Of a DNA stretch of 64,000 nucleotides, positions 1-64,000 are shown one piece after another (positions within the stretch are counted from its first letter, which is position 1; every line of letters begins with the position of its first letter). This DNA is from Lachnospiraceae bacterium. GTDB taxonomy: Bacteria > Bacillota > Clostridia > Lachnospirales > Lachnospiraceae. The notes beneath the pieces are model-generated. The model was given only the letters and a program-made list of their open reading frames with translations. It did not search any database and had not been told where the DNA came from. Made by a program: the position numbers and the translations under genes. The stretch is from positions 4,336 through 68,335 of the forward strand of contig JALEPL010000031.1 in NCBI GenBank assembly GCA_022766245.1, read 5' to 3'.

Positions 1-810
1 CTACATAAGCAGTCCACCACTTATCTAAAGTTGGGTACACTGGCTATTCATGCCGGACTTCTCACATCAGCTGAGGTAGATGCCATCGTAATCATGCAGA
101 CTCATCAGGACAAGCGTTTTGGCGAATTAGCAATTGAGGGTGGTTATCTTACCAGCGAGCAGGTGGATCAGTTACTCTCCTCACAGAAACCGGATTATCT
201 TTTATTAGGTCAGATTTTAATCGAGGATGGTCTTTTGTCCAATGCACAGTTTGAGGATTTGCTTCAGGAGTACCAGTCCAGCAATGAGATTTATGATTTG
301 GATACCACCCATGAGCAGAAGGATATGGTGGAAAAACTGATTAACAAGTTCTGCGATTTTGAGTCCACTACTATCTCAGAAAAAGCCATCTCCTATTTAA
401 GTTTGTTATTTAATGATATTGTTCGTTTTATCGGAAAGGATTTCACACCATTAAATCCTGTTTTAAAATCAGAATATATGACAAACTATTGTGTTACTCA
501 GGAGATTAATGGTCCTTTGACCATTGATTCAGGAATTGATATGAGCAAAACTACCGCATTAGGATTTGCCTCCCGGTATGCCAAAGAGGAATTCACCGAA
601 TTTGACGAGTATGTAAAGGCATCTATTGAAGACTTTTTGAATCTGCATAATGGTCTTTTCAATGTTAACATGTCCAACGAATTTTCTTTGGAACTAAACC
701 TTTGCCCGCCAATGGTTCACGAGGAGACGACCTTAAAGCACGATTCCAAGACTTATGTATTCCCGGTTATTTTCCCATTCGGAACCGTGAATTTCCTCTT
801 GGTATTTTAG
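1..810 (+). CDS. MshEN-repeat / CheX-like fusion protein (5'-partial)
   Basis: Frame 1 is open from base 1 (LHKQSTTYLKLGTL...). Three MshEN-like motifs (KLGTLAIHAGLLT..Q, RFGELAIEGGYLT..Q, LLGQILIEDGLLS) precede a CheC/CheX-like C-terminal domain (SIEDFLNLHNG...FPFGTVNFLL). Confidence 0.7.
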   Translation, partial: LHKQSTTYLKLGTLAIHAGLLTSAEVDAIVIMQTHQDKRFGELAIEGGYLTSEQVDQLLSSQKPDYLLLGQILIEDGLLSNAQFEDLLQEYQSSNEIYDLDTTHEQKDMVEKLINKFCDFESTTISEKAISYLSLLFNDIVRFIGKDFTPLNPVLKSEYMTNYCVTQEINGPLTIDSGIDMSKTTALGFASRYAKEEFTEFDEYVKASIEDFLNLHNGLFNVNMSNEFSLELNLCPPMVHEETTLKHDSKTYVFPVIFPFGTVNFLLVF

Positions 811-817
811 GAATTAA

Positions 818-884
818 GAAATCCATTTGCAATGCAAATTTTGCATGGATTTTGCTGGTAACCATGAAGGTACTGAATAGTTAC
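818..884 (-). repeat. Partial copy of the GTAACT(A/G)TTCAG hairpin repeat family
   Basis: aaatccatttgcaatgcaaattttgcatggatttt...ctgaatagttac matches 35070-35135. Confidence 0.85.
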
Positions 885-905
885 GAATTTTACATACAAA
901 TTTTT

Positions 906-937
906 CAGGCAGGTGTAAACACCTGCCTGTTTTTTTG
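906..937 (+). terminator. Intrinsic terminator after the CheX-like gene
   Basis: Perfect 11-bp stem caggcaggtgt-aa-acacctgcctg followed by a T run, between convergent genes. Confidence 0.8.
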
Positions 938-1012
938 CAACGAAAAAGAGGACAGCTTTCTCGCACTATCCTCCCTTGCTATCGCTTTTCTAAAATTTAA
1001 TCCATCAGTTGT

Positions 1013-2503
1013 TTACTGAATCTTCAAGAATTCTTTCACTACTTTTGGCATCTCATCCACTTCACAAACTGTCTTATGAAGAACCTCTGCACTCCGAATA
1101 TCCTCGATTGCCTGCGGAACCGTTACATTTGCGATTCTACTCAGCTCATCCACCAGTTCAAAATCTGTCATACTATCATATTTTTCATCGATTGCATTCA
1201 TAACACTTCTCGTAAACTTGAACGGGCTTGCCGTGGATGCAATCACAGTCTTCTTCTCATCGCCGGTTGCTGCCACATACTTCTTGTAAACGCCTGCAGC
1301 CACAGCGGTGTGCGTATCGATCACATAGCCAGTCTCATCATAGAGATCATGAATCACCTGTGCTGTCTCCTGCTCATTGGTATAATTGCCATAGAAGTCA
1401 GCAAGCTGCGCCTTCATATCCTCTGTAATCTCATATTTTCCGTCCGTATTCAATGCCTTCATGAACTCCGCATTCTTCTTTGCATCATTGCCGGCAATGC
1501 GGTAAATCAGACGCTCCAGATTGCTGGAAATCAGAATATCCATGGAAGGAGATGAAGTAAGAACAAACTCACGGTTCTTATCATAAGTTCCGGTAGTAAA
1601 GAAATCAAACAACACCTTGTTCTCATTAGACGCACAAATCAGTTTGTCGATGGGCATTCCCATATTTTTTGCAATATAGGCTGCCAGAATATTACCAAAA
1701 TTTCCGGTGGGAACTACCACATTGATTTTCTCACCCTTTGCGATGGCACCATTCTCATATAGCTTTGCATACGCATATACATAGTAAACAATCTGGGGAA
1801 CCAGACGACCAATATTAATGGAATTAGCAGATGAAAACTGATATCCTGCGGCATCCATTACCTGTGCAAGCTCTTTGTCAGCGAACATCTGCTTTACACC
1901 GGTCTGCGCCTGATCAAAATTACCATGGATTCCCACTACAAAGGTATTATCCCCCTTCTGGGTCACCATCTGTTTCTCCTGAATGGGACTTACTCCATTC
2001 TTCGGATAAAATACGATAATCCTGGTGCCCGGAACATTTGCAAATCCAGCCAGAGCAGCCTTTCCGGTATCTCCGGAAGTAGCTGTCAAAATCACAATTT
2101 CATTTTTTACATGATTCTTTTTAGCCGCTGTTGTCATCAAATACGGCAGAATGGACAACGCCATATCTTTAAATGCAATGGTGGAGCCATGGAACAATTC
2201 CAGATAATATGCACCATCTGCATCAACTAAAGGAGCAATTTCCGGTGTATCAAACTTGCTGTCATAAGCACTGTTGATACAGTACTTCAACTCTTCCTCA
2301 GTAAAATCTGTCAGAAAAAGCCTCATCACCTCATATGCAGTCTCCTGATATGACATCTTAGCAAGCTGATCCAAGTCAATATCTAATGCTGGAATGGTAT
2401 CGGGCATAAATAAACCACCATCATTTGCCAGCCCCTGTAAAATAGCCTTTGATGCAGTCACTTTCTCATCATCATTTCTCGTACTGGTATATAATACTTC
2501 CAT
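1013..2503 (-). CDS. thrC: Threonine synthase
   Basis: YTSTR...GLANDGGLF start, PLP motif LFHGSTIAFKDMAL, ATSGDTG, NSINIGR, PTGNFGN, DTHTAVA. Confidence 0.97.
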   Translation of the reverse strand: MEVLYTSTRNDDEKVTASKAILQGLANDGGLFMPDTIPALDIDLDQLAKMSYQETAYEVMRLFLTDFTEEELKYCINSAYDSKFDTPEIAPLVDADGAYYLELFHGSTIAFKDMALSILPYLMTTAAKKNHVKNEIVILTATSGDTGKAALAGFANVPGTRIIVFYPKNGVSPIQEKQMVTQKGDNTFVVGIHGNFDQAQTGVKQMFADKELAQVMDAAGYQFSSANSINIGRLVPQIVYYVYAYAKLYENGAIAKGEKINVVVPTGNFGNILAAYIAKNMGMPIDKLICASNENKVLFDFFTTGTYDKNREFVLTSSPSMDILISSNLERLIYRIAGNDAKKNAEFMKALNTDGKYEITEDMKAQLADFYGNYTNEQETAQVIHDLYDETGYVIDTHTAVAAGVYKKYVAATGDEKKTVIASTASPFKFTRSVMNAIDEKYDSMTDFELVDELSRIANVTVPQAIEDIRSAEVLHKTVCEVDEMPKVVKEFLKIQ

Positions 2504-2567
2504 GCTCTTATCCCTCTTTTGCTTATTTCATCATATTCATTCTACTGTGTAGAACCAACCGAGTTTT

Positions 2568-2597
2568 ATTATATAAGAAACTTCTTCCCACTGTCAA
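2568..2597 (-). promoter_or_regulatory. Putative sigma-A promoter of thrC
   Basis: Minus strand TTGACA (2597-2592), 18-bp spacer, TATAAT (2573-2568). Confidence 0.6.
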
Positions 2598-2693
2598 TGC
2601 TTTTATGATATACTTTATCCTATGGAAAGATTGAAAGGTTACTGTTCACACAGCCCTTACTTGAAAATCTAACAAAAGCCAAAGGAGAATGCC

Positions 2694-3500
2694 ATGCTAC
2701 CGGGTGTTTATCTAGCACAAAAAAAGAATGGGAAAATCTACTATCGTTCCAATATTACCTATCAAAACAAGCATATCAGTCTGGGTAGTTTTCCGACAGA
2801 AAATGACGCACATCAGGCATATCTGGATGCAAGTCATATTCTCCAAAGTTCCACTCCGTTTTCAATCACGACATTTTCCCAATATCCGTCGTTGTCCTAT
2901 GATAAGCTGGTGAGTCTCTATAATTTTCGGGATAACCACATCTATATTAAGACACCCATTTACCTGCACGCCAGCTATTTTTCCTATTACCTGTCACCCA
3001 GCGAGGAACTGAAGTTTGATATTGACGACCTCTTCTTCTATTCCAGCCATCGTATTCTGCGCAGACAAGGACATCTGTACACAAATGATTACGGGATGCA
3101 GGTCTCATTGTTCTCCCGCTATGGCATCAAACCCTATGGAGTTCTCAACCGGGATTATCGTTTTGTCAACGGCGATTCCATGGATTTACGGTATTCCAAT
3201 ATCGAGATCATCTCAAAATACAATGGTGTCACTGCCATCAGCACTGCCAGTGGAATCAAGTACCGTGTATTCATCCACATCAACGGTAATTATAAAATCG
3301 GGACATACAAAACAGAACCCCATGCAGCAGTGGCCTACAACAAAGCTGTTGATTTGGCTCTTGCCCATGGGATTCACAAAAATTTTATGCAGAATTATGT
3401 AACCGAATATAGTGCAAAAGAATATGCTGATTTATATGTCAAGACAAAAATCTCTGCAAAATATCTGGATTATCTCCAGCATTCTTCTATTTCTGGTTAA
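2694..3500 (+). CDS. AP2-domain protein with a degenerate HNH-like segment
   Basis: N-terminal AP2-like repeat (GVY...[28 protein letters not shown]), C-terminal AP2-like repeat (YNGV...[29 protein letters not shown]), central [20 protein letters not shown] resembling the HNH_3 pattern DHINGDxLDNRxxNL. Confidence 0.6.
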
Positions 3501-3975
3501 TATAGTTTACTAAGCCTTCGCAGTCAATAATTTTCTGCATAAAGGGCGGAAATGCCTGTCCCTGATAAGTTTTTCCGGTTGTCTTATCTGTAATAACACC
3601 GGTATCAAAATTCACTTCCACTTCGTCGCCTTCCGCAATTTCTGCAGAAGCCTCCCTGCACTCAATGATAGGTAATCCGATATTGATGGCATTACGGTAG
3701 AAAATACGCGCAAAGGTCTCTGCAATCACACAGCTTACACCTGCCGCCTTAATGGCGATGGGCGCATGCTCTCTAGATGATCCGCAGCCAAAATTCTTAT
3801 TTGCTACGATCAAATCTCCCTGGCTCACCTTGTGAACAAACTCTTTGTCAATATCCTCCATACAATGCGTAGCCAGTTCCTTCGGATCTGAAGAATTCAA
3901 ATATCTTGCAGGAATGATTACGTCCGTATCTACATTGTCACCAAATTTAAATGCTTTTCCACATGCTGCTTTCAT
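3487..3975 (-). CDS. leuD: 3-isopropylmalate dehydratase small subunit
   Basis: [42 protein letters not shown]. Confidence 0.97.
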
Positions 3976-3977
3976 GT

Positions 3978-5237
3978 TTATTCCTCCTCCGGCGCTGAAA
4001 TCTTACCTGTAAGTGCACTTGCCGCTGCCACGGCCGGGCTGGCAAGATATATTTCTGAATCCACATGTCCCATGCGGCCTACAAAGTTGCGATTGGTGGT
4101 AGACACACATCTCTCATTCTCTGCCAAAATGCCCATATAACCACCCAGACAAGGTCCACAGGTAGGTGTGCTGACAATGGCGCCTGCCTCAATAAATGTG
4201 CGGATATAACCGGCTTCCATGGCATCCAGATAAATCTGCTGGGTAGCGGGGATTACGATGACACGAAGTCCCTTTTTCACTTTCTTTCCGGCCAAAATAG
4301 AAGCGGCAATCTTAAGATCCTCCAGTCTTCCGTTGGTGCAGGAACCAATTACGACCTGATCGATCGCAATATCCCCCACCTCATCAATGGTCTTTGTATT
4401 CTCCGGCAGATGAGGAAATGCTACAGTAGGACGAAGTGTACTCAGATCAATGGTGTAAGTCTCGTCATACTCCGCATCATCATCCGCCTCATATACTTTA
4501 TAAGGGCGTTTGGAATGCTCCTCCATATACTGAATGGTTTTCTCATCCACCGGAAAGATACCATTCTTACCACCAGCTTCAATCGCCATATTCGCGATGG
4601 TAAAACGGTCATCCATGGAAAGATACTGAATACCGTCTCCCACAAACTCCATGGATTTATAAAGCGCTCCATCCACACCGATCATACCGATGATGTGAAG
4701 GATAATATCCTTACCGCTAATCCATTTCGCAGGCTTTCCTGTGAGCTGGAATCGAATGGCGGAAGGAACCTTAAACCATGCCTTACCGGTAGCCATACCT
4801 GCAGCCATATCCGTGCTTCCTACACCAGTAGAAAAAGCTCCCAGAGCTCCATAGGTACAAGTATGGGAATCCGCTCCAATGATCACATCTCCTGCAACAG
4901 TCAAGCCTTTCTCAGGCAGTAATGCATGCTCAATTCCCATCTCTCCCACATCGTAATAATTCGTAATATCATGTCTGCAGGCAAACTCCCGTACACACTT
5001 ACAGTGCTGTGCTGATTTGATATCCTTATTTGGTGCAAAATGATCCATAACCAGTGCAATCTTGTCTTTGTCAAAGACACCATCCACTTTCATTTTCTCA
5101 ATCTCGTGGATTGCCACTGGTGATGTGATATCATTGCCCAACACCAAATCCAAGTCAGCTTCAATCAACTGACCGGCAGAGACACGATCCAACCCCGCAT
5201 GTGCTGCCAGGATTTTCTGAGTCATCGTCATTCCCAT
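3978..5237 (-). CDS. leuC: 3-isopropylmalate dehydratase large subunit
   Basis: [10 protein letters not shown] start with a GGAGG SD (start moved from the ORF-track position 5357); [37 protein letters not shown]. Confidence 0.97.
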
Positions 5238-5404
5238 TCTTTTTTCCTCCATTTCTTGGTATAGTGGTAGTGTTTCATAGCGCGTGAATCGCAGTTTTAT
5301 AACAGTTTTATCTACTGATAGTAATATACCATACATCGTGATATAATACAAATACATATCAAATATGTTAGATATGAATTTAAGTTATAAAAGGAGCGAT
5401 TGCA

Positions 5405-6307
5405 TTGCAAAGTTTATCTGCCTATCGTATTTTTTACACAGTTGCAGTACAAGGCAACATATCCAATGCTGCCAGAGAACTGTACATCAGCCAGCCTGCC
5501 ATCAGCAAATCCATTCAAAAACTGGAAGAAAGTCTGGGATGCAAACTTTTTAACCGAAATTCCAGAGGCGTCAGTCTCACTCAGGAAGGTGAAATGCTCT
5601 TTTCCTATGTAAGTACTGCCTTTGAGGCCTTAAACACAGGAGAAGACAGACTGAAAAATGCACTGAATCTTGGCATCGGACATTTGAAGATTGGGGTAAG
5701 CTCCACTTTGTGTAAATACATGCTCTTACCCTATATCAAAGCATTCACCAAGCAATATCCGCATATCAACATCTCTATTCTCTGCCAGTCCACCAACGAA
5801 TCTCTGGCTATGCTGGAGGAGGACAAAATCGATATCGGGCTCATTGCGAAGCCGGATCACGGCAAATTGCTGCGTTTTCATTTTGTAGGTGAAGTAGAGG
5901 ATATTTTTGTTGCCACTACCGATTATCTGAATCTGTTAAAAACCCGCGGTGTTCCAGAAGACCAGATTCTCAGCCAGTCAACACTCATGCTTTTAGATAA
6001 AAAGAACATGACACGTCAATACATCGATGACTATCTGCGGGAAAACCAGATTCAGACTCAAGATTTCATCGAAGTATCCTCCATGGATCTGCTCATTGAT
6101 TTTGCAAAACTAAATCTTGGCGTTGCATGTGTAATCCGTCAATTTGTCAAAGAAGAATTAGACCAGAAAGAATTCATCGAGATTCCCTTAGGATTTCCTA
6201 TTCATAAACGCGAAATCGGATTTTGCTATAAGGAAGCCGCCCATCTATCCAAATCCCTGGAGCTTTTTATTCAGTTCTTCCAAAAAGAAGAATGGACAGT
6301 GCACTAA
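5405..6307 (+). CDS. LysR-family transcriptional regulator, divergent from leuC
   Basis: HTH pattern GNISNAARELYISQPAISKSIQKLEESLGCKLFNRNSRGVSLT followed by a LysR substrate-binding domain. Confidence 0.93.
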   Translation: MQSLSAYRIFYTVAVQGNISNAARELYISQPAISKSIQKLEESLGCKLFNRNSRGVSLTQEGEMLFSYVSTAFEALNTGEDRLKNALNLGIGHLKIGVSSTLCKYMLLPYIKAFTKQYPHINISILCQSTNESLAMLEEDKIDIGLIAKPDHGKLLRFHFVGEVEDIFVATTDYLNLLKTRGVPEDQILSQSTLMLLDKKNMTRQYIDDYLRENQIQTQDFIEVSSMDLLIDFAKLNLGVACVIRQFVKEELDQKEFIEIPLGFPIHKREIGFCYKEAAHLSKSLELFIQFFQKEEWTVH

Positions 6308-6349
6308 AAAATGGCAGCAGATTCGAAAAAGAATCATGCTGCCATTTTT
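6306..6349. terminator. Bidirectional terminator between lysR and ilvC
   Basis: aaaaatggcagca-gattc...gaatc-atgctgccattttt hairpin with A/T tails between convergent genes. Confidence 0.8.
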
Positions 6350-6359
6350 ATCATTTAGA

Positions 6360-7394
<1,035 letters not shown>

Positions 7395-7402
7395 CTATAA
7401 TA

Positions 7403-7903
7403 TTAATCTAAATATGTAACATCCGATGACCCACGGGTCAAACCGGTGATACCCGTTCTGGCGAGTTCTAAGATCTCATAACCCTGCAACAGATTCATGA
7501 ACGCATCCAGCTTCTCCTGATGACCGGTGAGCTCCACAACCATGGAATCCTCAGTCACGTCCACTATTCTGCCTCGATATATCTCGGTAACACTCAAAAT
7601 CGCCTGACGTTGTGTATCCTTTGCTCTTATCTTCACCAGAATCAACTCTCTGGTAACTGAATTATTCGGTTCTAAAAACTTAATATCCCGAACATCCTCC
7701 AGCTTTGACAGCTGATTACTGATCTGTTCCAACATCAAGTCATCTCCGTTGGTAACAATGGTCATTCTGGTAAATCTCGGATCTGCGGTAACACCAGCCG
7801 TAAGACTGTCGATATTGTAACCTCTGCGGCTGAACAAACCGGCAACACGACTCAGCACACCCGATGTATTCTCCACTAAAATAGATAACACCTGTCTTCT
7901 CAT
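7403..7903 (-). CDS. ilvN: Acetolactate synthase small (regulatory) subunit
   Basis: ACT domain LVENTSGVLSRVAGLFSRRGYNIDSL; ELARTG. Confidence 0.96.
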   Translation of the reverse strand: MRRQVLSILVENTSGVLSRVAGLFSRRGYNIDSLTAGVTADPRFTRMTIVTNGDDLMLEQISNQLSKLEDVRDIKFLEPNNSVTRELILVKIRAKDTQRQAILSVTEIYRGRIVDVTEDSMVVELTGHQEKLDAFMNLLQGYEILELARTGITGLTRGSSDVTYLD

Positions 7904-7977
7904 TCGAAAACCTTCCTTTACTCATTCACGCTAACATTCATTCTAGCATAACAAAGTCATTTGTCAATACATCCATT

Positions 7978-9342
7978 TTACTTTCTTCTTTTCCTGCGTT
8001 TCTTCTTCTGCGTCTGAATCCTATGGTATTTTCTTTTTCGCATCTCACTGTGAGAAATGTGCTTTCTCTGGTTCGCACGATACCACTGAAGAAACCTCCA
8101 GCCACCGTAGGCTGCACCTGACACAACAACAAGAGCCAGCAATATAATGCCCATTATTCTGACAAAAACTCCTGTCTTTTTTCCCGACTGTTTGGGACTT
8201 TCCACTTCCTCCATGACTTCAGATGATTCTTCTGCCCTGACAATTGTAACATCTGCCCCGCCAATTTCATGCGACGCATAGGTATACCCCAGAAAAGCAA
8301 TCTCGTCATTCTCTCCACTTTGTTCTTTCAGCGCTGCGGTTGCATCGGCAAATGATGCCGTCTTCGGCAATACAATGCATCCCGTTTGATCCAGCACCAC
8401 GGTATCCTCTGTTCCGGACGCATATAGTTCCTGCAGCTTTTGTTCTGTATAATACGCCTCATTCTCAGAAACATTCCACAACTGAAAATTTTCAAAAGCG
8501 GCATCAAACAGCACTGTTGTGTCCTTATACTGCATCGTTGTCTTTTCATTCAACACAACGCAAATTAAATCCATCCCATCCCGCGATGCATATGTCACCA
8601 GGGTATTTTTTGCAACATCGGTATACCCTGTCTTGCCCCCGATACATCCCTCGTACAAATACTCTGTCCCCTTGTATGAACTGAACATCTGATGATGATT
8701 CCTCAGAAAAGTTTCCTCTTCATGCTTATTGGTGGGTGGAATCGTGTATTTCTGCGTACCTATAATCGTTCGAAAGGTATCATATTTCAACGCTTCTCTG
8801 GAAATGAGTGCCATATCATAGGCGCTGGTATAATGATTCTCATCCGGCAGACCATGGGGATTTGTAAAATGAGTATTCTCGCATCCCAGTTCTTTTGCCC
8901 TGTCATTCATCATCTGGATAAAGGTATCATAATCCCCACCCACATGTTCTGCAATCGCATACGCACACTCATTTGCAGATACCAGCATCAGTGCGTACAG
9001 GCACTGCTCCATAGTCATAACCTCATCCAGATCTCTGGCGATATGAGCCCCATCTACACCATAGACCGCATTGGCAGAAAAAACCACCTCTTCATCCATA
9101 TCACAGTTCTCTATAGCCAGCAGTGCCGTCATAATCTTGGTAATACTGGCGGGATAGAGTTCCTCATGTGCGTTTTTCTCGTACAGTACAGTTCCAGTGG
9201 AAGCCTCCATCACAATGGCTGAGGGACCATCGATGGCCGGCCCGGTGGGCCAGACATCTTCTGCCCGAACCTGCATCACATTTGTCTGCATCAGATATAC
9301 CATCAGAAGCAGCAAACATTTCCATGCTTTCACTTTGTTCAT
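7978..9342 (-). CDS. D-alanyl-D-alanine carboxypeptidase (peptidase S11) with C-terminal membrane anchor
   Basis: Signal peptide (start MNKVKAWK at 9342), PASITK (SxxK), SAN (SxN), GGKTG (KTG), C-terminal TM helix and K/R-rich tail. Confidence 0.92.
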   Translation of the reverse strand: MNKVKAWKCLLLLMVYLMQTNVMQVRAEDVWPTGPAIDGPSAIVMEASTGTVLYEKNAHEELYPASITKIMTALLAIENCDMDEEVVFSANAVYGVDGAHIARDLDEVMTMEQCLYALMLVSANECAYAIAEHVGGDYDTFIQMMNDRAKELGCENTHFTNPHGLPDENHYTSAYDMALISREALKYDTFRTIIGTQKYTIPPTNKHEEETFLRNHHQMFSSYKGTEYLYEGCIGGKTGYTDVAKNTLVTYASRDGMDLICVVLNEKTTMQYKDTTVLFDAAFENFQLWNVSENEAYYTEQKLQELYASGTEDTVVLDQTGCIVLPKTASFADATAALKEQSGENDEIAFLGYTYASHEIGGADVTIVRAEESSEVMEEVESPKQSGKKTGVFVRIMGIILLALVVVSGAAYGGWRFLQWYRANQRKHISHSEMRKRKYHRIQTQKKKRRKRRK

Positions 9343-9360
9343 CTTATTCCCCCATTTATT

Positions 9361-9438
9361 GGCACGAGGTGTCACCGCAGGTGACGGATACGCCCCCAAA
9401 GGTCGCTTCGCGCTGCTTTGGGGACAAAACCTGGTGCC
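9361..9438. repeat. REP-like nested palindromic element
   Basis: Outer arms ggcacgagg/cctggtgcc (8 of 9 complementary) enclose hairpins gtcacc-gca-ggtgac and ccccaaag...ctttgggg. Single copy in the window. Confidence 0.5.
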
Positions 9439-9482
9439 GCTTCAGTTTTCATATCTGACTTTACACTTCCTTTTTACACCAT

Positions 9483-11051
9483 TTATTGTGCAGCTTCCGG
9501 TGTTGTTTCCGGCTGGGTCGCCGGGGATTCCTGTGTCTGAGTCTCCGGAGTTGGCGCTTCCTGAGCCGGAGTTTCCGCAGACGCTGCCAAAGCAGCGTCA
9601 TTCCATGCAGCGATTGCCGCATTTACCGTAGCCTCATCCTGCGTAGCAATTGCTGCATTTACCGCAGCAGATGCATTCGGATCAGCAGAAGCAGTACCAA
9701 CCAGAATCACTTTATCTGATGCCCGGTAACTGCTGGTATTAAACACCTCATTGCTCTCCACTTCCCCATTCACTGTAACGATTTTGCGGAGACGTGCTTT
9801 ATATCCTACATGTTCCGACTGATCCACAGTAGTATATCCGATCGGCTGATCCGGCGCAGCTTGATATACCACACCGGGAGTTGTGGTTGCAAGTACCTCA
9901 CTTACAAATTCCACTTTTCGGTTGCTGTCTCTGGTCTCCTCTCCGTAGACATTAAAATACACATAACCTCCGGAAGTATACCCCTCAATATAGACTGGTG
10001 AATCCAGATTATTCTTAAACTTAAAGTCCTTGTAGGTTCCTGCGATGGCAGCATCCTCCGATGGTTTTACATAGCTGACCGTCATGGAATGCGGGTAGCG
10101 CTCTATAACTTCCAGTTCTGCCCGGATTACCGCATTATACAAAGTAGTGGAAACCTGACAGATTCCGCCTCCTATAGATTCAACCACTTTTCCATTCTCG
10201 TAAGCGCCTCCCACTTCATACCCATTTTCCCGGACAAAAGGACTGGCCACTTCATACACGGAGAACTCATCTCCCGGATATAACAACGCCCCATTTATCT
10301 TAGATGTTCCATTCTGTACATTCTGCTTTCTTCCGGCATTGGAGTTCGCATAAGAAGTACGGAAGCTGCCTAATACATCTTTTACTTTGGACAATTCTTC
10401 TTCTGTATGTTCCGGTTCTACCACATCGGCCACAAGCTCCACGACAGCGCTTTTTCCGTCCCACTCAGATGCAAAGAAAGATTCTACTCCGGCAATGGAG
10501 CTCTCCACATCTACATAGATTCCTTCACTCTCCGGTATGGTAATAAATGCTCCATCTTCCCGCTTCAGCTGGGCATCCTGAACTTCAGAATTCAGAATAT
10601 CTTCGCTGTTTTCAATAAACTTAACAACCTCAGCCTTATCGATTCCGTATTCCAGAGGAAACACTTTATCTTCCCGCTCTAAATCCTTCATGGCCATATA
10701 CCGACTCAGTAGATTTCCCTTTTTGCCGATATAAGCAGCTTCTTTTAACACTTCAGGATTTTGCCAGAAAACTCCCAGTTCACCGGCTTTAGCACTTACT
10801 TCCTTGCTCCCTGCCTTAAACGTGATCTTTTCATTTCCTATCTCATCAAAATACTCTTCCACTGCCTGGGACGCTTCTTCCTGTGTCATACCACCCACGG
10901 GGATTTCACCAATAAACACACGTTCCGGTATCAGCGCATCTTGTGATTCCTCCGCACGTGCAGAAATCCCCATACAGGATCCCAGCGCCAGGCCGCAAAG
11001 GATAACTCCAGTTACCAGATACTTTTTCTTAATTTTTTTCATAGCAGCCAC
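9483..11051 (-). CDS. VanW-family cell-wall protein (PG-binding region + VanW domain + G5-like tail)
   Basis: Signal peptide, GRKQNVQNGTSKINGALLYPGDEFS, IGGGICQVSTTLYNA, ERYPHS, DAAIA, DFKFKNN; P/E/T/A-rich C-terminus. Confidence 0.88.
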   Translation of the reverse strand: MAAMKKIKKKYLVTGVILCGLALGSCMGISARAEESQDALIPERVFIGEIPVGGMTQEEASQAVEEYFDEIGNEKITFKAGSKEVSAKAGELGVFWQNPEVLKEAAYIGKKGNLLSRYMAMKDLEREDKVFPLEYGIDKAEVVKFIENSEDILNSEVQDAQLKREDGAFITIPESEGIYVDVESSIAGVESFFASEWDGKSAVVELVADVVEPEHTEEELSKVKDVLGSFRTSYANSNAGRKQNVQNGTSKINGALLYPGDEFSVYEVASPFVRENGYEVGGAYENGKVVESIGGGICQVSTTLYNAVIRAELEVIERYPHSMTVSYVKPSEDAAIAGTYKDFKFKNNLDSPVYIEGYTSGGYVYFNVYGEETRDSNRKVEFVSEVLATTTPGVVYQAAPDQPIGYTTVDQSEHVGYKARLRKIVTVNGEVESNEVFNTSSYRASDKVILVGTASADPNASAAVNAAIATQDEATVNAAIAAWNDAALAASAETPAQEAPTPETQTQESPATQPETTPEAAQ

Positions 11052-11091
11052 TCTTCCCTTACAAAGAATATTCCATTGTATCCCAGCAATA

Positions 11092-12930
11092 CTAAATGGA
11101 AAGCGAATACTGTTCGCACAACATAGTTACTGTCATAACAATCATAAGATAATCAATTTCATAAGCACCCATCAGTTTGAAATCACTCTGACTATATATT
11201 TTTTTCATCTTATTCACGTAATCTACATCAAATACACCGTATTTTTTTATCAATGAATCACTCAGGAATTCCTCTCCACCGCTCTGTTTTACCATAGCAG
11301 ACATTCCAGGTGCCTGAAACGGGAATTTTTTTCGTTTTAAGATTTCCTGAGGAACGATTCCTTCTGTAGCTTTTTTAATGATATATTTCTCATTGGTTCC
11401 TTTAAGCTTGTATTTGTCCGGTATGGTCAGCACAAAGGAAATCAATTCGGTATCCAGGAACGGATGTCTTCCCTCTACAGAATGTGAGAAAAACATTCGA
11501 TCGCCATGCTCTCCCAGCAAATGATCAGACAAACGAAGCTTGTAATCAATATAGGATCGTCTCTTAAAGGTGCTTAAGCCTTTTACCCGTTCCAGATTAA
11601 TGGGGCTTGTGGCAAACGCTGAGAACTGATCAATCTCCCCCCGCACATTGTCACTGTATATCTGGGTATGTATCTTTCTGATTTCAGGGTGGTTCCGCTC
11701 ATAACGGAAATAGGGATCTCCCCATAATCGTTCATTCACTTCGCACTCTTCTGCAGACATCTGATTCTTCTGCATATTTCGAAACAGATCCACCATGTAG
11801 CCGGCATATCCGTAAAAGAATTCATCGGATCCCTGACCGGTCAGAACTGCCTTTGCCGGTGATGTGCTCACCAGCTCAGACAAAAGATACGCTGCAACGT
11901 CATAGCTTTCCTTGACTGCAGACTCTGCATGATAGATTACATTCGGTATATTCTTCCAGATTTCTTTTTCTGTCACTCTGGTACTGTAATGAGTAGAATT
12001 CACATATTCACAAATAATCTTCTGGAATTGCTGCTCATTCAGATCACCGGAATCTATCTCTGCCGAAAAAGAATAATAACTGTTTAGCAGATATTTTCCA
12101 ATGTAACAAGCCACAACCGAACTGTCCAAGCCACCGGAAATATAAAATCCGATGGGCACATCTGCAATCAGTCTTCTGGAAATGGCATTCTTCAATAATT
12201 CCCGAAGCTTCTCTGCATAGTACTCCTCGCCCTTATCCTCTTCCTCAGCACTGTAAATAACATCCCAGTATTCTATATTTCTTATTTCCTGTCCTGCCAC
12301 TGCCTGAATCATATGGCCACATTCCAGAGAGTAAATTCCATCGAAAAAAGTATTGGGAGAAACCACACCGGGGAAATTCATCAGCTGATCCACAGCCTTC
12401 AGATTCAGTTTTCTGCTGGCACCGGGATACTCCAGGATTGCCTTAATCTCGGATGCAAACACCAGTTTATCATTAATCTGGCTGTAAAACAATGGACAAA
12501 TCCCCACATGATCTCTCACCAAAAGTAACTGATTGATTTTCTCATCATACAAGGCAATGGCAAACTGACCATTCAGCATCTTCGGGAAATCCATTCCCTC
12601 CTCTTCATACAGATGAAGAATAACCTCCACATCGGTTTTCGTGCGGAACACATGTCCCTTCGCAATCAAATCATCCCGAAGCTCCTGAAAGTTAAAGATT
12701 TCTCCATTACATATCATGGATATCGTCTTGTCCTCGTTTTGAATAGGCTGCATACCTCCATCCAAATCCAGAAAGCTGAGGCGATTAAAGCCTAAGGTAA
12801 TCTGCTTTAATTCCAAAGTCTGACTTCCATCCGGCCCACGATGGCGGATGGCACGAAGCATCCGTTCCACAATGTCCTTCTCTGGCTGTGTTTTCTTATT
12901 CAAACTATAAATTCCACAGATTCCACACAT
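11092..12930 (-). CDS. asnB: Asparagine synthase (glutamine-hydrolysing), AsnB family
   Basis: Ntn start MCGICG, HRGPD, CNGEIFNF, ISGGLDSS, LTGQGSDE, SVEGRHPFLD. Confidence 0.93.
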   Translation of the reverse strand: MCGICGIYSLNKKTQPEKDIVERMLRAIRHRGPDGSQTLELKQITLGFNRLSFLDLDGGMQPIQNEDKTISMICNGEIFNFQELRDDLIAKGHVFRTKTDVEVILHLYEEEGMDFPKMLNGQFAIALYDEKINQLLLVRDHVGICPLFYSQINDKLVFASEIKAILEYPGASRKLNLKAVDQLMNFPGVVSPNTFFDGIYSLECGHMIQAVAGQEIRNIEYWDVIYSAEEEDKGEEYYAEKLRELLKNAISRRLIADVPIGFYISGGLDSSVVACYIGKYLLNSYYSFSAEIDSGDLNEQQFQKIICEYVNSTHYSTRVTEKEIWKNIPNVIYHAESAVKESYDVAAYLLSELVSTSPAKAVLTGQGSDEFFYGYAGYMVDLFRNMQKNQMSAEECEVNERLWGDPYFRYERNHPEIRKIHTQIYSDNVRGEIDQFSAFATSPINLERVKGLSTFKRRSYIDYKLRLSDHLLGEHGDRMFFSHSVEGRHPFLDTELISFVLTIPDKYKLKGTNEKYIIKKATEGIVPQEILKRKKFPFQAPGMSAMVKQSGGEEFLSDSLIKKYGVFDVDYVNKMKKIYSQSDFKLMGAYEIDYLMIVMTVTMLCEQYSLSI

Positions 12931-12931
12931 T

Positions 12932-13996
12932 TTAGTTCTCCTCTTCTATCCCGTAATATTCATACTGAGCCTGCTTTTCCGCCTCGTATGCTGCGATCTT
13001 TTCCTTCCAGATTTCACACAAATGCTCCTCATTCCGCCGATCCGGCAATCCCACATCCTCTGATAAGTATTTGCCCAGATAACCGGAAAGCTTTTCTGCT
13101 CCCGAAAGGTTCATGTGAAGTCCGGCATCATATGTATCCGTACTATAATCAATTCCAATCTCATCTGTGAGCTCCAGGAAATTAATATACTCCAAATTAT
13201 GAGCTGCCGCATAGTCTTCTACCTGAGCCTCATATTCATCATACCAATACGGATAAAGACTGGGTGCCTTAATCAAAATAAGTCTGATTCCATTCTCTTC
13301 ACAAAGCGCTGTCATCATATCAAGATATTTCCATGCATTGTCACCAAAACTGTAATCTGCCAGGACCTTTCCATCCGGCACATTTTCTGCAGGTTTCACA
13401 TCCACACGCATATAGTACCCGTTATGGGTCACCTGTTTTTTTCGGAACATGTAGGTTACATCCGTTGCAGAAAGATCACTCCATCTGGTATGATATCGCA
13501 AAATAGGAAATACATAATCGAGGAAATGCTCTTCTTCTTTCATGGATGCCTGAATCGCTTTTATTTTGGAAGGCGACCACTTCATCCCCTCCAATGTCAT
13601 ACGGTTATAGGCCTCACTCTGGGACTCATTAAATTGCAGAGACTGTACATTAAAAATTACCACATCCGGCGTCTCATATCGAAGTGTGTCCTCCAGCATA
13701 TAATAAGACTGCCAGATATACTGCTCCGCACTTCCTCTGATATAGCTGTTGATTCCGTAATCTTCCCACAATACGATGGGCGAGAAATTCTCGTAAACCT
13801 CACAGTCACCTACAAAGATCACATCAAAATCCTTCTCCTGCTGGTAGTACTCTTCGATGAAAGCACCTTCTACCACTCCATCTACATACTTGGGAACAAG
13901 CAGTCTCTGTAAAAGAAATAGACTTGTCACCACCACCAATGCGGACAGAATAAATTTTATACATGCTCGTTTTTTTAACTTTCCTTTCATATCCAC
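12932..13996 (-). CDS. Membrane-anchored SGNH/GDSL-like (DltD/AlgJ/PatB-like) acyltransferase with Cys at the nucleophile position
   Basis: N-terminal TM helix; block I DVIFVGDCE (TGT codon at 13804-13802); block V YDAGLHMNLSGA; directly downstream of an MBOAT gene. Confidence 0.72.
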   Translation of the reverse strand: MDMKGKLKKRACIKFILSALVVVTSLFLLQRLLVPKYVDGVVEGAFIEEYYQQEKDFDVIFVGDCEVYENFSPIVLWEDYGINSYIRGSAEQYIWQSYYMLEDTLRYETPDVVIFNVQSLQFNESQSEAYNRMTLEGMKWSPSKIKAIQASMKEEEHFLDYVFPILRYHTRWSDLSATDVTYMFRKKQVTHNGYYMRVDVKPAENVPDGKVLADYSFGDNAWKYLDMMTALCEENGIRLILIKAPSLYPYWYDEYEAQVEDYAAAHNLEYINFLELTDEIGIDYSTDTYDAGLHMNLSGAEKLSGYLGKYLSEDVGLPDRRNEEHLCEIWKEKIAAYEAEKQAQYEYYGIEEEN

Positions 13997-14016
13997 CTGT
14001 TCCCTTAACCCATAAT

Positions 14017-15609
14017 CTAAAACTGATTATAAATGAACTGACTGGCATCATATCCGATACCATAGGCTCCCATCAAAAGTATCACTAAAAACAAACCATA
14101 CCATATGCAAACCCGCACCGGATATGCCTGCGCAGCAATTCTGTCTCTGACACTTCCCCGACGCTGGAGCAGACTAACTCCGAGAAGTACCATCACTCCC
14201 ATTGCTAAAATCACATAATCCAAGGCTGTAAGTCCCAGATTCATCAAGGAACCATCCCACAGGATATGCCAGTTCCCAACAGTAAACATGGACGCCAGCA
14301 TGCCAAAGGTAGTTGACAGAGCAGAATAACAGTCAAAAATATTCAGCACACACACCAGCAAAAAGGTACGTCCAATCTGAAACACTTTGTACCAGTTTTT
14401 TTCTTCAACCGGGAAACGATTGTGAAACTTTGCATAAAGAGGTTCCAGTTCCTCCGAAATCATCAATACTGCCCAGTTCAGCAATCCCCATACAATAAAA
14501 TTCCAATTGGCACCATGCCAGATTCCTGTTGCAAACCAAACCACGAAAGAAGACAGGTACAACGGAAGACGCCGTCCCACCACCTTGCCAAAATGTTTTG
14601 CAGAAAACTTAGAAAATTTCTGCATCGCCTTACAGGTAGATACCGGATAAAAGAGATAATCTCTAAACCAACTACACATGGTAATATGCCAACGACGCCA
14701 GTATTCTTTCAATGATTTTGAGAAATATGGCCGGTTAAAGTTCTCCTGCACTGTAATTCCCATAGTCTCGGCAATACCAATGGTAATATCGATTCCTCCG
14801 GTAAAATCTGCGTACAGTTCCAAAGTATAGAACAACATACCCACAAATATGTACGCACCATTATATGTCGCTGTATCCTTGATTATCGTATTCACAGCCA
14901 CAAGAATCCGATCTGCAATTACCATCTTTTTGAAATAACCCCAGAGAATTCGCTGCAGACCATAGCAGACTTTTTTGCTGTCAAAAGCATGCTCCTCATA
15001 GAGTGTCTTGCTCAAATCCGAAAAACGGCTGATTGGTCCCTGGATCAGCTGCGGGAAAAACGACACAAACAAAGCAAATTTGAATACATTTTTCTCGGCC
15101 GGATATGCCCCACGATATACATCGATGAGATATCCCACCGCCTGAAACGTATAAAAAGAGATTCCCAGCGGCAATGCCAGCGTAAGGTAAGAAAGCTGTC
15201 TGGTCTGATGGAACATGGACAGCACACCATTTACGTTGTCAATCATAAAATTAGAATACTTCACCACCGCAAGGATGCCGATATTCAAAATAATGCAGGC
15301 TGCGACCCATCTCATACGGATCTTTTTCTGCTTATCCTTATAATTCTTTTTTTCTTCTTTTGATAACTCCGCCTTATGTTCTTTTATGTATTTGCTTTGA
15401 TTATTTGCATTCGATTCTATCTTACGTGCCGTCAGATAAGTAGTCAGCGTAGTCACCAGAATATAGATTAAATATTCCGGTCCGGCTATAAAATAAAAAA
15501 CATAGCTGGCCACTAATAAAAGTGGCCACTGACATTTCTTGGGAATAAGATAATAAACTACAAATAAGATTAAAATAAAGCCTAAGAACTCATATGATGT
15601 AAAGAGCAT
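14017..15609 (-). CDS. MBOAT family acyltransferase (DltB/AlgI/PatA-like) with fused DltX-like tail
   Basis: LPLGISFYTFQ, FFPQLIQGPI, ENFNRPY, EYWRRWHIT, catalytic His in TGIWHGA, C-terminal FIYNQF. Confidence 0.95.
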   Translation of the reverse strand: MLFTSYEFLGFILILFVVYYLIPKKCQWPLLLVASYVFYFIAGPEYLIYILVTTLTTYLTARKIESNANNQSKYIKEHKAELSKEEKKNYKDKQKKIRMRWVAACIILNIGILAVVKYSNFMIDNVNGVLSMFHQTRQLSYLTLALPLGISFYTFQAVGYLIDVYRGAYPAEKNVFKFALFVSFFPQLIQGPISRFSDLSKTLYEEHAFDSKKVCYGLQRILWGYFKKMVIADRILVAVNTIIKDTATYNGAYIFVGMLFYTLELYADFTGGIDITIGIAETMGITVQENFNRPYFSKSLKEYWRRWHITMCSWFRDYLFYPVSTCKAMQKFSKFSAKHFGKVVGRRLPLYLSSFVVWFATGIWHGANWNFIVWGLLNWAVLMISEELEPLYAKFHNRFPVEEKNWYKVFQIGRTFLLVCVLNIFDCYSALSTTFGMLASMFTVGNWHILWDGSLMNLGLTALDYVILAMGVMVLLGVSLLQRRGSVRDRIAAQAYPVRVCIWYGLFLVILLMGAYGIGYDASQFIYNQF

Positions 15610-15635
15610 ACTCTAATTCCTTAATTTCATCTAAA

Positions 15636-16232
15636 TTAATTCAAAACAGGGGAATCGTACTCAATAGATGCGATATCCTCACCATTCAGAATGAAACACA
15701 GTTTTGTACCATTATTTTCATAGGTAATGCTTTTATCTGTTTCCTGATAATCAGAGCCGTAAGCGGCAATAATATCATCCTTTGTCATGGACAAATCGAT
15801 TCCCTCAGGAGTTGACACACTGTCATCCTTTAAAATAATGGATGCAATCAAATCCTGTTCTCCATCCGGATAAGTCTCAATCTGGAAACCGGAATAGGTA
15901 TAAATCTTAGCAATTCCCTGTGCGGCACAGCTGGGCTGCTCAAAATAGCTGTCCGGCTCTCCTAATGCATCCACGATACTACTCATATCCATGTCTACAG
16001 CAATTTCAACACCATTGCTTTCAAACACAAAGCCTGAAGCGATCTCTGCATCTGCCTCTGCATCATCTGCCACTGCGTCATCTGCTGCTGTATTCTCTGT
16101 AGAAGTCTCCACACTGCTATCCGTGACATTGCTGTCTGCCTGGGTAGCACCATCAGACCCACAACCAGCCAGCATACACATACCTAATACACATACACAT
16201 GCAAGCGTATTTTTTACTCCTCTGTACTTCAT
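15636..16232 (-). CDS. Lipoprotein of unknown function
   Basis: Lipobox LAG-C, acidic low-complexity linker, compact domain with IVDALGEP and LSMTKDDIIAAYG motifs. Confidence 0.75.
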   Translation of the reverse strand: MKYRGVKNTLACVCVLGMCMLAGCGSDGATQADSNVTDSSVETSTENTAADDAVADDAEADAEIASGFVFESNGVEIAVDMDMSSIVDALGEPDSYFEQPSCAAQGIAKIYTYSGFQIETYPDGEQDLIASIILKDDSVSTPEGIDLSMTKDDIIAAYGSDYQETDKSITYENNGTKLCFILNGEDIASIEYDSPVLN

Positions 16233-16266
16233 CTTTTCCTACCTTTCTTCCCGATACCGTCAACAA

Positions 16267-16509
16267 TTAGTCCTCGTCCATCAGACTGCTGATTAACTCG
16301 CACAGTGCATCCAGCGAATTAAAGTTTTCCGGAACAATCTTGTCCGCTGAAATCACCACATCAAACTCATCGTTAATGTCTGATATCAGTGTGACAATGT
16401 CAAAAGAATCCAGCACCTTGCCGTCAACCAGTTCGGTACAGTTCTCAAAGTCCTCATCCGGATGTAATCCCTCTAAAATCTCTAATAATGTGCTTCTAAT
16501 TTCTTCCAT
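16267..16509 (-). CDS. Acyl/aminoacyl carrier protein (DltC-like)
   Basis: 80 aa, highly acidic, phosphopantetheine site in VLDSFDIV, PENFNSLDAL; overlaps the upstream adenylation gene by 14 bp. Confidence 0.92.
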   Translation of the reverse strand: MEEIRSTLLEILEGLHPDEDFENCTELVDGKVLDSFDIVTLISDINDEFDVVISADKIVPENFNSLDALCELISSLMDED

Positions 16510-18016
16510 TTTTTTTCTCTCCCTTGTACATATTTTTTAATAAAACGCGATTGATTTTTCCATTCGCGGTGAATGGCATTTCTTCTAACTGTTCCACATG
16601 ATTCGGTATCATGTAACGAGGAAGCATGCTTTTCAGCTTCGTAACCAATTCCCTAGATGTAATATTACCTACATAGTACAATACAATCTTGCCCTTTTCT
16701 CCATCATAAACACAGCAACAAAGCTTAATTTCCTCAATTGTATTCACATTAGCCTCTATCTCACCAAGCTCAATTCGATGTCCCATGTGCTTAATCTGGT
16801 AATCCTTTCTGGACACAAACACAAGCTCACCATACTCATTATACTTTCCAATATCACCTGTCCGGTAAATAATTTCCGGATATGCCGTATTTAAAGGATT
16901 CTGTACAAAAGCCTCGGATGTTTTCTGTGGGTTGTTGTAATATCCCAGAGTAACTGCGGTTCCACGGATACAGATTTCTCCCTCATTTGCCAGCTTATTC
17001 TCCTCATCCAATAGCAGAATCTCTGTATTTTGAAATGGTCTTCCGATGGGAATCGGCTCATTCTCCTGCAATTCCCGTTCCAAGCGGTAATAACAGCACA
17101 TACCGGTACCCTCGGTAGGACCGTACAGATTCACAAAGGATGCCTCCGGCAATGCCTCTCTCCAGATTCGGTACTGCTTAATCGGAAATACTTCACTTCC
17201 AAACGCAATGGTCTTCAGATATTCCGGTTTGACCATCTGGAAGGTTCCAAAGGCCGATATCATGGTCAATGCTGACACAACCCAGCATATGGTATTTACC
17301 TTATGTTCATTTAAAAACTCTACCAGCTTAGCCGGGAACATAAATAAACTCTTTGGCACAATATAGGTGGTAGCGCCAAACTTCAGAGTCGGATAGATTT
17401 CCTTTAAGCACGCATCAAAATACAACGGGGTCTGATTTGCAAATACAGTATCCTCATTAAACTGCAGAACCTCGGACAACTGCTCAATATAGTCAATGAC
17501 TGACCGATGACAGGCTACAACCCCCTTGGGTACTCCGGTAGAACCAGAAGTGAATACAATGTATATCGGATCTATATCCAGAGCATTTTTTCTGATTACG
17601 TCCAATGCCTTTGCATCCTCCGGTGTTTTGATAATTTCATCATACAGGCAAATCTCACCCTGATAATGGAAGGTCTCTGCTTTTTTCTTTGTATTTTCGT
17701 CACATATAATCAGTTCTGCCTTACAATTCTCCAGAATCAAATCAATTCTGCTCTGAGGCATTTCCTCATCAATGGGCACATAAAAGCATCCTGACGTAAT
17801 AACACCTAAAAACGCAATGATAGTTTTGGGATGTTTCTCCATAAAAACCACCACCGGTTTTCTGTATAGCCCCTTCTCATGAATATACGTACCAATGGAA
17901 TGACTCTGCTCATAAACCTGCGCAAAAGTATAGCCTTCCTTTTCGTTGGCATATGCCACTTTATCCGGCACCCTTTTCACAATCGCATCCAAATAGGACA
18001 AAACATTATTTTCCAT
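16496..18016 (-). CDS. Stand-alone amino-acid adenylation enzyme (DltA-like fold, pocket not D-Ala-like)
   Basis: FTSGSTGVPKGV (A3), YFDACL (A4), NLYGPTE (A5), YRTGD (A7), GHRIELGEIE (A8), TANGKINR (A10). Confidence 0.93.
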   Translation of the reverse strand: MENNVLSYLDAIVKRVPDKVAYANEKEGYTFAQVYEQSHSIGTYIHEKGLYRKPVVVFMEKHPKTIIAFLGVITSGCFYVPIDEEMPQSRIDLILENCKAELIICDENTKKKAETFHYQGEICLYDEIIKTPEDAKALDVIRKNALDIDPIYIVFTSGSTGVPKGVVACHRSVIDYIEQLSEVLQFNEDTVFANQTPLYFDACLKEIYPTLKFGATTYIVPKSLFMFPAKLVEFLNEHKVNTICWVVSALTMISAFGTFQMVKPEYLKTIAFGSEVFPIKQYRIWREALPEASFVNLYGPTEGTGMCCYYRLERELQENEPIPIGRPFQNTEILLLDEENKLANEGEICIRGTAVTLGYYNNPQKTSEAFVQNPLNTAYPEIIYRTGDIGKYNEYGELVFVSRKDYQIKHMGHRIELGEIEANVNTIEEIKLCCCVYDGEKGKIVLYYVGNITSRELVTKLKSMLPRYMIPNHVEQLEEMPFTANGKINRVLLKNMYKGEKKNGRN

Positions 18017-18045
18017 GTTAATCTCCAGCTTTCTGTATTAGTTTC

Positions 18046-18771
18046 TTACCTCGTGATCAGTTGATGATACTCCTCTTTCAACGTACCGCATAACTCCACG
18101 GAACATTTTGCCAAAACCTGCATTGCATCCAGATATCCTGCCCCGATTTGTTCATCTCTTCTTATCATGGAAAGCTCGGTACAGCCCAAAACAATTACCT
18201 GAGCCCCCTTTTGCCGCAATTCCTCCGACACCCGTTGAAACCGGTCCATTTCAGCAGGTTTTGTGGCCTTCACATTCTGATAAATCAGATGCATCACATC
18301 TTTCTGCCCATGTTCTTCCGGCAGAATCACTTCGATATTTCTAGCCTGCAGCGACTTTTGAAACAAACCGCTCTGTACGGTTCCATCTGTGGCCATAAGT
18401 CCCACTCTTTTAACATTTTGTATTTCTAAATAATTCGTGGTCTCTTCAATGATATTGATGATGGGTGCCGGAATCTCCCTAGACAACTCATCATAAAAAT
18501 AACTGGCAGTAATACAGGGAATGGCAATTACTTCTGCACCATAATCCACCAGATGTTTTCCCACTTCCACCATGGGAACTTTTGGATTCTCGCTGCTATG
18601 CCCCACAATATAACTGGTTCTATCGGGGATAGACGGACAATTATGTATCATCATCTCAATATGTTCCTGGTCCGTATCCGCCTTTGTCATTTCAATCACC
18701 ATCTGCATGAAAAAAGCCGTTGCCATAGGCCCCAGGCCGCCAATCACACCCAATGTATGCATTCTAAACAC
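18046..18771 (-). CDS. Aspartate/glutamate-type amino-acid racemase
   Basis: LGVIGGLGPMAT, PDRT, two catalytic Cys in IAIPCITA and LGCTELS. Start may be MHTL at 18762. Confidence 0.9.
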   Translation of the reverse strand: MFRMHTLGVIGGLGPMATAFFMQMVIEMTKADTDQEHIEMMIHNCPSIPDRTSYIVGHSSENPKVPMVEVGKHLVDYGAEVIAIPCITASYFYDELSREIPAPIINIIEETTNYLEIQNVKRVGLMATDGTVQSGLFQKSLQARNIEVILPEEHGQKDVMHLIYQNVKATKPAEMDRFQRVSEELRQKGAQVIVLGCTELSMIRRDEQIGAGYLDAMQVLAKCSVELCGTLKEEYHQLITR

Positions 18772-18797
18772 CTTCCTATAATCAAACCAAACAGACT

Positions 18798-20198
18798 TTA
18801 TTGTATCGTAGGATATGCGGACGGATCATAGGCATGGCTTCCGTTATGTGTATTGGAATATGCCATAATCTCTTCATCCGAACAATAGAAGAATGTCTTT
18901 CCATCTACTCTTCTGGTGCAATCGAAGTGATACCAGCCCTCTCCCAAATCAATCAGATTCCAATAATGGGTTCGCCGTGGATTAGAAAAACCAATATCCA
19001 TATTATTAATTCCTGCTCTGGTCAATAAGCACTTTGATGTGGATGCATACACAAAACAATCACCCTTCTGGTAAAACAGTCCACGATAAGCTCCCTGTAC
19101 CCAGTTTGTTTTGGGTGTCCCATCCGACCAACCCACATGACTGTTTACCCAGTTAAATATCGCTTTTGCTTTATCATACTGGCTCATTTCCGGAGTTGTA
19201 ATCTGTGCCAGTACCTCATCAGCCTTCGCATTAACAATTTCCTCCGTGGCAGTTTCCACCCCTGCAGGTTTCACATGAACCTTGGTGGATTCTTCCGTCA
19301 CATTTCCCGCTGCATCCTTGGCAATATATGTAACATTATAATCTCCCACCTTGTTCAGATCCACTTCACTGCTATCGATTGTAAGCTGCACATTCTCATC
19401 ATAGTCATCCGTTACCGTTACATTCTTCTTATAGGATATGCTGCCACCCACAGCAACAGACAATTCCTTTACTCCCTCTATAACCGGAGGTTCCGTGTCT
19501 TCCAACACATCCATCACCGTACAGACCTTAACCGTATTTCCACCCTCATCTGTCACATACAATGAAACCGCCTGCTTTCCGGCAGCTGAAAAATCCGGCG
19601 TTTCCACGAACTCTGCCATCGTTGCTGTCACATCTTCGACTGTCTCAATAAAATCATCCGGCTCCAATACCTCGTCCTTGAAGGTCTGTGCTTCCTTTGC
19701 CTCCACAACAGGTGCGATTGTATCCGTCACATGAAGCAAGGATGTATATTCTTTCCCGGAAATGGTGATTCCAATCTCATAATCAGCCACCGTGTTCAGA
19801 TTCAGTTCATCCTCCCAGGGCTCTGAGAAATCGGCCTCCACATACCCATGTGTCAAAAACTCTGACAGTGCCGGAAAGTTTGCTCCCGCCTCAATTGTAA
19901 TCTCATCCACGACGCCTGGTCGGATAACCAGATACATCACAGCGGCAACCAGAACTATCAGCACAGACTGAGCAAATCTGCTTTTCCCAGCAGAATGCTC
20001 TTTCCGATATCGTTTTATCTTTACATTCGACTTGCTCTTTTTCTGTTTTTTTAATGAATTCTCGTCCGGTTTCGCGCCTGACTGATGTTTCTTTCTATCA
20101 CGCTTTTCCCGTTCACTCTGTTCTCTTTTCTGACGCTTTGCCCTTTTTTTCTTTTTCCGGTCAATGCAGTCATGCATCTCTATTTTTTTATCAATCAT
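18798..20198 (-). CDS. Membrane-anchored protein with Ig-like repeats and a C-terminal transglutaminase-like domain
   Basis: K/R-rich N-terminus, one TM helix, repeats (DTIAPVV / DTEPPVIEG...DDYD...Y.VTY.AKDAAGN), catalytic triad GDC-FVYA / HYWN / YHFD. Confidence 0.85.
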   Translation of the reverse strand: MIDKKIEMHDCIDRKKKKRAKRQKREQSEREKRDRKKHQSGAKPDENSLKKQKKSKSNVKIKRYRKEHSAGKSRFAQSVLIVLVAAVMYLVIRPGVVDEITIEAGANFPALSEFLTHGYVEADFSEPWEDELNLNTVADYEIGITISGKEYTSLLHVTDTIAPVVEAKEAQTFKDEVLEPDDFIETVEDVTATMAEFVETPDFSAAGKQAVSLYVTDEGGNTVKVCTVMDVLEDTEPPVIEGVKELSVAVGGSISYKKNVTVTDDYDENVQLTIDSSEVDLNKVGDYNVTYIAKDAAGNVTEESTKVHVKPAGVETATEEIVNAKADEVLAQITTPEMSQYDKAKAIFNWVNSHVGWSDGTPKTNWVQGAYRGLFYQKGDCFVYASTSKCLLTRAGINNMDIGFSNPRRTHYWNLIDLGEGWYHFDCTRRVDGKTFFYCSDEEIMAYSNTHNGSHAYDPSAYPTIQ

Positions 20199-20243
20199 AT
20201 CTATCCCTTTTCATTTGAATAAATCTGACAAAATATCTTATAG

Positions 20244-20272
20244 AGGATATCATCATTTACTATTCTTGTCAA
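20244..20272 (-). promoter_or_regulatory. Putative sigma-A promoter at the head of the cell-envelope operon
   Basis: Minus strand TTGACA (20272-20267), 17-bp spacer, extended TGa-TATCCT (20249-20244). Confidence 0.55.
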
Positions 20273-20435
20273 GGGATGCGCTCCCCATGATCACTGGATA
20301 AAAACGCCGAAACAGGGCGTTGAAACAGGGCGTTTTTAGCCCTCTATCATATATATTAAGACATATTTTTCCACATGTTTTTTATGCAAAACAAAAAAAC
20401 CGGAACAAACCGTTCCGGTAAATATTCGGGGAGTA

Positions 20436-20468
20436 CCTCGTGACTCCTAAGAGCCACGAGGCATGAGT
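20436..20468. other. Orphan hairpin, possibly an IS200/IS605-type end remnant
   Basis: cctcgtg-actc-ctaa-gagc-cacgagg followed by catgagt; a loop-deleted relative lies at 30770-30788. Confidence 0.3.
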
Positions 20469-20566
20469 TATGAAAAATTATATTTGCCTTGCAGCAAATA
20501 CAATTATTTTATACTATATACCCGAGAAAAAGTCAAGCACATTTTTTAATCTTAATAATTTCTTCA

Positions 20567-21472
20567 TTATTCTCCGGCTTGACAGGTAATCAGCCATGGT
20601 GCTGGCTGATTATTGAATGTATTTTTACTGGTCAGTTTGGAAACAGAAACCTGGATAATCTCCGGATCCTTGATTCCCAGACTCTTACACAGCGCCGGCA
20701 TAGAAGCTGCCACCACAAAATCCAGCGTATAGATGACAAAATCCATGTTCGGGTTCAAAGAAAGCAGACATTTCATCTCCTGCTCCATGCTGGCTGATGC
20801 CACCAACATGGTTACATCCGGAACCGGAAGTCCCTTCATGGTCTCGGCATCCACATGATCAATAATTTCCACATTATTCAGTCCGAACTGCCCCACATTA
20901 TCCTCTAACGTCTCACGATCAGAGGAATTATACTCTACGGCGATTACGGTTCCCTCACCATCGGAAATCGCTGCCTCTACGGCAATGGATTCTCCGGAGA
21001 TAACACAAATATTCTTTCCTTCATTAATCTGCATCTTTGACAGGATAATCGAACGAATTTCAGAGCCCACATAACGAACCGAGCCATAGGCAAAAGCACG
21101 GTTGTCCATTCCAAACTTTAAGGTACTTCGGGCATGCTCATTTAAAATCAGCATACCTGCCGAGGCATTGATGCCCCGATCAATCATGTCAGCCACCTTG
21201 CTCTGCTTTATGGGTCCTGCAGGCTCACTGCCTTCGTTGTATACTACTGTACAGTCTCCCAATCCGGCATTGTACATCCGATAGAAAATATCTGCATGTC
21301 CCGCCTCAGTGAACACCAGAACACTGTGGTGGGCTTCCACCGCAGGAATGAGATTCTTATTCTTGCGGGTAATGTCCAAAATCTTTACATGTTCTAAATC
21401 AAGCTCTGTATTCTCCGAAAAATACTGCAGCCATGATAGTACATGTGTGTTGCTAAAAATACGATTCTCCAT
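20567..21472 (-). CDS. CbiE/CbiT (precorrin-6B methylase)-like protein, degenerate
   Basis: FGMDNRAF...SEIRSIILSKMQI...ISGESIAVEAA...VIAVE aligns by eye with CbiT, but the DxGxGxG SAM motif is reduced. Confidence 0.6.
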   Translation of the reverse strand: MENRIFSNTHVLSWLQYFSENTELDLEHVKILDITRKNKNLIPAVEAHHSVLVFTEAGHADIFYRMYNAGLGDCTVVYNEGSEPAGPIKQSKVADMIDRGINASAGMLILNEHARSTLKFGMDNRAFAYGSVRYVGSEIRSIILSKMQINEGKNICVISGESIAVEAAISDGEGTVIAVEYNSSDRETLEDNVGQFGLNNVEIIDHVDAETMKGLPVPDVTMLVASASMEQEMKCLLSLNPNMDFVIYTLDFVVAASMPALCKSLGIKDPEIIQVSVSKLTSKNTFNNQPAPWLITCQAGE

Positions 21473-21567
21473 ATGTAACTCACCCTCCTGATACTATCTT
21501 CTCTGCTAAACATTTTACCACAATCCCTATTCAGAAACAATGTGAATCGTTATGAGGATTCATGATT

Positions 21568-22767
21568 TTACGGCAGCACCTGAATCACGTCATCCAGAAT
21601 ATAATGAAACGTTGGCGACGAAGACTTCTCATTTTCCACATACTCAGTACTCAAATCAATCCGGTCGGTCTCATCAAAGGGATTCGTTCCGGTATAATCT
21701 CCATAGAAAACATGAACCTCCCTATGCTCAAAACCGGTGACAATTTCCTCCACTTTCTGTGTGGTTCCCTTTGCCACAACTGCCTCATTGATATCCAGAA
21801 TTCGAACCCATCCCTTGTCGATACCAGCAAAAGTATCCTGACCAAAGGTAGAAGCATCCACCTGTTCTTCAATGGTTTTCCCCTCCAATACAGCCCCTAC
21901 AGACTGCTCAAAATAATAGGAATAGTCCACCGAACAGCTAACCAGTGATCTGGTGGGTGCCACATTCAGCATACTCTGATTGTAGCCCACATGATACACA
22001 GGGATCTCACCATCTGCATTTTCACATGCCACAGCAGGTCCGGTGGTATCCGAGTGCTGGGAAATCATAACGCATCCCTCATCAATCAGTTCCTGCGCCA
22101 CTTTTTTTTCCAGCGTATAGCTGGACCAGGTATCCGTGTACTTTACCAGCATGGTCGCCTCAGGCACCACCGATCTAACCCCCAGAAAAAATGCCGTATA
22201 TCCGGAAATCACCTCCGCATAAGGAAACGCAGCCACATACCCGACTTTCGCCTGTTCAGGTGCAATCACGCCCTCGTCAATCATCTCCTGCATCTTCATG
22301 CCTGCAATCACACCGCAGATATACCGTCCCTGATAAATCGTTCCCATGCAATTATGATAGTTGTCAAGTACCAAATCCATATTCGCATTGTCCCCGGTGG
22401 GAACACAGAACTGGATATCTGGATTCTGAGCAGCAACCTCCTTTACAATGGGTCCATACCCATAGCTTGGCGCAATGATATAATCACATTTCTCATCCAC
22501 CAATTCCAATAACGGCTGCTCCACATTTTCCTCTATAACATTATATTTGACCACACACTCCACCTGATCGCCGTACATTTCACTGACATGCTCCGCCGCC
22601 TTAATAAAATTGTCCGTGTAGGGAGTCATCTCATCACCAACAAAGATAAATCCCACCTTAATGTGCCTCTCTTCTGTTTTCAGTGTGGAATTAAGAAATA
22701 CTGCCCCCAAAACCAATACCAGAGAGGTAACAACGCACACAAAATAAACTTTTTTCATTTCTTTCAA
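21568..22767 (-). CDS. BMP/PnrA-family substrate-binding protein, TM-anchored
   Basis: KVGFIFVG, IIAPSYGYG, YQGRYICGVIAG, VGYVAAFPYAEV, TDTWSS, ISQHSDTTGPAVA; no lipobox. Confidence 0.88.
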   Translation of the reverse strand: MKEMKKVYFVCVVTSLVLVLGAVFLNSTLKTEERHIKVGFIFVGDEMTPYTDNFIKAAEHVSEMYGDQVECVVKYNVIEENVEQPLLELVDEKCDYIIAPSYGYGPIVKEVAAQNPDIQFCVPTGDNANMDLVLDNYHNCMGTIYQGRYICGVIAGMKMQEMIDEGVIAPEQAKVGYVAAFPYAEVISGYTAFFLGVRSVVPEATMLVKYTDTWSSYTLEKKVAQELIDEGCVMISQHSDTTGPAVACENADGEIPVYHVGYNQSMLNVAPTRSLVSCSVDYSYYFEQSVGAVLEGKTIEEQVDASTFGQDTFAGIDKGWVRILDINEAVVAKGTTQKVEEIVTGFEHREVHVFYGDYTGTNPFDETDRIDLSTEYVENEKSSSPTFHYILDDVIQVLP

Positions 22768-22769
22768 CG

Positions 22770-25700
22770 CTACTTCTCCTCCTTTGATTTTGCATACAAG
22801 GTCTCTACATCGAACTCTCTATCGTCAATGAGCGAAAGCAGTATCTTTGTAAGGTTCGGATCAAACTGGGTTCCACTGCAGCGCTTTAGCTCTTCTATCA
22901 CATAGTCCAGATCTAATTGTTTTCGATAAACACGATTTGCCGTCATGGCATCAAATGCATCTGCAATGCCAATGATTCGTGCTTCTATGGGGATTTCCTC
23001 CCCCTTCAATCCTGCGCAATATCCCTTTCCATCATATCGTTCATGATGATATAAAGCACCAACATTCACATTTTCAATCAAGCTGAAATCCTTTAAGATC
23101 TCGCCGCCACGCACCACATGACTTTTCATGATTTCATATTCTTCATCCGTTAATTTTGCCGGCTTATTCAATATAGCATCTGGTATTCCGATTTTTCCAA
23201 TGTCATGAAGCAATGCCATCTGACGAAGATTTTCACATTGCTTCTCATCAAATCCGTATCGCTTTGCAATAGCCACCGAATATTGAGAGACACGGAATGA
23301 ATGCTCACTGGTGTTAGTATCCTTGGCATCCACCGTTCTTGCGATAGAAAGGATGGTCTCATTTCCCATCTCGAGCTGTTTCTTCGCATACTCTAATTCC
23401 AGTTTTTGCTTTAATACCGTCTTCTGAACCTGTGAGCGGGTAACAAACCATGTAATCCAAACAATCACCAGTGCCGCAATCACGATAACATACACTTTAA
23501 ACCACCATCTCTGATACATTTCAATTTCCTTGACAATGGTGTAGCTGCTGGTTTCCAGCACATTACCACCCCTACCGTCCAGAACAGATATTTTCAAAGT
23601 ATAATTTCCCGGTTCCAAATTAGAGTAGGAGATCGTGTCCAGTGCACTTAAAGGCATGGTATGTGTACCGGATTTATCGCCCTCCAACGTAAAACTGATG
23701 TAGGGATCATTCAGCGAATAGTTCAAAATCTCCGGTTCAAATTCCACCATCTGCACATCCGAACCGAGAATTAACGGTTCCGTACGTTTGATTTCACACG
23801 CCACTCCATCCACCTTTGCGTAATTCAAAATCATTCGGTAAGACTTTGCAGATATATCGTACGCATCCATATTCACCTTCACAACACCTCTATCACAGCA
23901 AAGATACAAATCGCCATTTTCCAGATAATTCCACGAGTTGGCGGTTAGGGACGAGAGCAATCCTCTCCTGGCATTTAACAGTTCATAATCCCCTTCCTGA
24001 TTCTCAATCAGTTCCTCTACATTTGCCACATAGATTCCAGCACTGCCTAAAATCCACACTGCGCCATCGCTGCCACAGACAATATCATAATTATTGCTGT
24101 AGGGGAACTTATTCAGCGCACTTACCGTACCATCATCTGCCAGATAACATAACCCATTGCTTGTCACCACAAATATTCCATTGGTGATCTCATCATAAAC
24201 CATTCGCATAATCACACCGGAAGAGAGACCATCTTCCCTGTCTATGACCTTTCTCACCATTCCATCTTTTATGATAGCAATACCTCCGCCATCTGACCCT
24301 GCATAAATACTGCCATCATGCTCCAACAAGCAGAGCGACTTAATGTTCATCAGACCGTCAGCTCCGGTCAGAGTCTGCTCCACACGATTGTCCCTGATAA
24401 ATGCGATTCCTTCATCTCCTGCTACGACTATGCTTCCGTCCTGCGCTTCCATGATATTACGAAAACGTTTTCCGGGCATGCCATCTGTTTCAGAAATATT
24501 TATGATTTCATAAATATCTCCGGCAATGCTGATTTTAAATACACCCGCACCTGCCGTGGCAATCCAGAGATTTCCTTTGGAATCAGGTGTAATGTGACGA
24601 ATCCGGATGGTATCCAGACAATCGGAAATCTCATTAGTAACGGTTTGCTTCTGATCCTCGTCAATCATAATCAGTCCATCATCTGTGCCACAAAACAATA
24701 ACCCATTCCATCTGGTTACAGTATTCACCACATGTTCTTCAAGCTGAACCTCAGGAAACACTTCGGCAAAAGCAGATTTACATAATTTCAATAATCCCAG
24801 TCGCGAAGAGGCAAACCAGAGATTCCCCTGATAATCCACAATCATATGATCGATGGAGCTGGTAAAATGATTCATATTAATCTGACAAAATTCTCCATCT
24901 GATTTCAGGTAACCGGCTCCGATATCCGAACAAACGAATATTTCCCCTTCTTCCGTTTCATAAAAGGAGTTTATATTCTGTAATCCTTCACAACATATAT
25001 CCTCTCCTCTTTTCACCGCCCCCTCCACGGAAAAGGTGAGTACAAGATTTTGATCCGTTCCTAAATACAATGTTCCGTTTTGTGTAAAAAAAGCAGACCT
25101 TACACGATGGTCGCTTATATTCTGAATGGGATTATCAGAAATGCTCCCATTATGAATAAAATATGGTTCTCCATTGTCTGTTATCGCAACTACATTTCCA
25201 TTTCCATCTGCAGTCAAACAGGTCACATTTTTGATCTGCTCAAATACCTTTTGAACTTTAACTCCACCACTCAAGGTTACAAGAGCTAATCCGTCTGCGC
25301 TACCGATATAGTAATTTCCATTGCTGTCACACACCACACTTCGAACCACATTGGAGGGCAATCCATCCTCTTCATCCACCACATTCATCACATGACTGCC
25401 AATCATTATGGTAAAACCAGTGTCATTGGTCCCGATCCACAATCGTCCTTCCTCATCTACATACAGGGCATTCACATTTTTAATGGAATCAATATCATTG
25501 TAGTGTTTAAACTTAATTCCATCATAACTATATAATCCGGCGTAGGTACCAATCCAGATCCGTCCATCCTTCGTCTGCACAATGTCATTGGCCTCCCCTG
25601 CCAAAAGTCCCTCTTCACTGCCATAGGTGGTCTGGGTGTATGTATTATAGTCCTCAGCCATACTCTTTTCGTTGCTTTTCTGCGCATATACCGGCGCAGA

Positions 25701-26336
25701 GTAAAGACAGGTTCCAAAACCAACGGCTATCGCCAGCATAAGTGCCACATGATGTTTCATCATTCTTTTTTTATGTTTTGCACTTTTATTTTTTTTCGTG
25801 AAATAGCGATATCCTTTTATAATCACATATATTCCATAAGCGCATACAAGCTTATCCAAAAACTCAATATAAAACTGCCCAATTATGCAGGCTATTCTAC
25901 TAGGTATCCCCCCATTCACACACATATGTATCATCTGATCTCCCCAAAGATTACCAATCTCCCCGTCATACAGGAAAAGATTGATTGGAATCGCCGCAAT
26001 GGTACACAGCAGGGATAATCCCATACCAAGTGTCATTACCTGAAATAAAGTCTCAAATACTTTTTTCTTAGCGGCAACACCGGTTACCACACCAATCAAT
26101 GCCCCCACAACGCAATAAATGGTTTGCTGTTCGACAAATATTCCATAGATAACGTTGCTGGTCATACCCACGATCCCACCGCAGACCGGTCCAGATGCAT
26201 AGGCCATGAGTAAGGTACCAAAACTGTCAAGCCAAACAGGAAGGCTGAGTTTCGTAGCCAGGATTCTACCAAATAGATTGACCATCACAGCTAACACTGT
26301 GATGATTGCCACCACATATCCTTTTTTATCTTTCAA
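22770..26336 (-). CDS. HD-GYP phosphodiesterase with ECF S-component-like membrane domain, beta-propeller sensor and Y_Y_Y domain
   Basis: N-terminal LPVWLDSFGT..AYASGPVCGGIVG; repeated DxxGxxWIGT/GL..N propeller units; YSNLEPGNYTLKI; TM; LHDIGKIG, HHERYDGKGYC, IADAFDAM. Confidence 0.9.
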   Translation of the reverse strand: MKDKKGYVVAIITVLAVMVNLFGRILATKLSLPVWLDSFGTLLMAYASGPVCGGIVGMTSNVIYGIFVEQQTIYCVVGALIGVVTGVAAKKKVFETLFQVMTLGMGLSLLCTIAAIPINLFLYDGEIGNLWGDQMIHMCVNGGIPSRIACIIGQFYIEFLDKLVCAYGIYVIIKGYRYFTKKNKSAKHKKRMMKHHVALMLAIAVGFGTCLYSAPVYAQKSNEKSMAEDYNTYTQTTYGSEEGLLAGEANDIVQTKDGRIWIGTYAGLYSYDGIKFKHYNDIDSIKNVNALYVDEEGRLWIGTNDTGFTIMIGSHVMNVVDEEDGLPSNVVRSVVCDSNGNYYIGSADGLALVTLSGGVKVQKVFEQIKNVTCLTADGNGNVVAITDNGEPYFIHNGSISDNPIQNISDHRVRSAFFTQNGTLYLGTDQNLVLTFSVEGAVKRGEDICCEGLQNINSFYETEEGEIFVCSDIGAGYLKSDGEFCQINMNHFTSSIDHMIVDYQGNLWFASSRLGLLKLCKSAFAEVFPEVQLEEHVVNTVTRWNGLLFCGTDDGLIMIDEDQKQTVTNEISDCLDTIRIRHITPDSKGNLWIATAGAGVFKISIAGDIYEIINISETDGMPGKRFRNIMEAQDGSIVVAGDEGIAFIRDNRVEQTLTGADGLMNIKSLCLLEHDGSIYAGSDGGGIAIIKDGMVRKVIDREDGLSSGVIMRMVYDEITNGIFVVTSNGLCYLADDGTVSALNKFPYSNNYDIVCGSDGAVWILGSAGIYVANVEELIENQEGDYELLNARRGLLSSLTANSWNYLENGDLYLCCDRGVVKVNMDAYDISAKSYRMILNYAKVDGVACEIKRTEPLILGSDVQMVEFEPEILNYSLNDPYISFTLEGDKSGTHTMPLSALDTISYSNLEPGNYTLKISVLDGRGGNVLETSSYTIVKEIEMYQRWWFKVYVIVIAALVIVWITWFVTRSQVQKTVLKQKLELEYAKKQLEMGNETILSIARTVDAKDTNTSEHSFRVSQYSVAIAKRYGFDEKQCENLRQMALLHDIGKIGIPDAILNKPAKLTDEEYEIMKSHVVRGGEILKDFSLIENVNVGALYHHERYDGKGYCAGLKGEEIPIEARIIGIADAFDAMTANRVYRKQLDLDYVIEELKRCSGTQFDPNLTKILLSLIDDREFDVETLYAKSKEEK

Positions 26337-26500
26337 TGTATTTTCTCCTCCGACTAATAGCTCAAACCCATGCTCCCGTTTTGCGCATTATCTGTTTTAT
26401 GATACCAATAATTAGTGATTTTGCCAACTTGCCAAACAGGTAGTTTTCATACACAAAGAAGGGCTATACATTTTAAGTATACCCCTTCCCGCCATAATTG

Positions 26501-27046
26501 TTACTGCTCGGTTGCATCGAAGTACACGAAGAAGGTATCTCCCTCTGTGTCATCATCAAACTCCTCCAGATAAGAAATAGAGTACTCATCTCCGCTGTCT
26601 TCCGGTACTTCAAATACCAAAAGACCGGTTCTGGACTCCTTGTGCTTTAATTCGTAAATCTCAGGCAACTGCGCATCACTTACTGCGTCCTCGTAATAGG
26701 TAATCGGCAAATCAAAATCATCATCACCTTCGCCACCCCACTGTACCTGAAAATCAGTATCATACATCTCAATGGTATCACCACTGGTATTCTTTACCGT
26801 CACATCAGCCACCAGCAGCTTGTAGCCCTCTGTCGGCTCATAGCCCTCATACTCTGAACAGATATATGCGCTGTTCACAACATAGTCAAAGAAATAGGTG
26901 TGCATCACATCACCAAGCTCACCCTCTCCATATCCATCCTCAGCATAAACCCCGCTTTTGTTGTCTGCGGAGCTGCCTATTGCACCGCAACCAACCAAAC
27001 TGAACATTAATGTCATTCCCAGTAAAATACTAAAAACCTTTTTCAT
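26501..27046 (-). CDS. DUF4352-like lipoprotein
   Basis: MKKVF...LVG-C lipobox at 27046; LVADVTVKNTS, ESRTGLLVFEVP typical of this Ig-like lipoprotein family. Confidence 0.65.
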   Translation of the reverse strand: MKKVFSILLGMTLMFSLVGCGAIGSSADNKSGVYAEDGYGEGELGDVMHTYFFDYVVNSAYICSEYEGYEPTEGYKLLVADVTVKNTSGDTIEMYDTDFQVQWGGEGDDDFDLPITYYEDAVSDAQLPEIYELKHKESRTGLLVFEVPEDSGDEYSISYLEEFDDDTEGDTFFVYFDATEQ

Positions 27047-27153
27047 ACTTCTTTTCCTCTCTTCTTTTGATTTTGTAATGTGCACGAAATCAGCACAGAC
27101 ATCAACAAGTGTTGCACACAATCTTCTCTCCGTCAAGTAAATTTTTCCAATTC

Positions 27154-27233
27154 GTAACTGTTCAGTGCCTTCCAGTTACGAGCGCAAATCCATGCTAAAC
27201 TTGCTTCGCAAATGGATTTGCGCTTGCCAAAAT
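27154..27233 (+). repeat. Partial copy of the GTAACT(A/G)TTCAG hairpin repeat family
   Basis: Aligns with 54021-54104, with a paired A>G / T>C change in the long stem. Confidence 0.85.
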
Positions 27234-27252
27234 AACAAAAGCTTAATCCAAA

Positions 27253-28536
27253 TCAGACTGCTTCCAAAGCCTGAGCCAGATCTGCGATTAGATCTTCTTT
27301 ATCCTCCAAACCGCAGGAAATACGAATCAGCCCAGCCGGTACACCAGCCTCCTCCAGTTGTTTTTCGTTCATCTGACGATGGGTAGAGGTAGCCGGGTTC
27401 AAACAACAGGTTCTGGCATCTGCCACATGGGTCTCAATAGCAGCCAGTTTCAACTGCTTCATGAACTTCTCCGCTGCTTCCCTTCCACCTTCCAGTTCAA
27501 AGGAAACCACACCACATCCGCCATTGGGCAGATACTTTTGTGCGATCTGATAATAAGGGTCACTCTTAAGCCCCGGATAATTAACCTTGGTGACCTTTGG
27601 CTGAGCCTCTAAAAACTCTGCTACCGCCTGGCCATTCTCCACGTGACGGGGCATGCGCACATGCAGGGACTCCAGTCCAAGATTTAAGATAAATGCATTC
27701 TGAGGAGACTGGATACATCCGAAGTCACGCATCAGCTGAGCGGTACACTTTGTAATAAAAGCACCTTCCTTGCCGAATTTATCTGCATAAGTAACGCCAT
27801 GATAAGACTCGTCCGGCGTGCAAAGTCCCGGATACTTCTTTGCATGAGCCATCCAGTCAAACTTTCCACCATCTACGATGGCTCCACCCACTGCTGCTCC
27901 ATGTCCATCCATGTATTTTGTGGTGGAATGGGTCACGATATCCGCTCCCCACTCAATGGGACGGCAATTCACCGGAGTAGGGAAGGTATTGTCCACGATA
28001 AGTGGAACTCCATGTGCATGTGCTGCCTTGGCAAATTTCTCGATATCCAAAACAGTCAAAGCCGGGTTCGCAATGGTCTCACCAAACACAGCTCTGGTAT
28101 TCTCCTGAAATGCAGCGTTCAGCTCATCTTCACTGCAATCCGGGGACACAAAGGTCACCTCAATGCCCATCTTTGCCATGGTTACGGAAATCAGATTGAA
28201 GGTTCCGCCGTAAATAGAGGAAGAAGCCACAATATGACTGCCGCACTCACAGATATTAAACAGAGCGAAGAAATTTGCTGCCTGTCCGGAGGAAGTAAGC
28301 ATTGCTGCCGTTCCACCCTCCAATGCTGCAATCTTTGCCGCCACATAATCGTTGGTGGGATTCTGCAGTCTGGTGTAGAAATAGCCCTCTGCCTCTAAGT
28401 CAAAGAGCTTTCCCATATCCTCGCTGGTGTCATACTTAAATGTAGTAGACTGAATAATCGGAATCTGTCTGGGTTCCCCGTTTCCCGGTGTATAACCGGC
28501 CTGTACACATTTTGTATTAATCTTGTAATCCTGCAT
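27253..28536 (-). CDS. metY: O-acetylhomoserine sulfhydrylase / Cys-Met metabolism PLP enzyme (MetY-like)
   Basis: PIIQSTTF, YTRLQNPT, SSGQAA, IVDNTF, PLP Lys in HSTTKYMDGHG, GLIRISCGLE; start MQDYK with SD. Confidence 0.85.
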   Translation of the reverse strand: MQDYKINTKCVQAGYTPGNGEPRQIPIIQSTTFKYDTSEDMGKLFDLEAEGYFYTRLQNPTNDYVAAKIAALEGGTAAMLTSSGQAANFFALFNICECGSHIVASSSIYGGTFNLISVTMAKMGIEVTFVSPDCSEDELNAAFQENTRAVFGETIANPALTVLDIEKFAKAAHAHGVPLIVDNTFPTPVNCRPIEWGADIVTHSTTKYMDGHGAAVGGAIVDGGKFDWMAHAKKYPGLCTPDESYHGVTYADKFGKEGAFITKCTAQLMRDFGCIQSPQNAFILNLGLESLHVRMPRHVENGQAVAEFLEAQPKVTKVNYPGLKSDPYYQIAQKYLPNGGCGVVSFELEGGREAAEKFMKQLKLAAIETHVADARTCCLNPATSTHRQMNEKQLEEAGVPAGLIRISCGLEDKEDLIADLAQALEAV

Positions 28537-28582
28537 ATTTCTCTCCTTTATCATGGATTCTCTTACTGTTCAGTAACTTAAA

Positions 28583-30613
28583 TCATTTCCGGGCAATGAT
28601 ACACACACCATAGGGCTTTAGGTGATATGCGCCGGAAACAGCCTCTCCGGTCAACAGTTCTGTGCCAGATACTGCCTCGATTTCCACCGGCTGCTGGGAG
28701 CAGTTCAGATAGAAATCAAACATCTGTCCATCCGCTTCTCTGGTGTGATGCTCCACGCCCTCCGGAAGATGATAGGTGGGAATCTGTGCCTTTTCCAAGA
28801 GCTGTCCCAGAAGACGGATCATGGTCTCATCATCCAGCCGTGCTGCCACATAGTAGGCACTGCCGGAGCCGGTATCCTTCACCGTCACTGCAGGCATGCC
28901 TCCATAGTAATCCTGTTCATAGGTTGCCAACGTCTTTGCATCCAGAAGACGAAGCATTTCCGCATAATCCCGCACCTGCCCCTTGCTGCCGTCGGTAAAG
29001 CACACTTCGTTGCAGTCCGTAGGATACAAACTATCGATTTCCTCGCTGATCACACCGAACAGCTCCGTCAGTCCATCTCCCGGAAAACCACCCAGGAAAT
29101 TTAACTGATTTTCATCCACGTATCCGGTGACGTAGGTTGCCAAAAGCTGTCCTCCACGTTTCACAAATGCCTTTAAGGAATCTGCCACGCCGGTTCTTAA
29201 CATATACAGCATAGGAGCCACCACCACATCATAACCATCCAGCGGATCATCCGAAGGAATCACATCCACATCCACGCCGAAATGCATCAGATATTTATAA
29301 AATTTGATACAGGTCTCCGGGTATTTTTTCGTCTCCTGGGACAATCCTCTCATGGCATCGATGGACCACATATTGTCCCAGTCAAACAAAAGTGCCACTT
29401 TGGATTTTACCAAGGTACCCCTGAGATCGGACAATTTGGCTAAATCTGCACCCACTTCTGCCACCTCTCGGAAAATGCGGGTATCAGACCGTCCCAGATG
29501 ATCCAGCACGGCACCATGATACTGTTCAAAGGAACCACGGCCCTTCCGCCACTGAAAATACTGCACCGTATCAGACCCAAGGGCCACCGCCTGCAAAGAT
29601 GCCAGCCGATGCACACCCGGACGTTTCATTTTATTGCAATCATGCCAGTTTACCAGACCCGGAGCACTCTCCATCAGCATAAACGGCTTGTCCTTCTTCA
29701 TGGAACGCATCACTGCATGATCAAAAGCATTTTCCCCCATGGTATCCGCAAAGGTCTCCCAATCGTTGTGAAAAGCGGGATAGGAATCCCAGGAAACCAC
29801 ATCCAGTTCCTTGCTCATCACCCGGTAATCCAGTCCCGGATACAGCTTCATGTAGTTGGTGGTCACCGGAATCTGTGGAGACCGCTGCTTAAGAATATCG
29901 ATTTCTGATTTCATGTAATCAGTCATACTCCAGGTGGTAAAGCGTTTCCACTCCAACGTAAGCCCCATATTGCTGCATTCTCCGTTGCTGTAGGGCGGCT
30001 CAATCTGGGAGAAGTCATTGTAGGTATGACTCCAGAACGCCGTCCACCATGCATGGTTCAGCTTGTCTATGTCATGATCAAACTTCTCCGCCAGGTAATT
30101 CTGAAAACGTTTTACACAGTGCGGACAGAAACACTCCCCCCCAAACTCGTTGGAAATGTGCCACATCACCAGACCTGGATGATCCCCCACGGCATCAATG
30201 AGCTTATTTAAAATGATCGATACTTTTTCCCGATAAACAGGTGCGCTCATGCAGTGATTGTGACGTACCCCGTGATGGTAACGGACACCGTAACTATCCA
30301 CCCTCATAGCCTCCGGGTATTTTTGATCCAGCCATGCCGGTCTGGCACCGGACGGTGTCGCTAAAACAGTATGTATGCCATTCTCATAAAGGCGATCCAT
30401 AATCTCCTTTAACCATTCAAAATGAAACTCCCCTTCCTTCGGCTCATAAGCACTCCAGGAAAACACACCCAATGTGGCGCTGGTCATGCCAGCCTCTTTC
30501 ATCAGGCGGACATCCTCTTCTAAAATGTCCGGCCGATCCAGCCACTGCTCCGGGTTGTAATCTCCCCCATGCATAATTCCGCTAATCTGCGGAAATAAAA
30601 TCTTTCGTTCCAT
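28583..30613 (-). CDS. Beta-galactosidase, GH42
   Basis: HGGDYNPEQW, GVFSWSAYEP.EG, WHISNEF, FMLMES, FQWR, EQYHGAV; start MERKILF at 30613. Confidence 0.95.
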   Translation of the reverse strand: MERKILFPQISGIMHGGDYNPEQWLDRPDILEEDVRLMKEAGMTSATLGVFSWSAYEPKEGEFHFEWLKEIMDRLYENGIHTVLATPSGARPAWLDQKYPEAMRVDSYGVRYHHGVRHNHCMSAPVYREKVSIILNKLIDAVGDHPGLVMWHISNEFGGECFCPHCVKRFQNYLAEKFDHDIDKLNHAWWTAFWSHTYNDFSQIEPPYSNGECSNMGLTLEWKRFTTWSMTDYMKSEIDILKQRSPQIPVTTNYMKLYPGLDYRVMSKELDVVSWDSYPAFHNDWETFADTMGENAFDHAVMRSMKKDKPFMLMESAPGLVNWHDCNKMKRPGVHRLASLQAVALGSDTVQYFQWRKGRGSFEQYHGAVLDHLGRSDTRIFREVAEVGADLAKLSDLRGTLVKSKVALLFDWDNMWSIDAMRGLSQETKKYPETCIKFYKYLMHFGVDVDVIPSDDPLDGYDVVVAPMLYMLRTGVADSLKAFVKRGGQLLATYVTGYVDENQLNFLGGFPGDGLTELFGVISEEIDSLYPTDCNEVCFTDGSKGQVRDYAEMLRLLDAKTLATYEQDYYGGMPAVTVKDTGSGSAYYVAARLDDETMIRLLGQLLEKAQIPTYHLPEGVEHHTREADGQMFDFYLNCSQQPVEIEAVSGTELLTGEAVSGAYHLKPYGVCIIARK

Positions 30614-30915
30614 ACCCTTCTCCTTTTTATAATATACTGGTAAATGACGCATCTGTTCAGAACCATTGGAAAATATTTGTTGCCCTGGGTCTGAGCATTT
30701 ATCATACTCACTAATCATACTTCTACCAGCTGTTTTTCGCAAGAGGAAACCGAAAAAAGCATCGATGACCCTCGCACGGGGCATGAGTGGATTTTTTCTT
30801 CTCTTATTCATTTCCCAAACAGAAGGATATACCCTGAAACTTGTTCCATGATCCATGAATTATCAGTTCGCACATTGAGTTTTTCCAATATTTCCGATAT
30901 AATAATAAGATGTAG

Positions 30916-30960
30916 GTAACTGTTCCGAACAGGCCGAATCACTTGCTGATGAGGCCGTAA
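30916..30960 (+). repeat. Second subfamily of the GTAACTGTTCAG-headed repeat
   Basis: 41 of 45 nt identical to the reverse complement of 50605-50649. Confidence 0.8.
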
Positions 30961-31004
30961 GAACATGATTTCCAAAACATCATACAAAATATGGGGAATT
31001 ATCA

Positions 31005-31994
31005 ATGATTACTTTAAATGATTATTTATACAACGGAGACACCGTACTAAAGATTTTACACAGATATGAAGAAGATCTGCATCAGCACGTGAAGGTGACC
31101 AACAACCAGATTGATCTGATGCACTGCAATTTTCTGCTTCAGATTTCTGAGCTGCTGCAGCACAACGATTTCCTGACTTCCCAGTCCCAAAGGATTCGGG
31201 AATTTTATAAATATATGGCCAACGAGTATCCGTTTCTGGCCTTTACCTTTAAGGGGCGCATCAAGTCCCTGATTCGTGCGGAAGAAAAATTCAACGGATA
31301 TATCGTCGAATATATCTATGACTATTATACGGAGCAGGGAAATTTTCCCACTCTGACGGAACTTAAGAACCGTTTGAACTGTTTCCGTGATCTGATTGCC
31401 TATCGAATTGTCATCTCCCTGCCCAAGTGCCATTTGAAGCCGGATCAGGACCGGCGCACTCAGGAGCTGGTGTATCTCTATCAGATTGCAAACAGTCTGC
31501 CCTCTTTTCTGGAGGAACGTGGCTTTACCGCAGAGATTTCTAATCTTACAGAACAGCACAAATCCCCCCTTTTACATGAGGATGTAGCTCCCTATTACCG
31601 GGATTACATCACTGATGCCAGTGCCAACGGCTACCAATCTCTGCATATTACCCTGTACGATAATCTGGCGCGATGCTACATCGAAGTACAGCTTCGCACC
31701 AAGGATATGGATGATTATGCGGAAATCGGTCCCGCCAATCATCTGGGCTATGAAAAACAGCAGGAAAGTGCACGAATCCGCCGCTCTGCCATTCCCCAGG
31801 GCGAGTGCATCTATTTCGATGAGGCGTACCAGCGGGGGCTTATGCTGCAGCAGCTGGATCTGTCCAAACTGGACGTAAACATGTTTACTGCCGTGGACAA
31901 TTCTCTCATCAATGACGGCTGTGGTCTGTTTCGTGGAAGACAGATTCTTCCTTTCGAGCATTTGTCACGATTCCAGAATGATAGGATTGACTAG
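31005..31994 (+). CDS. Small alarmone synthetase-like protein (stand-alone RelA/SpoT synthetase domain)
   Basis: KGRIKS, RDLIAYRI, RDYI..NGYQSLH, IEVQLRT, ANHLGY; no HD hydrolase, TGS or ACT domains. Confidence 0.85.
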   Translation: MITLNDYLYNGDTVLKILHRYEEDLHQHVKVTNNQIDLMHCNFLLQISELLQHNDFLTSQSQRIREFYKYMANEYPFLAFTFKGRIKSLIRAEEKFNGYIVEYIYDYYTEQGNFPTLTELKNRLNCFRDLIAYRIVISLPKCHLKPDQDRRTQELVYLYQIANSLPSFLEERGFTAEISNLTEQHKSPLLHEDVAPYYRDYITDASANGYQSLHITLYDNLARCYIEVQLRTKDMDDYAEIGPANHLGYEKQQESARIRRSAIPQGECIYFDEAYQRGLMLQQLDLSKLDVNMFTAVDNSLINDGCGLFRGRQILPFEHLSRFQNDRID

Positions 31995-32084
31995 TCGCTT
32001 CCCAGATAGGAAGAACTATCATAAACACGCAATTCCTATTTCTACTAAAATTAATAGCTGACTATTCCGTACTTCATAGGATAT

Positions 32085-32121
32085 AAGTGCTCAATAGAGA
32101 ACCACTCCCTATTGAGCATTT
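32085..32121. terminator. Hairpin terminator between convergent genes
   Basis: tgctcaatag...ctattgagca 10-bp stem. Confidence 0.65.
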
Positions 32122-32158
32122 ACTTTTCCATGGATATCTATTGTTTACTTTCCATAAC

Positions 32159-33011
32159 CTACCTTACCCATGCTCCATTGGAATTCAGGTTACATCCGTC
32201 AATGACGGTATCATGTGCCATCACACCGGAATCATACAGGTAATACCAATCCTCGCCCTGCTGTAACCAGCCGATCTGCATGGCGCCGGACTCATTCATG
32301 AAATACCATGCGTTTCCATCACTTACCCAACCGACTGCCATTGCTCCTGATGGTTTCAGATAATACCAGATATTTCCCTCCTGCAGCCAACCGGTCTTCA
32401 TGATTCCATCCTCATTCATGTAGTACCAATCACTTCCGTCAAAGGTCCAGCCTGTAGACATCCAGCCAGATGCATCGAAGTAGTACCATACGCCATCCAC
32501 AGACTGCCAACCGATTACTATTGCTCCCTTATCGTTCAGATAGTACCAGTTGCCCTGTTCCTCTAACCACTGACTGGTAAGAGGACTGTTGTTCCTGTAA
32601 TAATACTTTGTGCCATCCTCTGCGGTGTACCAGCCATTTCAGCTGGGTATTTTTGCTCACATCCAAACTTTTCAGCTTATTCTCCCAGCAGGACAGATAT
32701 GTCAGCTTCGTATTTTGGCTCACATCCAACGTCGTTATCTAATTTGCATAACAGTCCAGATTGGTCAGTTCTGTGTTTTTGCTCACGTTCAGTTCCGTTA
32801 ACTCATTTGCATAACAGTCAAGAATCGTCAGCTTCGTATTTTTACTCACGTCCAAACTGGTAATCTGATTATAACCACAGTTTAGTTTCGTTAAATTGGT
32901 GAAATATTCCACACCTTTTACACTTGTGATATATCCATTCGAATATGTGAGAGCCGATACGTCAATCTCCGTCACATCATCCATTTCCTCCTTATTTAGA
33001 TAATACGCCAT
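32159..33011 (-). pseudogene. Decayed internalin-like LRR + cell-wall-binding-repeat surface protein
   Basis: LRRs (LTKLNCGYNQITSLDVSKNTK) interrupted by an in-frame TAG at 32741-32739, then a frameshift near 32640 into WYY...G.M repeats; no signal peptide. Confidence 0.85.
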
Positions 33012-33027
33012 ACATTACTTTGCAACA

Positions 33028-34317
33028 TTACAGGTCTTTCACCAATGCTTCCACTTCTTCCCGGGCATCCAGAAAGATTTTTGTAAGCACCGGATCAAAA
33101 TCCGTTCCGGAGCCCTTTTCGATAATCTCAAAGGATGCATCCAATGACATAGCGTCCCGGTAACAGCGTTTCTGCGACACCGCATCAAACACATCTGCAA
33201 TTGCCATGATCCGAGCGTGAAGTGGAATTTCGTTGCCGGAAAGTCCATCGGGATATCCTTTTCCATTGTATTTTTCATGGTGATGTCTTGCCACTTCATA
33301 GGCAATTTGCAGGAATTCCGGATCATCCAGGTCCTTAAATATCGTGCGTAACATATCACCACCACAGGCAGCATGCTGTTTCATCATCGAATATTCTTCA
33401 TCTGTCAGTTTTCCCGGTTTCTGCAATATCACATCCGGTGTAGCAATCTTTCCAATGTCATGAAGGGGTGCTGCATTACTGACATTTACCAAATAATCTT
33501 TATTAATCACATCGCGATATTTCCTGTCATGTCTCATATGATGAAGCATAAGATTCACATAGGCCTGGGTTCTTTTCACATGTCCTCCGGTATTGTCATC
33601 CCGGCTTTCAATCATGGATGCAAAACCTTCCACCATTTTCGAATTATAAATGGTTAGTTTCCTGATATAAGGATTCTCAAAAAACATGTAAATCCCTAAC
33701 AACAAGGTCGTTGCTAAAAGTGATGTCATCAGAATCTCCGGAAAAATAATCTGCAATGTAATAAACACTCCAGAAAGTCCAATAAACGAAAAAATACCCA
33801 CCTTCTTTTCGCTTGGAAGGTAACGATGCCTAATCAATAATAAAACTAGAACAAATCCATAATGAATAACCACCGAACCATAACACACATACACAGGCCA
33901 GCCCATGGAATAATTGGTATATACTCCATGTACATATTCCAAGTTGCTCATTCCTGCAACAATCAAAACGATGGACAATGCCCCCGGAGTTACAAACAAA
34001 AGCTTTCTTTTCTTATTCTTTTTTCCAAAGCCCACCGTCTGTTCAAACATATACATTGCCGTAACAATGATAATAAGGTCTACAAGTACTAAAAAAATAA
34101 GATGTGCAAACCTGTTAAACATCACCGGAACGATATCCAGATGGTTCACCGTCCATGCGGTCAGACCATCAAAAACCACTTCCCATGATACCACAACCAT
34201 AAGGGCATCAAAAAATCTGTTGCAGGGTATATTCCTATAATACGTTTCCCTAACATATGTAACAATCAGGTATAGTACAATCACCAGACAACCTATTTGT
34301 AATTTCACATACTCCAT
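33028..34317 (-). CDS. HD-GYP phosphodiesterase with N-terminal multi-TM domain
   Basis: About 7 hydrophobic segments, then TGGHVKR, PLHDIGKI, HHEKYNGKGYPDGL, IADVFDA. Confidence 0.92.
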   Translation of the reverse strand: MEYVKLQIGCLVIVLYLIVTYVRETYYRNIPCNRFFDALMVVVSWEVVFDGLTAWTVNHLDIVPVMFNRFAHLIFLVLVDLIIIVTAMYMFEQTVGFGKKNKKRKLLFVTPGALSIVLIVAGMSNLEYVHGVYTNYSMGWPVYVCYGSVVIHYGFVLVLLLIRHRYLPSEKKVGIFSFIGLSGVFITLQIIFPEILMTSLLATTLLLGIYMFFENPYIRKLTIYNSKMVEGFASMIESRDDNTGGHVKRTQAYVNLMLHHMRHDRKYRDVINKDYLVNVSNAAPLHDIGKIATPDVILQKPGKLTDEEYSMMKQHAACGGDMLRTIFKDLDDPEFLQIAYEVARHHHEKYNGKGYPDGLSGNEIPLHARIMAIADVFDAVSQKRCYRDAMSLDASFEIIEKGSGTDFDPVLTKIFLDAREEVEALVKDL

Positions 34318-34434
34318 CTTGTTTCATCCTCTTTTTTTATTATTAAGAAATGACTCTCCAACGCCTTAAAATGAAAAATGCGCCAGCATATGACCATAAC
34401 CACAAGCTGGCGCACACCATTCTATATCACGTAG

Positions 34435-34806
34435 CTATTCAGCCTTCCAAAGTCCATGAAGATTGCAATAAGCATATACTGCAACTACGGAATCATCAGC
34501 CGTTAACTCAAATTCTGCAACAGGCTTTTCTTCTGGCTTAAGATATTTCCTCTGTGTCCCTTTCACGGTCTCAACTGCAATCCACTCAATAAAGTGTGCT
34601 TCTACCATCGGATGCTCTACAGAACCAATTGAAACAAGAACCTTATTTCCATCTACTGTAAATACAGGAACATGCTTCTCAGCTGCTCCATCAGATGTTC
34701 CTGGAATAAGCTCTGTCATCTTCTGTCCGCAGCACATTACCGGAACCCCATTATCCTTAATCATCTCAATCTGATTACCACAATGTTCACATACAAAAAA
34801 CCTCAT
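34435..34806 (-). CDS. dfx: Desulfoferrodoxin / superoxide reductase
   Basis: CEHCGN, MCCG, EKHVP, HPM, HFIEWI, YCNLHGLW; start MRFF at 34806. Confidence 0.95.
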   Translation of the reverse strand: MRFFVCEHCGNQIEMIKDNGVPVMCCGQKMTELIPGTSDGAAEKHVPVFTVDGNKVLVSIGSVEHPMVEAHFIEWIAVETVKGTQRKYLKPEEKPVAEFELTADDSVVAVYAYCNLHGLWKAE

Positions 34807-35002
34807 AACGTTTGCACTCCTTCCAATCCATTCACCTTTATGAATCCTATTAAATTGTTGTAACTGATGTACCTTCACAGTTATGAACCGACTATATTTT
34901 ATAATGCTATTCCAGATTTTGCAACAAAATTATGCTTATTTCTCCGTGTCCAATGAATATGTTGCTCCATTTAGGGTGAACTCTTTATTATGTATCGATT
35001 CC

Positions 35003-35135
35003 GTATTTGTTCAGCAGGCATACGCATTTACTGCGGATGCTGTGAAAAAAAGTATATTTAGCAAGCACAAATCCATTTGCGAAGCAAATTTTGCATGGAT
35101 TTGTGCTCGTAACTATGAAGGTACTGAATAGTTAC
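35003..35135 (-). repeat. Complete 133-bp MITE/REPIN-like element
   Basis: Ends gtatttgttcag / ctgaatagttac; about 11 mismatches (counted by eye) to the reverse complement of 54021-54153. Confidence 0.9.
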
Positions 35136-35140
35136 AAATA

Positions 35141-35180
35141 TGAAATAAGCCCGGAGAAATGAACCTCCGGGCTTTCATTT
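35141..35180. terminator. Terminator downstream of the GGGtGRT gene
   Basis: aagcccggag-N8-ctccgggctt stem with A/T flanks. Confidence 0.75.
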
Positions 35181-35181
35181 T

Positions 35182-35227
35182 TGTGTGCTACATCTGTGCG
35201 CTACGTGTGTACTATGTGTGCGCTACC
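35182..35227. repeat. Four near-tandem copies of TGTGYRCTAY
   Basis: tgtgtgctac, tgtgcgctac, tgtgtactat, tgtgcgctac at 35182, 35195, 35206, 35217. Confidence 0.75.
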
Positions 35228-35280
35228 TAGTATATTTACCATACTTTTCAAAACGTAGAACCGCTTATTTACTGGATTTC

Positions 35281-36291
35281 TTAGAACTTGCCGGCATTTG
35301 CTGCTTCTTCCACGGAAACTGCAACAGCCACAGTAGCACCTACCATCGGGTTGTTACCCATTCCGATGAGACCCATCATCTCTACGTGAGCCGGTACGGA
35401 AGAAGATCCTGCGAACTGAGCGTCAGAATGCATACGTCCCAATGTATCGGTCATACCGTAAGAAGCAGGACCTGCAGCCATGTTATCCGGGTGAAGGGTA
35501 CGTCCGGTACCACCGCCGGAAGCTACGGAGAAGTATTTCTTACCCTGCTCGATGCACTCTTTCTTGTAAGTACCTGCAACCGGATGCTGGAAACGTGTGG
35601 GGTTGGTGGAGTTACCGGTGATGGATACACCAACATTCTCATGATGCATGATTGCAACACCTTCCTGAACGTCGTCTGCACCGTAACACTTTACAGTTGC
35701 ACGAACACCGTTAGAATAAGGCTTCTCATATACGATGTTTAACTTAGCTTCTTTGTAATCGTACTTTGTCTCAACAAAGGTAAATCCGTTGATACGGGAA
35801 ATAATCTGAGCTGCGTCTTTTCCTAAACCGTTTAAGATAACGCGCAGAGGTTTCTGACGAACTTTGTTTGCCTTCTCAGCGATACCGATTGCACCCTCAG
35901 CTGCTGCGAAAGACTCATGTCCTGCTAAGAAACAGAAGCACTCGGTCTCCTCCTCTAACAGCATCTTGCCCAGGTTACCATGTCCTAAACCTACCTTACG
36001 GTGGTCAGCAACGGAACCGGGAATACAGAATGCCTGAAGGCCCTCACCGATGGCTGCTGCTGCGTCAGAAGCTTTTCTGCAGCCCTTCTTAATTGCGATT
36101 GCTGCACCTACGGTGTATGCCCAGCATGCATTTTCAAAACAGATGGGCTGGATCTTCTTTACCTGATTGTATACGTCAAGGCCAGCATCCTTGGTGATTT
36201 TCTCAGCTTCTTCGATGGAGCTGATGCCATAGCTGTTTAATACAGCGTTGATCTGGTCAATTCTTCTTTCATATGATTCAAATAATGCCAT
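35281..36291 (-). CDS. GGGtGRT family protein
   Basis: Contains the namesake SGGGTGRTLHPDN motif; FLAGHESFAAAEGAIGIA. Confidence 0.93.
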   Translation of the reverse strand: MALFESYERRIDQINAVLNSYGISSIEEAEKITKDAGLDVYNQVKKIQPICFENACWAYTVGAAIAIKKGCRKASDAAAAIGEGLQAFCIPGSVADHRKVGLGHGNLGKMLLEEETECFCFLAGHESFAAAEGAIGIAEKANKVRQKPLRVILNGLGKDAAQIISRINGFTFVETKYDYKEAKLNIVYEKPYSNGVRATVKCYGADDVQEGVAIMHHENVGVSITGNSTNPTRFQHPVAGTYKKECIEQGKKYFSVASGGGTGRTLHPDNMAAGPASYGMTDTLGRMHSDAQFAGSSSVPAHVEMMGLIGMGNNPMVGATVAVAVSVEEAANAGKF

Positions 36292-36309
36292 TTTCGTGTC
36301 TCTCCTTTC

Positions 36310-37002
36310 CTATTCCTGTCTCGGGTCGATAATCTTAACAGCGTCGTCTACGCGGCCATACTGTCCCTTAGCCTTCTCCCAAGCTGTGTTCGGATCATCA
36401 CCTTTTTTGATAAAGTCAGTCATCTTTCCGAGAGATACGAACTGATAGCCGATTACTTCGTTGTCAGCATCCAATGCGATACCGGTAACATAACCCTCAG
36501 CCATCTCTAAGTAACGAACACCCTTCTCCTTGGTTGCATACATAGTACCAACCTGAGAGCGAAGTCCCTTTCCTAAATCCTCAAGACCAGCACCGATTGC
36601 CAATCCGTCATCAGAGAAAGCACTCTGTGTACGTCCGTAAACGATCTGTAAGAACAGCTCTCTCATTGCTGTATTGATAGCATCACATACTAAGTCGGTA
36701 TTCAATGCCTCTAAGATTGTCTTGCCCTGTAATACCTCAGCTGCCATTGCTGCGGAATGTGTCATACCGGAGCATCCGATGGTCTCAACCAATGCTTCCT
36801 CGATCACACCATTCTTTACGTTTAATGAAAGCTTGCAGGCACCCTGCTGAGGTGCACACCAGCCAACACCGTGTGTAAAACCAGAGATATCTTCAATTTT
36901 CTTGGAATGAACCCATTTTCCTTCTTCCGGAATTGGTGCAGGCTCATGTTTTGCGCCCTTTGCTACAGGACACATGTTTTCAACTTCCTTTGTGTAGATC
37001 AT
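36310..37002 (-). CDS. IscU/NifU-N-like Fe-S scaffold-type protein paired with GGGtGRT
   Basis: MIYTKEVENMCPV start, GWCAPQQGACKL, TIGCSGMTHSAAMA, LVCDAIN. Confidence 0.85.
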   Translation of the reverse strand: MIYTKEVENMCPVAKGAKHEPAPIPEEGKWVHSKKIEDISGFTHGVGWCAPQQGACKLSLNVKNGVIEEALVETIGCSGMTHSAAMAAEVLQGKTILEALNTDLVCDAINTAMRELFLQIVYGRTQSAFSDDGLAIGAGLEDLGKGLRSQVGTMYATKEKGVRYLEMAEGYVTGIALDADNEVIGYQFVSLGKMTDFIKKGDDPNTAWEKAKGQYGRVDDAVKIIDPRQE

Positions 37003-37141
37003 TTTAAGACTCCTTTCAGTGAAAAAATATACCATGTCAAACGGTGGCATTCCATTCAACACACTGCAATCATTTTCGCACATTTTTCGGCATTCGTCTA
37101 GCCTTTTTTGTGTAAAAATTTGTATATTTAGCAGGCACAAA

Positions 37142-38728
37142 TCAATCCAGCCGTTCCATTTTGTCGAACAGAATCGAAGAAAGTGCAGCTGCACCCATTG
37201 TAAGCAACGCCATCACCAGCACCATGCAGGCATAACCGGCTGTGACAGAAACCAACAAACCTAAAATGATAGTGGGAATCATAGCAATTACGATTCCGAC
37301 ACACTGGCTCAGGCTTCGCACCATGGTTCTCCCGAAGGAGCCTAAATTCCTTCCAATGAGCACATCCGCCACCATGCCCAGATAAAGCTTATTGGCATTG
37401 AGACAGACATACAGCAAAACACTCAGGATGATCCACACCGGGGAAAGCTGCAAGCCGATGCCCGCAGGTATGGAAATGAAACAACCATCCACCAGTGCAC
37501 GGATATGCTCCATCTTTGTGGCATTCCACATTTTATGGAAGGCACTGTCCGGGATCAGGAAAGTGTATGGATTCTCCAGCTCTTTCTCCCACTTTGTGGC
37601 ATAGCCGCTAAATATAAGAACAAAGTATGCCATGATTCCAGGCAGAACAAACACTTTCCCTGCTCCCCAGAAGTCAGGTTCATCCATGGTCTGGAAGCCC
37701 ACAAAACATAAAACTGCCCCCACCAGCAGGAAAAACAGAGTCTGGAAGCTGAAGATAAACAGTTTATTTTTCTTATATTCCAACAACTGACGATAAAAAA
37801 TAGCCTTTGCATAGTTTCCCTTGTACTGGACAGATACATTACGTTTCAATTTCTTTTTCTTATTGAGGGCATTTTCCCCCTTCTGTGCCCGCTCCAGCTT
37901 CTCAGCATAATCTTCCGCAAAGCTCATGGCATCCTCATAATACTCGCCGGTACACGTTACCTTCCAGGCATAAACGACCAGAGTAATGGTCATGACCAGA
38001 TACAGCACGAAACAAATCACATTTAAAACCGTAGGCCCCACAAAAATGAGCTGCAGCACCGCAAGCTGCCATCCAAACATGGGTATCAGCTGGATTATGG
38101 GGGATGTCAGGTACGAGTTCAGGGCAGCAAAGGACAGTCCCTTTTTCCAGAACATCAGCAATGCAACCACAACAAAGGCCAGCATCAGCCCATACAGGAA
38201 CCATTTTAACACCACAAAGAATCTCTCCGGCAGGACTTCATTTCCATAGCAGGCAATCATCAGTGCCATCTCCAGCAGATTCTCAATGACCATCAAAAAA
38301 AGTCCATAAGCCACCAATCTCACCGGAGAAATATTGCAAGCAAACACACCAATGATAATAATGGCTGCCCCCATAATAAAATTCATGAAAACGTTCTTCA
38401 TACCTGTGCGAAGCAATACCATCTTAGGATTTTCCGGTGCCACAAACACAAAATGCACATCCGATTTTTTAAAGATGATCCCCTTGCGCTTTGCGTACTG
38501 GATAATAGTCATGGGCTGTACGTAAAACATCAGCAGGGATAACAGTGCTGCCAGTCCCTCCGGCGTAGCCATGCCAAAATCTGCGATCATTCCACCCAGA
38601 GCTGACACAACCAGCAATATGTAAAACAATACCAGGATTCCACCCACATAGCTGCCGGGCTTTTTCACTGCCCGTTTTGCTTTATTGATGAAACTTCTGG
38701 TGGTGATATACCATAAACTTTTACTCAT
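37142..38728 (-). CDS. Putative ABC exporter permease
   Basis: Many TM helices, KGIIFKKSDVHFVFVAP, YYEDAM, YPTF-type LIP motif (NPYTFLIP); overlaps the upstream ATPase gene. Confidence 0.75.
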   Translation of the reverse strand: MSKSLWYITTRSFINKAKRAVKKPGSYVGGILVLFYILLVVSALGGMIADFGMATPEGLAALLSLLMFYVQPMTIIQYAKRKGIIFKKSDVHFVFVAPENPKMVLLRTGMKNVFMNFIMGAAIIIIGVFACNISPVRLVAYGLFLMVIENLLEMALMIACYGNEVLPERFFVVLKWFLYGLMLAFVVVALLMFWKKGLSFAALNSYLTSPIIQLIPMFGWQLAVLQLIFVGPTVLNVICFVLYLVMTITLVVYAWKVTCTGEYYEDAMSFAEDYAEKLERAQKGENALNKKKKLKRNVSVQYKGNYAKAIFYRQLLEYKKNKLFIFSFQTLFFLLVGAVLCFVGFQTMDEPDFWGAGKVFVLPGIMAYFVLIFSGYATKWEKELENPYTFLIPDSAFHKMWNATKMEHIRALVDGCFISIPAGIGLQLSPVWIILSVLLYVCLNANKLYLGMVADVLIGRNLGSFGRTMVRSLSQCVGIVIAMIPTIILGLLVSVTAGYACMVLVMALLTMGAAALSSILFDKMERLD

Positions 38729-39422
38729 GGCTCTCACCGCCTGTCACTTCGAAGAAAAGTTCTTCGATATCCTTATCCTGAGTCTGCGCCTTGTCAAAGG
38801 ATGCCACGATGTGCCCCTTTTCCATCACAAACATCACATTCCACAGATCTTTCACCATCTCCAGCATATGCGTACTGAGCAAAATGGTCGCTCCGCCGTC
38901 TCTCAGTTCCAGAATCACTTCCTTCAGTTCCTTGATAGCGGCCGGATCCAGTCCCACCATGGGCTCGTCAAAAAGAATCACCTGAGGTTTGATGGCCAGA
39001 GCGCAGCAGATGCTTAATTTCTGCATCATTCCCTTGGAAAGCTCGTTGCCCAGTTTATCCTGCTTATCAGCAAGCTCAAATCGCTCAAACAGTGTCAGAA
39101 TCTCCTCATCGGTGACGGGACTACTGTATGCCCGGCGGATATACTCCACATGCTCCCGCACCGTCAATGCTTCAAACATAGCCGGAAGCTCCGGCACATA
39201 GCCAAAAACCTTTTTTGCCTCCTTTGAGCGGGCAGGCATTCCATTGATGGCAATGCTGCCCTGGTAACGCAGAAGACCTGCGATACTTTTAATAATGGTA
39301 GATTTTCCGGCTCCGTTTGGTCCAAGCAAAATTCCAATCTGTCCGTTCCCTACCGTAAAGCTCACCTGATCTACTGCAAGTGTTTTTCCATATTTTTTCG
39401 ATAATCCCTGTACTTCTAACAT
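38721..39422 (-). CDS. ABC transporter ATP-binding protein
   Basis: GPNGAGKST, LSKGMMQK signature, ILFDEP, STH. Confidence 0.93.
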   Translation of the reverse strand: MLEVQGLSKKYGKTLAVDQVSFTVGNGQIGILLGPNGAGKSTIIKSIAGLLRYQGSIAINGMPARSKEAKKVFGYVPELPAMFEALTVREHVEYIRRAYSSPVTDEEILTLFERFELADKQDKLGNELSKGMMQKLSICCALAIKPQVILFDEPMVGLDPAAIKELKEVILELRDGGATILLSTHMLEMVKDLWNVMFVMEKGHIVASFDKAQTQDKDIEELFFEVTGGESHE

Positions 39423-39568
39423 AATCTTCCTCCACATACAATACGAAATATAACTTCCCTTTTTACCAATGTGTGTCCGAATGAATTTACATATTTTATT
39501 GCAATAAAATAATATCGGTATGTATTATTCACCTAATACAATAATTCATCTTACTTTATTTGTCAAGG

Positions 39569-39600
39569 AAAAACACCTGCCATATCTTAGACAGGTGTTT
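39569..39600 (-). terminator. Terminator after the GlmU-like gene
   Basis: aaacacctg...caggtgttt stem. Confidence 0.6.
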
Positions 39601-39628
39601 GAAACGCAAATTCATTTGCAAGCAAATT

Positions 39629-40294
39629 TTATTTTTTCTCCACAACTTCATTTTTGTTTTTATAGATGGAATTGGCCGGAACCACACCACGCACCATGGA
39701 CAGAGGATACACATTCGTATGGCTTCCGATGACAGTTCCCGGATTCAAAACGGAATTGCATCCCACTTCTACATAATCTCCCAGCATAGCACCAAACTTC
39801 TTCAATCCTGTTTCAATTTGTTCTTCTGCACTCTTTACCACTACCAGAGTCTTATCGGATTTCACATTTGATGTAATGGAACCTGCTCCCATGTGTGACT
39901 TGTATCCCAGTACCGAATCCCCCACATAATTATAATGAGGCACCTGCACGCTGTTAAAGATGATGACATTTTTCAGTTCTGTGGAATTTCCCACCACTGA
40001 GCCTTTTCCCACAATGGCATTGCCACGGATAAATGCGCAGTGACGGATTTCCGCCTCCTCATCAATGATCAGTGGACCGTGAAGATAGGCAGTAGGAGCC
40101 ACATTGGCAGATTTCGCTACCCAGATATCCTCTCCGCGCTGCTCAAATATTTCCGGATCCAGAGTCTTTCCCAATTCCAGAATAAATGCTCCAATCTCCG
40201 GCAGCACCTGCCAGGGATACTCATGGCGCTCCAAAAGCGGAGCCGCTATTGTTTTCGCTAATGTGTACATGTTTGTGATTTTGCACTGTTCCAT
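39629..40294 (-). CDS. Stand-alone left-handed beta-helix protein similar to the C-terminal half of archaeal-type GlmU
   Basis: EIRHCAFIRG, VGNSTELKN, VPHYNYVGDSVLG, HMGAG, KKFGAMLGD, GCNSVLNPG; no nucleotidyltransferase domain. Confidence 0.75.
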   Translation of the reverse strand: MEQCKITNMYTLAKTIAAPLLERHEYPWQVLPEIGAFILELGKTLDPEIFEQRGEDIWVAKSANVAPTAYLHGPLIIDEEAEIRHCAFIRGNAIVGKGSVVGNSTELKNVIIFNSVQVPHYNYVGDSVLGYKSHMGAGSITSNVKSDKTLVVVKSAEEQIETGLKKFGAMLGDYVEVGCNSVLNPGTVIGSHTNVYPLSMVRGVVPANSIYKNKNEVVEKK

Positions 40295-40372
40295 AATTTT
40301 ATATCCTCTTCCTTCTATATATTTATATTCCGTTATTATTCCAATCCGCTTTGCCATGCTGACGCCGATTCA

Positions 40373-43300
40373 TCATTCAAAGAGTCTGTGAAAATCATCC
40401 GGGACGTCGGTCTCCTCTTCCTCCACCGCTCCGTTGAGCAAGGCCTCCCATGCAGCCTCCGAATCCTCTGCACCACTTACTGTGGGAAACTCCTCTCTGG
40501 GAGCCGGTGGCAACGGTGCATAGGTGGATTCCTCGTAAACCTTCTGCGAACTGCTCTGTGTCTGTGAGTTCTGTGGATTTGGCTTTGCCGGAGGCTTTCG
40601 GTCAAAATCAAACTGAATGCCGTCCTCCGTCAGCTTCAGATAAGCATCAAAGCTTTTTCCTGCCTTCGAGGTAAATCCCTTTACCATCTCAGAGCTCTGT
40701 TTTTTCTCCAGCAGCTCTCCCACCACTTCCATGGGTAGTTCAAGCTTTGCCACCACTCGGCCTATCCGAAACCCACACTCACACTCATACTTCCACTGGG
40801 ACTTCATCAGCATTTTCCCGCATTTCGGACATTTCCATGGTGTCTCTTCCGGTTTTGGCCGTTCCGGGAAATCGAACTGAATCCTGCCATCCTCCGTCAG
40901 CTTCAGCGGCGCTTCAAATTTTTTCCCGCTTTTGGATACAAATCCTGCAATGGGGTCCGTCTTTTTCGTAAGTAGAAGCTGTTTGATCTGGCTGTCCTTC
41001 AGTTTCACTCCGGCAATTTTTCCAATGGAGAATCTACAGCTGTCCTCCCGCTCACGGTCATAGTTGGCACATCCATAGCCAAATGGTGTCTGTATCAAAT
41101 CACCACCACACAGAGGACAGACCACATCCCTGAGTTTTTTTGCTTCCACATGGTCAAAGTCAAACTTGATACTCTTTTTTCCATTCTCATCTTCCGCCAA
41201 TACCAGGCAGGCATCAAATTTTTTCTTTGCCTTTGATGTAAAGCCCCGGATGGTACCGGTACTTCCTGTGGTAAGAAGATTTTTTACATGGGTAACCGTC
41301 AGATCTTTTCCGGCTATTTTTCCAATGGCGAAGCTACAGCTTTCCGGATCCTCCTGTCTGCGATTCGTACAGGCATATCCAAAAGGTACCTTCACCACGT
41401 CACCGCCACACAGCGGGCACTGTACTCCCTCCACCACGTCCGGTTCGTTGTCAGAAAAATCAAAGCTGATATGTACCTGATTTTGCTCATCGCACTCCAT
41501 CACCAGTGCCGCCTTGAATTTCTTGTTGCTTTTAGAAGTAAATCCGTTTAACACCGGTGTGCGACCGGTCTCAATGAGCTGCTTTACTTCCTCGTCGCTC
41601 AAATCCCGCCCGGCAATGCTTCCGATTACAAATCTACAGCCACTGCCGTCCTTCTGATAATTGCCACAGCCGTATCCAAAAGGAGTAGTCACCAGATCTC
41701 CACCGCACACAGGGCACTTCACTCCGATACTGACTCTGGCTTTCATGTCCTTTGCATTTTTCCCCGCCATAGGGCGAATCCGCTCCGCAATGGTATTTTT
41801 CAGATCCCGCTCGATCATGGATACGGTTTCTTTTCGAATGAACTCCTCCAGTTTTCCCCGGTAATCATCCATCTGTACCGTCCCCTTGGTAATGCCATCC
41901 AGGCCTTTTTCCCAGGATGCGGTCATCTTCGGATTCAAAAGCTGGGGAACGGTCAGATCAACCACCTCATACACCATTTCCCCTAAGGTCTCCGGGGTGA
42001 GCACCTGTGTCTTTTTATTCAGGTTCAGGTATCCAATGCGCACCAGCTTTTTGATGATCTCTGCTCTGGTGGCAGAGGTGCCGATACCGGAGCCCTTAAT
42101 CTGCTCTCGCAGTTCTTCCTCCTCAATGAGCTGTCCTGCATTCTCCATAGCAAGTACCATGGAGCCGGAGGTATATCGCTTGGGAGGAGATGTTTTTCCT
42201 TCTTTGATTTCGTATCCATTTACCGGGATCTCATCTCCTGCTTTCAAGGTCTCAGCCAGAGCCAAAAGCACTTTTGGATCTTTCTTTTCTTCCTTCTCCT
42301 CGTCGCCCTCCGTCTCATCCTTTGGCGGCTCCGCACTTTTTCCCATGACCTCTAAATATCCTGCTTCCTTTAAAACCTTTGCCCCGGCGTAAAAGGGTTC
42401 TTTTCCCACATGGATCGTAAGCTTAATGTTCTGATACTTGGCCGGAGGATAAAAGATACTCAAAAATCTCCGGGCAATGAGATCAAAGACTTTTCGCTGC
42501 AACTCATTTAAGGATTTCAGTTCCGTCAGTTGCCCCGTGGGAATGATAGCATAGTGATCCGTGATCTTTGAGTCATCCGTATAGGATGTTTGAGCAATGC
42601 CTCGGTAACTGCCGTCATTCATGATATGCTCCGCAAAGGTCGCAACCGGTTCATATTTTTTCAGTCCACTGACATTTTTACCGATTTCCTTTGCCACCGC
42701 AGAGGAAAGCACTCGGGCATCCGTTCTGGGATAGGTGGTAAGCTTCTTCTCGTAGAGATCCTGCGCCACCTGTAAAGTCTCATCCGGACTAATCTTAAAC
42801 CGCTTGGAACACTCAGCCTGAAGCTCAGCCAGATTAAATAACAGCGGAGCCCGTTTGTTGGACATGTTTTTCTCCACAGATTTTACCCGTGCCGGCTGTC
42901 CCTGCAGTTCTTCAATCAACTGTAACGCACTTTCCTTTTTCTTAAATCCGTTTTCTTTATACAGAAGGGGGGATGCAACATACTTTGACCCCTCTGCCGC
43001 CTTCCACTCTCCCTGAATGGAGGAAGCTGTAAAATCTCCCACCACACGATAAAAGGGAGTCTCCACAAAATTTCGGATTTCGCGCTCCCGAATCACTACC
43101 ATGCCCAGTACGCAGGTCATGACACGCCCTACTGCAATGGCCGTATAGGATTTGGTTCCCGCTGCATCATTCAAAAGCTGTCCGTACTTTACGGACATAG
43201 CCCGTGAAAAATTGATTCCCATGGCGTAGTCTTCTATGGTACGCATGATGCCGGAATTGGCCAGGTTGTCATAATCCGACATAGGCTTCGCCTCACGGAT

Positions 43301-43735
43301 GCCCCGCAGGATTTCTTCCTCTGTCTGGGAGTCAATCCACACACGCAGTTCTTCCATGCCATCCCGCACACCGCCGAATCTACGGATATTTTCCTCTATG
43401 GTCTGTCCTTCTTTTCCTGCATCTCCAGCCCAATAGACCTTTCCAATATCCTCCCGGTGAAGCATGCGATGCACCACATCATATTGTTTACTCACCGCAG
43501 GAATTATATCATATTTATAATCCTTCGGAAGAAAAGGCAAATCCTCCAACTTCCATTTTTTATAGCGAATGTCGTATTCCTCCGGATACACCATTTCCAC
43601 CAGATGACCTACGCACCAGGTAATCACATAATCCTGATTCTCGATATATCCGTCATTTCTTCCGGAAACACCCAGAATCCGTGCAAATTCCTGTGCTACA
43701 CTGGGTTTCTCCGTAATAATCAATGCTTTCTCCAT
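40373..43735 (-). CDS. topB: DNA topoisomerase III (type IA) with C-terminal zinc-ribbon repeats
   Basis: ITEKPSVA, WCVGHL, AGDAGKEG, GRVMT, catalytic TYPRTD, DHYAIIP, GIGTSATRA; four CPxCG repeats. Confidence 0.9.
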   Translation of the reverse strand: MEKALIITEKPSVAQEFARILGVSGRNDGYIENQDYVITWCVGHLVEMVYPEEYDIRYKKWKLEDLPFLPKDYKYDIIPAVSKQYDVVHRMLHREDIGKVYWAGDAGKEGQTIEENIRRFGGVRDGMEELRVWIDSQTEEEILRGIREAKPMSDYDNLANSGIMRTIEDYAMGINFSRAMSVKYGQLLNDAAGTKSYTAIAVGRVMTCVLGMVVIREREIRNFVETPFYRVVGDFTASSIQGEWKAAEGSKYVASPLLYKENGFKKKESALQLIEELQGQPARVKSVEKNMSNKRAPLLFNLAELQAECSKRFKISPDETLQVAQDLYEKKLTTYPRTDARVLSSAVAKEIGKNVSGLKKYEPVATFAEHIMNDGSYRGIAQTSYTDDSKITDHYAIIPTGQLTELKSLNELQRKVFDLIARRFLSIFYPPAKYQNIKLTIHVGKEPFYAGAKVLKEAGYLEVMGKSAEPPKDETEGDEEKEEKKDPKVLLALAETLKAGDEIPVNGYEIKEGKTSPPKRYTSGSMVLAMENAGQLIEEEELREQIKGSGIGTSATRAEIIKKLVRIGYLNLNKKTQVLTPETLGEMVYEVVDLTVPQLLNPKMTASWEKGLDGITKGTVQMDDYRGKLEEFIRKETVSMIERDLKNTIAERIRPMAGKNAKDMKARVSIGVKCPVCGGDLVTTPFGYGCGNYQKDGSGCRFVIGSIAGRDLSDEEVKQLIETGRTPVLNGFTSKSNKKFKAALVMECDEQNQVHISFDFSDNEPDVVEGVQCPLCGGDVVKVPFGYACTNRRQEDPESCSFAIGKIAGKDLTVTHVKNLLTTGSTGTIRGFTSKAKKKFDACLVLAEDENGKKSIKFDFDHVEAKKLRDVVCPLCGGDLIQTPFGYGCANYDREREDSCRFSIGKIAGVKLKDSQIKQLLLTKKTDPIAGFVSKSGKKFEAPLKLTEDGRIQFDFPERPKPEETPWKCPKCGKMLMKSQWKYECECGFRIGRVVAKLELPMEVVGELLEKKQSSEMVKGFTSKAGKSFDAYLKLTEDGIQFDFDRKPPAKPNPQNSQTQSSSQKVYEESTYAPLPPAPREEFPTVSGAEDSEAAWEALLNGAVEEEETDVPDDFHRLFE

Positions 43736-43736
43736 C

Positions 43737-45110
43737 TTACAATTCCTTCATATCTACCAGAATCAATCTTGTATCTTCTTTGGATCGGGCAATCAATTTC
43801 TCCGAAAAACTCTGCGCCGAAAACAGATACATATACTCCGCTGTGATTCTGGCTTGTTTCATGTTATCCAGCAGTTCATCTACTATTCCTTCATCCATGT
43901 ATTCCTGAGACCAGTTACAGACACCCACCACACTCTGACGGATAGAATTCTGCGCCACAATATCGATGGTTCCTTTTTTTCCAACCCAGGTACCCTGGCG
44001 ATGAATCTCGATAGGCAGTTTCCCGATGCGATTCAAAAGTATCAGATATTCATTGCACACTTTTACAAAATATCGATTTAAATATTCATTCAAGCCCGGT
44101 TCCACATAAATGTCATAGAATTTCTCCGGCTCCATGCGATACAGGTTCGATAAATTAGGGTATATAAAATGAAACCAAAAATTAACAAACGTATTCGATA
44201 TCTGATATACGCCTTTTTTCGCATTTTCCCATCCACCAGTGTCAAAGGATATCACTTTTTCCACCACATCAAACGCCATGAGATTTTTTATGTAAACGCT
44301 GATTTTTGCTCTGGAAAAACCGGTATTTTTATAAAGTTCATTTAACTTTGTGTTCCCAGCAGCAATACATGCCAATATTGTATTATAAATAGACAGTTCT
44401 CTTAATTCATGGCTGATATAATTTTCTGCCTCTCCAAAAAGGAATCCATCCGGGGATAGAATATGAGTACAGACATTTTCTTTGAGCGTCTTCTTTTCAT
44501 CCCATCGTTTCAGGTAACCAGGCACACCTCCCAAAACACCATAAACCTCCACAGACTGTGAAACAGTATAATCCGGGAATCTGCGGACAATATCCAGGAA
44601 AGATACTTCATCCAATTTCATGGACTTTTCTGCCTTTTTGATATATTCCGCATAGGTTTCCTGAAAATCATGTTCCATCCAAACCACTGATGAACTGGCA
44701 AGAATAATCATTACCGGCCCCGGATAGAGTCTCTTTGCCTTTAGCTTCAGAATACTGTTCATAAAAGTAATATCCTTTTTTACAATATACTGAAACTCAT
44801 CAATCACCACAACCAGCTTGGATGCATTGCCGCTCTTGACTCGGTTAAAATACTCATCGTAGTTAAAATGCTGCAGCTTGATCTGGTACTGCTGCTCGAT
44901 TTCTCTTCCCATCTGTCGAATCTGTTCCTGTGCCGATGCCTGTCTGGCTCTGTAATAAAATACTCTCTTATCAGAACAAAAACTCCGGATCAGCTCATCT
45001 TTTCCACAATTTTCTCTGCCATACAGCAGAACCAACTGATTTCCCGATGTGCGATATAATTCTTCCAATGTTTTTTCTTCAGCCGCCCGGGCTGTCACCT
45101 GTGCTGCCAT
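43737..45110 (-). CDS. Archaeal-type AAA ATPase family protein (ATPase + winged helix + DUF234-like), degenerate motifs
   Basis: YGRENCGKD, VIDEFQY, LGGVPGYL, YQISNTFVNFWF, IDIVA...GVCNW; start MAAQ with GAGG SD. Confidence 0.8.
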   Translation of the reverse strand: MAAQVTARAAEEKTLEELYRTSGNQLVLLYGRENCGKDELIRSFCSDKRVFYYRARQASAQEQIRQMGREIEQQYQIKLQHFNYDEYFNRVKSGNASKLVVVIDEFQYIVKKDITFMNSILKLKAKRLYPGPVMIILASSSVVWMEHDFQETYAEYIKKAEKSMKLDEVSFLDIVRRFPDYTVSQSVEVYGVLGGVPGYLKRWDEKKTLKENVCTHILSPDGFLFGEAENYISHELRELSIYNTILACIAAGNTKLNELYKNTGFSRAKISVYIKNLMAFDVVEKVISFDTGGWENAKKGVYQISNTFVNFWFHFIYPNLSNLYRMEPEKFYDIYVEPGLNEYLNRYFVKVCNEYLILLNRIGKLPIEIHRQGTWVGKKGTIDIVAQNSIRQSVVGVCNWSQEYMDEGIVDELLDNMKQARITAEYMYLFSAQSFSEKLIARSKEDTRLILVDMKEL

Positions 45111-45363
45111 ATCATTCCTCCCGTATGTTGCTTCAGTAGAGTCTTTTAATATCCGTATTCGCCGTTCGTCAATCATGCAAGCATGATGACACAGAAATTT
45201 TTATGCTCACTTTTGCCTTTGCGCATATTATATCATATTTAAATTTTTACCACAAGGCACAAAGCAGCCGTTCCACTCACGTCATTCGCAAAGCCGCACA
45301 TGAACGGTTCCCACAAAAAAAAGAGTCCTGCTTTCACAGAACTCTCTATACAATACGTGTTTA

Positions 45364-46449
45364 TTATTTTGCTGTGATATAGCCCTGAGCCTTCAATAAC
45401 TCAGCGCAAAGTACTGCTCCACCTGCAGCACCACGAACCGTATTATGGGATAATCCCACGAACTTCCAGTCATAAACCGTGTCCTCACGAAGACGTCCCA
45501 CGCTGATACCCATTCCATGCTCAAAGTTGACATCCATGGATACCTGAGGTCTATTGTCCTCCTCCAAGTACTGGATAAACTGCTTCGGTGCACTGGGCAG
45601 CTCTAACTCCTGGGGAACACCCTTAAAGTTTACTAACTTCTCAATTAGCTGTTCCTTGGTCGGATTCTTCTTAAACTTCACAAATACAGCAGCTGTATGT
45701 CCGTTTAATACCGGTACACGGATACACTGACAGGTAATTACCGGTGATGTAGCCGGAACAATCACACCATCCTTAATCTCACCCCAGATACGGAGAGGCT
45801 CTTTCTCAGACTTTTCTTCCTCGCCACCAATGTAAGGGATAATGTTTCCCTCCATCTCTGGCCAGTCCTTAAAGGTCTTTCCTGCACCGGAGATAGCCTG
45901 ATATGTGGTAGCAACCACCTCATAGGGCTCAAACTCTTTCCAAGCGGTCAAAACAGGAGCATAACTCTGGATCGAGCAGTTCGGCTTCACTGCCACAAAT
46001 CCTCTGGTGGTTCCCAGTCTCTTCTTCTGGAACTCGATAACATTCATATGCTCCGGATTAATCTCCGGCACTACCATAGGTACATCCGGTGTCCATCTGT
46101 GTGCACTGTTATTGGAAACAACAGGGGTCTCTGTCTTCGCATACGCCTCCTCAATGGCCTTGATCTCGTCCTTTGTCATATCTACCGCACTAAATACAAA
46201 GTCCACCTCAGCAGCAACCTTCTCTACTTCATTTACATTTTTTACGACTATATTCTTAACAGACTCCGGCATGGGAGTATCCATCTTCCAACGTCCGCCT
46301 ACTGCTTCCTCGTAGGTCTTTCCCGCACTTCTGGGGCTTGCGGCGATCGTTGTCACCTCAAACCATGGATGATTTTCCAGAAGAGAGATAAATCTCTGTC
46401 CTACCATACCTGTTCCGCCTAAAATACCAACCTTTAACTTCTCGCTCAT
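45364..46449 (-). CDS. asd: Aspartate-semialdehyde dehydrogenase
   Basis: GGTGMVGQR, VPEINPEH, catalytic KPNCS, YQAISGAG, HNTVRGAAG. Confidence 0.96.
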   Translation of the reverse strand: MSEKLKVGILGGTGMVGQRFISLLENHPWFEVTTIAASPRSAGKTYEEAVGGRWKMDTPMPESVKNIVVKNVNEVEKVAAEVDFVFSAVDMTKDEIKAIEEAYAKTETPVVSNNSAHRWTPDVPMVVPEINPEHMNVIEFQKKRLGTTRGFVAVKPNCSIQSYAPVLTAWKEFEPYEVVATTYQAISGAGKTFKDWPEMEGNIIPYIGGEEEKSEKEPLRIWGEIKDGVIVPATSPVITCQCIRVPVLNGHTAAVFVKFKKNPTKEQLIEKLVNFKGVPQELELPSAPKQFIQYLEEDNRPQVSMDVNFEHGMGISVGRLREDTVYDWKFVGLSHNTVRGAAGGAVLCAELLKAQGYITAK

Positions 46450-46630
46450 CTCTAAATCTCCTTGTGTTTTTCTTGTACATGGAGCTCTTTTTGTTCGCGC
46501 CACACGTACACTTGTCTTTCTTGCAAATATACTATACTATTCTGCACAAAAAAGCAACTCTCAAACTATCAAAAAATACTACAAAATTGTACTTTTTCTT
46601 ATACAGATGTACTAATTAAGCAGTAAAATC

Positions 46631-48046
46631 CTATTTCTCTTCCTGAGGAATCGCAATCTCATCCTGCCAGTCACTGGATAAATACTCCTTATGAAGAGCA
46701 ATCACCTTCTCCATCGCCTCTTTTCCGGGAGCACCTACCGTAAGTCGTTTATTGACACAGGTCTCCATGGAGATTGCATCGTAGATATCCTCCTCAAATA
46801 CCGGGCTGATAGCTTTTAACTCCTCTAAAGACATATCATCAATAGCGATGTTCTTTTCGATGCAATATAACACAATCTGCCCAACAATTCCATGGGCATC
46901 CCGAAAAGGCACTCCGTGATTTACCAGATAATCTGCCGCATCCGTAGCATTGGTAAATCCGTTATTGGCACTCTTTCTCATAACATCCTTGTTAAACTTC
47001 ATAGTTCTTAACATGCCAGTGAATAGAGCCAGACATCCCTTTACCGTATCCATGGCATCAAAGGAAAACTCCTTATCCTCCTGCATGTCCTTATTGTAAG
47101 CCAGCGGAATTCCTTTCATGGTAGTAAGCAGAGACATCAGTGCACCATAAACACGACCGGTCTTTCCACGCACCAGCTCCGCAATATCCGGATTCTTCTT
47201 CTGGGGCATGATACTGCTGCCAGTACTATAGGCATCATCAATCTCCACAAACTGGTATTCATTGGAGTTCCAGATGATTACTTCCTCGCTGAAACGGCTC
47301 AGATGCATCATAATGGTGGCCGCTGCAGACAAAAACTCAATCAGGTAGTCCCGGTCAGACACCCCATCCATGCTGTTTAAGGTAGGACCATAGAATCCCA
47401 AAAGTTCTGCCGTGTAATCCCTGTCCAGAGGGTAAGTGGTGCCGGCTAGTGCCCCTGAGCCCAACGGACAGTAGTTCATGCGGTGGAATATGTCCTCCAG
47501 ACGCTGACGGTCCCGCTTAAACATCTCAAAATAAGCCCCCATGTGATGAGCCAGTGTGATGGGCTGTGCTTTCTGCAAATGGGTAAATCCCGGCATAATC
47601 GTTTCCGTATTTTCTTCCATAATCTGAAGAAGTGCTTCCAAAAGCTCCTTTAACAAGGCATCGGTATGTAATACTTCCAGTCTGGTATAAAGTCTCATAT
47701 CCAGTGCCACCTGATCGTTTCGGCTTCTTCCGGTGTGAAGCTTTTTCCCGGTATCTCCCAGACGGTCAATCAGATTTGCCTCCACGAAGCTGTGAATATC
47801 CTCGTATTTATCTGTGATCTCCAGTTTGCCGGATTCTACCTCTGCCTGAATCTCATCCAGACAAGCCACAATATCCTTCATCTCCTGCTCTGTCAGGATT
47901 CCCTGTTTTGCAAGCATGGTCACATGTGCCTTGCTGCCCAAAATATCCTGTTTGTAAAATTTCTGGTCAAATGATATGGACGCATTGAAATTGTAAACCA
48001 ACTGATCGGTTTCCTTGGTAAAACGTCCGCCCCATAACTGTGCCAT
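46631..48046 (-). CDS. argH: Argininosuccinate lyase
   Basis: [39 protein letters not shown]. Confidence 0.97.
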
Positions 48047-48092
48047 GATTCATTCCTCTCTCTCTTTATGATTTCACGCAAATATGCGTTTT

Positions 48093-48143
48093 GTTGTAAC
48101 TCATGGGTTTGCGAATCGTATCTGTAAAGTACTAAACAGATAC
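48093..48143 (-). repeat. Third subfamily (GTATCTGTT(C/T)AG-headed) of the hairpin repeat
   Basis: Minus strand gtatctgtttagtactttacagatacgattcgcaaacccatga aligns with 52169-52212; supplies the queH stop codon. Confidence 0.75.
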
Positions 48144-48806
48144 CGTTTTCTCACTTTCGTTCTTCTGTACCTCCCGCTCCCGCATGGAGAACACACATCC
48201 GCAATAATCCTGCCGGTACATTTCATATTCCTTCGAAATTTCCACAGAACGTTTGTATCCATTCCGCTTCTTAAAATCTGACAGGAGATATGCCACACCA
48301 TACTCCTCGGACAACTTCATTCCGATTTCATTGAGCTTTGCCGCATTTTTTAACGGACTGATGGACAAAGTTGTGGTAAAGTAGTCAAACCCTCGCTCCA
48401 CTGCCAGCTGAGCCGTTTTTTCCAAACGCAGCCTGTAACAGCCAAAGCAGCGCTCGCCGCCTTCCTTCACCTGCTCTAATCCCTTCGCCATCTCATAAAA
48501 AGCAGCTTTCTCAAAGTCTCCCTCTATAAACTTCACCGGATATTTGGTGGGAAAACGCCGTATAAACTCCTGCTGTTCTTTCACCCTTTTCACATATTCC
48601 TCGTCCGGGTAGATATTGGGATTGTAATAAAATACCGTGATGCGAAAATACTGCGAAAGATATTCGATCACATAAGAGCTGCAGGGCGCACAACAGCTGT
48701 GAAGCAGCAGCGTAGGAGCTTGCCCTTCCCTCTGCAGATTTTCAATCGTATGGTCCAATTCCAGCTGATAATTCGTTCCCATTTGTATCTCCTGCGCCTC
48801 TTGCAC
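48132..48806 (-). CDS. queH: Epoxyqueuosine reductase QueH
   Basis: LLHSCCAPCS, YNPNIYP.EEY, EGGERCFGCY..RL, TTLSISPLK, YRQDYCGCVFS. Confidence 0.9.
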   Translation of the reverse strand: MQEAQEIQMGTNYQLELDHTIENLQREGQAPTLLLHSCCAPCSSYVIEYLSQYFRITVFYYNPNIYPDEEYVKRVKEQQEFIRRFPTKYPVKFIEGDFEKAAFYEMAKGLEQVKEGGERCFGCYRLRLEKTAQLAVERGFDYFTTTLSISPLKNAAKLNEIGMKLSEEYGVAYLLSDFKKRNGYKRSVEISKEYEMYRQDYCGCVFSMREREVQKNESEKTVSV

Positions 48807-48967
48807 TCTCTTTCCTTTTCCGTTTATGTATTACGTATTGATAAAAGCAGAAAAGGAAATAATCTCTTGGTATTATACCTAATTTATCTTCATAAATCAA
48901 ATATACTTTCACCGAATCCGTCTGTTTTTCATATCATTTATTATACCCTCCGTTTCCAGGTGACTTT

Positions 48968-49735
48968 ATGCAATCGATTTTAGAATTATCCAATATAGAT
49001 TACTATTATCATACCGTATCTGGAGAAACAAAAGCTCTCTCCAACATCAGCTTTTCCGTCACACCGGGAGAATTTGTGGCGATTGTTGGTCCCAGCGGAT
49101 GTGGAAAATCCACTCTCCTATCCCTGATTGCCGGTCTGTTGACACCCAGCAATGGTGAAATATCCTATCATGAACATCCCATTGCACCGGAGGACACCCG
49201 ACAGATTGGCTATATGCTGCAAAAGGATCATTTATTGGAATGGCGAACCATCAAAAAAAACGTGCTGCTGGGACTGGAAATCCAAAAGAAACTCACCGTA
49301 GATACGCTCTCCTATGTGGAGCAATTACTTGACACCTACGGACTCTCGTCCTTTGCTGACAAGCATCCCAGCGAACTTTCCGGCGGTATGCGTCAACGTG
49401 CCGCTCTCATCCGTACCCTGGTGCTAAAGCCGGATCTGTTACTCTTAGACGAACCTTTTTCTGCCCTGGACTATCAGACCAGACTAAATGTCAGCAACGA
49501 TATCGGAAACATCATACGAAAAGAACATAAAACAGCTATTTTAGTCACCCACGATCTTTCGGAGGCCATTTCCATGGGAGACCGGATCATCGTTCTAAGC
49601 AGCCGCCCGGGACGAATCCGCCGCATTATCCCCATACAGTTTTCACAAGAACTCACTCCCATGGAAAAACGCAATGCATCCGAATTTAAGCATTATTTCA
49701 ATATGATATGGAAGGAATTTGAACGAAATGGTTGA
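48968..49735 (+). CDS. ABC importer ATPase (SsuB/TauB-like)
   Basis: GPSGCGKST, LSGGMRQR, LLDEPFSALD, VTHD. Confidence 0.92.
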   Translation: MQSILELSNIDYYYHTVSGETKALSNISFSVTPGEFVAIVGPSGCGKSTLLSLIAGLLTPSNGEISYHEHPIAPEDTRQIGYMLQKDHLLEWRTIKKNVLLGLEIQKKLTVDTLSYVEQLLDTYGLSSFADKHPSELSGGMRQRAALIRTLVLKPDLLLLDEPFSALDYQTRLNVSNDIGNIIRKEHKTAILVTHDLSEAISMGDRIIVLSSRPGRIRRIIPIQFSQELTPMEKRNASEFKHYFNMIWKEFERNG

Positions 49736-50531
49736 GCAGTCACAGGCCCAGGCCTTATATATAAAAGATCTCAAACGCCACAAGAGAAAAGTCCGTTTTT
49801 TTCGGATTCTGATACTGGTGATTTTTCTTGCACAGTGGGAAATCACCGCTGCCTTTCACATTGTGGATCCCTTTATATTCAGCAGTCCATCCCGATTGAT
49901 ACACTGCTGTTATGATATGCTTCTTCATAACTCTTTACTTTATCACATTGGCATTACATTGTTCGAGACCCTGGTCAGCTTTTTTCTGGTGACACTTTTT
50001 ACCATACTCATCGCAACGATTCTCTGGCTCAGCAAAGGAATCTCAGAAACGCTGGATCCCTATCTGGTGGTATTAAACTCTCTGCCCAAATCCGCCCTGG
50101 CACCGCTATTAATCGTGTGGCTGGGCGGCAACTATAAAACCATCATTGTCACAGGCATGTCTGTGGCTATCTTTGGTTCCATTCTGAGCCTCTATACCAC
50201 CTTTCTCACTATGGATGCCGATAAGCTGCTTTTAATCCGTACGCTGGGCGGGACAAAAAAGGATGTCCTTTTCAAAATTCTGATTCCGGGCAATATTCCG
50301 GTTATTCTCAGCATCATGAAGGTAAACATTGGACTTTGTCTGGTGGGGGTAATCATCGGAGAATTTATTGCTGCAAAAAAAGGACTGGGGTATCTGATTA
50401 TATACGGAAGTCAGGTGTTTAAGCTTGACTGGGTCATTCTGTCCATCCTGATTCTCTGTATCATTGCCATGACACTCTATCAGCTCACCAGTTCCATCGA
50501 AAATAAATATGTGAAAATGAGAAACCACTAG
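49719..50531 (+). CDS. ABC importer permease (SsuC/TauC-like)
   Basis: PFIFSSPS, NSLPKSALAPL, GVIIGEF...GLGYLI. Confidence 0.9.
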   Translation: MNEMVEQSQAQALYIKDLKRHKRKVRFFRILILVIFLAQWEITAAFHIVDPFIFSSPSRLIHCCYDMLLHNSLLYHIGITLFETLVSFFLVTLFTILIATILWLSKGISETLDPYLVVLNSLPKSALAPLLIVWLGGNYKTIIVTGMSVAIFGSILSLYTTFLTMDADKLLLIRTLGGTKKDVLFKILIPGNIPVILSIMKVNIGLCLVGVIIGEFIAAKKGLGYLIIYGSQVFKLDWVILSILILCIIAMTLYQLTSSIENKYVKMRNH

Positions 50532-50541
50532 ATACCTGTAT

Positions 50542-50590
50542 AAAAAAACAGTGGATGGCCGCTCCGAAAAGGAACAGCCTCCGCTGTTTT
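50542..50590. terminator. Bidirectional terminator
   Basis: aaaacagtgga.ggc...gcctccgctgtttt hairpin between convergent genes. Confidence 0.65.
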
Positions 50591-50604
50591 CTTATAACTG
50601 ATTT

Positions 50605-50649
50605 TTACGGTCTCATCCGCAAGGGATTCGGCCTGTTCTGAACAGTTAC
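50605..50649 (-). repeat. Second-subfamily hairpin repeat copy
   Basis: Reverse complement matches 30916-30960. Confidence 0.8.
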
Positions 50650-50662
50650 ACTGCTTCTTTTA

Positions 50663-52144
50663 TCATGGAATCCATGCTCCGTCTGCACCAACCCATGATT
50701 GACCGATTCGTGTATTGGATGCCATCGCTCCGCTGGTGTAGCTGTAATACCATTTGCCATCTGCCTCGTACCATCCGGTAAGCATTCTGCCATCCGAATC
50801 AAAATAGTACCATGTACCAGCGATATTGCACCATCCGGTAATCATAGCACCACTTTCCGGCCGCAAATAATACCAATGACTACCGGTATACAACCATCCG
50901 GTTGCCAGATTGCCATCTTCCGGATATAGAAAATACCACTGTCCATTATAATCCAGCCATCCCTCTACCATATCTCCGCTATCCGGCGAGAAATAGTACC
51001 ATACTCCATCTATTTTATGCCAGCCAATCATCATGGTTCCATGTGTCCCCAGATAATACCATCTTTCGCCCAGCCTTTTCCATCCCCTGCACTGATATCC
51101 CCGTTCATCAAAATAAAACCAACGACCATCAATCATCTCCCAGCAATGATAAGGATAGCTTCCATCCGGTCTCTTATACCACCATCCGTTGTCGTCATAT
51201 TCCCAGCTTCCGCCAAGTGTAATGACCGCATCTTCATTTTGTTTGAAATAATTGACGATTCCAATTGCATCCGCAACTCCCAGCGCCTTCAGTTGTTCTT
51301 CACTGCTGAGATAGTACGCTCTGTCACCGGGATTATTGATGTACGCATGCTCAACCAGTACTCCCGGTATTCCCTTAAGCTTACTCCAATAATTGATTCC
51401 CAGATAATCAGCCACCGTACCATCAAAATAGTAAGTATCATTGGACATTCTGGTTTTACAGCCATTATTCGGCAGACCCAACCCACACAACTCTGTCAGG
51501 ATACTCTCTGCCGCACGATATCCCAAGCTGCTCATAGCCGCATTGTAATTACCATTTGGGTAATATACTTCCGCTCCGCTCTGGGTGGTGGTATAAGACC
51601 CCGTGGCATTCAAATGCAAACTTACCAAAAGATCTGCGTCCTTTTCCCAGGCATATTCCACCCGATCATCCCGACCCATGCAATCACTGCTATTATCGGT
51701 CCGTGTCATATACACCGTAAAACCGGGATGTTTTTCCAGTTCCTCTTTACAATAATAGGCAATACTGAGTGCGAGATCACGCTCCACATAACCATCCCGA
51801 CACGCACCGCCATCCGCACCACCATGACCCGGATCCAGCACCACCACAACTTCCCTTACAGGTTCTTCCTCTGTGTCCCCTGGTTCTTTTTCTGTACTCT
51901 CCGGTTCCTGCTCAGACGAATCTCCTTTGTCTGCATCGTTTTTCTCTGTAGATTCTTCCCCTTCCGTTTTCTGGGACTCTTCTGATTCCACGGCCCCATT
52001 CGGAGTCTGCTCTGTCTGATCCGGATTCTGTTCGGCTATAGCTTCCGTGCTCTGTTCTGCAAATGCAATAGTCATGAAAGGAATTTGTCCCACGATTGCC
52101 ACTGTCATCAAAAATGCAAAGCCTTTTTTTATCTTATGTAACAC
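50663..52144 (-). CDS. N-acetylmuramoyl-L-alanine amidase (Amidase_3) with cell-wall-binding repeats
   Basis: Signal peptide (probable GTG start at 52144), acidic linker, LDPGHGG, VERD, SLHLNA, LVEHAYINN; C-terminal WYY..G.M repeats. Confidence 0.93.
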   Translation of the reverse strand: MLHKIKKGFAFLMTVAIVGQIPFMTIAFAEQSTEAIAEQNPDQTEQTPNGAVESEESQKTEGEESTEKNDADKGDSSEQEPESTEKEPGDTEEEPVREVVVVLDPGHGGADGGACRDGYVERDLALSIAYYCKEELEKHPGFTVYMTRTDNSSDCMGRDDRVEYAWEKDADLLVSLHLNATGSYTTTQSGAEVYYPNGNYNAAMSSLGYRAAESILTELCGLGLPNNGCKTRMSNDTYYFDGTVADYLGINYWSKLKGIPGVLVEHAYINNPGDRAYYLSSEEQLKALGVADAIGIVNYFKQNEDAVITLGGSWEYDDNGWWYKRPDGSYPYHCWEMIDGRWFYFDERGYQCRGWKRLGERWYYLGTHGTMMIGWHKIDGVWYYFSPDSGDMVEGWLDYNGQWYFLYPEDGNLATGWLYTGSHWYYLRPESGAMITGWCNIAGTWYYFDSDGRMLTGWYEADGKWYYSYTSGAMASNTRIGQSWVGADGAWIP

Positions 52145-52168
52145 CCTGACCGTCCTCTTTCTTACTTC

Positions 52169-52247
52169 GTATCTGTTCAGTACTTCACAGATCCGATTCG
52201 CCACCCCATGAAAATTGCCTACGCCGAAGGGGTTTGCTCACGAATCC
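52169..52247 (+). repeat. Third-subfamily hairpin repeat copy
   Basis: gtatctgttcagtacttcacagatcc-gattcg...cgaatc; aligns with 48093-48143 (minus). Confidence 0.75.
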
Positions 52248-52251
52248 TTTT

Positions 52252-53229
52252 TCAGATTTTCTCTTCTGCTTTTGAAATTTCATTTAAGAATAATTTCTCA
52301 ATCAAATAGTCTGTTTTTGTCTGAATACCTTCCATACACTCCCGGGGGATAAATCCACCTGCCATAAAAGGATGTCCTCCACCGGTACCGTATCCCTTCA
52401 ATGCATTTGAAACCACCATTGCCGCATCCACATTGATTTTGGCACTGCGCACCGAAAACTTAATACCATCCGACCGAATCGCATAAACTACGGAAAAGTC
52501 CACAACATCCAGTGATAGAATAAAATCTGAGATCACTGCAATCAATGCATCCGGACAATCAAATGGAATCGCTGCAAATCCGGTCTCTCCATATACATGA
52601 ATATTGTCTATGGCCGCACCATAAGCTTTTAGATCGGAAAACTCCATGACATTGGTATACATCCGGGAAATATATTCCGGATTACACTGCTCAAACACAA
52701 AGGAAAACATCTCCGCATCCAGTGAGGTTGCCCCCCGCACAAAGTCCGCCGTATCCATCTTAATTCCATATGCAAGACAGCTTGCAACCTCCGGCGTCAT
52801 TTCTGTTTTTGTCGTATAAAAATATTCTGCAATAAGTGTAGCACAGGCTCCCACCATACGCACGTCTTTATAGGCATATTCACAGGCAAAAACAGTGGGA
52901 TGATGGTCAATACAAGCCACCTCATCCCCTATGAAATCCGTCAGATTCGCATTGTATTTCTGCGAATCCACCGTCACAATATAGTCCTCCTCCCGCATGT
53001 CCGAAATCTCATCCTTTGACAGAATATCAATTCCAAACACCTCAAACATTTTTCTGGTACTCAGCTTCTCGATACGTCCATCATAACAGATATCAGCCGG
53101 AATCCCGTGCTGCTTTAAAAAATACTGTAACCCAAATGCACTGGCAATAGCGTCAGGATCTGGAAAATTATGTGTCTGAATGTATGTCTTATGTCCCTTT
53201 AAAATTTCAACCAACTGTATAGGATCCAT
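52252..53229 (-). CDS. DHH/DHHA1 phosphoesterase (NrnA-like)
   Basis: HNFPDPDAIAS, VTVD, IDHH, GIKMDT, GGGHPFMAGG. Confidence 0.9.
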   Translation of the reverse strand: MDPIQLVEILKGHKTYIQTHNFPDPDAIASAFGLQYFLKQHGIPADICYDGRIEKLSTRKMFEVFGIDILSKDEISDMREEDYIVTVDSQKYNANLTDFIGDEVACIDHHPTVFACEYAYKDVRMVGACATLIAEYFYTTKTEMTPEVASCLAYGIKMDTADFVRGATSLDAEMFSFVFEQCNPEYISRMYTNVMEFSDLKAYGAAIDNIHVYGETGFAAIPFDCPDALIAVISDFILSLDVVDFSVVYAIRSDGIKFSVRSAKINVDAAMVVSNALKGYGTGGGHPFMAGGFIPRECMEGIQTKTDYLIEKLFLNEISKAEEKI

Positions 53230-53259
53230 TTCATTACTCCTCATATATGTACTTGTTAC

Positions 53260-53284
53260 GCAACTATTCAGTACTTCATAGTTC
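53260..53284 (+). repeat. Head fragment of the hairpin repeat
   Basis: gcaactattcagtacttcatagtt; a near-identical fragment (18 of 19) lies at 32061-32079. Confidence 0.6.
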
Positions 53285-53706
53285 TACTTATTTTTCTCTG
53301 CCTCAAACTTTAATGTAAAAATCCCCAGTCCATAGCAAAGCACTGCCAGAATCATAAACACAACCTGAGAGACCAGTCCGCCCAGCAAAAGCTGCGCCAC
53401 CAATACAACCACATGAAGCCAGACAGGAAGATTATGCAGGCATGCAGCCATCCCTGCTTCAATCAAAAGCACTAATACCACAGTCAGAACCGGTATATGA
53501 AATACCGTGATTCCCAATATCATAGTCAAAACCGCAAGCAAACAAAAACCACATAGACAGATGACTGCACGATTTTCCAAAAAATCTCTGAATTTCTGAG
53601 AAAAATTTTCCGAATTTTTCTTCTTTGACGGGTCATTTTTGACCAGAATAATCTGTTTCTTTCTCTTATCGTTTGAACCTCGGGAACGAAACTCTTTTAT
53701 TTCCAT
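53284..53706 (-). CDS. Hypothetical membrane protein
   Basis: Basic N-terminus followed by 3-4 hydrophobic helices; GGAG SD upstream. Confidence 0.65.
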   Translation of the reverse strand: MEIKEFRSRGSNDKRKKQIILVKNDPSKKKNSENFSQKFRDFLENRAVICLCGFCLLAVLTMILGITVFHIPVLTVVLVLLIEAGMAACLHNLPVWLHVVVLVAQLLLGGLVSQVVFMILAVLCYGLGIFTLKFEAEKNK

Positions 53707-53830
53707 ACAACAATCCTCCAGTTAATTTATTTTCTCTGTTGCTTTCTTCCAAAAAAGCAGAGTGATATAAACTGATTATAGCAATAATCCTTCCATGGCA
53801 CAACTTTTTTTAGGATTTTAAAAAAAACAA

Positions 53831-53859
53831 TTGCAAAATAGCAAGTTTGTCTATATAAT
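53831..53859 (+). promoter_or_regulatory. Sigma-A promoter of the tRNA gene
   Basis: TTGCAA (53831-53836), 17-bp spacer, TATAAT (53854-53859). Confidence 0.75.
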
Positions 53860-53880
53860 ATACAGGTGTCCGACAGGCAT

Positions 53881-53953
53881 GCCGATATAGCACAGCAGGT
53901 AGTGCACTTCACTCGTAATGAAGGGGTCATCGGTTCGAATCCGATTATCGGCT
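53881..53953 (+). tRNA. tRNA-Thr(CGT)
   Basis: Cloverleaf: acceptor GCCGATA/TATCGGC, D arm GCAC/GTGC, anticodon arm CTTCA-CT(CGT)AA-TGAAG, T arm ATCGG-TTCGAAT-CCGAT; CCA not encoded. Confidence 0.96.
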
Positions 53954-54020
53954 TTTCTTTTTTGATAAATCTCACAATGCACGTTTCGTGCACTTTTTCC
54001 AGACCAATTTACATCATTTC

Positions 54021-54153
54021 GTAACTATTCAGTTCCTTCATAGTTACGAGCACAAATCCATGCAAAATATGCTGGACAAATGGATTTGTGCTTGCCAGAT
54101 ATACATTTTTTCACGGCATCCGCAGTAAATGCGTATGCCTGCTGAACAGTTAC
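54021..54153 (+). repeat. Complete 133-bp MITE/REPIN-like element
   Basis: 12-bp terminal inverted repeats gtaactattcag / ctgaacagttac (one mismatch), flanked by atcatttc / atcattttc. Confidence 0.9.
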
Positions 54154-54181
54154 ATCATTTCATTTATCAGGAGGTCTTTCT

Positions 54182-55090
54182 ATGACGTACCAGCTTTTCA
54201 AATCTTATATCCGTGACCATATATGCAATGCATTTCCGGAGGGAACCACTGTAAACATACAGTCTGTCCAGAAGAATAATCAGGTTCTTTTGGATGGACT
54301 AACTATTATGGAATCCGATTGCAATGTGGCCCCTACGATTTATCTGAACGACTATTATGCAGATTATTGTAATGGTGCCAGCCTCGAAGAAATCATCAAC
54401 CGTATCATGACGCTGTATCAAAGTGCAAAACCGGATGCACCCATTGATATTTCCTTTTTTACAGATTTTGAACAGGCCCAAAATCATATTATGTTCAAGC
54501 TAATCAACTATGAAAAAAATGAGAATCTTTTGAGGGATATTCCCCATTTTTCCTACATGGATCTGGCTATTGTGTTTTATTGCATGGTAGAGTCCCGCAG
54601 CACAGGTAATGCTACAATCCTGATCCGCAACAATCATCTTTCTCTATGGGACATCTCTGCAGAAGTCCTTTACCAATATGCGAGACGTAACACGCCCACT
54701 GCACTGCCTCCACTTTGTCAGCCTCTCACCAGTATGCTGATTGACATACTGGGAGAAGAGGCTGTCCCACCCGATCTTTGTAAAGTAAATGACACGGAGC
54801 ATGTACCGCCTCTTTTTGTTCTCACCAATGAGAAAAAATATTTTGGGGCCTGTACCTTACTGTACCCGGATAGTCTGAAACAAGTAGCCACTCAGCTGCA
54901 ACAGGATCTCTACATTCTACCCAGCAGTATCCACGAAGTACTACTGCTTCCTGTGGAGACGCAAATGAGCCCGGATGAACTCTGCGAAATGGTACGCGAA
55001 GTCAACCAGACTCAATTAAGTCAAGAGGAAATCCTCTCGGATCATATTTATTATTATTCTCTGGATCGGGATACCCTTCGCATGGCCTGA
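54182..55090 (+). CDS. DUF5688-like protein
   Basis: KNNQVLLDGL, APTIYL, KLINYEKN, DLAIVFY, YFGA, YILPSSIHEVLL, LSDHIYYY. Confidence 0.75.
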   Translation: MTYQLFKSYIRDHICNAFPEGTTVNIQSVQKNNQVLLDGLTIMESDCNVAPTIYLNDYYADYCNGASLEEIINRIMTLYQSAKPDAPIDISFFTDFEQAQNHIMFKLINYEKNENLLRDIPHFSYMDLAIVFYCMVESRSTGNATILIRNNHLSLWDISAEVLYQYARRNTPTALPPLCQPLTSMLIDILGEEAVPPDLCKVNDTEHVPPLFVLTNEKKYFGACTLLYPDSLKQVATQLQQDLYILPSSIHEVLLLPVETQMSPDELCEMVREVNQTQLSQEEILSDHIYYYSLDRDTLRMA

Positions 55091-56533
55091 TTACGAAAGA
55101 CGATCATACAGGTTCTCGTATGCTCTGGCAGACTTCTCCCATGAGAAATCCTGTTCCATACCCCGACGCATAATTCCATACCAGCTTTCCTTATGGTCGC
55201 TGTAGACCTGATGCGCATCATAAATTGCGTCTCTCATTTTATGTGCATTATAGTCCCGGAAAGTAAATCCGGTGCCGGTTTCATCACACGCATTGTAAGG
55301 GATGACTGTGTCTTTCAGACCTCCGGTCTCCCGCACAATGGGCACCGTTCCATAACGCATGCTCATAAGCTGGCTTAGTCCACAGGGCTCAAACTGGGAT
55401 GGCATCAACAGTGCATCTGCCCCAGCATAAATGCTGTGTGCCAATTCTTCTGAATAGGTAATATTCGCCTTCAGCATATCCGGATAACGCCACTCAAAAT
55501 GCTTTAGCATATTCTGATATCGCTCTTCACCGGTTCCCAATACAATGAGCTGGATCCGGCCATCAGACAAAAGCTCCTCCATCATATAATCTATCAATGC
55601 ATATCCTTTTTGCTCCGTGATACGGGATACCATTCCCACCACCAGGAATTCCGGATCATACGGCAGTCCCATCTTTTGAAGTAATGCCTTTTTATTTACT
55701 TCCTTTCCCGCCACCAGATCATTTTCTCCGTAATTACACGGAATATCCGGATCCGTAACCGGATCATATACATGATTATCAATACCGTTTAAGATTCCAT
55801 GAAGCTTATATTCATGGTTCTGCAACACACCATTCAGCCCCTCGCCTCCCTCAGTGGTCAGTATATCCTTTGCATAGGTGGGGCTCACTGTAGTGACCGC
55901 ATCTGCATAGATGATACCACCCTTCAGGTAATTGGCTTCGCCATAGGCTTCCAGCTTATCCGGTCGGAACAACGCATCCGGCAAGCCGGTAATATCCCTT
56001 ACAGTCTGTAGATGAAACCGACCCTGAAACTGTAGATTATGTATGGTCAGAATTGTCTTCATATTCTGATAAAAAGCGTCTGCTTTGTAGCACTGTTCCA
56101 GATAGACCGGAACTAATGCTGTCTGCCAGTCGTGACAATGCAGGATATCAGGCATATAGGAAAGCCTGGGCAGCGCTTCTAACACCGCCTTGGAAAAAAA
56201 TGCAAACTTCTCCACATCCTCATAAATATTATGATACGGCTGATCCCCGGCAAAATAATACTCATTATCTACAAAATAATAGGTAATACCATCTGATTTC
56301 GCACTTAAAATCCCCACATACTGTTTGCGCCATCCCAAATCTACATAAAAATGCAGCTCATGGTGCAACTTCTTTTTATCCTGCTCATTCATACAGGCAT
56401 ATTTGGGAATAATCACACGAACATCATATTGATTCGAAGCGAAATATTTGGGTAATGAACCCGTAACATCGGCCAGTCCACCCGTCTTAATATATGGAAT
56501 AGCCTCCGATGCTACAAAAAGTATTTTTTTCAT
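55091..56533 (-). CDS. glgA: Glycogen synthase
   Basis: KTGGLADV, HCHDWQT, TIHNLQFQG, GILNGID, SRITEQKG, PSQFEPCGLSQL. Confidence 0.96.
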   Translation of the reverse strand: MKKILFVASEAIPYIKTGGLADVTGSLPKYFASNQYDVRVIIPKYACMNEQDKKKLHHELHFYVDLGWRKQYVGILSAKSDGITYYFVDNEYYFAGDQPYHNIYEDVEKFAFFSKAVLEALPRLSYMPDILHCHDWQTALVPVYLEQCYKADAFYQNMKTILTIHNLQFQGRFHLQTVRDITGLPDALFRPDKLEAYGEANYLKGGIIYADAVTTVSPTYAKDILTTEGGEGLNGVLQNHEYKLHGILNGIDNHVYDPVTDPDIPCNYGENDLVAGKEVNKKALLQKMGLPYDPEFLVVGMVSRITEQKGYALIDYMMEELLSDGRIQLIVLGTGEERYQNMLKHFEWRYPDMLKANITYSEELAHSIYAGADALLMPSQFEPCGLSQLMSMRYGTVPIVRETGGLKDTVIPYNACDETGTGFTFRDYNAHKMRDAIYDAHQVYSDHKESWYGIMRRGMEQDFSWEKSARAYENLYDRLS

Positions 56534-56606
56534 GATGCACACCCCCGACAACACGTTTTCTCTTTTCTCATTATACTCCAATCCGGATTTAAAGAAAAGA
56601 AAAAAC

Positions 56607-56625
56607 GTATCTGTTCAGAACAGAT
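56607..56625 (+). repeat. Minimal head fragment of the hairpin repeat
   Basis: gtatctgttcagaacagat, immediately after the spo0A stop codon. Confidence 0.5.
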
Positions 56626-57432
56626 TTATGCGTGTACTTTATACTCCAGTCGAATCCGATCGGCTATTAATGCGATAAACTCTGAATTAGTAGGTTTTCC
56701 TTTGCCGTTGTTAATGGTATATCCAAACAATTCGTCGATGGTGTCCATCTTTCCTCTGCTCCAGGCAACCTCAATTGCGTGACGAATCGCACGCTCCACC
56801 CTGCTGGGCGTGGTCTGATATTTCTTGGCTATCGTGGGATAAAGAATCTTTGTGATGGAATTCAGCATATCAATGTCATTGACAGACATGATAATCGCCT
56901 CTCTCAGATACTGATACCCCTTAATATGTGCGGGAACACCGATCTCATGAATGATATTCGTGACATCACTCTCCAGATCCAGTTCCTCTGTATTCGTCTG
57001 CTGCTTTTCATAGGCTCGGACATGTTTACTATCGTTCGACTGTTCTCTAAGTGCCGGCTTTCTGGTATTCTTGATACGATTAATGACAATATCACTGTCA
57101 AAGGGCTTCATAATATAGTAATCTACGCCCAGATTAAACGCATCCTCTGTAATCCGGTCCTGACCCACGGCACTGATAATAATAAATCGGGGATATTTCT
57201 TTATCGTTTTGTCGTTTCTCATGCGCTCCAGAAGAGATAACCCATCCATTTTAGGCATTACAATATCCAAAAGCATCACATCAGGCTGCTTCTGTCGTAT
57301 CAGTTCATAGGCTTCCTGTCCATCCTTGGCCGTACCTACCAACTGAAGTTCCTCATCTCCTGCAATAATTTCATCCAAAAGTTCTACCATAATCTCATTA
57401 TCATCTGCAATTGCTACATTCAGTTTTTCCAT
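56626..57432 (-). CDS. spo0A: Sporulation master regulator Spo0A
   Basis: Receiver ([20 protein letters not shown]) plus [14 protein letters not shown]...[12 protein letters not shown]...KPTNSEFIA. Confidence 0.98.
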
Positions 57433-57495
57433 AGAACCCTCCTACTACTTTCGGTGAAGCTAATTGATATCTTAATAATATTTTAATATGAGAAA

Positions 57496-57502
57496 TGTCG
57501 AA
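57496..57502 (+). promoter_or_regulatory. 0A box upstream of spo0A
   Basis: Exact TGTCGAA, 64 bp upstream of the spo0A start. Confidence 0.65.
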
Positions 57503-57522
57503 AGTTGTCACTAATCTTGATT

Positions 57523-58767
57523 TTATGTGTGCTCCAGCATATCTTCAATAAAGATTCCATATCCCTTTGTGGGGTCATTTACGAACACGTGGGTAACAGC
57601 ACCAACCACCTTACCGTTTTGAATAATCGGACTGCCGCTCATTCCCTGTACAATCCCCCCGGTAAGACTCAACAGCTGCGGATCTTTTACCTCAAACAGA
57701 ATACTTTTGTTCTCCTGATTCTCCTGATAATGAATCTCTGTTATGATTATATCGTAACACGCAATCTCCCCATCCACCTGACATAAAATCTGGGCATCCG
57801 AAGTTTCTATCTCCTGTTTATACCCTACCGGATATGTGACACATTGCTTCCACAAACTGCTGGTTTCCTCGATTGCACCATACACTCCTTCTCTGGAATT
57901 CGTCCATATGGTACCCAGTTTGCCCTCCTCCCGATAATTGATTACCCCGGATAACTGCCCCGGTTCTCCTTTACTTCCTTTCACAATATCAATCACCGTA
58001 CTGTCGTACAGATTGCCTTTTGCCACATCCAACTGGACTCCTGTATCTACATCAGAAATACAATGTCCCAGTGCACCGAAATGTCCTGCCTGGTCAATAT
58101 ATGTCAATGTCCCGATTCCTGCCAGATCATCCCGAACCCATGCACCAATCCGATAGACGCCCTCATCATCCGGACGAGGCTGGATATACAGCTGCAACAG
58201 TTCTCCCCTTCGTCGAACAGACAGTACCACGGACTTTCCCTGTGCATCATTGATCGCCTTAATCAAATCCTCTTTGGTTGATATCACGGTATCATCCACA
58301 CCACAAATATAGTCACCGGATTTTAACACATTCAATGATGGCGAATAATTCGTGCTGTTTGCATCAGCCACATCCCCTGTACCCAGCACTAGAACGCCCT
58401 CTGTCTCCACGTAAAATCCAACATTTTCCCCGCTGACCCACAAATCCTGTGAATCCACAATATTCGCAGTCAGGCACTTCACCGGAACCAATCCAAATAG
58501 CTTTGCCGTGAGCTTCACCTGTTCCTGGGAAGAACGGACGATTTGCTGCTGTTGTAATATGGATGCTGTATCAATCACCCGGTCTCCGGAATCTGCACAC
58601 TCAAGCTGCACCGGGACTGAAAATCTTACGTTTGTTAAATTACCATCTTCCAGATACAAATCATCAGGAATCATTTGAAGCATCAGCTGATATGCAAACA
58701 TAAGCCAGACCACAAGCTGTAGCCGAAAAAATTTTACAGACTTTCGTCGTAACCATTCAAAACGCAT
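57523..58767 (-). CDS. spoIVB: SpoIVB peptidase
   Basis: PDZ-like region, WVRD..AGIGTLT, FGALGH, GIVQGMSGSPIIQNGK, AVTHVFVNDPT.GYG. Confidence 0.96.
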   Translation of the reverse strand: MRFEWLRRKSVKFFRLQLVVWLMFAYQLMLQMIPDDLYLEDGNLTNVRFSVPVQLECADSGDRVIDTASILQQQQIVRSSQEQVKLTAKLFGLVPVKCLTANIVDSQDLWVSGENVGFYVETEGVLVLGTGDVADANSTNYSPSLNVLKSGDYICGVDDTVISTKEDLIKAINDAQGKSVVLSVRRRGELLQLYIQPRPDDEGVYRIGAWVRDDLAGIGTLTYIDQAGHFGALGHCISDVDTGVQLDVAKGNLYDSTVIDIVKGSKGEPGQLSGVINYREEGKLGTIWTNSREGVYGAIEETSSLWKQCVTYPVGYKQEIETSDAQILCQVDGEIACYDIIITEIHYQENQENKSILFEVKDPQLLSLTGGIVQGMSGSPIIQNGKVVGAVTHVFVNDPTKGYGIFIEDMLEHT

Positions 58768-58791
58768 ACCTATCCTCCTTTTCTTTAGGAT

Positions 58792-58798
58792 TAGTATG
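58792..58798 (-). promoter_or_regulatory. Forespore sigma (F/G)-type -10 element of spoIVB
   Basis: CATACTA on the minus strand 25 bp upstream of the start; matching -35 is poor. Confidence 0.4.
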
Positions 58799-58814
58799 CG
58801 TTTTTCTAAATAGA

Positions 58815-60500
58815 TTAAATCCGGTTATCCTTAGTATTTTGTGCCAATTCACGCATTTCTCTGGCGCTTTGCATCACCGTATCGGTAATACGGACTCCGC
58901 CAAGCATTCTGGCAAGTTCTGCCACACTCTCAGACTCCTTTAATCTGCGAATGGTGGAAATCGTGGTCTCATTCTGCGCAGATTTTTCGATACAAAAATG
59001 AGCATCCGCCATGGCTGCAATCTGCGGAAGATGGGTAATACAGATAATCTGATGTCCACCGGAAATCAAAAGAAGCTTTTCCGATACTGCCTGAGCCGTC
59101 CTACCACTGATTCCTGCATCAATCTCGTCAAAAATCAAGGTCTCGATTCGGTCATTTTCAGCGAGAACTGTTTTTAGCGCCAGCATAATACGGGAAAGTT
59201 CACCTCCGGAGGCAACTTTTCCCAATGATTTTAATCTTTCTCCCGGATTCATGGCAATCACAAACTCCACATCGTCCCATCCATCACTGCGGATGCTGTC
59301 ACGCTTTTCAAACTGCATCTGGAAACGGACATCCAGAAAATTCAAATCCATCAGATGCGCCCGCACAGCCTCGGTAAGCTTGCCTGCATACTTCCGGCGA
59401 ATTTCACTGATTTTTTCACACATTGATTCCATACAGGTCTGCTTTTCTGTCAATTCCTGCTGAAGCTTTGCCTGATATTCTTCAAAATTCCGAAGTTGTT
59501 CCGCTTTCTTACTTTTATCCTCCAGAGAATTCAAAATATCCGATATACTGTGTCCATATTTGCTTTTCAAATGATTCAATTCATCCAAACGCTGTTCCAT
59601 CTGACGATATTTTTCTTCATCAAACTCTTCCCCATCCAGGTAATCTGCCACTTCCCGGTTCAAATCACCCAGAAGACTATCTATTTCCGACACTTCCTCT
59701 GCCATCTGTCTCAATGCTGCATCATAACCTGATATGGAGTTCAGCTCCCGCAGCGCACAGCTTAACAGCTCCGAGGCACTTGCATTCTGCTGACTGAGAT
59801 ACTGCTGCGCCATCCCTAATGCCTCTAGGATTTTGCGTCCATTCGCCTGCTTTTTGTAGGCCTCTTCCAGCGTTTCATCCTCCCCTACCGTAAGCCCTGC
59901 CTCTTCAATCTCATGGATTTCATACTCCAGCAGAGACAATTCCCGCATCCGGCTTTCCTCGTCCAGAGAGTTTTTGTTTAATTCCCGCAGAATCTCCTGA
60001 TATTCTCCGTACACCTTCTCCAGTTGCTCCTTTAAATCACCCAGAGCATCCTTGGCATACTCATCTAAAATCTGAAGATGATATTGTTTTTTTAAAAGAG
60101 ACTGATGTTCATGCTGTCCATGAATATCAATCAACAGGGAGGACACTTCCCGGACTTTGGATACCGGAACACTTTCTCCGTTGATTTTCGCAATGCTACG
60201 ACCGTTGGCAATCCTTCGACTCAGAATAATCTGATCCTCCTCCGGAAAAATATCCATTTCCTCTAAGGCCGCAACCGTGCCTTTATCCGTCACCTCAAAA
60301 ATCAACTCTACAAACGCATTATCTTCCTGATCCCGCAACATTTCCTTGGGGATCTTCTCTCCCAGTGCAAGATTGATGGATCCGATGATGATGGATTTTC
60401 CGGCTCCGGTTTCTCCGGTTAAAATATTCAAGCCTTCTTTAAAATCCACCTCTGCCTCATCGATGAGTGCTAAATTTTTTACATGTAGATTTCTTAACAT
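58815..60500 (-). CDS. recN: DNA repair protein RecN
   Basis: LTGETGAGKS, IHGQH, coiled coil, ASGGELSR, IFDEID, ITHLPQ. Confidence 0.97.
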   Translation of the reverse strand: MLRNLHVKNLALIDEAEVDFKEGLNILTGETGAGKSIIIGSINLALGEKIPKEMLRDQEDNAFVELIFEVTDKGTVAALEEMDIFPEEDQIILSRRIANGRSIAKINGESVPVSKVREVSSLLIDIHGQHEHQSLLKKQYHLQILDEYAKDALGDLKEQLEKVYGEYQEILRELNKNSLDEESRMRELSLLEYEIHEIEEAGLTVGEDETLEEAYKKQANGRKILEALGMAQQYLSQQNASASELLSCALRELNSISGYDAALRQMAEEVSEIDSLLGDLNREVADYLDGEEFDEEKYRQMEQRLDELNHLKSKYGHSISDILNSLEDKSKKAEQLRNFEEYQAKLQQELTEKQTCMESMCEKISEIRRKYAGKLTEAVRAHLMDLNFLDVRFQMQFEKRDSIRSDGWDDVEFVIAMNPGERLKSLGKVASGGELSRIMLALKTVLAENDRIETLIFDEIDAGISGRTAQAVSEKLLLISGGHQIICITHLPQIAAMADAHFCIEKSAQNETTISTIRRLKESESVAELARMLGGVRITDTVMQSAREMRELAQNTKDNRI

Positions 60501-60578
60501 TTCCTCGCCTTCCTATCATATGTATTGACTCTCCATCCTATCCTTTGTATCACTCTACTCCCTTTTCGGAAAAGGGAG

Positions 60579-61028
60579 TTACTCTAAAAGTCTGCGCAAA
60601 CGCTTCATCAATACAGCAGTCTCATCCACACTGCGCACCGCACACATAATGGTATCATCCCCGGCAATGCTTCCCACAATCTCGTGGAACTTCATGGCAT
60701 CCAACGCAGCCGCCACCGCCATTGCCATCCCGGAAACGGTCTTTATCACAAGAATATTCTGTGCCATATCCATGGAAACAAAACCATCCCGGAAAATGCG
60801 CACAAACTTTTCTGACATCTCACCGCTTTTGTCTGTCAGTGCAACATACTTTTGCCGGCCGTTTTCCGAAGCTACCTTGGTAAGCTTCAGTTCACGGATA
60901 TCACGGGATACAGTGGCCTGTGTCACATGGTAGCCCTGCTCCTCCAGACGCGCAGACAGTTCCTCCTGCGTCTCTATCTCATTTTTTTGGATCAATTCCA
61001 AAATCTTTGCATGTCGCCCTGTTTTCAT
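60579..61028 (-). CDS. argR: Arginine repressor
   Basis: IETQEEL, TQATVSRDIREL, VIKT..G, GSIAGDDTI. Confidence 0.96.
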   Translation of the reverse strand: MKTGRHAKILELIQKNEIETQEELSARLEEQGYHVTQATVSRDIRELKLTKVASENGRQKYVALTDKSGEMSEKFVRIFRDGFVSMDMAQNILVIKTVSGMAMAVAAALDAMKFHEIVGSIAGDDTIMCAVRSVDETAVLMKRLRRLLE

Positions 61029-61056
61029 TATAGTTTTACCTCCTTTCACACTTTTG

Positions 61057-61914
61057 TTACGTGTAGTTTTGCATTTTCTTTCTGAGTATTTCTAAAAAGC
61101 CTATCTTATTCAACTTTAAAATACGGGTAGACATCTGTGCCCGATGCACTACAATCCGGTCTCCCACCCGAAGAGCCGCTCCGGTATCTCCATCGAAGCT
61201 CACCTCTGCCTGTTCGTCCTTCTCACTTCTTCTGGGCTCTATCTCAATAGCAACCTCCGCATCCGCATCGATCACAATACTTTTCGCATTGAGATTATGG
61301 GCATTGATGGGCGTAATTAAAAGCAGGCTGGCCTTTGGATCCACAATAGGTCCCCCTGCCGACATACTATATCCGGTAGAGCCTGTGGGTGTGGCAACAA
61401 TCATGCCATCTGCCAGATAACTAGCCAGAAATTCTCCATTGACATAAACCTTCATACGAAGAATTTGCAGCGCACCCGTTCTATGAATTACCACATCATT
61501 CAGTGCCGTCTCCTCCATGCTCTGCTCACCCTTCACCACAGTATACCCACCCAGCATCATCCGCTCCTCAATGACATATTCATCCCGAAGCAAAGCATCA
61601 ATGGCTTGATACACCGTATTTTCTTCCAATTCACAAAGATATCCCAGTTTGCCCAGATTTACTCCAATCACCGGAAGCTTACGCTCTACAATGTCTCTGG
61701 CAACCCGGATTAATGTTCCATCGCCGCCGATTACAAAAACAGCCTCCACATTTTGCCCAATCCGGTCCGGATCTACCCTTTTTATCCCCTGATTGATACG
61801 ATTAATAAAGTAATCGCAGGTTCCGCCAGCCTGTTCAATATATGTTTTCATTTTTTCGGTAAATTGCATGGCATCGTCTTTCACGCCATTTGCAATAATA
61901 AAAAAATGTTTCAT
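61057..61914 (-). CDS. nadK: NAD kinase
   Basis: GGDGT, NLGKLGYL, ALND, DGMIVATPTGSTGYSMSAGGP. Confidence 0.95.
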   Translation of the reverse strand: MKHFFIIANGVKDDAMQFTEKMKTYIEQAGGTCDYFINRINQGIKRVDPDRIGQNVEAVFVIGGDGTLIRVARDIVERKLPVIGVNLGKLGYLCELEENTVYQAIDALLRDEYVIEERMMLGGYTVVKGEQSMEETALNDVVIHRTGALQILRMKVYVNGEFLASYLADGMIVATPTGSTGYSMSAGGPIVDPKASLLLITPINAHNLNAKSIVIDADAEVAIEIEPRRSEKDEQAEVSFDGDTGAALRVGDRIVVHRAQMSTRILKLNKIGFLEILRKKMQNYT

Positions 61915-62720
61915 GCCTTTTCAGACAATGATGTATGGGCCTGTGTCACAACTGACTTTACATCAATTGTCTCCTCCTTTTTCCCATGTTCTCCCTTTTG
62001 CAAATGCACCAGATACTCGATATTCCCCTCCGGTCCCTTGATGGGGGAGTATTCCATATTAAGCACCCGGAATCCGTTATCACGGGCAAAGCCGATTACC
62101 CGTTCTATCACTTCCTCATGGACTAACGGATCGCGAACCACACCTTTTTTCCCGACCTTCTCCCGGCCAGCCTCAAACTGTGGTTTGATCAGGCAAACCA
62201 TCTCTCCCTGATCCCGCAGAAGCTCTCTAGCCGGAATCAGAACCTTGGTCAATGAGATAAAGGAAACATCCACTGACGCAAAATCCAACACATCTGCGAT
62301 ATCAGCCGGCGTCACGTAACGGATATTCGTTTTTTCCATACAAACTACCCTTGGGTCTGTTCGCAGCTTCCACGCAAACTGTCCATATCCCACATCCACG
62401 GCATACACTTTTTGGGCTCCGTTCTGCAACATACAATCGGTGAAACCTCCGGTGGAGGCACCAATATCCATACAGACCGTATCTTTCAGTGAAATATCAA
62501 AATGATTCATGGCTTTTTCCAGTTTCAGCCCTCCACGGCTTACATATTTCAAGGTACTGCCCTTAACCTCTATTTTTACCTGGCTGTCAAAACTGCTTCC
62601 GGCTTTGTCCTCCCGCTGACCTTCCACGAACACGTTTCCTTCCATGATCATGGTTTTTGCTTTTTCCCGGGAAGAAGCAAGTCCCCGCTGTACTAACAGC
62701 ACATCCAGTCGTTCTTTCAT
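61911..62720 (-). CDS. tlyA: TlyA-family rRNA methyltransferase
   Basis: S4 domain, YVSRGGLKL, DIGASTGGFTD, DVSFISL, LIKPQFE, SPIKGPEGNIEY. Confidence 0.95.
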   Translation of the reverse strand: MKERLDVLLVQRGLASSREKAKTMIMEGNVFVEGQREDKAGSSFDSQVKIEVKGSTLKYVSRGGLKLEKAMNHFDISLKDTVCMDIGASTGGFTDCMLQNGAQKVYAVDVGYGQFAWKLRTDPRVVCMEKTNIRYVTPADIADVLDFASVDVSFISLTKVLIPARELLRDQGEMVCLIKPQFEAGREKVGKKGVVRDPLVHEEVIERVIGFARDNGFRVLNMEYSPIKGPEGNIEYLVHLQKGEHGKKEETIDVKSVVTQAHTSLSEKA

Positions 62721-62769
62721 AATCGTTCTCCATATTTTGTTCTGGTACCATCAGTTTCAGATTTATCGA

Positions 62770-63999
62770 TTAGAAATCCAGCTTCGTATATATATCCTGG
62801 ATACGAGATACAATACTTTCTGCATCCAGTCCCAGCTTCTGTTTTAACTGTTCGATGCTCCCCTGCTCCACAAACTGATCCGGAATGGCAACATTAATAA
62901 CCGGAACATCTAGTGCCAACTCGTTTACAAAAGACAGCACCTGCTGTCCATATCCTCCCGTAATTACATTTTCTTCCAGAGTCACAATCAACCGATAATT
63001 CGAACTGTTCTGCATCATCCACTCCCCATCAAAGGGTTTCACGAAACGAACATTGACAACGGTGGCAGAAATTCCCATCTCATGCAGCTTCTGTCTCACT
63101 GCCACTGCTGTCCGCACCATACTGCCCACAGCCAAAAGCAGCACATCCTGCTCCTCACCAATTATCTCACATAGCCCCAGCCTGATAGGCTCCCGATATT
63201 CCTTCAGTTCATCATACGCCTCGCCCTTAGGATAACGGATGGCAATCGGCCCATCAAAATCCACTGCAAACTTAATCATATCCGAAAGCTCCCATTTATT
63301 TTTGGGAGCCAGAACAGTCATATTGGGAATACTGCCTAAATAGGACAAATCAAAGATTCCCTGATGGGTTTCCCCGTCACTTCCTACCAATCCTGCACGA
63401 TCCACAGCAAAAATCACATGAAGTTTCTGAATACATACATCGTGGAGGATCTGATCATATGCACGCTGTAAAAAAGAAGAATAGATGGCTACAATAGGGA
63501 TCAGTCCCGCTGCGGATAGTCCCGCTGCAAAAGTCACCGCATGCTCCTCTGCGATTCCTACATCGAAAAAACGATCCGGGAACATATTGCGAAACCGCTT
63601 GAGTCCCGTATTGTCCGCCATAGCTGCCGTAATGGCCACAACCTTAGGATTGCGATCTCCCAGCTTGCGCATCACAGTGGAAAAAATATCCGTGTAATTG
63701 GCCTTTTCCTGTCTTACCGCAGGAAGTCCTGTCTCTATTTCAAAGGGATTGGTTCCATGGAATCTGGCCGGATGACGTTCTGCCGGTTCATATCCTTTTC
63801 CCTTCTGGGTTCTGACATGCACAATCACCGGTCCTTCCACCTTCAAGGCTTCCTTAAACATTTTAATCATCGCCTGTACATTGTGACCATCCACCGGCCC
63901 CAAATACAAAATCCCCATATTTTCAAAAAGCATTCCCGGAATAACCAACTGCTTGAGTCCATTTTTGGTGCGTCGAATCCGCTCCACAATTTTATCACC
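62770..63999 (-). CDS. dxs: 1-deoxy-D-xylulose-5-phosphate synthase (5'-partial)
   Basis: Frame open to the window end; GPVDGH, TQKGKGY, DVGIAEEHAV, YSSFLQRAYDQ, DRAGLVGSDGETHQG. Confidence 0.96.
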   Translation of the reverse strand, partial: GDKIVERIRRTKNGLKQLVIPGMLFENMGILYLGPVDGHNVQAMIKMFKEALKVEGPVIVHVRTQKGKGYEPAERHPARFHGTNPFEIETGLPAVRQEKANYTDIFSTVMRKLGDRNPKVVAITAAMADNTGLKRFRNMFPDRFFDVGIAEEHAVTFAAGLSAAGLIPIVAIYSSFLQRAYDQILHDVCIQKLHVIFAVDRAGLVGSDGETHQGIFDLSYLGSIPNMTVLAPKNKWELSDMIKFAVDFDGPIAIRYPKGEAYDELKEYREPIRLGLCEIIGEEQDVLLLAVGSMVRTAVAVRQKLHEMGISATVVNVRFVKPFDGEWMMQNSSNYRLIVTLEENVITGGYGQQVLSFVNELALDVPVINVAIPDQFVEQGSIEQLKQKLGLDAESIVSRIQDIYTKLDF

Positions 64000-64000
64000 A

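Follow-up and report, generated by a model that had tools for sequence, protein, structure and literature searches.

The window analyzed here, a 64,000-nucleotide stretch of a Lachnospiraceae genome, carries a locus that is best explained as a seven-gene cassette for extracytoplasmic aminoacylation, working on the Dlt/MBOAT–SGNH principle and joined in this genome by an accessory amidotransferase; we regard this explanation as rather likely. The system appears to be a Dlt/MBOAT–SGNH-type cassette remodelled for the export of an amino acid other than D-Ala. Its adenylation code and racemase point to an acidic D-amino acid as cargo, with D-Asp the best candidate, which would be converted to D-Asn in the AsnB-containing variant. 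As the original prediction had supposed, no published description of such a pathway was found in the literature.

Organization and conservation of the locus

Ten co-directional open reading frames were found on the minus strand between positions 7978 and 20198, each where it had been placed by the original prediction (all features below are on this strand). Successive intergenic gaps are 26, 29, -14, 34, 26, 20, 1, 40 and 83 bp, which reproduces the range of -14 to 40 bp given for the genes through VanW; the carrier gene shares its first 14 bp with the end of the adenylase gene, and the AsnB gene starts 1 bp beyond the SGNH stop. The first gene is preceded by a promoter-like site (TTGACA-17-TATCCT plus a TG upstream, 20244..20272; 10 of 12 consensus positions), located just downstream of the strong terminator of the upstream gene (20419-20399). 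A consensus-like site is present where a sigma-A promoter had been proposed, but promoter-like matches in the region are not in excess over shuffled sequences (38 versus 31 ± 5). The promoter at 20272-20244, a consensus match only, is therefore plausible and unproven.

The ten genes had been taken for one unit, of which comparison with 80 related loci from other genomes retained seven. Genes that code for transglutaminase-like, racemase, adenylase, carrier, lipoprotein, MBOAT and SGNH proteins are the sole families common to more than 14 of the 80 loci, and since they recur jointly with their orders permuted (at least four gene orders), the association is real and above chance. The adenylase and carrier genes are adjacent in 77 of the 80. 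About 16% of Lachnospiraceae genera, and no fewer than nine families of Clostridia, have orthologues, and the cassette was found across many gut and rumen members of the class. Conservation of the predicted gene set did not extend to AsnB, which 15 of the 62 scorable loci have, or to the last two genes of the run, which accompany the cassette in one of the 80. No ATP-grasp ligase was found among the conserved genes of the 80 loci, and gene content supports the proposal that an Asp-type racemase and AsnB are joined to a Dlt-type transmembrane relay lacking such a ligase.

The two excluded genes encode a VanW-domain LD-transpeptidase (9483..11051; PG_binding_4, VanW and G5 domains) and an S11 DD-carboxypeptidase (7978..9399; Peptidase_S11, with SITK, SAN and KTG motifs and a C-terminal anchor). 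The former, which also has a TM segment, Cys298 in its VanW domain and a disordered tail, shares the domain architecture of Clostridioides difficile Ldt4 (PMC11348318), and DD-carboxypeptidases provide tetrapeptide donors to LD-transpeptidases (PMC13753750). Because of this known function, and because the two genes adjoin the cassette in locus L008 alone, they were placed outside it; judged by their domains, they are an independent, already understood LD-transpeptidase/DD-carboxypeptidase pair. It is improbable that all ten genes form one system putting D-Asx on peptidoglycan, with this pair as its wall-side parts. Such a system would fit the co-directional run with its gaps of 40 and 83 bp, the lack of a detectable strong terminator ahead of position 7978, the same ten-gene order in L008, and the ability of LD-transpeptidases to swap the stem peptide's terminal D-Ala for free D-amino acids; however, no family of either kind is among the conserved neighbours of the cassette, and an Ldt4-like enzyme with a tetrapeptide-producing carboxypeptidase would be self-sufficient.

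Predicted amino acid substrate

The stand-alone DltA-like amino-acid adenylase (16496..18016; TIGR01733, 337.7 bits, above cut-off) has the specificity code D-A-K-C-A-G-L-G-M-K, in a register set by HMMER alignments to LgrA. This code had been read correctly before and is essentially invariant, being identical in 77 of 81 homologues and the same in loci with and without AsnB. The adenylase has Asp235 and Lys517, and its Lys239 does not vary among the homologues, which suggests an α-amino acid whose side chain is polar or acidic. The partner is a carrier protein of 80 residues (16267..16509; PP-binding PF00550) with the phosphopantetheine site D-S35-F, in which D34, S35 and also D37 are invariant in 78 homologues.

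That the locus is a divergent Dlt system, responsible for teichoic acid D-alanylation in this organism, is very improbable. It has analogous parts (adenylase, carrier, MBOAT and SGNH protein), canonical dlt was not found in this genome, and the genome contains five LtaS-sized sulfatase-domain ORFs. Against this, every Dlt equivalog cut-off was missed (adenylase, 296 bits for a DltA cut-off of 560; carrier, 25.9 bits, below the DltC cut-off of 68; MBOAT, 157 bits for a DltB cut-off of 375), and the code is without the FCGE/Cys301 signature kept by the canonical DltA of Lachnospiraceae (D-L-M-V-L-C-T-V-A-K, with FCGE). The racemase encoded alongside is an Asp/Glu-type enzyme and not an alanine racemase, and two genomes (G177 and G017) have canonical dlt as well as the cassette. 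The missed cut-offs, the dissimilar code and this coexistence argue against D-Ala, and Dlt-like envelope aminoacylation with another amino acid is, on these sequence grounds, very likely.

The racemase (18046..18771; Asp_Glu_race PF01177; TIGR00035, 211 bits), encoded in 76 of the 80 loci, is a PLP-independent two-thiol enzyme of the aspartate-racemase type. Its catalytic thiols, Cys86 and Cys197, together with Arg51 and Lys168, the equivalents of Arg48 and Lys164 of the Pyrococcus horikoshii aspartate racemase, show at least 95% conservation across 77 homologues. That archaeal enzyme is the best solved homologue (1JFL, E 4e-49), with a score of 170 bits versus 44 for glutamate racemase and 38 for YgeA. 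This proximity and the conserved residues speak for D-Asp. TIGR00035-type (asp_race) racemases include broad-specificity and cysteate enzymes. Taken together, the substrate is likely to be acidic, and the chances that it is D-Asp specifically are about even.

The same machinery might instead carry D-Glu (giving D-Gln here) or some other D-amino acid that is polar (D-cysteate or D-Ser, for example), which we consider rather unlikely. The NRPS code for Glu activation, DAKDLGVVDK, is characterized by Lys239, so that D-Glu fits better on the code alone; together with the small residues at 299, 301 and 330 this lysine brings the cassette code nearer to DAKDLGVVDK than to the Asp code DLTKVGHIGK, Asp codes using Lys278/His322. 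The racemase also exceeds the cut-off of the cysteate racemase model NF052483 (211 bits for a cut-off of 190), with a score equal to that of the general model, and belongs to the subfamily with broad-specificity members. The nearest solved structure is, however, that of a true aspartate racemase, with glutamate racemases far more distant; a dedicated racemase for D-Glu would probably be redundant with MurI; and the native chemistry of AsnB is amidation of the Asp β-carboxyl.

Predicted membrane relay and surface proteins

The MBOAT protein (14017..15609; PF03062, DltB-like, 530 residues) has His308 and His365 as predicted catalytic residues, the latter aligned with His336 of DltB (6BUG). A C-terminal acyl-shuttle motif, FIYNQF (14020-14037, with Tyr527), is fused to it; the role assigned to this motif is taken from the acyl-Tyr shuttle mechanism established for DltX and PatA (PMC12148441). 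Both histidines and the sequence SQFIYN[QR]F are invariant in 74 of 74 homologues.

The next protein (12932..13996), anchored at its N-terminus, was assigned to the SGNH fold (DUF1574) from a weak DUF1574/GDSL match and from an AlphaFold2 model (pLDDT 90.3), for which Foldseek matched GDSL acylhydrolases, DltD (6pfx/6o93/3bma) and PatB (7tlv). DUF1574 has no member with known function (PMC9487903). Block I reads G-D-C65-E (13799-13810), so the predicted nucleophile is Cys and not Ser; all 73 of 73 sequences keep GDCE, and the D and H of block V are invariant too. Block V itself is D290-A-G-L-H294, i.e. D-x-x-x-H and not the usual D-x-x-H, an unusual spacing that counts against the proposed relay reading.

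Two surface proteins consistently accompany the Cys-type SGNH protein. The transglutaminase-like ectoenzyme (18798..20198; Transglut_core PF01841, 1.5e-9; Ig-like domain PF16403), encoded in 65-74 of the 80 loci, consists of a basic cytoplasmic tail, one TM helix, the Ig-like domain and the C-terminal Transglut_core; Cys381/His/Asp426 are its putative catalytic residues, and 90% or more of 69 homologues keep G379-D380-C381, H411, H424 and D426. The lipoprotein (15636..16232; lipobox LAGC24, without a Pfam or NCBIfam family), encoded in 63 of the 80 loci, where its place within the cassette varies, has a disordered linker followed by a tandem BLIP/DUF4309/YfeY-like domain (AlphaFold2 pLDDT above 90 for residues 65-198; Foldseek matches 4ifa, YjgB 4ygt and YfeY 2qzb). 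C24 and C102 are invariant (40 of 40).

The accessory amidotransferase

The AsnB-type glutamine amidotransferase (11092..12930; TIGR01536, 445.8 bits, above cut-off) has the expected motifs (Cys2, and SGGLDS at residue 265). As a proposed member of the system it proved to be a real eighth gene, located immediately after the SGNH gene in 14 of 14 AsnB+ loci and in three distinct cassette orders, yet accessory: from its distribution, the core system works without amidation in most species. Orthologues (74-80% identity) were found solely where the gene adjoins the cassette; other cassette-bearing genomes have relatives of at most 39% identity, or none.

AsnB co-evolves with the MBOAT and SGNH proteins only. 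The AsnB+ loci form a single clade on the MBOAT tree (SH-aLRT 100) and the SGNH tree (SH-aLRT 99), and the AU test rejects their monophyly for the adenylase (p 1.6e-6) and for the racemase (p 3e-52). All 11 residues specific to the AsnB group are in the MBOAT or SGNH protein, with none in the other five. Of the six in the SGNH protein, five lie no more than six residues from catalytic block II, III or V. Two of the five MBOAT changes are Arg losses (Arg423 and Arg429 of AsnB- loci), position 423 being Asn in AsnB+ loci; it matches the active-site Phe400 of DltB (PMC11035591) by ungapped extension four residues past the HMMER alignment. The relay residue differences between AsnB+ and AsnB- loci are confounded with the monophyly of the clade. 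One locus, L038, has both relay types with one racemase and one adenylase.

In L. lactis, AsnH amidates D-Asp solely once it is attached to the peptidoglycan precursor (PMC4155827). The co-evolution pattern is compatible with amidation of a carrier-bound amino acid: the constant adenylase code, the confinement of group-specific changes to MBOAT and SGNH, the adjacency-limited orthologues and L038 all suggest that AsnB acts after loading, and we tentatively propose the carrier-bound residue as its substrate.

With somewhat lower probability, the relay holds and AsnB is a housekeeping asparagine synthetase, or a precursor amidotransferase (AsnB1/LtsA-like, acting on meso-DAP) that alters the SGNH acceptor. 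It is the sole AsnB-class (TIGR01536) enzyme in the genome, in which no AsnA was found, and could thus be, or double as, the housekeeping enzyme; it scores well above the Asn synthetase cut-off, AsnB paralogues amidate precursor DAP (PMC4155827), and an altered acceptor would also account for the SGNH differences. The cassette-limited orthologues and the constant position after SGNH argue against this, as do the five MBOAT changes with their lost Arg residues, since in the DltX/PatA model the MBOAT is blind to the acceptor.

Proposed pathway

In the preferred reading, the two-thiol racemase would convert the L form to a D-amino acid, most likely D-Asp, whose α-carboxyl would be activated by the adenylase and loaded onto Ser35 of the carrier. 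In the AsnB variant, the free side-chain carboxyl may then be amidated on the carrier (D-Asp to D-Asn). His365/His308 of the MBOAT would transfer the aminoacyl group across the membrane to its own Tyr527, the fused FIYNQF standing in for a separate DltX microprotein, and Cys65 of the anchored SGNH protein would receive it as a thioester. Transfer to an envelope acceptor, perhaps peptidoglycan or else a glycopolymer (lipoteichoic acid, for example), would follow through an ester or amide bond, possibly aided by the Cys-His-Asp ectoenzyme and the Cys102 lipoprotein.

Comparison with known systems

The cassette shares with Dlt (DltA, DltC, DltB, DltX and DltD, which add D-Ala to lipoteichoic and wall teichoic acid in Bacillota) a stand-alone adenylase loading a small carrier, the MBOAT His pair with predicted outward aminoacyl transfer to the Tyr of an FxYxxF motif, and a membrane-anchored SGNH-fold protein as the next acceptor. 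Its proteins are nevertheless not Dlt orthologues by the equivalog cut-offs. The code has Lys239 and is without Cys301, an Asp-type racemase is linked, the MBOAT itself bears the shuttle motif that Dlt carries on DltX, and the SGNH protein has a predicted Cys nucleophile and belongs to DUF1574, not to the DltD family. Two further surface proteins, both regarded as obligatory (transglutaminase-like and BLIP-like), and the optional AsnB are added. Paralogous Lachnospiraceae cassettes (L089-L102), which likewise appear uncharacterized, share the four-gene adenylase–carrier–MBOAT–SGNH architecture, a fused [FL]IYxx[FY] motif and a DUF1574-like SGNH partner, but have Ser in block I and other codes (DVK.MSLCNK; SMLYLALDIK, without Asp235), and lack the racemase, the transglutaminase-like protein, the lipoprotein and AsnB.

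AlmEFG of Vibrio cholerae (lipid A glycine) likewise has a DltA-like adenylase and a carrier, a non-D-Ala amino acid and the envelope as its target. AlmG acylates lipid A at the cytoplasmic face, and no MBOAT–SGNH relay, racemase or amidotransferase is known from that system. PatA/PatB and AlgI/AlgJ/AlgX-type O-acetyltransferases have in common with the cassette an MBOAT of about 530 residues with two extra C-terminal helices, a fused FIYxxF acyl-Tyr shuttle and a separate SGNH partner. Such acyl-CoA-dependent MBOAT–SGNH systems use acyl-CoA and are without a carrier protein (PMC12148441), whereas the cassette has a dedicated adenylase and carrier, a predicted amino-acid acyl group and a Cys SGNH nucleophile.

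The D-Asp cross-bridge pathway of L. lactis and E. faecium (RacD/Racfm, AslA/Aslfm and AsnH) also has an aspartate-type racemase encoded with a D-Asp-using enzyme, and AsnB-family amidation of D-Asp after attachment, as proposed for the cassette. That pathway depends on an ATP-grasp ligase and β-aspartyl phosphate; the cassette, which is without the ligase, would form an α-carboxyl adenylate and then a thioester, with transfer outside the membrane. Amidation would fall on different carboxyls, the β one (Asn) in the cassette and the α one (iso-Asn) in the cross-bridge pathway.

Gene layout and conservation of the cassette

The ten co-directional ORFs described in the original prediction were confirmed on the minus strand from 20198 to 7978, with intergenic gaps of 26, 29, -14, 34, 26, 20, 1, 40 and 83 bp. 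The first encodes a transglutaminase-like (TGase-like) protein with a Transglut_core and an Ig-like domain (Pfam/NCBIfam). It is followed by genes for a racemase of the Asp/Glu type (18046-18771, minus strand; TIGR00035, 211 bits), an amino-acid adenylation-domain protein (above the TIGR01733 cut-off and below that of the DltA equivalog), an 80-aa PP-binding carrier protein (Pfam/NCBIfam), a lipoprotein without any Pfam/NCBIfam match above threshold, an MBOAT-family protein below the DltB model cut-off, an SGNH protein with weak DUF1574/GDSL matches, AsnB, a VanW protein (PG_binding_4, VanW and G5 by Pfam) and a Peptidase_S11 protein (Pfam). Operon structure was inferred from the gaps and from consensus sites. 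The proposed promoter was recovered as a -35/-10 pair with an upstream TG at 20272-20244, but such matches are not commoner than in shuffled sequence; just before the pair, at 20419-20399, the upstream gene has a strong terminator.

One genome per species was scanned with the adenylase as query, which gave 80 loci, almost all of them from Lachnospiraceae MAGs or isolates and many ending at a contig edge. The ten window proteins were mapped onto these loci and all locus ORFs were clustered. Seven families, and no more, co-occur: the adenylase (80/80 loci), carrier (77/80), racemase (76/80), TGase-like protein (65-74/80), MBOAT (73/80), SGNH protein (72/80) and lipoprotein (63/80), together referred to as the cassette. 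AsnB is the sole additional family found in more than nine of the 80 loci. At least four gene orders were seen: TGase-Race-Aden-ACP-MBOAT-SGNH-Lipo; the window order, with Lipo ahead of MBOAT; TGase-Race-Lipo-Aden-ACP-MBOAT-SGNH-AsnB; and a split arrangement of ACP-MBOAT-SGNH-AsnB, then TGase-Race-Aden-Lipo. That linkage is kept despite the shuffled order is strong evidence for one common function.

SGNH orthologues (at least 50% identity) were found in about 31 of the 200 Lachnospiraceae genera sampled, while among 401 Clostridia genomes 42 had orthologues (at least 47% identity), and these represent at least nine GTDB families. Of 201 Lachnospiraceae genera, just 7 have a canonical DltA above its cut-off. 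Canonical dlt is missing from the genome of the window; the three MBOATs there all score below the DltB cut-off, and there is one further adenylase, which is unrelated. Full-text literature searches returned no description of the cassette. The system is real, widespread, of the Dlt/MBOAT-SGNH kind and undescribed in the literature searched. The interpretation first given, a Dlt-like ten-gene D-Asx operon, is supported in part.

The locus L014, in another genome, has no racemase, and no replacement supply enzyme was found upstream, where the genes are purF-like and purB-like. At L104 (10639-12221), in a genome of the window's genus (G177), the adenylase match falls in two adjoining pieces, 10639-11250 and 11253-12158, the first within an ORF that stops early; a frameshift or a pseudogene may lie behind this. 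This genome also has a canonical DltA above the cut-off. L105 (G017:C1:320000-334000), in a further genome, is a second, more divergent cassette copy, with an adenylase 64% identical and of the same code and a Cys-type SGNH protein; neither a racemase nor a carrier gene is recognisable alongside, and another SGNH orthologue (59% identity) lies on a separate contig of the same genome.

VanW and S11 proteins

The VanW and DD-carboxypeptidase genes, originally counted as members of the system, adjoin the cassette in a single locus (L008, in another genome). The VanW protein contains PF12229, PF04294 and PF07501 in that order, a membrane anchor, Cys298 within GGGICQ, and a disordered C-terminal tail with many Ala, Pro, Thr and Gln residues. 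Compared by architecture, it matches Clostridioides difficile Ldt4 (PG4-VanW-G5-disordered tail), a demonstrated LD-transpeptidase (PMC11348318). The S11 protein has SITK, SAN and KTG motifs and its gene follows that of VanW, the pair spanning 7978-11051 on the minus strand. DD-carboxypeptidases provide tetrapeptide donors for LD-transpeptidases (PMC13753750). Given the Ldt4-type architecture, this donor role and the lack of synteny, VanW and S11 are treated as an independent module, and together they resemble a self-contained 3-3 cross-linking pair.

Substrate of the adenylase and racemase

The adenylase code D-A-K-C-A-G-L-G-M-K, as originally read, was shown to be right by HMMER alignments to LgrA, which set the register, and by the FCGE motif of canonical DltA; 77 of 81 homologues share it unchanged. 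The canonical Lachnospiraceae DltA code is D-L-M-V-L-C-T-V-A-K, with FCGE. Asp235 and Lys517 indicate that the substrate is an alpha-amino acid, and the invariant Lys239, which characterises the Glu-activating NRPS code, favours a side chain that is anionic or strongly polar. Transfer of a fatty-acyl group was rejected on the strength of Asp235, Lys517 and the linked racemase. An NRPS or secondary-metabolite cluster was rejected for lack of any condensation or thioesterase domain and because the downstream genes encode extracytoplasmic enzymes.

The closest solved homologue of the racemase is the aspartate racemase of Pyrococcus horikoshii (Ph AspR; 1JFL, E 4e-49, 170 bits), glutamate racemase (44 bits) and YgeA (38 bits) being far more distant. 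Cys86 and Cys197 align with Cys82 and Cys194 of Ph AspR, and Arg51 and Lys168 with its Arg48 and Lys164, basic residues through which that enzyme presumably binds the carboxylates of its substrate; each of the four is kept in at least 95% of homologues. On these residues and alignments D-Asp is put forward as the substrate with moderate confidence. D-Glu or another polar D-amino acid is possible though rather doubtful: Lys239 would suit D-Glu, and the distance to glutamate racemase speaks the other way. The racemase also passes the cut-off for the cysteate racemase CuyB (211 vs 190 bits, equal to its asp_race score), and automatic annotation may label it as such.

Carrier, MBOAT and SGNH proteins

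The carrier motif D-S35-F is invariant across homologues, and the protein scores 25.9 bits against the DltC equivalog (cut-off 68). His308 and His365 of the MBOAT are likewise invariant, His365 aligning with DltB His336. The MBOAT C-terminus reads SQFIYN[QR]F in 74 of 74 homologues and SQFIYNQF in the window. In Dlt systems the FxYxxF motif is carried by the microprotein DltX, and PatA/AlgI-type MBOATs bear it at their own C-terminus as a fusion; either way, its Tyr delivers the acyl group to the SGNH protein, and systems with the fused motif use acyl-CoA and hence have no carrier protein (PMC12148441). The fused motif alongside a carrier marks the cassette as a hybrid, with a Dlt-type cytoplasmic half (adenylase and carrier) and a PatA-type MBOAT.

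An AlphaFold2 model of the SGNH protein (354 aa; pLDDT 90) has the SGNH fold, and its Foldseek matches are GDSL acylhydrolases, DltD and PatB. The nearest Pfam family is DUF1574, one of five SGNH families without known function (PMC9487903). Block I reads G-D-C65-E in 73 of 73 homologues, and D290 and H294 are invariant. The Cys nucleophile is restricted to the cassette subfamily, with Ser at this position in paralogous cassettes of other Lachnospiraceae genomes (L089-L102).

AsnB

Where enough flanking DNA was available, asnB was found in 15 of 62 loci, the window included, and always directly after the SGNH gene. The gene is accessory, and most of these loci lack it. The window protein scores 445.8 bits against TIGR01536 (cut-off 267), starts with MCG, which holds the N-terminal Cys nucleophile, and has the PP-loop SGGLDS at residue 265. 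Orthologues (74-80% identity) are confined to genomes in which asnB adjoins the cassette; twelve other cassette-bearing genomes have AsnB relatives of at most 39% identity, or none. This restriction indicates that asnB is not a general housekeeping gene placed there by accident.

Loci with asnB (AsnB+) form a single clade in the MBOAT (SH-aLRT 100) and SGNH (SH-aLRT 99) trees, and this grouping was rejected for the adenylase (AU p 1.6e-6) and racemase (AU p 3e-52). Five residues in the MBOAT and six in the SGNH protein separate AsnB+ from AsnB- loci, and none do so in the adenylase, carrier, racemase, lipoprotein or TGase-like protein. Closeness to Cys65 or His365 was judged by sequence proximity to the catalytic blocks: five of the six SGNH residues lie at most six residues from block II, III or V. 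The MBOAT has Arg423 and Arg429 (L-R-x-f-D-C-Y-R-D-V-P) in AsnB- loci, and Asn423 without Arg429 in AsnB+ loci. By ungapped extension of the DltB alignment residue 423 corresponds to DltB Phe400, which belongs to the active-site pocket (PMC11035591). At L038 (1-12116), a locus in another genome, two MBOAT-SGNH relays lie side by side with one TGase-like gene, one racemase and one adenylase; one relay, accompanied by a lipoprotein of its own, is of the AsnB-less type (Arg423/Arg429, Gln91/Leu93), and the other of the AsnB-linked type.

The simplest reading of this pattern of trees and residues is amidation on the carrier. The same amino acid would be activated in both variants, AsnB would amidate the side-chain carboxyl of the carrier-bound residue, and the MBOAT and SGNH protein would then handle a neutral amide and not an anion. 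The proposed step has a parallel in Lactococcus lactis AsnH, by which D-Asp is amidated only once attached to its precursor (PMC4155827). In the main rival explanation AsnB amidates the precursor of the acceptor, or is the asparagine synthetase of the cell. The window genome has no AsnA and the operon AsnB is its sole AsnB-class enzyme; moreover, the residue differences coincide with a monophyletic AsnB+ clade, which confounds the on-carrier reading. The restriction of orthologues to cassette-adjacent copies and the separating residues in the MBOAT and SGNH protein stand on the side of amidation on the carrier. The best solved-structure match of AsnB is the hydroxyamidotransferase 7YLZ, and its C-terminal domain aligns too weakly with the E. 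coli and human enzymes for substrate residues to be read.

Surface proteins and acceptor

The TGase-like protein keeps G-D-C381, a His and Asp426, and a PDB sequence search with it gave nothing significant. The lipoprotein is predicted to have a tandem BLIP/DUF4309/YfeY-like fold, a resemblance at the level of fold only; this fold is usually protein-binding and is seen in binding or inhibitor proteins. Its invariant P-S-C102-A (residues 100-103; 15924-15935, minus strand) contains the sole Cys besides the lipobox Cys24. The Cys-type SGNH protein, the Cys-His-Asp ectoenzyme and the Cys-bearing lipoprotein co-occur, and all three are missing from the Ser-type paralogous cassettes. This co-occurrence of three Cys-invariant surface proteins with the Ser-to-Cys switch suggests thioester chemistry, possibly with an amide product.

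In this bold reading, which we consider unlikely, the cassette would form an extracytoplasmic thiol relay that ends in an amide and not in a labile ester, and it would add a D-Asx branch to peptidoglycan outside the cell without an ATP-grasp ligase. The residue would pass from the carrier thioester to an ester on MBOAT Tyr527, a thioester on SGNH Cys65, perhaps lipoprotein Cys102, and Cys381 of the TGase-like enzyme. This enzyme would then transfer alpha-linked D-Asp (D-Asn in the AsnB variant) to a free wall amine, for example that at the epsilon position of the diamino acid in the stem peptide. A lipoteichoic-acid-like acceptor is also possible on the basis of five LtaS-sized sulfatase-domain ORFs in the window genome, from which a TagF-type enzyme is absent. 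Distribution complementary to that of canonical Dlt was considered as a clue to the acceptor and found uninformative, DltA being rare and coexisting with the cassette in G177 and G017.

Significance

To our knowledge, no aminoacyl decoration of Gram-positive envelopes via an MBOAT-SGNH relay has been characterised other than D-alanylation by Dlt, which controls surface charge, cationic-peptide resistance and host signalling. With a different amino acid as its cargo, the cassette would add a second system of this kind. It occurs in abundant gut and rumen Clostridia in which canonical dlt is rare, among them about one in six Lachnospiraceae genera. The surfaces given by the AsnB+ and AsnB- forms would differ in charge, because Asp is zwitterionic and Asn cationic, and this bears on immune recognition and phage adsorption as well as on bile and antimicrobial peptides. 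DUF1574 would gain a first role, and a natural SGNH enzyme with a Cys nucleophile would be shown, as would a carrier-protein donor feeding an MBOAT of the PatA/AlgI-type with a fused motif. The model also predicts an AsnB homologue that acts on a carrier-tethered amino acid.

Comparison with known systems

The cassette departs from Dlt in its adenylase, MBOAT, shuttle motif and SGNH protein. The window adenylase scores 296.4 bits, below the cut-off of 559.85, against TIGR01734, the equivalog for the D-Ala-specific ligase DltA. The MBOAT (530 aa, ending FIYNQF) scores 157.5 bits against the DltB model (cut-off 375) and shares the His pair, whereas canonical DltB at L103 and L106, in other genomes, is 382-391 aa long and without the C-terminal motif. 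The motif carried by the separate microprotein DltX is here fused to the MBOAT, and clustering of ORFs of at least 90 aa over the 80 loci gave no conserved small-ORF family. DltD shares the SGNH fold but has a Ser nucleophile; block I of the window protein reads G-D-C-E, and this protein has no match to the DltD family PF04914.

The C-terminally fused FxYxxF motif is shared with systems of the PatAB/AlgIJX type. These have no dedicated adenylase or carrier, whereas an adenylase and a carrier are adjacent in 80/80 and 77/80 cassette loci, respectively. The D-Asp cross-bridge of L. lactis and Enterococcus faecium depends on an ATP-grasp ligase (AslA/Aslfm) encoded with the racemase; no such ligase was found in the window cluster or among the families conserved over the 80 loci.

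Both other MBOATs of the window genome lie without an adenylase or carrier protein beside them. One (501 aa; region C20:61773-66348) belongs to a polysaccharide-synthesis cluster, in which a 370-aa ORF precedes it and a GlmS-like gene follows. The second (445 aa; region C10:23115-25378) has a 308-aa partner and is flanked by a 415-aa ORF and by a 603-aa ORF whose N-terminus is GTPase-like.

The Ser-type paralogous cassettes L089-L102 consist of adenylase, carrier, MBOAT and SGNH genes and differ from the cassette in having no racemase, TGase-like protein or lipoprotein. Their nucleophile is Ser, their fused motif reads [FL]IYxx[FY], and their adenylation codes include DVK[IVT]MSLCNK and SMLYLALDIK; the latter, without Asp235, probably specifies a substrate other than an alpha-amino acid. 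These cassettes suggest a wider, uncharacterised group of carrier-fed envelope acylation systems.

Follow-up and report, generated by a model that had tools for sequence, protein, structure and literature searches.

A membrane-anchored SGNH-fold protein encoded in a Lachnospiraceae genome carries a cysteine, Cys65, at the position of the catalytic serine, and is probably the extracytoplasmic terminal acyltransferase of an MBOAT-SGNH relay, a counterpart of DltD, PatB and AlgJ in which Cys65 would replace the catalytic Ser. To our knowledge, the SGNH nucleophile is Ser in all characterised MBOAT-SGNH examples. The occurrence of a Cys-type SGNH protein together with a lipoprotein that has an invariant Cys suggests a thiol-based form of the envelope acylation relay that has not been described before. 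The genes and motifs on which the analysis draws lie in a stretch of 64,000 nucleotides (the window, meaning the whole stretch that was analysed), and are as follows, with the basis of each assignment in brackets.

11092..12930, minus strand: cluster-specific AsnB-type glutamine amidotransferase (TIGR01536)
12932..13996, minus strand: SGNH-fold protein, probable acyltransferase, 354 aa, membrane-anchored at its N-terminus, with Cys65 in the nucleophile position (ORF, AF2, Foldseek)
13115..13129, minus strand: block V, D290-A-G-L-H294 (D-x3-H), with His294 as putative general base (sequence, alignments, family profile)
13799..13810, minus strand: block I, G63-D64-C65-E66, GGT GAC TGT GAG (read from the DNA, alignments)
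13802-13804, minus strand: codon of Cys65, within block I
13898..13969, minus strand: N-terminal TM anchor, approximately residues 10-33 (helix 3-33 in the AF2 model)
14017..15609, minus strand: MBOAT, 530 aa, of AlgI/PatA-like length, with a WHIT His motif (Pfam MBOAT; TIGR04091 DltB below cut-off)
14020..14037, minus strand: C-terminal hexapeptide of the MBOAT, F-I-Y-N-Q-F, matching FXYXXF (sequence)
15636..16232, minus strand: lipoprotein with lipobox LAGC, a disordered linker and a tandem alpha/beta domain of ~125 aa (alignment, AF2, Foldseek)
16267..16509, minus strand: carrier protein, 80 aa, DltC/ACP-like, with the serine of DSFD (Pfam PP-binding; weak NCBIfam ACP/DltC)
16496..18016, minus strand: free-standing adenylation enzyme of the DltA/NRPS A-domain type (TIGR01733 above cut-off; DltA models below)
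18046..18771, minus strand: Asp/Glu-family racemase, aspartate-racemase subfamily (Pfam/NCBIfam)
18798..20198, minus strand: membrane-anchored ectoprotein with Ig-like repeats and a transglutaminase-core domain (Pfam)
20244..20272, minus strand: promoter-like site TTGACA-17-TATCCT with extended TG (consensus match only)

An SGNH fold with cysteine in block I

Residue numbers refer to the 354-aa ORF counted from the GTG at 13996. Note that because relatives are 350-352 aa long and M3 is nearly invariant, the true start is probably the ATG two codons further on. The anchor is preceded by the basic stretch KGKLKKR which, by the positive-inside rule, argues that the catalytic domain lies outside the cell. 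In the AF2 model (pLDDT 96.4, pTM 0.92) the protein has the three-layer alpha/beta/alpha SGNH fold with a parallel sheet, together with a large helical cap (residues 117-218). Foldseek matched this model with probability 1.0 to GDSL hydrolases, TesA, DltD (6pfx, 6o93, 3bma) and PatB (7tlv), with TM scores of 0.55-0.73 on the target for GDSL/SGNH structures, and placed it with SGNH proteins and not with YkuD or papain-like transglutaminases. Both the fold and the DltD-like position of the gene adjoining an MBOAT gene bear out the description of the protein as SGNH/DltD-like that was given in an earlier note on this DNA.

The family assignment rests on fold because the matches to DUF1574 and Lipase_GDSL_2 in Pfam were both sub-threshold and NCBIfam returned none. 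In particular, DUF1574 (PF07611) scored 23.9 bits against a gathering threshold of 29.1 and covered only residues 14-58, with the catalytic blocks outside the match. A precomputed PF07611 match is present on two close relatives, and DUF1574 is the label that close relatives carry in NCBI and Pfam. This uncharacterised member of the SGNH clan is without an assigned function or a solved structure (PMC9487903). A PDB sequence search with the single protein yielded nothing meaningful.

Block I reads GDC where the SGNH superfamily (CL0264) has GDS. The codons for GDCE, and an intact DAGLH in block V, are both present in the DNA as the earlier note had read them, block V having the spacing D-x3-H as opposed to the canonical D-x2-H. 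H294 is shared by 107/107 of the Ser-type relatives and by 92% of the rows of the Cys clade (the exceptions look truncated or frameshifted), whilst D290 and D287 each reach at least 90% conservation; these three residues, together with N296 and G299, are conserved across the whole family. At position 88, following strand 84-88, the Cys clade has Gly in 100% of cases, where Ser relatives have G, A or S; G88 is thereby a candidate for the block II Gly, which in SGNH enzymes serves with the block III Asn as an oxyanion-hole donor. No conserved Asn that would correspond to block III was identified.

Three lines of evidence place the Cys at the nucleophile site. First, the column of Cys65 contains Ser in 107 and Cys in 50 of the ~157-158 relatives in a MAFFT alignment. 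Second, Cys65 is the first residue of a helix (65-70) that begins right after strand 59-63 in the AF2 model, which corresponds to the SGNH nucleophile elbow. Third, in a PDB search with the family profile, DVlflGsSevy aligned with GDSL block I (VVFMGNS) and DggnHLN aligned with GDSL block V (DGVHPN), both alignments being weak. (A disulfide between Cys65 and Cys232 was considered and appears unlikely from the model, in which Cys65 lies after the C-terminal end of strand 1 and C232 before the N-terminal end of strand 238-243, at opposite sheet edges; C232 is also equally conserved in Ser-type relatives.)

Spread and age of the substitution

GDCE was present in 120/120 of the closest database proteins and in 79/79 readable species-level loci from named genomes, with the Cys65 codon being TGC in 48 cases and TGT in 43. 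In a tree of relatives the Cys clade was monophyletic (support 97), one deep clade with identity down to ~39% that is represented in 44/401 genomes, 20/217 genera and 9 families of the class. Among cultured bacteria, relatives occur in Acetatifactor muris, in strain D16-50 and in isolates of Agathobacter, Roseburia and Butyrivibrio. The depth and breadth of this clade rule out a one-off substitution, which the earlier note had named as a way in which its proposal could fail. On the sequence record, the Cys of GDCE is far beyond chance or sequencing error, and the change from Ser to Cys is old and kept by purifying selection. Ser was also replaced by Cys in a second lineage, independent of the first, which consists of two tandem G[ST]CN paralogues adjoining an MBOAT gene. 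An ancient and selected Cys, combined with the retained His and Asp, makes a Cys-His(-Asp) thioester acyl-enzyme the natural reading, although we infer the thioester on Cys65 from the position of the Cys alone.

We entertained the idea that Cys65 is an interchangeable nucleophile, tolerated in strict anaerobes, and that the protein O-acylates wall glycopolymers just as its Ser relatives would. This is possible but doubtful. Ser and Cys lineages have all other conserved residues in common, the Cys codon is only one base away from AGY or TCY, and every carrier of the Cys-type protein belongs to the gut or rumen Clostridia. Moreover, several Ser-type relatives (L053, L054 and L068-L070) also occur with an adenylation enzyme, a carrier protein and an MBOAT, and the closest Ser-type relative, P0157, has both a transglutaminase fusion and a lipoprotein neighbour, which indicates that the Cys is not strictly required for partnership with these proteins. 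Yet no reversion from Cys to Ser was found within the Cys clade (48 representatives, ~100 genome loci), and the Cys co-varies both with a set of clade-specific residues (D64, E66, R87, E108, Y130 and Y252) and with a dedicated lipoprotein that itself carries an invariant Cys. The lack of reversions, together with the co-variation with residues and lipoprotein, argues for a functional shift over neutral drift. (Note that R87, E66 and E108 were also considered as binders of the D-Asp charge; the idea was dropped, as these residues are kept in basal clusters that lack the adenylation/carrier module.)

An MBOAT with a fused shuttle motif

The Cys-type SGNH gene comes directly after that of an MBOAT with a shuttle motif in essentially all loci. 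The MBOAT of the window has two additional C-terminal TM helices and ends in a match to FXYXXF, the acyl-tyrosine shuttle motif that was defined experimentally for DltX and PatA (PMC12148441), and the sequence SQFIYNQF is conserved in all examined Cys-clade loci with an intact MBOAT. The two marks of an MBOAT-SGNH acyl shuttle, namely a C-terminal FXYXXF on the MBOAT and an adjoining extracytoplasmic SGNH protein, are both present here, with the motif fused to the MBOAT in place of a separate DltX microprotein. Taken with the racemase, adenylation enzyme and carrier protein that are encoded upstream, the FIYNQF end of the MBOAT makes a DltD-like terminal transferase the most likely role for the SGNH protein.

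SGNH proteins are mostly hydrolases, and the top Foldseek matches of the model were acylhydrolases and TesA (the longest alignments were with DltD). It could be supposed, then, that the protein takes the acyl group off, as a hydrolase or editing enzyme of the thioesterase, esterase or amidase type, or else that it is an inactive scaffold. We regard this as highly improbable: the gene occupies the DltD/PatB position right after the shuttle-motif MBOAT, the N-terminal anchor and helical cap resemble those of DltD-type transferases, and the conservation of the catalytic residues argues that the protein is not a pseudoenzyme.

Genes on the putative donor side

The predicted pocket of the adenylation enzyme, whose PDB matches were LgrA, DltA and GrsA, starts with F-D-A-C-L-K (Asp235, Ala236 and Lys239 in GrsA numbering), and FDACLKE is conserved in Cys-clade loci. 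Asp235 and Lys239 suggest that the substrate is most likely acidic, and the presence of Lys239 in the pocket with an Asp-type racemase encoded alongside argues that D-Ala is probably not the substrate. The racemase also scored above the cut-off of the model for the cysteate racemase CuyB, and D-cysteate and D-Glu are for this reason further candidates. No canonical DltD was detected anywhere in the genome by a search that did detect the B. subtilis and L. lactis controls, and no second DltA was found in the genome. The promoter-like site precedes the first gene and is itself preceded by a strong terminator (20399-20419).

The asnB gene starts 1 bp past the stop codon of the SGNH gene and is the only asnB-like gene in this genome. 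Orthologues of 73% identity or more are confined to these clusters, other AsnB matches in the family having at most 39% identity. The possibility that AsnB is a housekeeping asparagine synthetase was rejected, since the close orthologues are cluster-bound and other genomes of the family have only the distant paralogues; from its distribution, asnB is accessory and belongs to a derived subclade.

Neighbourhoods and partner ectoproteins

To describe the neighbourhoods we used 52 well-flanked loci. The lipoprotein accompanies the Cys-type SGNH protein more faithfully than any other partner, being present in 52/52 of these. In 47/52 the gene order of an anchored SGNH protein and an MBOAT fed by adenylation enzyme and carrier protein is conserved; the transglutaminase-like protein is encoded in 45/52 and absent from 7/52 (for example from Oscillibacter-type clusters). 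The earlier note had expected the Cys to go with racemase and asnB operons. The racemase does occur in 37 of the 52 loci and AsnB in 25, but the Cys clade is broader than either gene, and the co-occurrence is unsupported as it was put, because basal Cys-type clusters have no racemase and AsnB is confined to the derived subclade. These basal clusters also lack the adenylation enzyme and carrier protein, and in four of six such genomes no DltA homologue was found anywhere. The lack of a donor module in basal clusters implies that the acyl group is not uniform across the Cys clade and limits any assignment of D-Asp to the larger subclade.

The lipoprotein domain is BLIP/YjgB-like (Foldseek matches 4ifa, 4ygt, 2qzb and 3d4e) and has an invariant motif, E98..S101-C102-A103, in which Cys102 was present in 94/94 matches. 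In the transglutaminase-like protein, for which a PDB search gave no matches, the triad Cys381-His412-Asp426 is intact, and it is conserved in 19 loci. Both partners are also found joined to the SGNH domain, the lipoprotein domain in P0122, P0123, P0126, P0127 and P0134, and Ig plus transglutaminase domains in P0124 and P0157.

Further along the same run of genes, the window encodes VanW and a DD-carboxypeptidase. They were considered as parts of the system and rejected, being conserved neighbours in only 1/52 loci.

A proposed relay and its acceptor

We propose a relay with the following steps. The racemase would produce an acidic D-amino acid, most likely D-Asp, which the adenylation enzyme would load as a thioester onto the 80-aa carrier protein. 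The MBOAT would carry the acyl group across the membrane to the Tyr in the FIYNQF hexapeptide at its own C-terminus, from which Cys65, activated by His294 (with Asp290 or Asp287), would accept it as a thioester acyl-enzyme. The group would then pass to a nucleophile on the cell envelope, a last step in which the lipoprotein with its exposed, invariant Cys may take part, joined in most cases by the transglutaminase-like ectoenzyme with its Cys-His-Asp triad. Which amino acid is transferred and in which direction, what the lipoprotein and the transglutaminase-like protein do, and what accepts the group are all inferred; what we observed is the fold, the placement and conservation of Cys, His and Asp, the shuttle motif, the neighbourhoods, the fusions and the phylogeny.

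With regard to the acceptor, we lean towards an O-ester on a wall polymer, whose chances we put a little short of even, over an amide, which we take to be distinctly less probable. The nucleophile does not fix the product: Ser D,D-transpeptidases make amides, and the Cys enzymes LRAT and PHA synthase make esters. What keeps the amide idea alive is the conserved and sometimes fused transglutaminase-like partner, which is circumstantial. According to the amide reading, which takes further a suggestion of the earlier note and which we consider unlikely, the relay would be the same, and the Cys thioester, either acting alone or handed on via the Cys of the lipoprotein and/or that of the transglutaminase-like protein, would be resolved by an amine to give a base-stable extracellular amide; the amine might belong to a side chain of the peptidoglycan stem peptide, to an amino sugar or to a Lys on a protein.

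Consistent with an amide, each of the three core ectoproteins has an invariant Cys (Cys65 of the SGNH protein, Cys102 of the lipoprotein and Cys381 of the transglutaminase-like protein), SGNH fusions with both partners exist, and the gene run of the window continues into VanW and the DD-carboxypeptidase. Thioesters, moreover, prefer aminolysis to hydrolysis, and transglutaminase-fold enzymes use a thioester mechanism by which some of them make isopeptide bonds. On the other hand, bacterial transglutaminase-like proteins are mostly hydrolases, the transglutaminase-like gene is missing from seven of the loci, the Ser-type P0157 has the same partners, and VanW and the DD-carboxypeptidase are kept as neighbours in a single locus. 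In addition, every characterised MBOAT-SGNH pair produces O-esters (PMC12148441, PMC9487903). The more specific notion that MBOAT, SGNH protein, lipoprotein and transglutaminase-like protein form an extracellular thiol relay strikes us as more unlikely still. In such a relay an acyl or D-aminoacyl group would leave the MBOAT Tyr as a thioester and pass from Cys to Cys, until the transglutaminase-like protein attached it as an amide to peptidoglycan, to an amino sugar or to a protein of the cell surface.

Discussion

The proposed relay resembles the Dlt system (DltA-DltC-DltB-DltX-DltD), which D-alanylates teichoic acids, in several respects. DltD, too, has an SGNH fold, an N-terminal anchor and an extracytoplasmic location, with a gene that follows that of an MBOAT, the donor amino acid of Dlt is likewise supplied by a free-standing adenylation enzyme and a small carrier protein, and an FXYXXF acyl-Tyr shuttle likewise links MBOAT and SGNH protein. 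In Dlt, however, the shuttle motif is carried by the DltX microprotein instead of being fused to the MBOAT, the catalytic residue of DltD is Ser and not Cys, and there are no counterparts of the obligatory extra partners of the Cys-type system (the invariant-Cys lipoprotein and the transglutaminase-like protein). Moreover, the Pfam model of DltD (PF04914) does not match the Cys-type protein and the structural likeness between the two is remote (TM about 0.39).

In PatA/PatB, AlgI/AlgJ/AlgX and PatA1/PatB1, as here, a long MBOAT has two additional TM helices and ends in FXYXXF (PMC12148441), and the SGNH partner in PatA/PatB-type pairs likewise takes the acyl group. These pairs, which are O-acetyltransferases, have no carrier protein, which is also true of the basal clusters of transglutaminase-like protein, MBOAT, SGNH protein and lipoprotein; they use a Ser nucleophile and acetyl-CoA, whereas the relay of the window would receive its acyl group from an adenylation enzyme by way of a carrier protein. 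The non-Dlt MBOAT/SGNH pathways have no carrier-protein feed (PMC12148441), and in recent mechanistic papers the carrier protein is found in Dlt only and the MBOAT-fused shuttle in other systems only. The Cys clade unites the two, against both of these published rules. A literature search (for DUF1574, a catalytic-Cys SGNH protein, and MBOAT-SGNH with carrier or racemase) found no description of this system.

Switches from Ser to Cys are familiar elsewhere, as in the lipase box of the PHA synthase PhaC, the Cys-type NRPS thioesterases (ObiF1), and the L,D- as compared with the D,D-transpeptidases. In these enzymes a Ser-His-Asp site of the hydrolase type has become Cys-His-Asp, and they use it in acyl transfer and not hydrolysis, but they differ in fold and substrate and offer a chemical analogy only; the likeness of L,D-transpeptidases and transglutaminases to the Cys-type SGNH protein is one of chemistry only.

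MBOAT-SGNH relays (Dlt, Pat, Alg, Oat) are the general bacterial route to the acylation of envelope polymers, which sets resistance to cationic peptides and lysozyme and shapes recognition by the host. The Ser-to-Cys change described here affects thousands of proteins of the Lachnospiraceae, the Oscillospiraceae and their relatives in human, mouse and ruminant guts, and it is accompanied by two more Cys-bearing ectoproteins. If the Cys is merely equivalent to Ser, it is still a clean marker of an undescribed Dlt-like system. If, on the other hand, the Cys alters the product or enables a hand-over, these major commensals would possess a new envelope modification, probably with D-Asp or D-Asn, and the family would offer a natural experiment on Ser versus Cys in the SGNH scaffold. 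A thiol relay, if true, would be an ATP-independent means of forming extracellular amide bonds with D-amino acids in abundant commensals of the gut.

SGNH fold and the position of Cys65

The earlier note read block I of the SGNH protein as GDCE and its DAGLH block as present, and the DNA bore out both readings (residue numbers below refer to the 354-residue ORF, which contains VIFVGDCEVYENF and TDTYDAGLHMN).

Features of the SGNH gene
12932-13996, minus strand: SGNH protein, 354 aa counted from GTG
13799-13810, minus strand: block I GDCE, coding strand GGT GAC TGT GAG
13115-13129, minus strand: DAGLH block of the SGNH ORF

Translation probably starts at the ATG two codons 3' of the GTG, given relatives of 350-352 aa and a nearly invariant M3. 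Searches with the protein returned only sub-threshold matches in Pfam (DUF1574, residues 14-58; Lipase_GDSL_2, residues 250-301) and zero matches in NCBIfam. An AF2 model based on an alignment of 80 sequences (pLDDT 96.4, pTM 0.92) contains an N-terminal helix at residues 3-33, after KGKLKKR, that is predicted to be a membrane anchor, a helix (65-70) directly after strand 59-63, a big helical insertion (about 117-218), and strands 238-243 and 269-272 followed by a His-bearing loop and helix 297-315. Foldseek matched this model to GDSL/SGNH hydrolases, TesA, three DltD structures and PatB in the PDB, all with a probability of about 1.0 but with modest TM scores; the fold is thus SGNH, in a distant family without a solved structure. 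Cys65 is predicted to lie at the strand-to-helix elbow, the nucleophile site of SGNH enzymes. (A disulfide between Cys65 and C232, the other conserved cysteine, was judged unlikely, since in the model C232 lies at the opposite sheet edge and it is equally conserved among Ser-type relatives, that is, those with Ser in place of Cys65.)

The cysteine characterizes a clade

Alignment of homologues showed that the Cys is not a one-off substitution: GDCE is found clade-wide, including in 120/120 of the closest proteins (74-98% identity to the query). A HMMER scan covering 1.8 billion representatives gave 6,846 clusters at E<=1e-3, and when the best full-length representatives were aligned the nucleophile column held exclusively Ser or Cys. 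Every aligned sequence at least about 39% identical to the query has GDCE; farther relatives have G[SDNTA]S. A 158-sequence tree grouped the Cys proteins into a single clade (support 97; the Cys clade), and a minimum of two Ser/Cys state changes was required, the second involving the relatives P0177 and P0182, which have GSC. This lineage appears from the tree to represent a second, independent Ser-to-Cys change, and on its contig (L071:712-3828) two tandem G[ST]CN paralogues adjoin an MBOAT ending in FIYGAF. (One of these paralogues is divided between two ORFs; the other, P0177, has an ILEI-like C-terminal segment.)

The codons for the Cys in the Cys clade are TGC (48) and TGT (43), and the Ser codons of the Ser relatives (AGC, AGT or TCC) are each a single step from them. 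Of 151 genera sampled within the family to which the window belongs, 22 contain the clade; class-wide it occurs in 44/401 genomes, 20/217 genera and 9 families. In named genomes, 79/79 readable loci have GDCE, and the named records include Acetatifactor, Butyrivibrio, Roseburia, Agathobacter, Lachnoclostridium, Oscillibacter and Faecousia. Positions G44, Y50, D64, E66, R87, E108, Y130 and Y252 switch along with Cys65; H294, N296, G299, P245, H169, R171, D179 and K144 are common to the Cys clade and the Ser relatives.

Partners of the cysteine-type SGNH protein

The SGNH gene belongs to a minus-strand run with gaps from -14 to 40 bp, downstream of a promoter-like site at 20244-20272, that encodes in order a transglutaminase-like ectoprotein, an Asp-type racemase, an adenylation enzyme, an 80-aa carrier protein, a lipoprotein, an MBOAT, the SGNH protein and AsnB.

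Further genes of the run
15636-16232, minus strand: lipoprotein (LAGC lipobox, disordered acidic linker, domain of about 125 aa)
11092-12930, minus strand: AsnB-type amidotransferase, the sole asnB-like gene in the genome

(A VanW/G5-domain protein and a DD-carboxypeptidase at 7978-11051, minus strand, extend the same run with short gaps; they are probably outside the system, as this neighbourhood is kept in only 1/52 related loci.)

The loci surveyed comprised 22 orthologous ones in the family sample and 80 in named genomes; 52 had enough flank. The Cys-type SGNH gene was always beside an MBOAT. Among the 52 loci the lipoprotein was present in all 52, the adenylation enzyme and carrier protein in 47, the transglutaminase-like protein in 45, the racemase in 37 and AsnB in only 25. 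The co-occurrence with racemase and asnB operons that the earlier note asked to check was not borne out, the Cys being tied to neither.

When contexts were mapped onto the Cys-clade tree, three layers emerged. Basal lineages (loci L137, L139-L142, L148-L152, L049 and L052) are limited to the transglutaminase-like protein, SGNH(GDCE), the lipoprotein and an MBOAT with about 33% identity to that of the window; adenylation enzyme, carrier protein and racemase are absent. The donor in these clusters is probably acyl-CoA, because 4/6 genomes of this type contain no DltA homologue anywhere. (At L148 the MBOAT is divided into two overlapping ORFs. In one genome (L020/L049, G085:C44) the cluster appears to be decaying: its SGNH orthologue is interrupted by two in-frame stop codons (TGA and TAA), and the MBOAT beside it is short, ending in a degenerate FIYGNM tail.) The second layer is a large clade with the adenylation and carrier module. 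AsnB is found in a derived subclade (40/54 loci) and at one other locus, nowhere else, and orthologues at least 73% identical occur only within these clusters, other AsnB-family genes in the family being at most 39% identical. AsnB is thus a dedicated, cluster-specific paralogue rather than a housekeeping gene, and a late accessory that plausibly turns Asp into Asn at some point of the path. (At L042 the AsnB gene lies midway in a rearranged cluster.) Most Ser-type relatives are simple MBOAT-SGNH pairs; the few with an adenylation enzyme and carrier protein nonetheless lack the racemase, the transglutaminase-like protein and the lipoprotein.

The model of the lipoprotein domain (pLDDT about 97) is a tandem strand-helix-sheet repeat resembling YjgB/DUF4309, YfeY, a B. 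anthracis SCP protein domain and BLIP-like proteins. The domain carries an invariant E..S-C-A motif (E98..S101-C102-A103), whose Cys lies loop-exposed in the modelled hairpin between strands 95-100 and 107-113; the Cys was present in 94/94 homologues examined (87 SCA, the remainder x-C-A/G). Possible roles of the lipoprotein are those of carrier, acceptor, regulator or inhibitor. The transglutaminase-like protein retained its Cys-His-Asp triad in 19/19 loci checked. Natural fusions join Cys-type SGNH to the lipoprotein domain (P0122, P0123, P0126, P0127 and P0134) or join SGNH to Ig-like and transglutaminase-core domains (P0124, Cys-type; P0157, Ser-type with GDSD, L072:918-2750). Since P0157, the Ser-type protein closest to the Cys clade, has this fusion and adjoins an SCA lipoprotein gene, the partnership appears to be older than the Ser-to-Cys switch, or at least not strictly dependent on the Cys. 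The absence of any reversion to Ser among roughly 150 sequences, the co-varying positions and the obligatory Cys-bearing lipoprotein argue that the switch marks a genuine change of function and not neutral drift.

Supply of the acyl group

The 530-aa window MBOAT ends in FIYNQF, and SQFIYNQF is kept in the MBOATs of Cys-clade loci. FXYXXF has been demonstrated experimentally to be an acyl-tyrosine shuttle motif at the C-termini of DltX and PatA, and MBOAT/SGNH pathways other than Dlt are stated to lack a carrier protein (PMC12148441); the window system, in contrast, joins carrier-protein feed to an MBOAT-fused shuttle motif. Neither a DltD-family protein nor a second DltA is encoded in the genome.

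The adenylation enzyme belongs to the NRPS-type amino-acid A-domains (top PDB match LgrA, then DltA and GrsA), and its pocket opens F-D-A-C-L-K, with Asp235, Ala236 and Lys239 in GrsA numbering as mapped by hand from motifs; FDACLKE is kept across the clade. Lys239 and the adjacent Asp-type racemase point to an acidic D-amino acid as donor, with D-Asp the simplest candidate. The donor could also be D-Glu or D-cysteate, as two models give the racemase (18046-18771, minus strand) the same 211 bits: that of the aspartate-racemase subfamily and that of the cysteate racemase CuyB (cut-off 190). (Under NCBI rules it could be called a cysteate racemase.)

A proposed thiol-based acyl relay

The best-supported reading places the SGNH protein at the end of a relay, as its extracytoplasmic transferase; in this relay an MBOAT would pass an acyl group, in the window probably a D-acidic amino acid, through its C-terminal Tyr motif to the SGNH partner. 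Cys65 would accept the group from the MBOAT tyrosine as a thioester, with His294 acting as its base. The earlier note took the Cys nucleophile to suggest that the acceptor may be an amine. Chemically, the step from Cys to amine is not compelling: D,D-transpeptidases, for example, form amides through a Ser acyl-enzyme, LRAT and PHA synthase form esters through a Cys acyl-enzyme, and P0157, with Ser, has the same partnership. An amide-forming thiol relay would suit the transglutaminase-like partner but is rather unlikely.

Literature searches turned up no description of this system, of what DUF1574 proteins do, or of an SGNH protein with a natural Cys nucleophile. The features that appear to be new for an MBOAT-SGNH acyl relay are the putative Cys nucleophile, the combination of carrier-protein feed with a fused shuttle motif, and two further Cys-bearing ectoproteins.

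Follow-up and report, generated by a model that had tools for sequence, protein, structure and literature searches.

Which amino acid does a stand-alone adenylation enzyme load when it resembles DltA in architecture and is encoded next to a racemase? The question arises from a gene cluster in the window analyzed here (64,000 nucleotides of Lachnospiraceae bacterium DNA from contig JALEPL010000031.1), whose members are as follows.

18798..20198, reverse strand: transglutaminase-like Ig-domain membrane protein, at the head of the conserved cluster
18046..18771, reverse strand: PLP-independent two-cysteine racemase of the aspartate-racemase subfamily (TIGR00035; best PDB match 1JFL)
16496..18016, reverse strand: stand-alone amino-acid adenylation enzyme (P0001), 506 aa, DltA-like architecture (Pfam AMP-binding and AMP-binding_C; TIGR01733)
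16267..16509, reverse strand: carrier protein, 80 aa, with an LDSFD serine, overlapping the adenylation gene at its start by 14 nt
15636..16232, reverse strand: small lipoprotein, conserved in the cluster
14017..15609, reverse strand: MBOAT protein, DltB-like but under the DltB cut-off, with the C-terminus ...QFIYNQF
12932..13996, reverse strand: SGNH/DltD-like partner, membrane-anchored
11092..12930, reverse strand: AsnB-type glutamine amidotransferase, an accessory cluster member

Relationship of the enzyme and its cluster to the Dlt system

The reading frame at 16496-18016 contains all five strings from which a preliminary description had taken the substrate pocket, namely FDACLK (residues 200-205), TICW (242-245), IAFGS (270-274), NLYG (296-299) and EGTGM (302-306). 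Its product belongs to the NRPS-type A domains, since with 337.7 bits it exceeds the cut-off (317.4) of TIGR01733, the NCBIfam model for amino-acid adenylation, and keeps D201 and K487, the equivalents of Asp235 and Lys517; as had been proposed, the ligand of the alpha-amino group and the A10 lysine are thus both retained in the alignments. It falls below the cut-offs of both DltA models (296.4 bits vs 559.85 and 306.5 vs 476). The hallmarks of DltA had been described as missing, which was borne out: FDACLK stands in place of FDLSVM, and in a gapless alignment to Bacillus cereus DltA (BcDltA) a glycine replaces the gatekeeper cysteine of FCGE, the residue (C269) that acts as the enantiomer filter for D-Ala in that enzyme (PMC4176424). 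Canonical clostridial DltAs do have FDLSVMD and FCGE, and a genome search found no canonical DltA in the host. In our tree, the adenylation enzyme sits in a 30-row radiation (SH-aLRT 99) that stands apart from the DltA clade (SH-aLRT 100). The low scores on the DltA models, the missing signatures and the position outside the DltA clade together indicate that the enzyme is not a D-Ala DltA.

Across 80 related loci, the carrier gene adjoins the adenylation gene nearly always, and MBOAT and SGNH genes neighbor it, as they do in the window, in nearly all. The AsnB gene lies within the cluster in about 12 of these 80 loci, and its orthologue (at least 69% identity) is limited to genomes in which AsnB sits in the cluster; none was found in 14 other cluster-bearing genomes, of which 10 gave no match and 4 gave paralogues only (30-35% identity). 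Because the orthologue is missing where the cluster lacks AsnB, a housekeeping role for this gene was ruled out. VanW was not found near the adenylation gene in any of the 80 loci, and the VanW and S11 DD-carboxypeptidase genes downstream in the window were not counted within the system.

The pocket code and its conservation

The pocket residues lie at the following positions, numbered by their GrsA equivalents.

17399..17419, reverse strand: A4 core FDACLKE, with D201 = GrsA 235, A202 = 236 and K205 = 239 (codon 17402-17404), from the DltA and profile alignments
17285..17287, reverse strand: C244 = GrsA 278, within NTICWVV, from the phmmer and profile alignments
17192..17206, reverse strand: AFGSE, with A271 = GrsA 299 and G273 = 301, the latter at the DltA Cys269 site, from the gapless BcDltA alignment
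17099..17131, reverse strand: A5 core NLYGPTEGTGM, with L297 = GrsA 322, G305 = 330 (DltA V301) and M306 = 331, from the DltA and profile alignments
16556..16558, reverse strand: K487, the A10 lysine (GrsA K517, BcDltA K492), from the DltA and profile alignments

The ten-residue code formed by D201, A202, K205, C244, A271, G273, L297, G305, M306 and K487 reads DAKCAGLGMK, exactly as had been read by eye, and three alignment routes agree on it. Profile alignment (hmmalign) to an HMM built from 80 random NRPS A domains plus GrsA, whose reference sequence was compared with 1AMU, recovered the textbook code of GrsA, DAWTIAAICK, and read DAKCAGLGMK from the adenylation enzyme. The phmmer alignment to B. 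cereus DltA runs without a gap from F200/F196 past G305/V301, with K205 on M201 and G273 on the gatekeeper C269, and phmmer alignments to both LgrA A domains set G273-S274-E275 on the GGD/CGE motif. Since the code was identical by all three routes, the worry that positions beyond 239 were misplaced proved unfounded. A MAFFT alignment gave the code DAKCIFLMCK; its input included two unrelated window proteins, its gaps fell one residue off at the GGE-type motif and after PTE, and it was set aside in favor of the profile alignment and the gapless one to DltA. An AlphaFold2 model built with 14 aligned close orthologues had a mean pLDDT of 55, with values below 50 over residues 146-226 and 296-416, which include most of the code stretch.

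The conservation of the code exceeds chance. Among 80 orthologues from different species (66-83% overall identity to the adenylation enzyme), the FDACLKE motif that holds residues 235, 236 and 239 was kept in 80/80, in one as LDACLKE, and the code varied at position 299 only in those orthologues for which it was read. FDACLRE, with arginine for lysine at 239, occurs in two genomes of one subclade, together with the compensating changes G301V and M331I. Lysine at 239 is rare elsewhere, being present in 14 of 686 NRPS A domains (2.0%) drawn from the giant NRPSs matched in a 50%-identity representative library and ranked by summed domain scores; four of these 14 carry a Glu-type DAKD(I/L)GVV(D/N)K code. 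In the tree, enzymes with K or R at 239 form an 18-row group (SH-aLRT 94), and inside it lies, as a sister to the clade of our enzyme, a DVK clade in which a PLP decarboxylase gene separates the adenylation gene from the carrier gene in 3/3 loci. PDB matches of this decarboxylase include BtrK, the L-glutamyl-[BtrI ACP] decarboxylase (93 bits), and because a decarboxylase acting on a carrier needs a second carboxylate, a dicarboxylic substrate is implied for the DVK clade.

The neighboring racemase and the likely substrate

The racemase gene ends 29 nt upstream of the adenylation gene. Its product belongs to the aspartate racemase subfamily by its score on TIGR00035 (211 bits, cut-off 93.1), and its best PDB match is the Pyrococcus horikoshii aspartate racemase 1JFL (170 bits), whose residues C82, C194, R48, K164, T84, T124 and T195 are retained in all 76 operon racemases. 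Of these residues, C82 and C194 are the catalytic cysteine pair, and R48 and K164 reportedly bind the beta-carboxylate in the P. horikoshii enzyme (Ohtaki's work of 2008). The subfamily also includes cysteate and broad-specificity racemases. Two kinds of observation tie the adenylation enzyme to this gene, as had been suspected from their adjacency in the window: about 70 of the 80 loci have the racemase gene immediately upstream, and a racemase homologue is present in 19 of 23 enzyme-bearing genomes vs 49 of 277 others (Fisher odds ratio 22, p = 3e-10, with kinship ignored). A homologue was absent (E <= 1e-15) from three cluster-bearing genomes of one genus (G015, G088 and G252), and in G015, where the code was read, it is the same DAKCAGLGMK. 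A further genome, G185, has no racemase and a slightly changed code.

A conserved pocket lysine together with an adjoining aspartate-type racemase argues for an acidic D-amino acid. We put a probability of roughly 55% on the reading that P0001 serves as loading enzyme in a Dlt-like, carrier-dependent MBOAT/SGNH cassette for envelope acylation, and that it activates not D-Ala but an acidic alpha-amino acid, of which D-Asp is the likeliest. D201 would then hold the alpha-amino group of the substrate and K487 the reacting carboxylate, and the side chain would enter a pocket that is wider than that of DltA (L198 to A202, C269 to G273 and V301 to G305), in which K205 at position 239 may meet the negative charge. 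The racemase would make D-aspartate from L-aspartate; the aminoacyl-AMP would be transferred onto the phosphopantetheine arm of the 80-aa carrier protein, whose gene comes next and overlaps that of the enzyme; and the MBOAT and SGNH proteins would then hand the aminoacyl group to an envelope acceptor. In AsnB-carrying clusters, including that of the window, the free carboxylate is probably amidated.

The preliminary description had named D-Asp or D-Glu as the substrate. An acidic substrate is supported by the invariant basic residue at 239 and the tie to the racemase, with Asp more probable than Glu and the D configuration putative. With Gly in place of the DltA enantiomer-filter Cys, it is the racemase by itself that speaks for D chirality, and L-forms may also be accepted. 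Asp codes are reported (Stachelhaus, 1999) to have K278 and H322 and not K239, and the Asp code DLTKVGHIGK is not matched here, where 278 is C and 322 is L.

Glutamate, either D-Glu from MurI or L-Glu, is an unlikely substrate, though one well worth weighing; K205 would bind it, as in Glu-activating NRPS domains with a D-A-K start, and the racemase would work on Glu or have another role. The Glu code DAKDLGVVDK (reported by Stachelhaus, 1999) is the nearest textbook code and shares positions 235, 236, 239, 301 and 517 (5/10), but the pocket is unlike it at 278 (C), 299, 322, 330 (G) and 331 (M). In PheA, position 239 is found deepest in the pocket, a place that favors a longer side chain, and the four Glu-type codes among the K239 NRPS domains are in line with glutamate as well. 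The one genus that has the code without an Asp-type racemase also fits, D-Glu being present wherever MurI is; however, the host genome encodes its own MurI (222.6 bits, cut-off 146.65) and one Asp-racemase-family gene only, so that a tightly linked dedicated racemase would be redundant for D-Glu, and the operon racemase most resembles aspartate racemase rather than MurI, whose model it matches with 37.6 bits. Peptidoglycan D-iGlu is amidated by MurT/GatD, and a cluster-specific AsnB-family amidotransferase would better suit an aspartyl-type carboxylate.

It is improbable that K205 is a clade-specific structural residue and not a substrate ligand, with a neutral amino acid being activated. The precedent for this lies in McyB1 of Nostoc IO-102-I, whose code DIKNFGAIVK has K239 and which incorporates L-Leu (PMC2174460 Table 2), so the earlier statement that a pocket lysine marks Asp- and Glu-activating domains does not hold strictly. 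The remaining pocket residues C, A, G, L, G and M are small or hydrophobic, which would suit a neutral side chain but would also leave a buried lysine unpaired in a hydrophobic pocket, presumably an unfavorable arrangement. In addition, arginine is the sole replacement for a lysine otherwise found in every orthologue, and K/R239 is kept across subclades whose partners, the Asp-type racemase and the BtrK-like decarboxylase, act on dicarboxylic amino acids.

A very improbable candidate is another anionic amino acid of the racemase subfamily, such as D-cysteate, whose sulfonate could pair with the lysine, or a beta-substituted aspartate: with 211 bits the racemase does exceed the cut-off (190) of CuyB, the NCBIfam model for cysteate racemases, the enzyme CuyB being itself a member of the aspartate-racemase family (PMC11193023), but this lead was discarded because the model is non-discriminating (the genuine P. 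horikoshii aspartate racemase outscores the operon racemase on it, at 250 bits), the cluster contains no gene to make or import an unusual amino acid in the window or the 80 loci, and L-Asp would be the obvious abundant precursor.

Wider implications and comparison with known systems

Among gut and rumen Clostridia, well over 500 species-level genomes carry the enzyme with its cluster, among them those of Roseburia, Agathobacter, Pseudobutyrivibrio and Acetatifactor. To our knowledge, Dlt D-alanylation is the sole carrier-protein-dependent MBOAT/SGNH acylation pathway that has been described. According to a 2025 mechanistic paper, the other MBOAT/SGNH pathways have no carrier protein (PMC12148441), and our literature search, by code strings and for dlt-like systems with an aspartate racemase or a D-aspartyl carrier protein, found no paper describing the present one. 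The lysine and the racemase speak for an acidic D-amino acid, D-aspartate being the likeliest, as an envelope decoration new to the literature. If so, an acidic decoration, neutral once amidated, would follow a charge logic unlike that of D-Ala and could alter sensitivity to cationic peptides, recognition by phage and host, and the gut D-Asp pool. The pocket code offers a simple hypothesis that can be tested with two small proteins, and cultured strains exist.

More tentatively, the K/R239 group as a whole may be a clostridial carrier-dependent MBOAT/SGNH family in which a dicarboxylic amino acid is loaded and then diversified by accessory enzymes, forming a combinatorial envelope-aminoacylation toolkit that goes far past D-alanylation. 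Racemization before loading would yield D-Asp, and AsnB, by amidating the loaded residue, would give D-Asn or D-isoAsn; on-carrier decarboxylation by a BtrK-like enzyme would lead to beta-alanine or GABA, and a GNAT could acetylate. In an extreme form, the side-chain carboxyl would be activated, as in the BtrI and VinL systems, leaving a free alpha-amino-acid head group on the surface.

Among known systems, Dlt is similar in layout. Like DltA, the adenylation enzyme is a stand-alone ANL protein of about 500 aa that has every core motif and retains both the alpha-amino Asp and the A10 Lys. No gap interrupts its alignment to BcDltA anywhere in the pocket region, its clade and that of DltA are sisters in the tree, and its gene lies beside those for a small carrier, an MBOAT and an SGNH/DltD-like protein. 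The enzyme is, however, only 28.7% identical to BsDltA, and the DltA code is DLMT(L/M)CTVAK, so that Met201 has become Lys and the enantiomer-filter Cys269 Gly. The cluster also differs from Dlt in its Asp-type racemase, in its gene order (A-C-B-D), in an extra lipoprotein and transglutaminase-like protein, and in having the FIYxxF motif built into the MBOAT, for which Dlt uses a separate DltX. In Glu-activating NRPS domains (DAKDLGVVDK, SrfA-A module 1 type), K239 is proposed to pair with the carboxylate of the side chain. These domains have D235, A236, K239, G301 and K517 in common with our enzyme and differ at 278, 299, 322, 330 and 331; they act on L-Glu inside multimodular synthetases, whereas the present enzyme is free-standing and feeds an MBOAT.

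In the D-Asp branch of Lactococcus and Enterococcus peptidoglycan (RacD, the Aslfm ATP-grasp ligase and AsnH), an Asp-type racemase likewise supplies D-Asp for the envelope, and certain lineages amidate it with an enzyme of the AsnB family. There, the ATP-grasp ligase adds D-Asp to a lipid-linked precursor in the cytoplasm, whereas the adenylation, carrier, MBOAT and SGNH proteins found here imply transfer outside the membrane. Finally, in butirosin (BtrJ/BtrI/BtrK) and vicenistatin (VinN/VinL/VinO) biosynthesis, an acidic amino acid is placed on a small carrier and processed there, a logic that the DVK clade shares through its BtrK-like decarboxylase. Both of these are antibiotic pathways with no MBOAT export, and BtrJ is an ATP-grasp enzyme; the cluster of the window, for its part, has a racemase in place of the decarboxylase.

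The adenylation pocket of P0001

The stand-alone adenylation enzyme P0001 (506 residues) is encoded within a closely packed run of genes on the minus strand that extends from a transglutaminase-like gene (20198) to AsnB (11092).

Genes of the cluster, in order of transcription (Pfam and NCBIfam agree on each)
18798-20198, minus strand, transglutaminase-like membrane protein
18046-18771, minus strand, racemase
16496-18016, minus strand, adenylation enzyme P0001
16267-16509, minus strand, 80-residue carrier protein, its start overlapping P0001 by 14 nt
15636-16232, minus strand, lipoprotein
14017-15609, minus strand, MBOAT with the C-terminus QFIYNQF
12932-13996, minus strand, SGNH/DltD-like protein
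11092-12930, minus strand, AsnB

Following AsnB on the same strand (7978-11051) are a VanW-like protein, whose domains are PG_binding_4, VanW and G5, and an S11 DD-carboxypeptidase; no VanW match was found near the adenylation gene in 80 related loci.

P0001 exceeded the cut-off of TIGR01733, a model for amino-acid adenylation (337.7 versus 317.4 bits), and fell far short of those of both DltA models (296-306 bits versus cut-offs of 476 and 560). The ten-residue code DAKCAGLGMK, as read in the preliminary description, was reproduced exactly by three alignment routes, all in agreement. A profile HMM of 80 random NRPS adenylation domains plus GrsA and P0001 returned DAWTIAAICK for GrsA and DAKCAGLGMK for P0001. 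The phmmer alignment to B. cereus DltA (BcDltA) was gapless from F200/F196 to beyond G305/V301, pairing D201 with D197, A202 with L198, K205 with M201, G273 with C269, G305 with V301 and K487 with K492. In the third route, phmmer against the two adenylation domains of LgrA, G273-S274-E275 coincided with the GGD/CGE motif of those domains, and C244 fell on the equivalent of GrsA T278. The GrsA-PheA reference is identical to 1AMU except at the second residue and reads DAWTIAAICK at positions 235-517, and the B. subtilis DltA (BsDltA) reference differs from 3E7W at three residues, all outside the pocket. A MAFFT alignment containing unrelated proteins placed two motifs off by one residue and was set aside. 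An AlphaFold model built from 14 close orthologues had a mean pLDDT of 55, falling under 50 in residues 146-226 and 296-416.

In BcDltA, the amino group of the substrate is held by D197 and the carboxylate by K492. The FDLSVM of DltA is replaced by FDACLK in P0001, and C269, the enantiomer filter of BcDltA (PMC4176424), is replaced by glycine, so that P0001 is predicted from its sequence to have no chirality filter.

Evidence bearing on the substrate

At least 577 species-level genomes carry a relative of P0001. The best 80 (66-83% identity) include Roseburia, Agathobacter, Pseudobutyrivibrio, Acetatifactor and Cuneatibacter; all 80 contain D-A-C-L-K-E, and all but three, which differ solely at position 299, have the code DAKCAGLGMK. 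One 81%-identical cluster lies on a contig labelled Paludibacteraceae (Bacteroidota; CAVGED010000097.1), probably a binning error, since all remaining matches came from Lachnospiraceae-type Clostridia. Orthologues with 55-70% identity occur in several families of a 300-genome Clostridia sample; two of these read FDACLRE, AFVSE and TGIC, so that position 239 is Arg and positions 301 and 331 are changed as well. In a set of 686 adenylation domains from NRPSs, Lys and Arg occupy position 239 in 2.0% and 1.2%, respectively, and the Glu-type DAKD(I/L)GVV(D/N)K accounts for 4 of the 14 K239 codes.

It is close to certain that P0001 does not activate D-Ala, and we put the probability of an acidic amino acid at about 0.8. 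The earlier proposal of D-Asp or D-Glu is partly supported; the choice of D-Asp specifically is an even call. A pocket Lys does not strictly dictate an acidic substrate, since L-Leu is incorporated by McyB1 of Nostoc IO-102-I, whose code DIKNFGAIVK has K239 (PMC2174460 Table 2).

The main rival to D-Asp is Glu, which we consider unlikely. It is favored by the nearest textbook code, a Glu code that matches DAKCAGLGMK at 5 of 10 positions; the Asp code has K278 and H322, not K239. The source assembly (2.44 Mb, 96% complete) encodes a separate MurI (222.6 bits versus a cut-off of 146.65) and could therefore supply D-Glu without an additional racemase, which shifts the balance in favor of D-Asp. 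The only Asp-type racemase in this assembly is that of the cluster, and no canonical DltA is present, the best BsDltA match being P0001 itself (28.7% identity).

Among solved structures, the racemase is nearest to 1JFL, the aspartate racemase of P. horikoshii (170 bits), and all 76 operon racemases compared keep both catalytic cysteines of that enzyme together with its R48, K164, T84, T124 and T195. The racemase also exceeds the NCBIfam cysteate racemase (CuyB) cut-off (211 versus 190 bits), a match that is uninformative because the genuine P. horikoshii aspartate racemase scores 250 bits on the same model; CuyB is a member of the same family (PMC11193023). The racemase gene lies directly upstream of the adenylation gene in approximately 70 of 80 related loci, and in the 300-genome sample a homologue is found in 19 of 23 genomes with an adenylation orthologue versus 49 of 277 without (odds ratio 22, p = 3e-10, uncorrected for phylogeny). 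Of the four orthologue-bearing genomes that lack a racemase homologue, three belong to a single genus and the fourth has the code DAKCGGLGVK. The code read in one member of that genus (G015) is an unchanged DAKCAGLGMK, and this occurrence of the code without the racemase counts against the D-Asp reading.

AsnB is the sole AsnB-family gene of the genome. Of 80 loci, about 12 have it in the cluster, where it stays despite rearranged gene order. An orthologue (at least 69% identity) occurs in only 2 of 16 cluster-bearing genomes, the two with AsnB in the cluster; four of the others have only paralogues (30-35% identity) and ten lack any match. Because the orthologue is confined in this way, AsnB is an accessory gene specific to the cluster rather than a housekeeping asparagine synthetase, and most cluster-bearing organisms must presumably make asparagine by another route. 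Its presence is consistent with a free carboxylate on the transferred residue.

Related enzymes with different pockets

Canonical clostridial DltA genes (39-41% identity to BsDltA) include one set with FDLSVMD, FCGE and NTYGPTE.TV. In a variant set beside a DltB-like MBOAT (L134, L135, L136), FDLSV(T/A/S) is accompanied by F(V/I)GE, the gate Cys of canonical DltA being replaced by Val or Ile. Both sets form one clade with Bacillus DltA (SH-aLRT 100). The sister of this clade, a radiation with SH-aLRT 99, consists of stand-alone adenylation genes, many of which adjoin carrier, MBOAT and SGNH genes. Codes in this radiation vary and include DIFFWALLDK and SM(T/L)Y(L/M)ALDIK, which lacks Asp235. 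In the enzymes of L114, L117, L118 and L120, which adjoin carrier protein, MBOAT and mostly SGNH genes, the A4 core FSMS replaces FD; the lack of Asp235 suggests that the substrate has no alpha-amino group and may be a hydroxy acid or other carboxylic acid. L123 and three loci of one genus (L124, L125, L126) carry two or three tandem adenylation genes (DAFFSILVAK, DNFFVALVDK, DNLFMCLDVK), and BLAST with the window proteins detected neither a carrier nor an MBOAT gene in the stretches covered.

Within the radiation, one group (SH-aLRT 94) has Lys or Arg at 239 in every member: the P0001 family, a DVKI(I/M/L)SLCNK clade, a DCKTAGLVDK gene and a gene that combines Ile235 with Arg239. The three loci of the DVK clade (L113, L116, L122; 42-44% identity to P0001) all have a PLP decarboxylase of the Orn/DAP/Arg fold between the adenylation and carrier genes, and two (L116, L122) also have MBOAT and SGNH genes. 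PDB matches to this decarboxylase include BtrK, the L-glutamyl-[BtrI ACP] decarboxylase (93 bits). Since decarboxylation of a carrier-bound amino acid requires a second carboxylate, this provides independent, indirect support for pairing of a basic residue at 239 with a substrate carboxylate in this group. The DVK clade may represent a system that transfers beta-alanyl or GABA-yl groups to the envelope. After the Glu-like DCKTAGLVDK gene (L115) come genes for a GNAT acetyltransferase, a carrier protein, an MBOAT and a 600-residue protein with a C-terminal polysaccharide-deacetylase domain.

Comparison with the Dlt pathway

Our literature searches found no paper describing such a system. According to a 2025 mechanistic paper, the MBOAT/SGNH pathways besides Dlt lack a carrier protein, and an FIYxxF-bearing MBOAT paired with a carrier-protein donor is absent from its list (PMC12148441). 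The MBOAT of the window ends in DASQFIYNQF (14017-14060), an FIYxxF hexapeptide. In the Dlt pathway this hexapeptide is carried by a separate microprotein, DltX, whereas in the window cluster it is part of the MBOAT itself.
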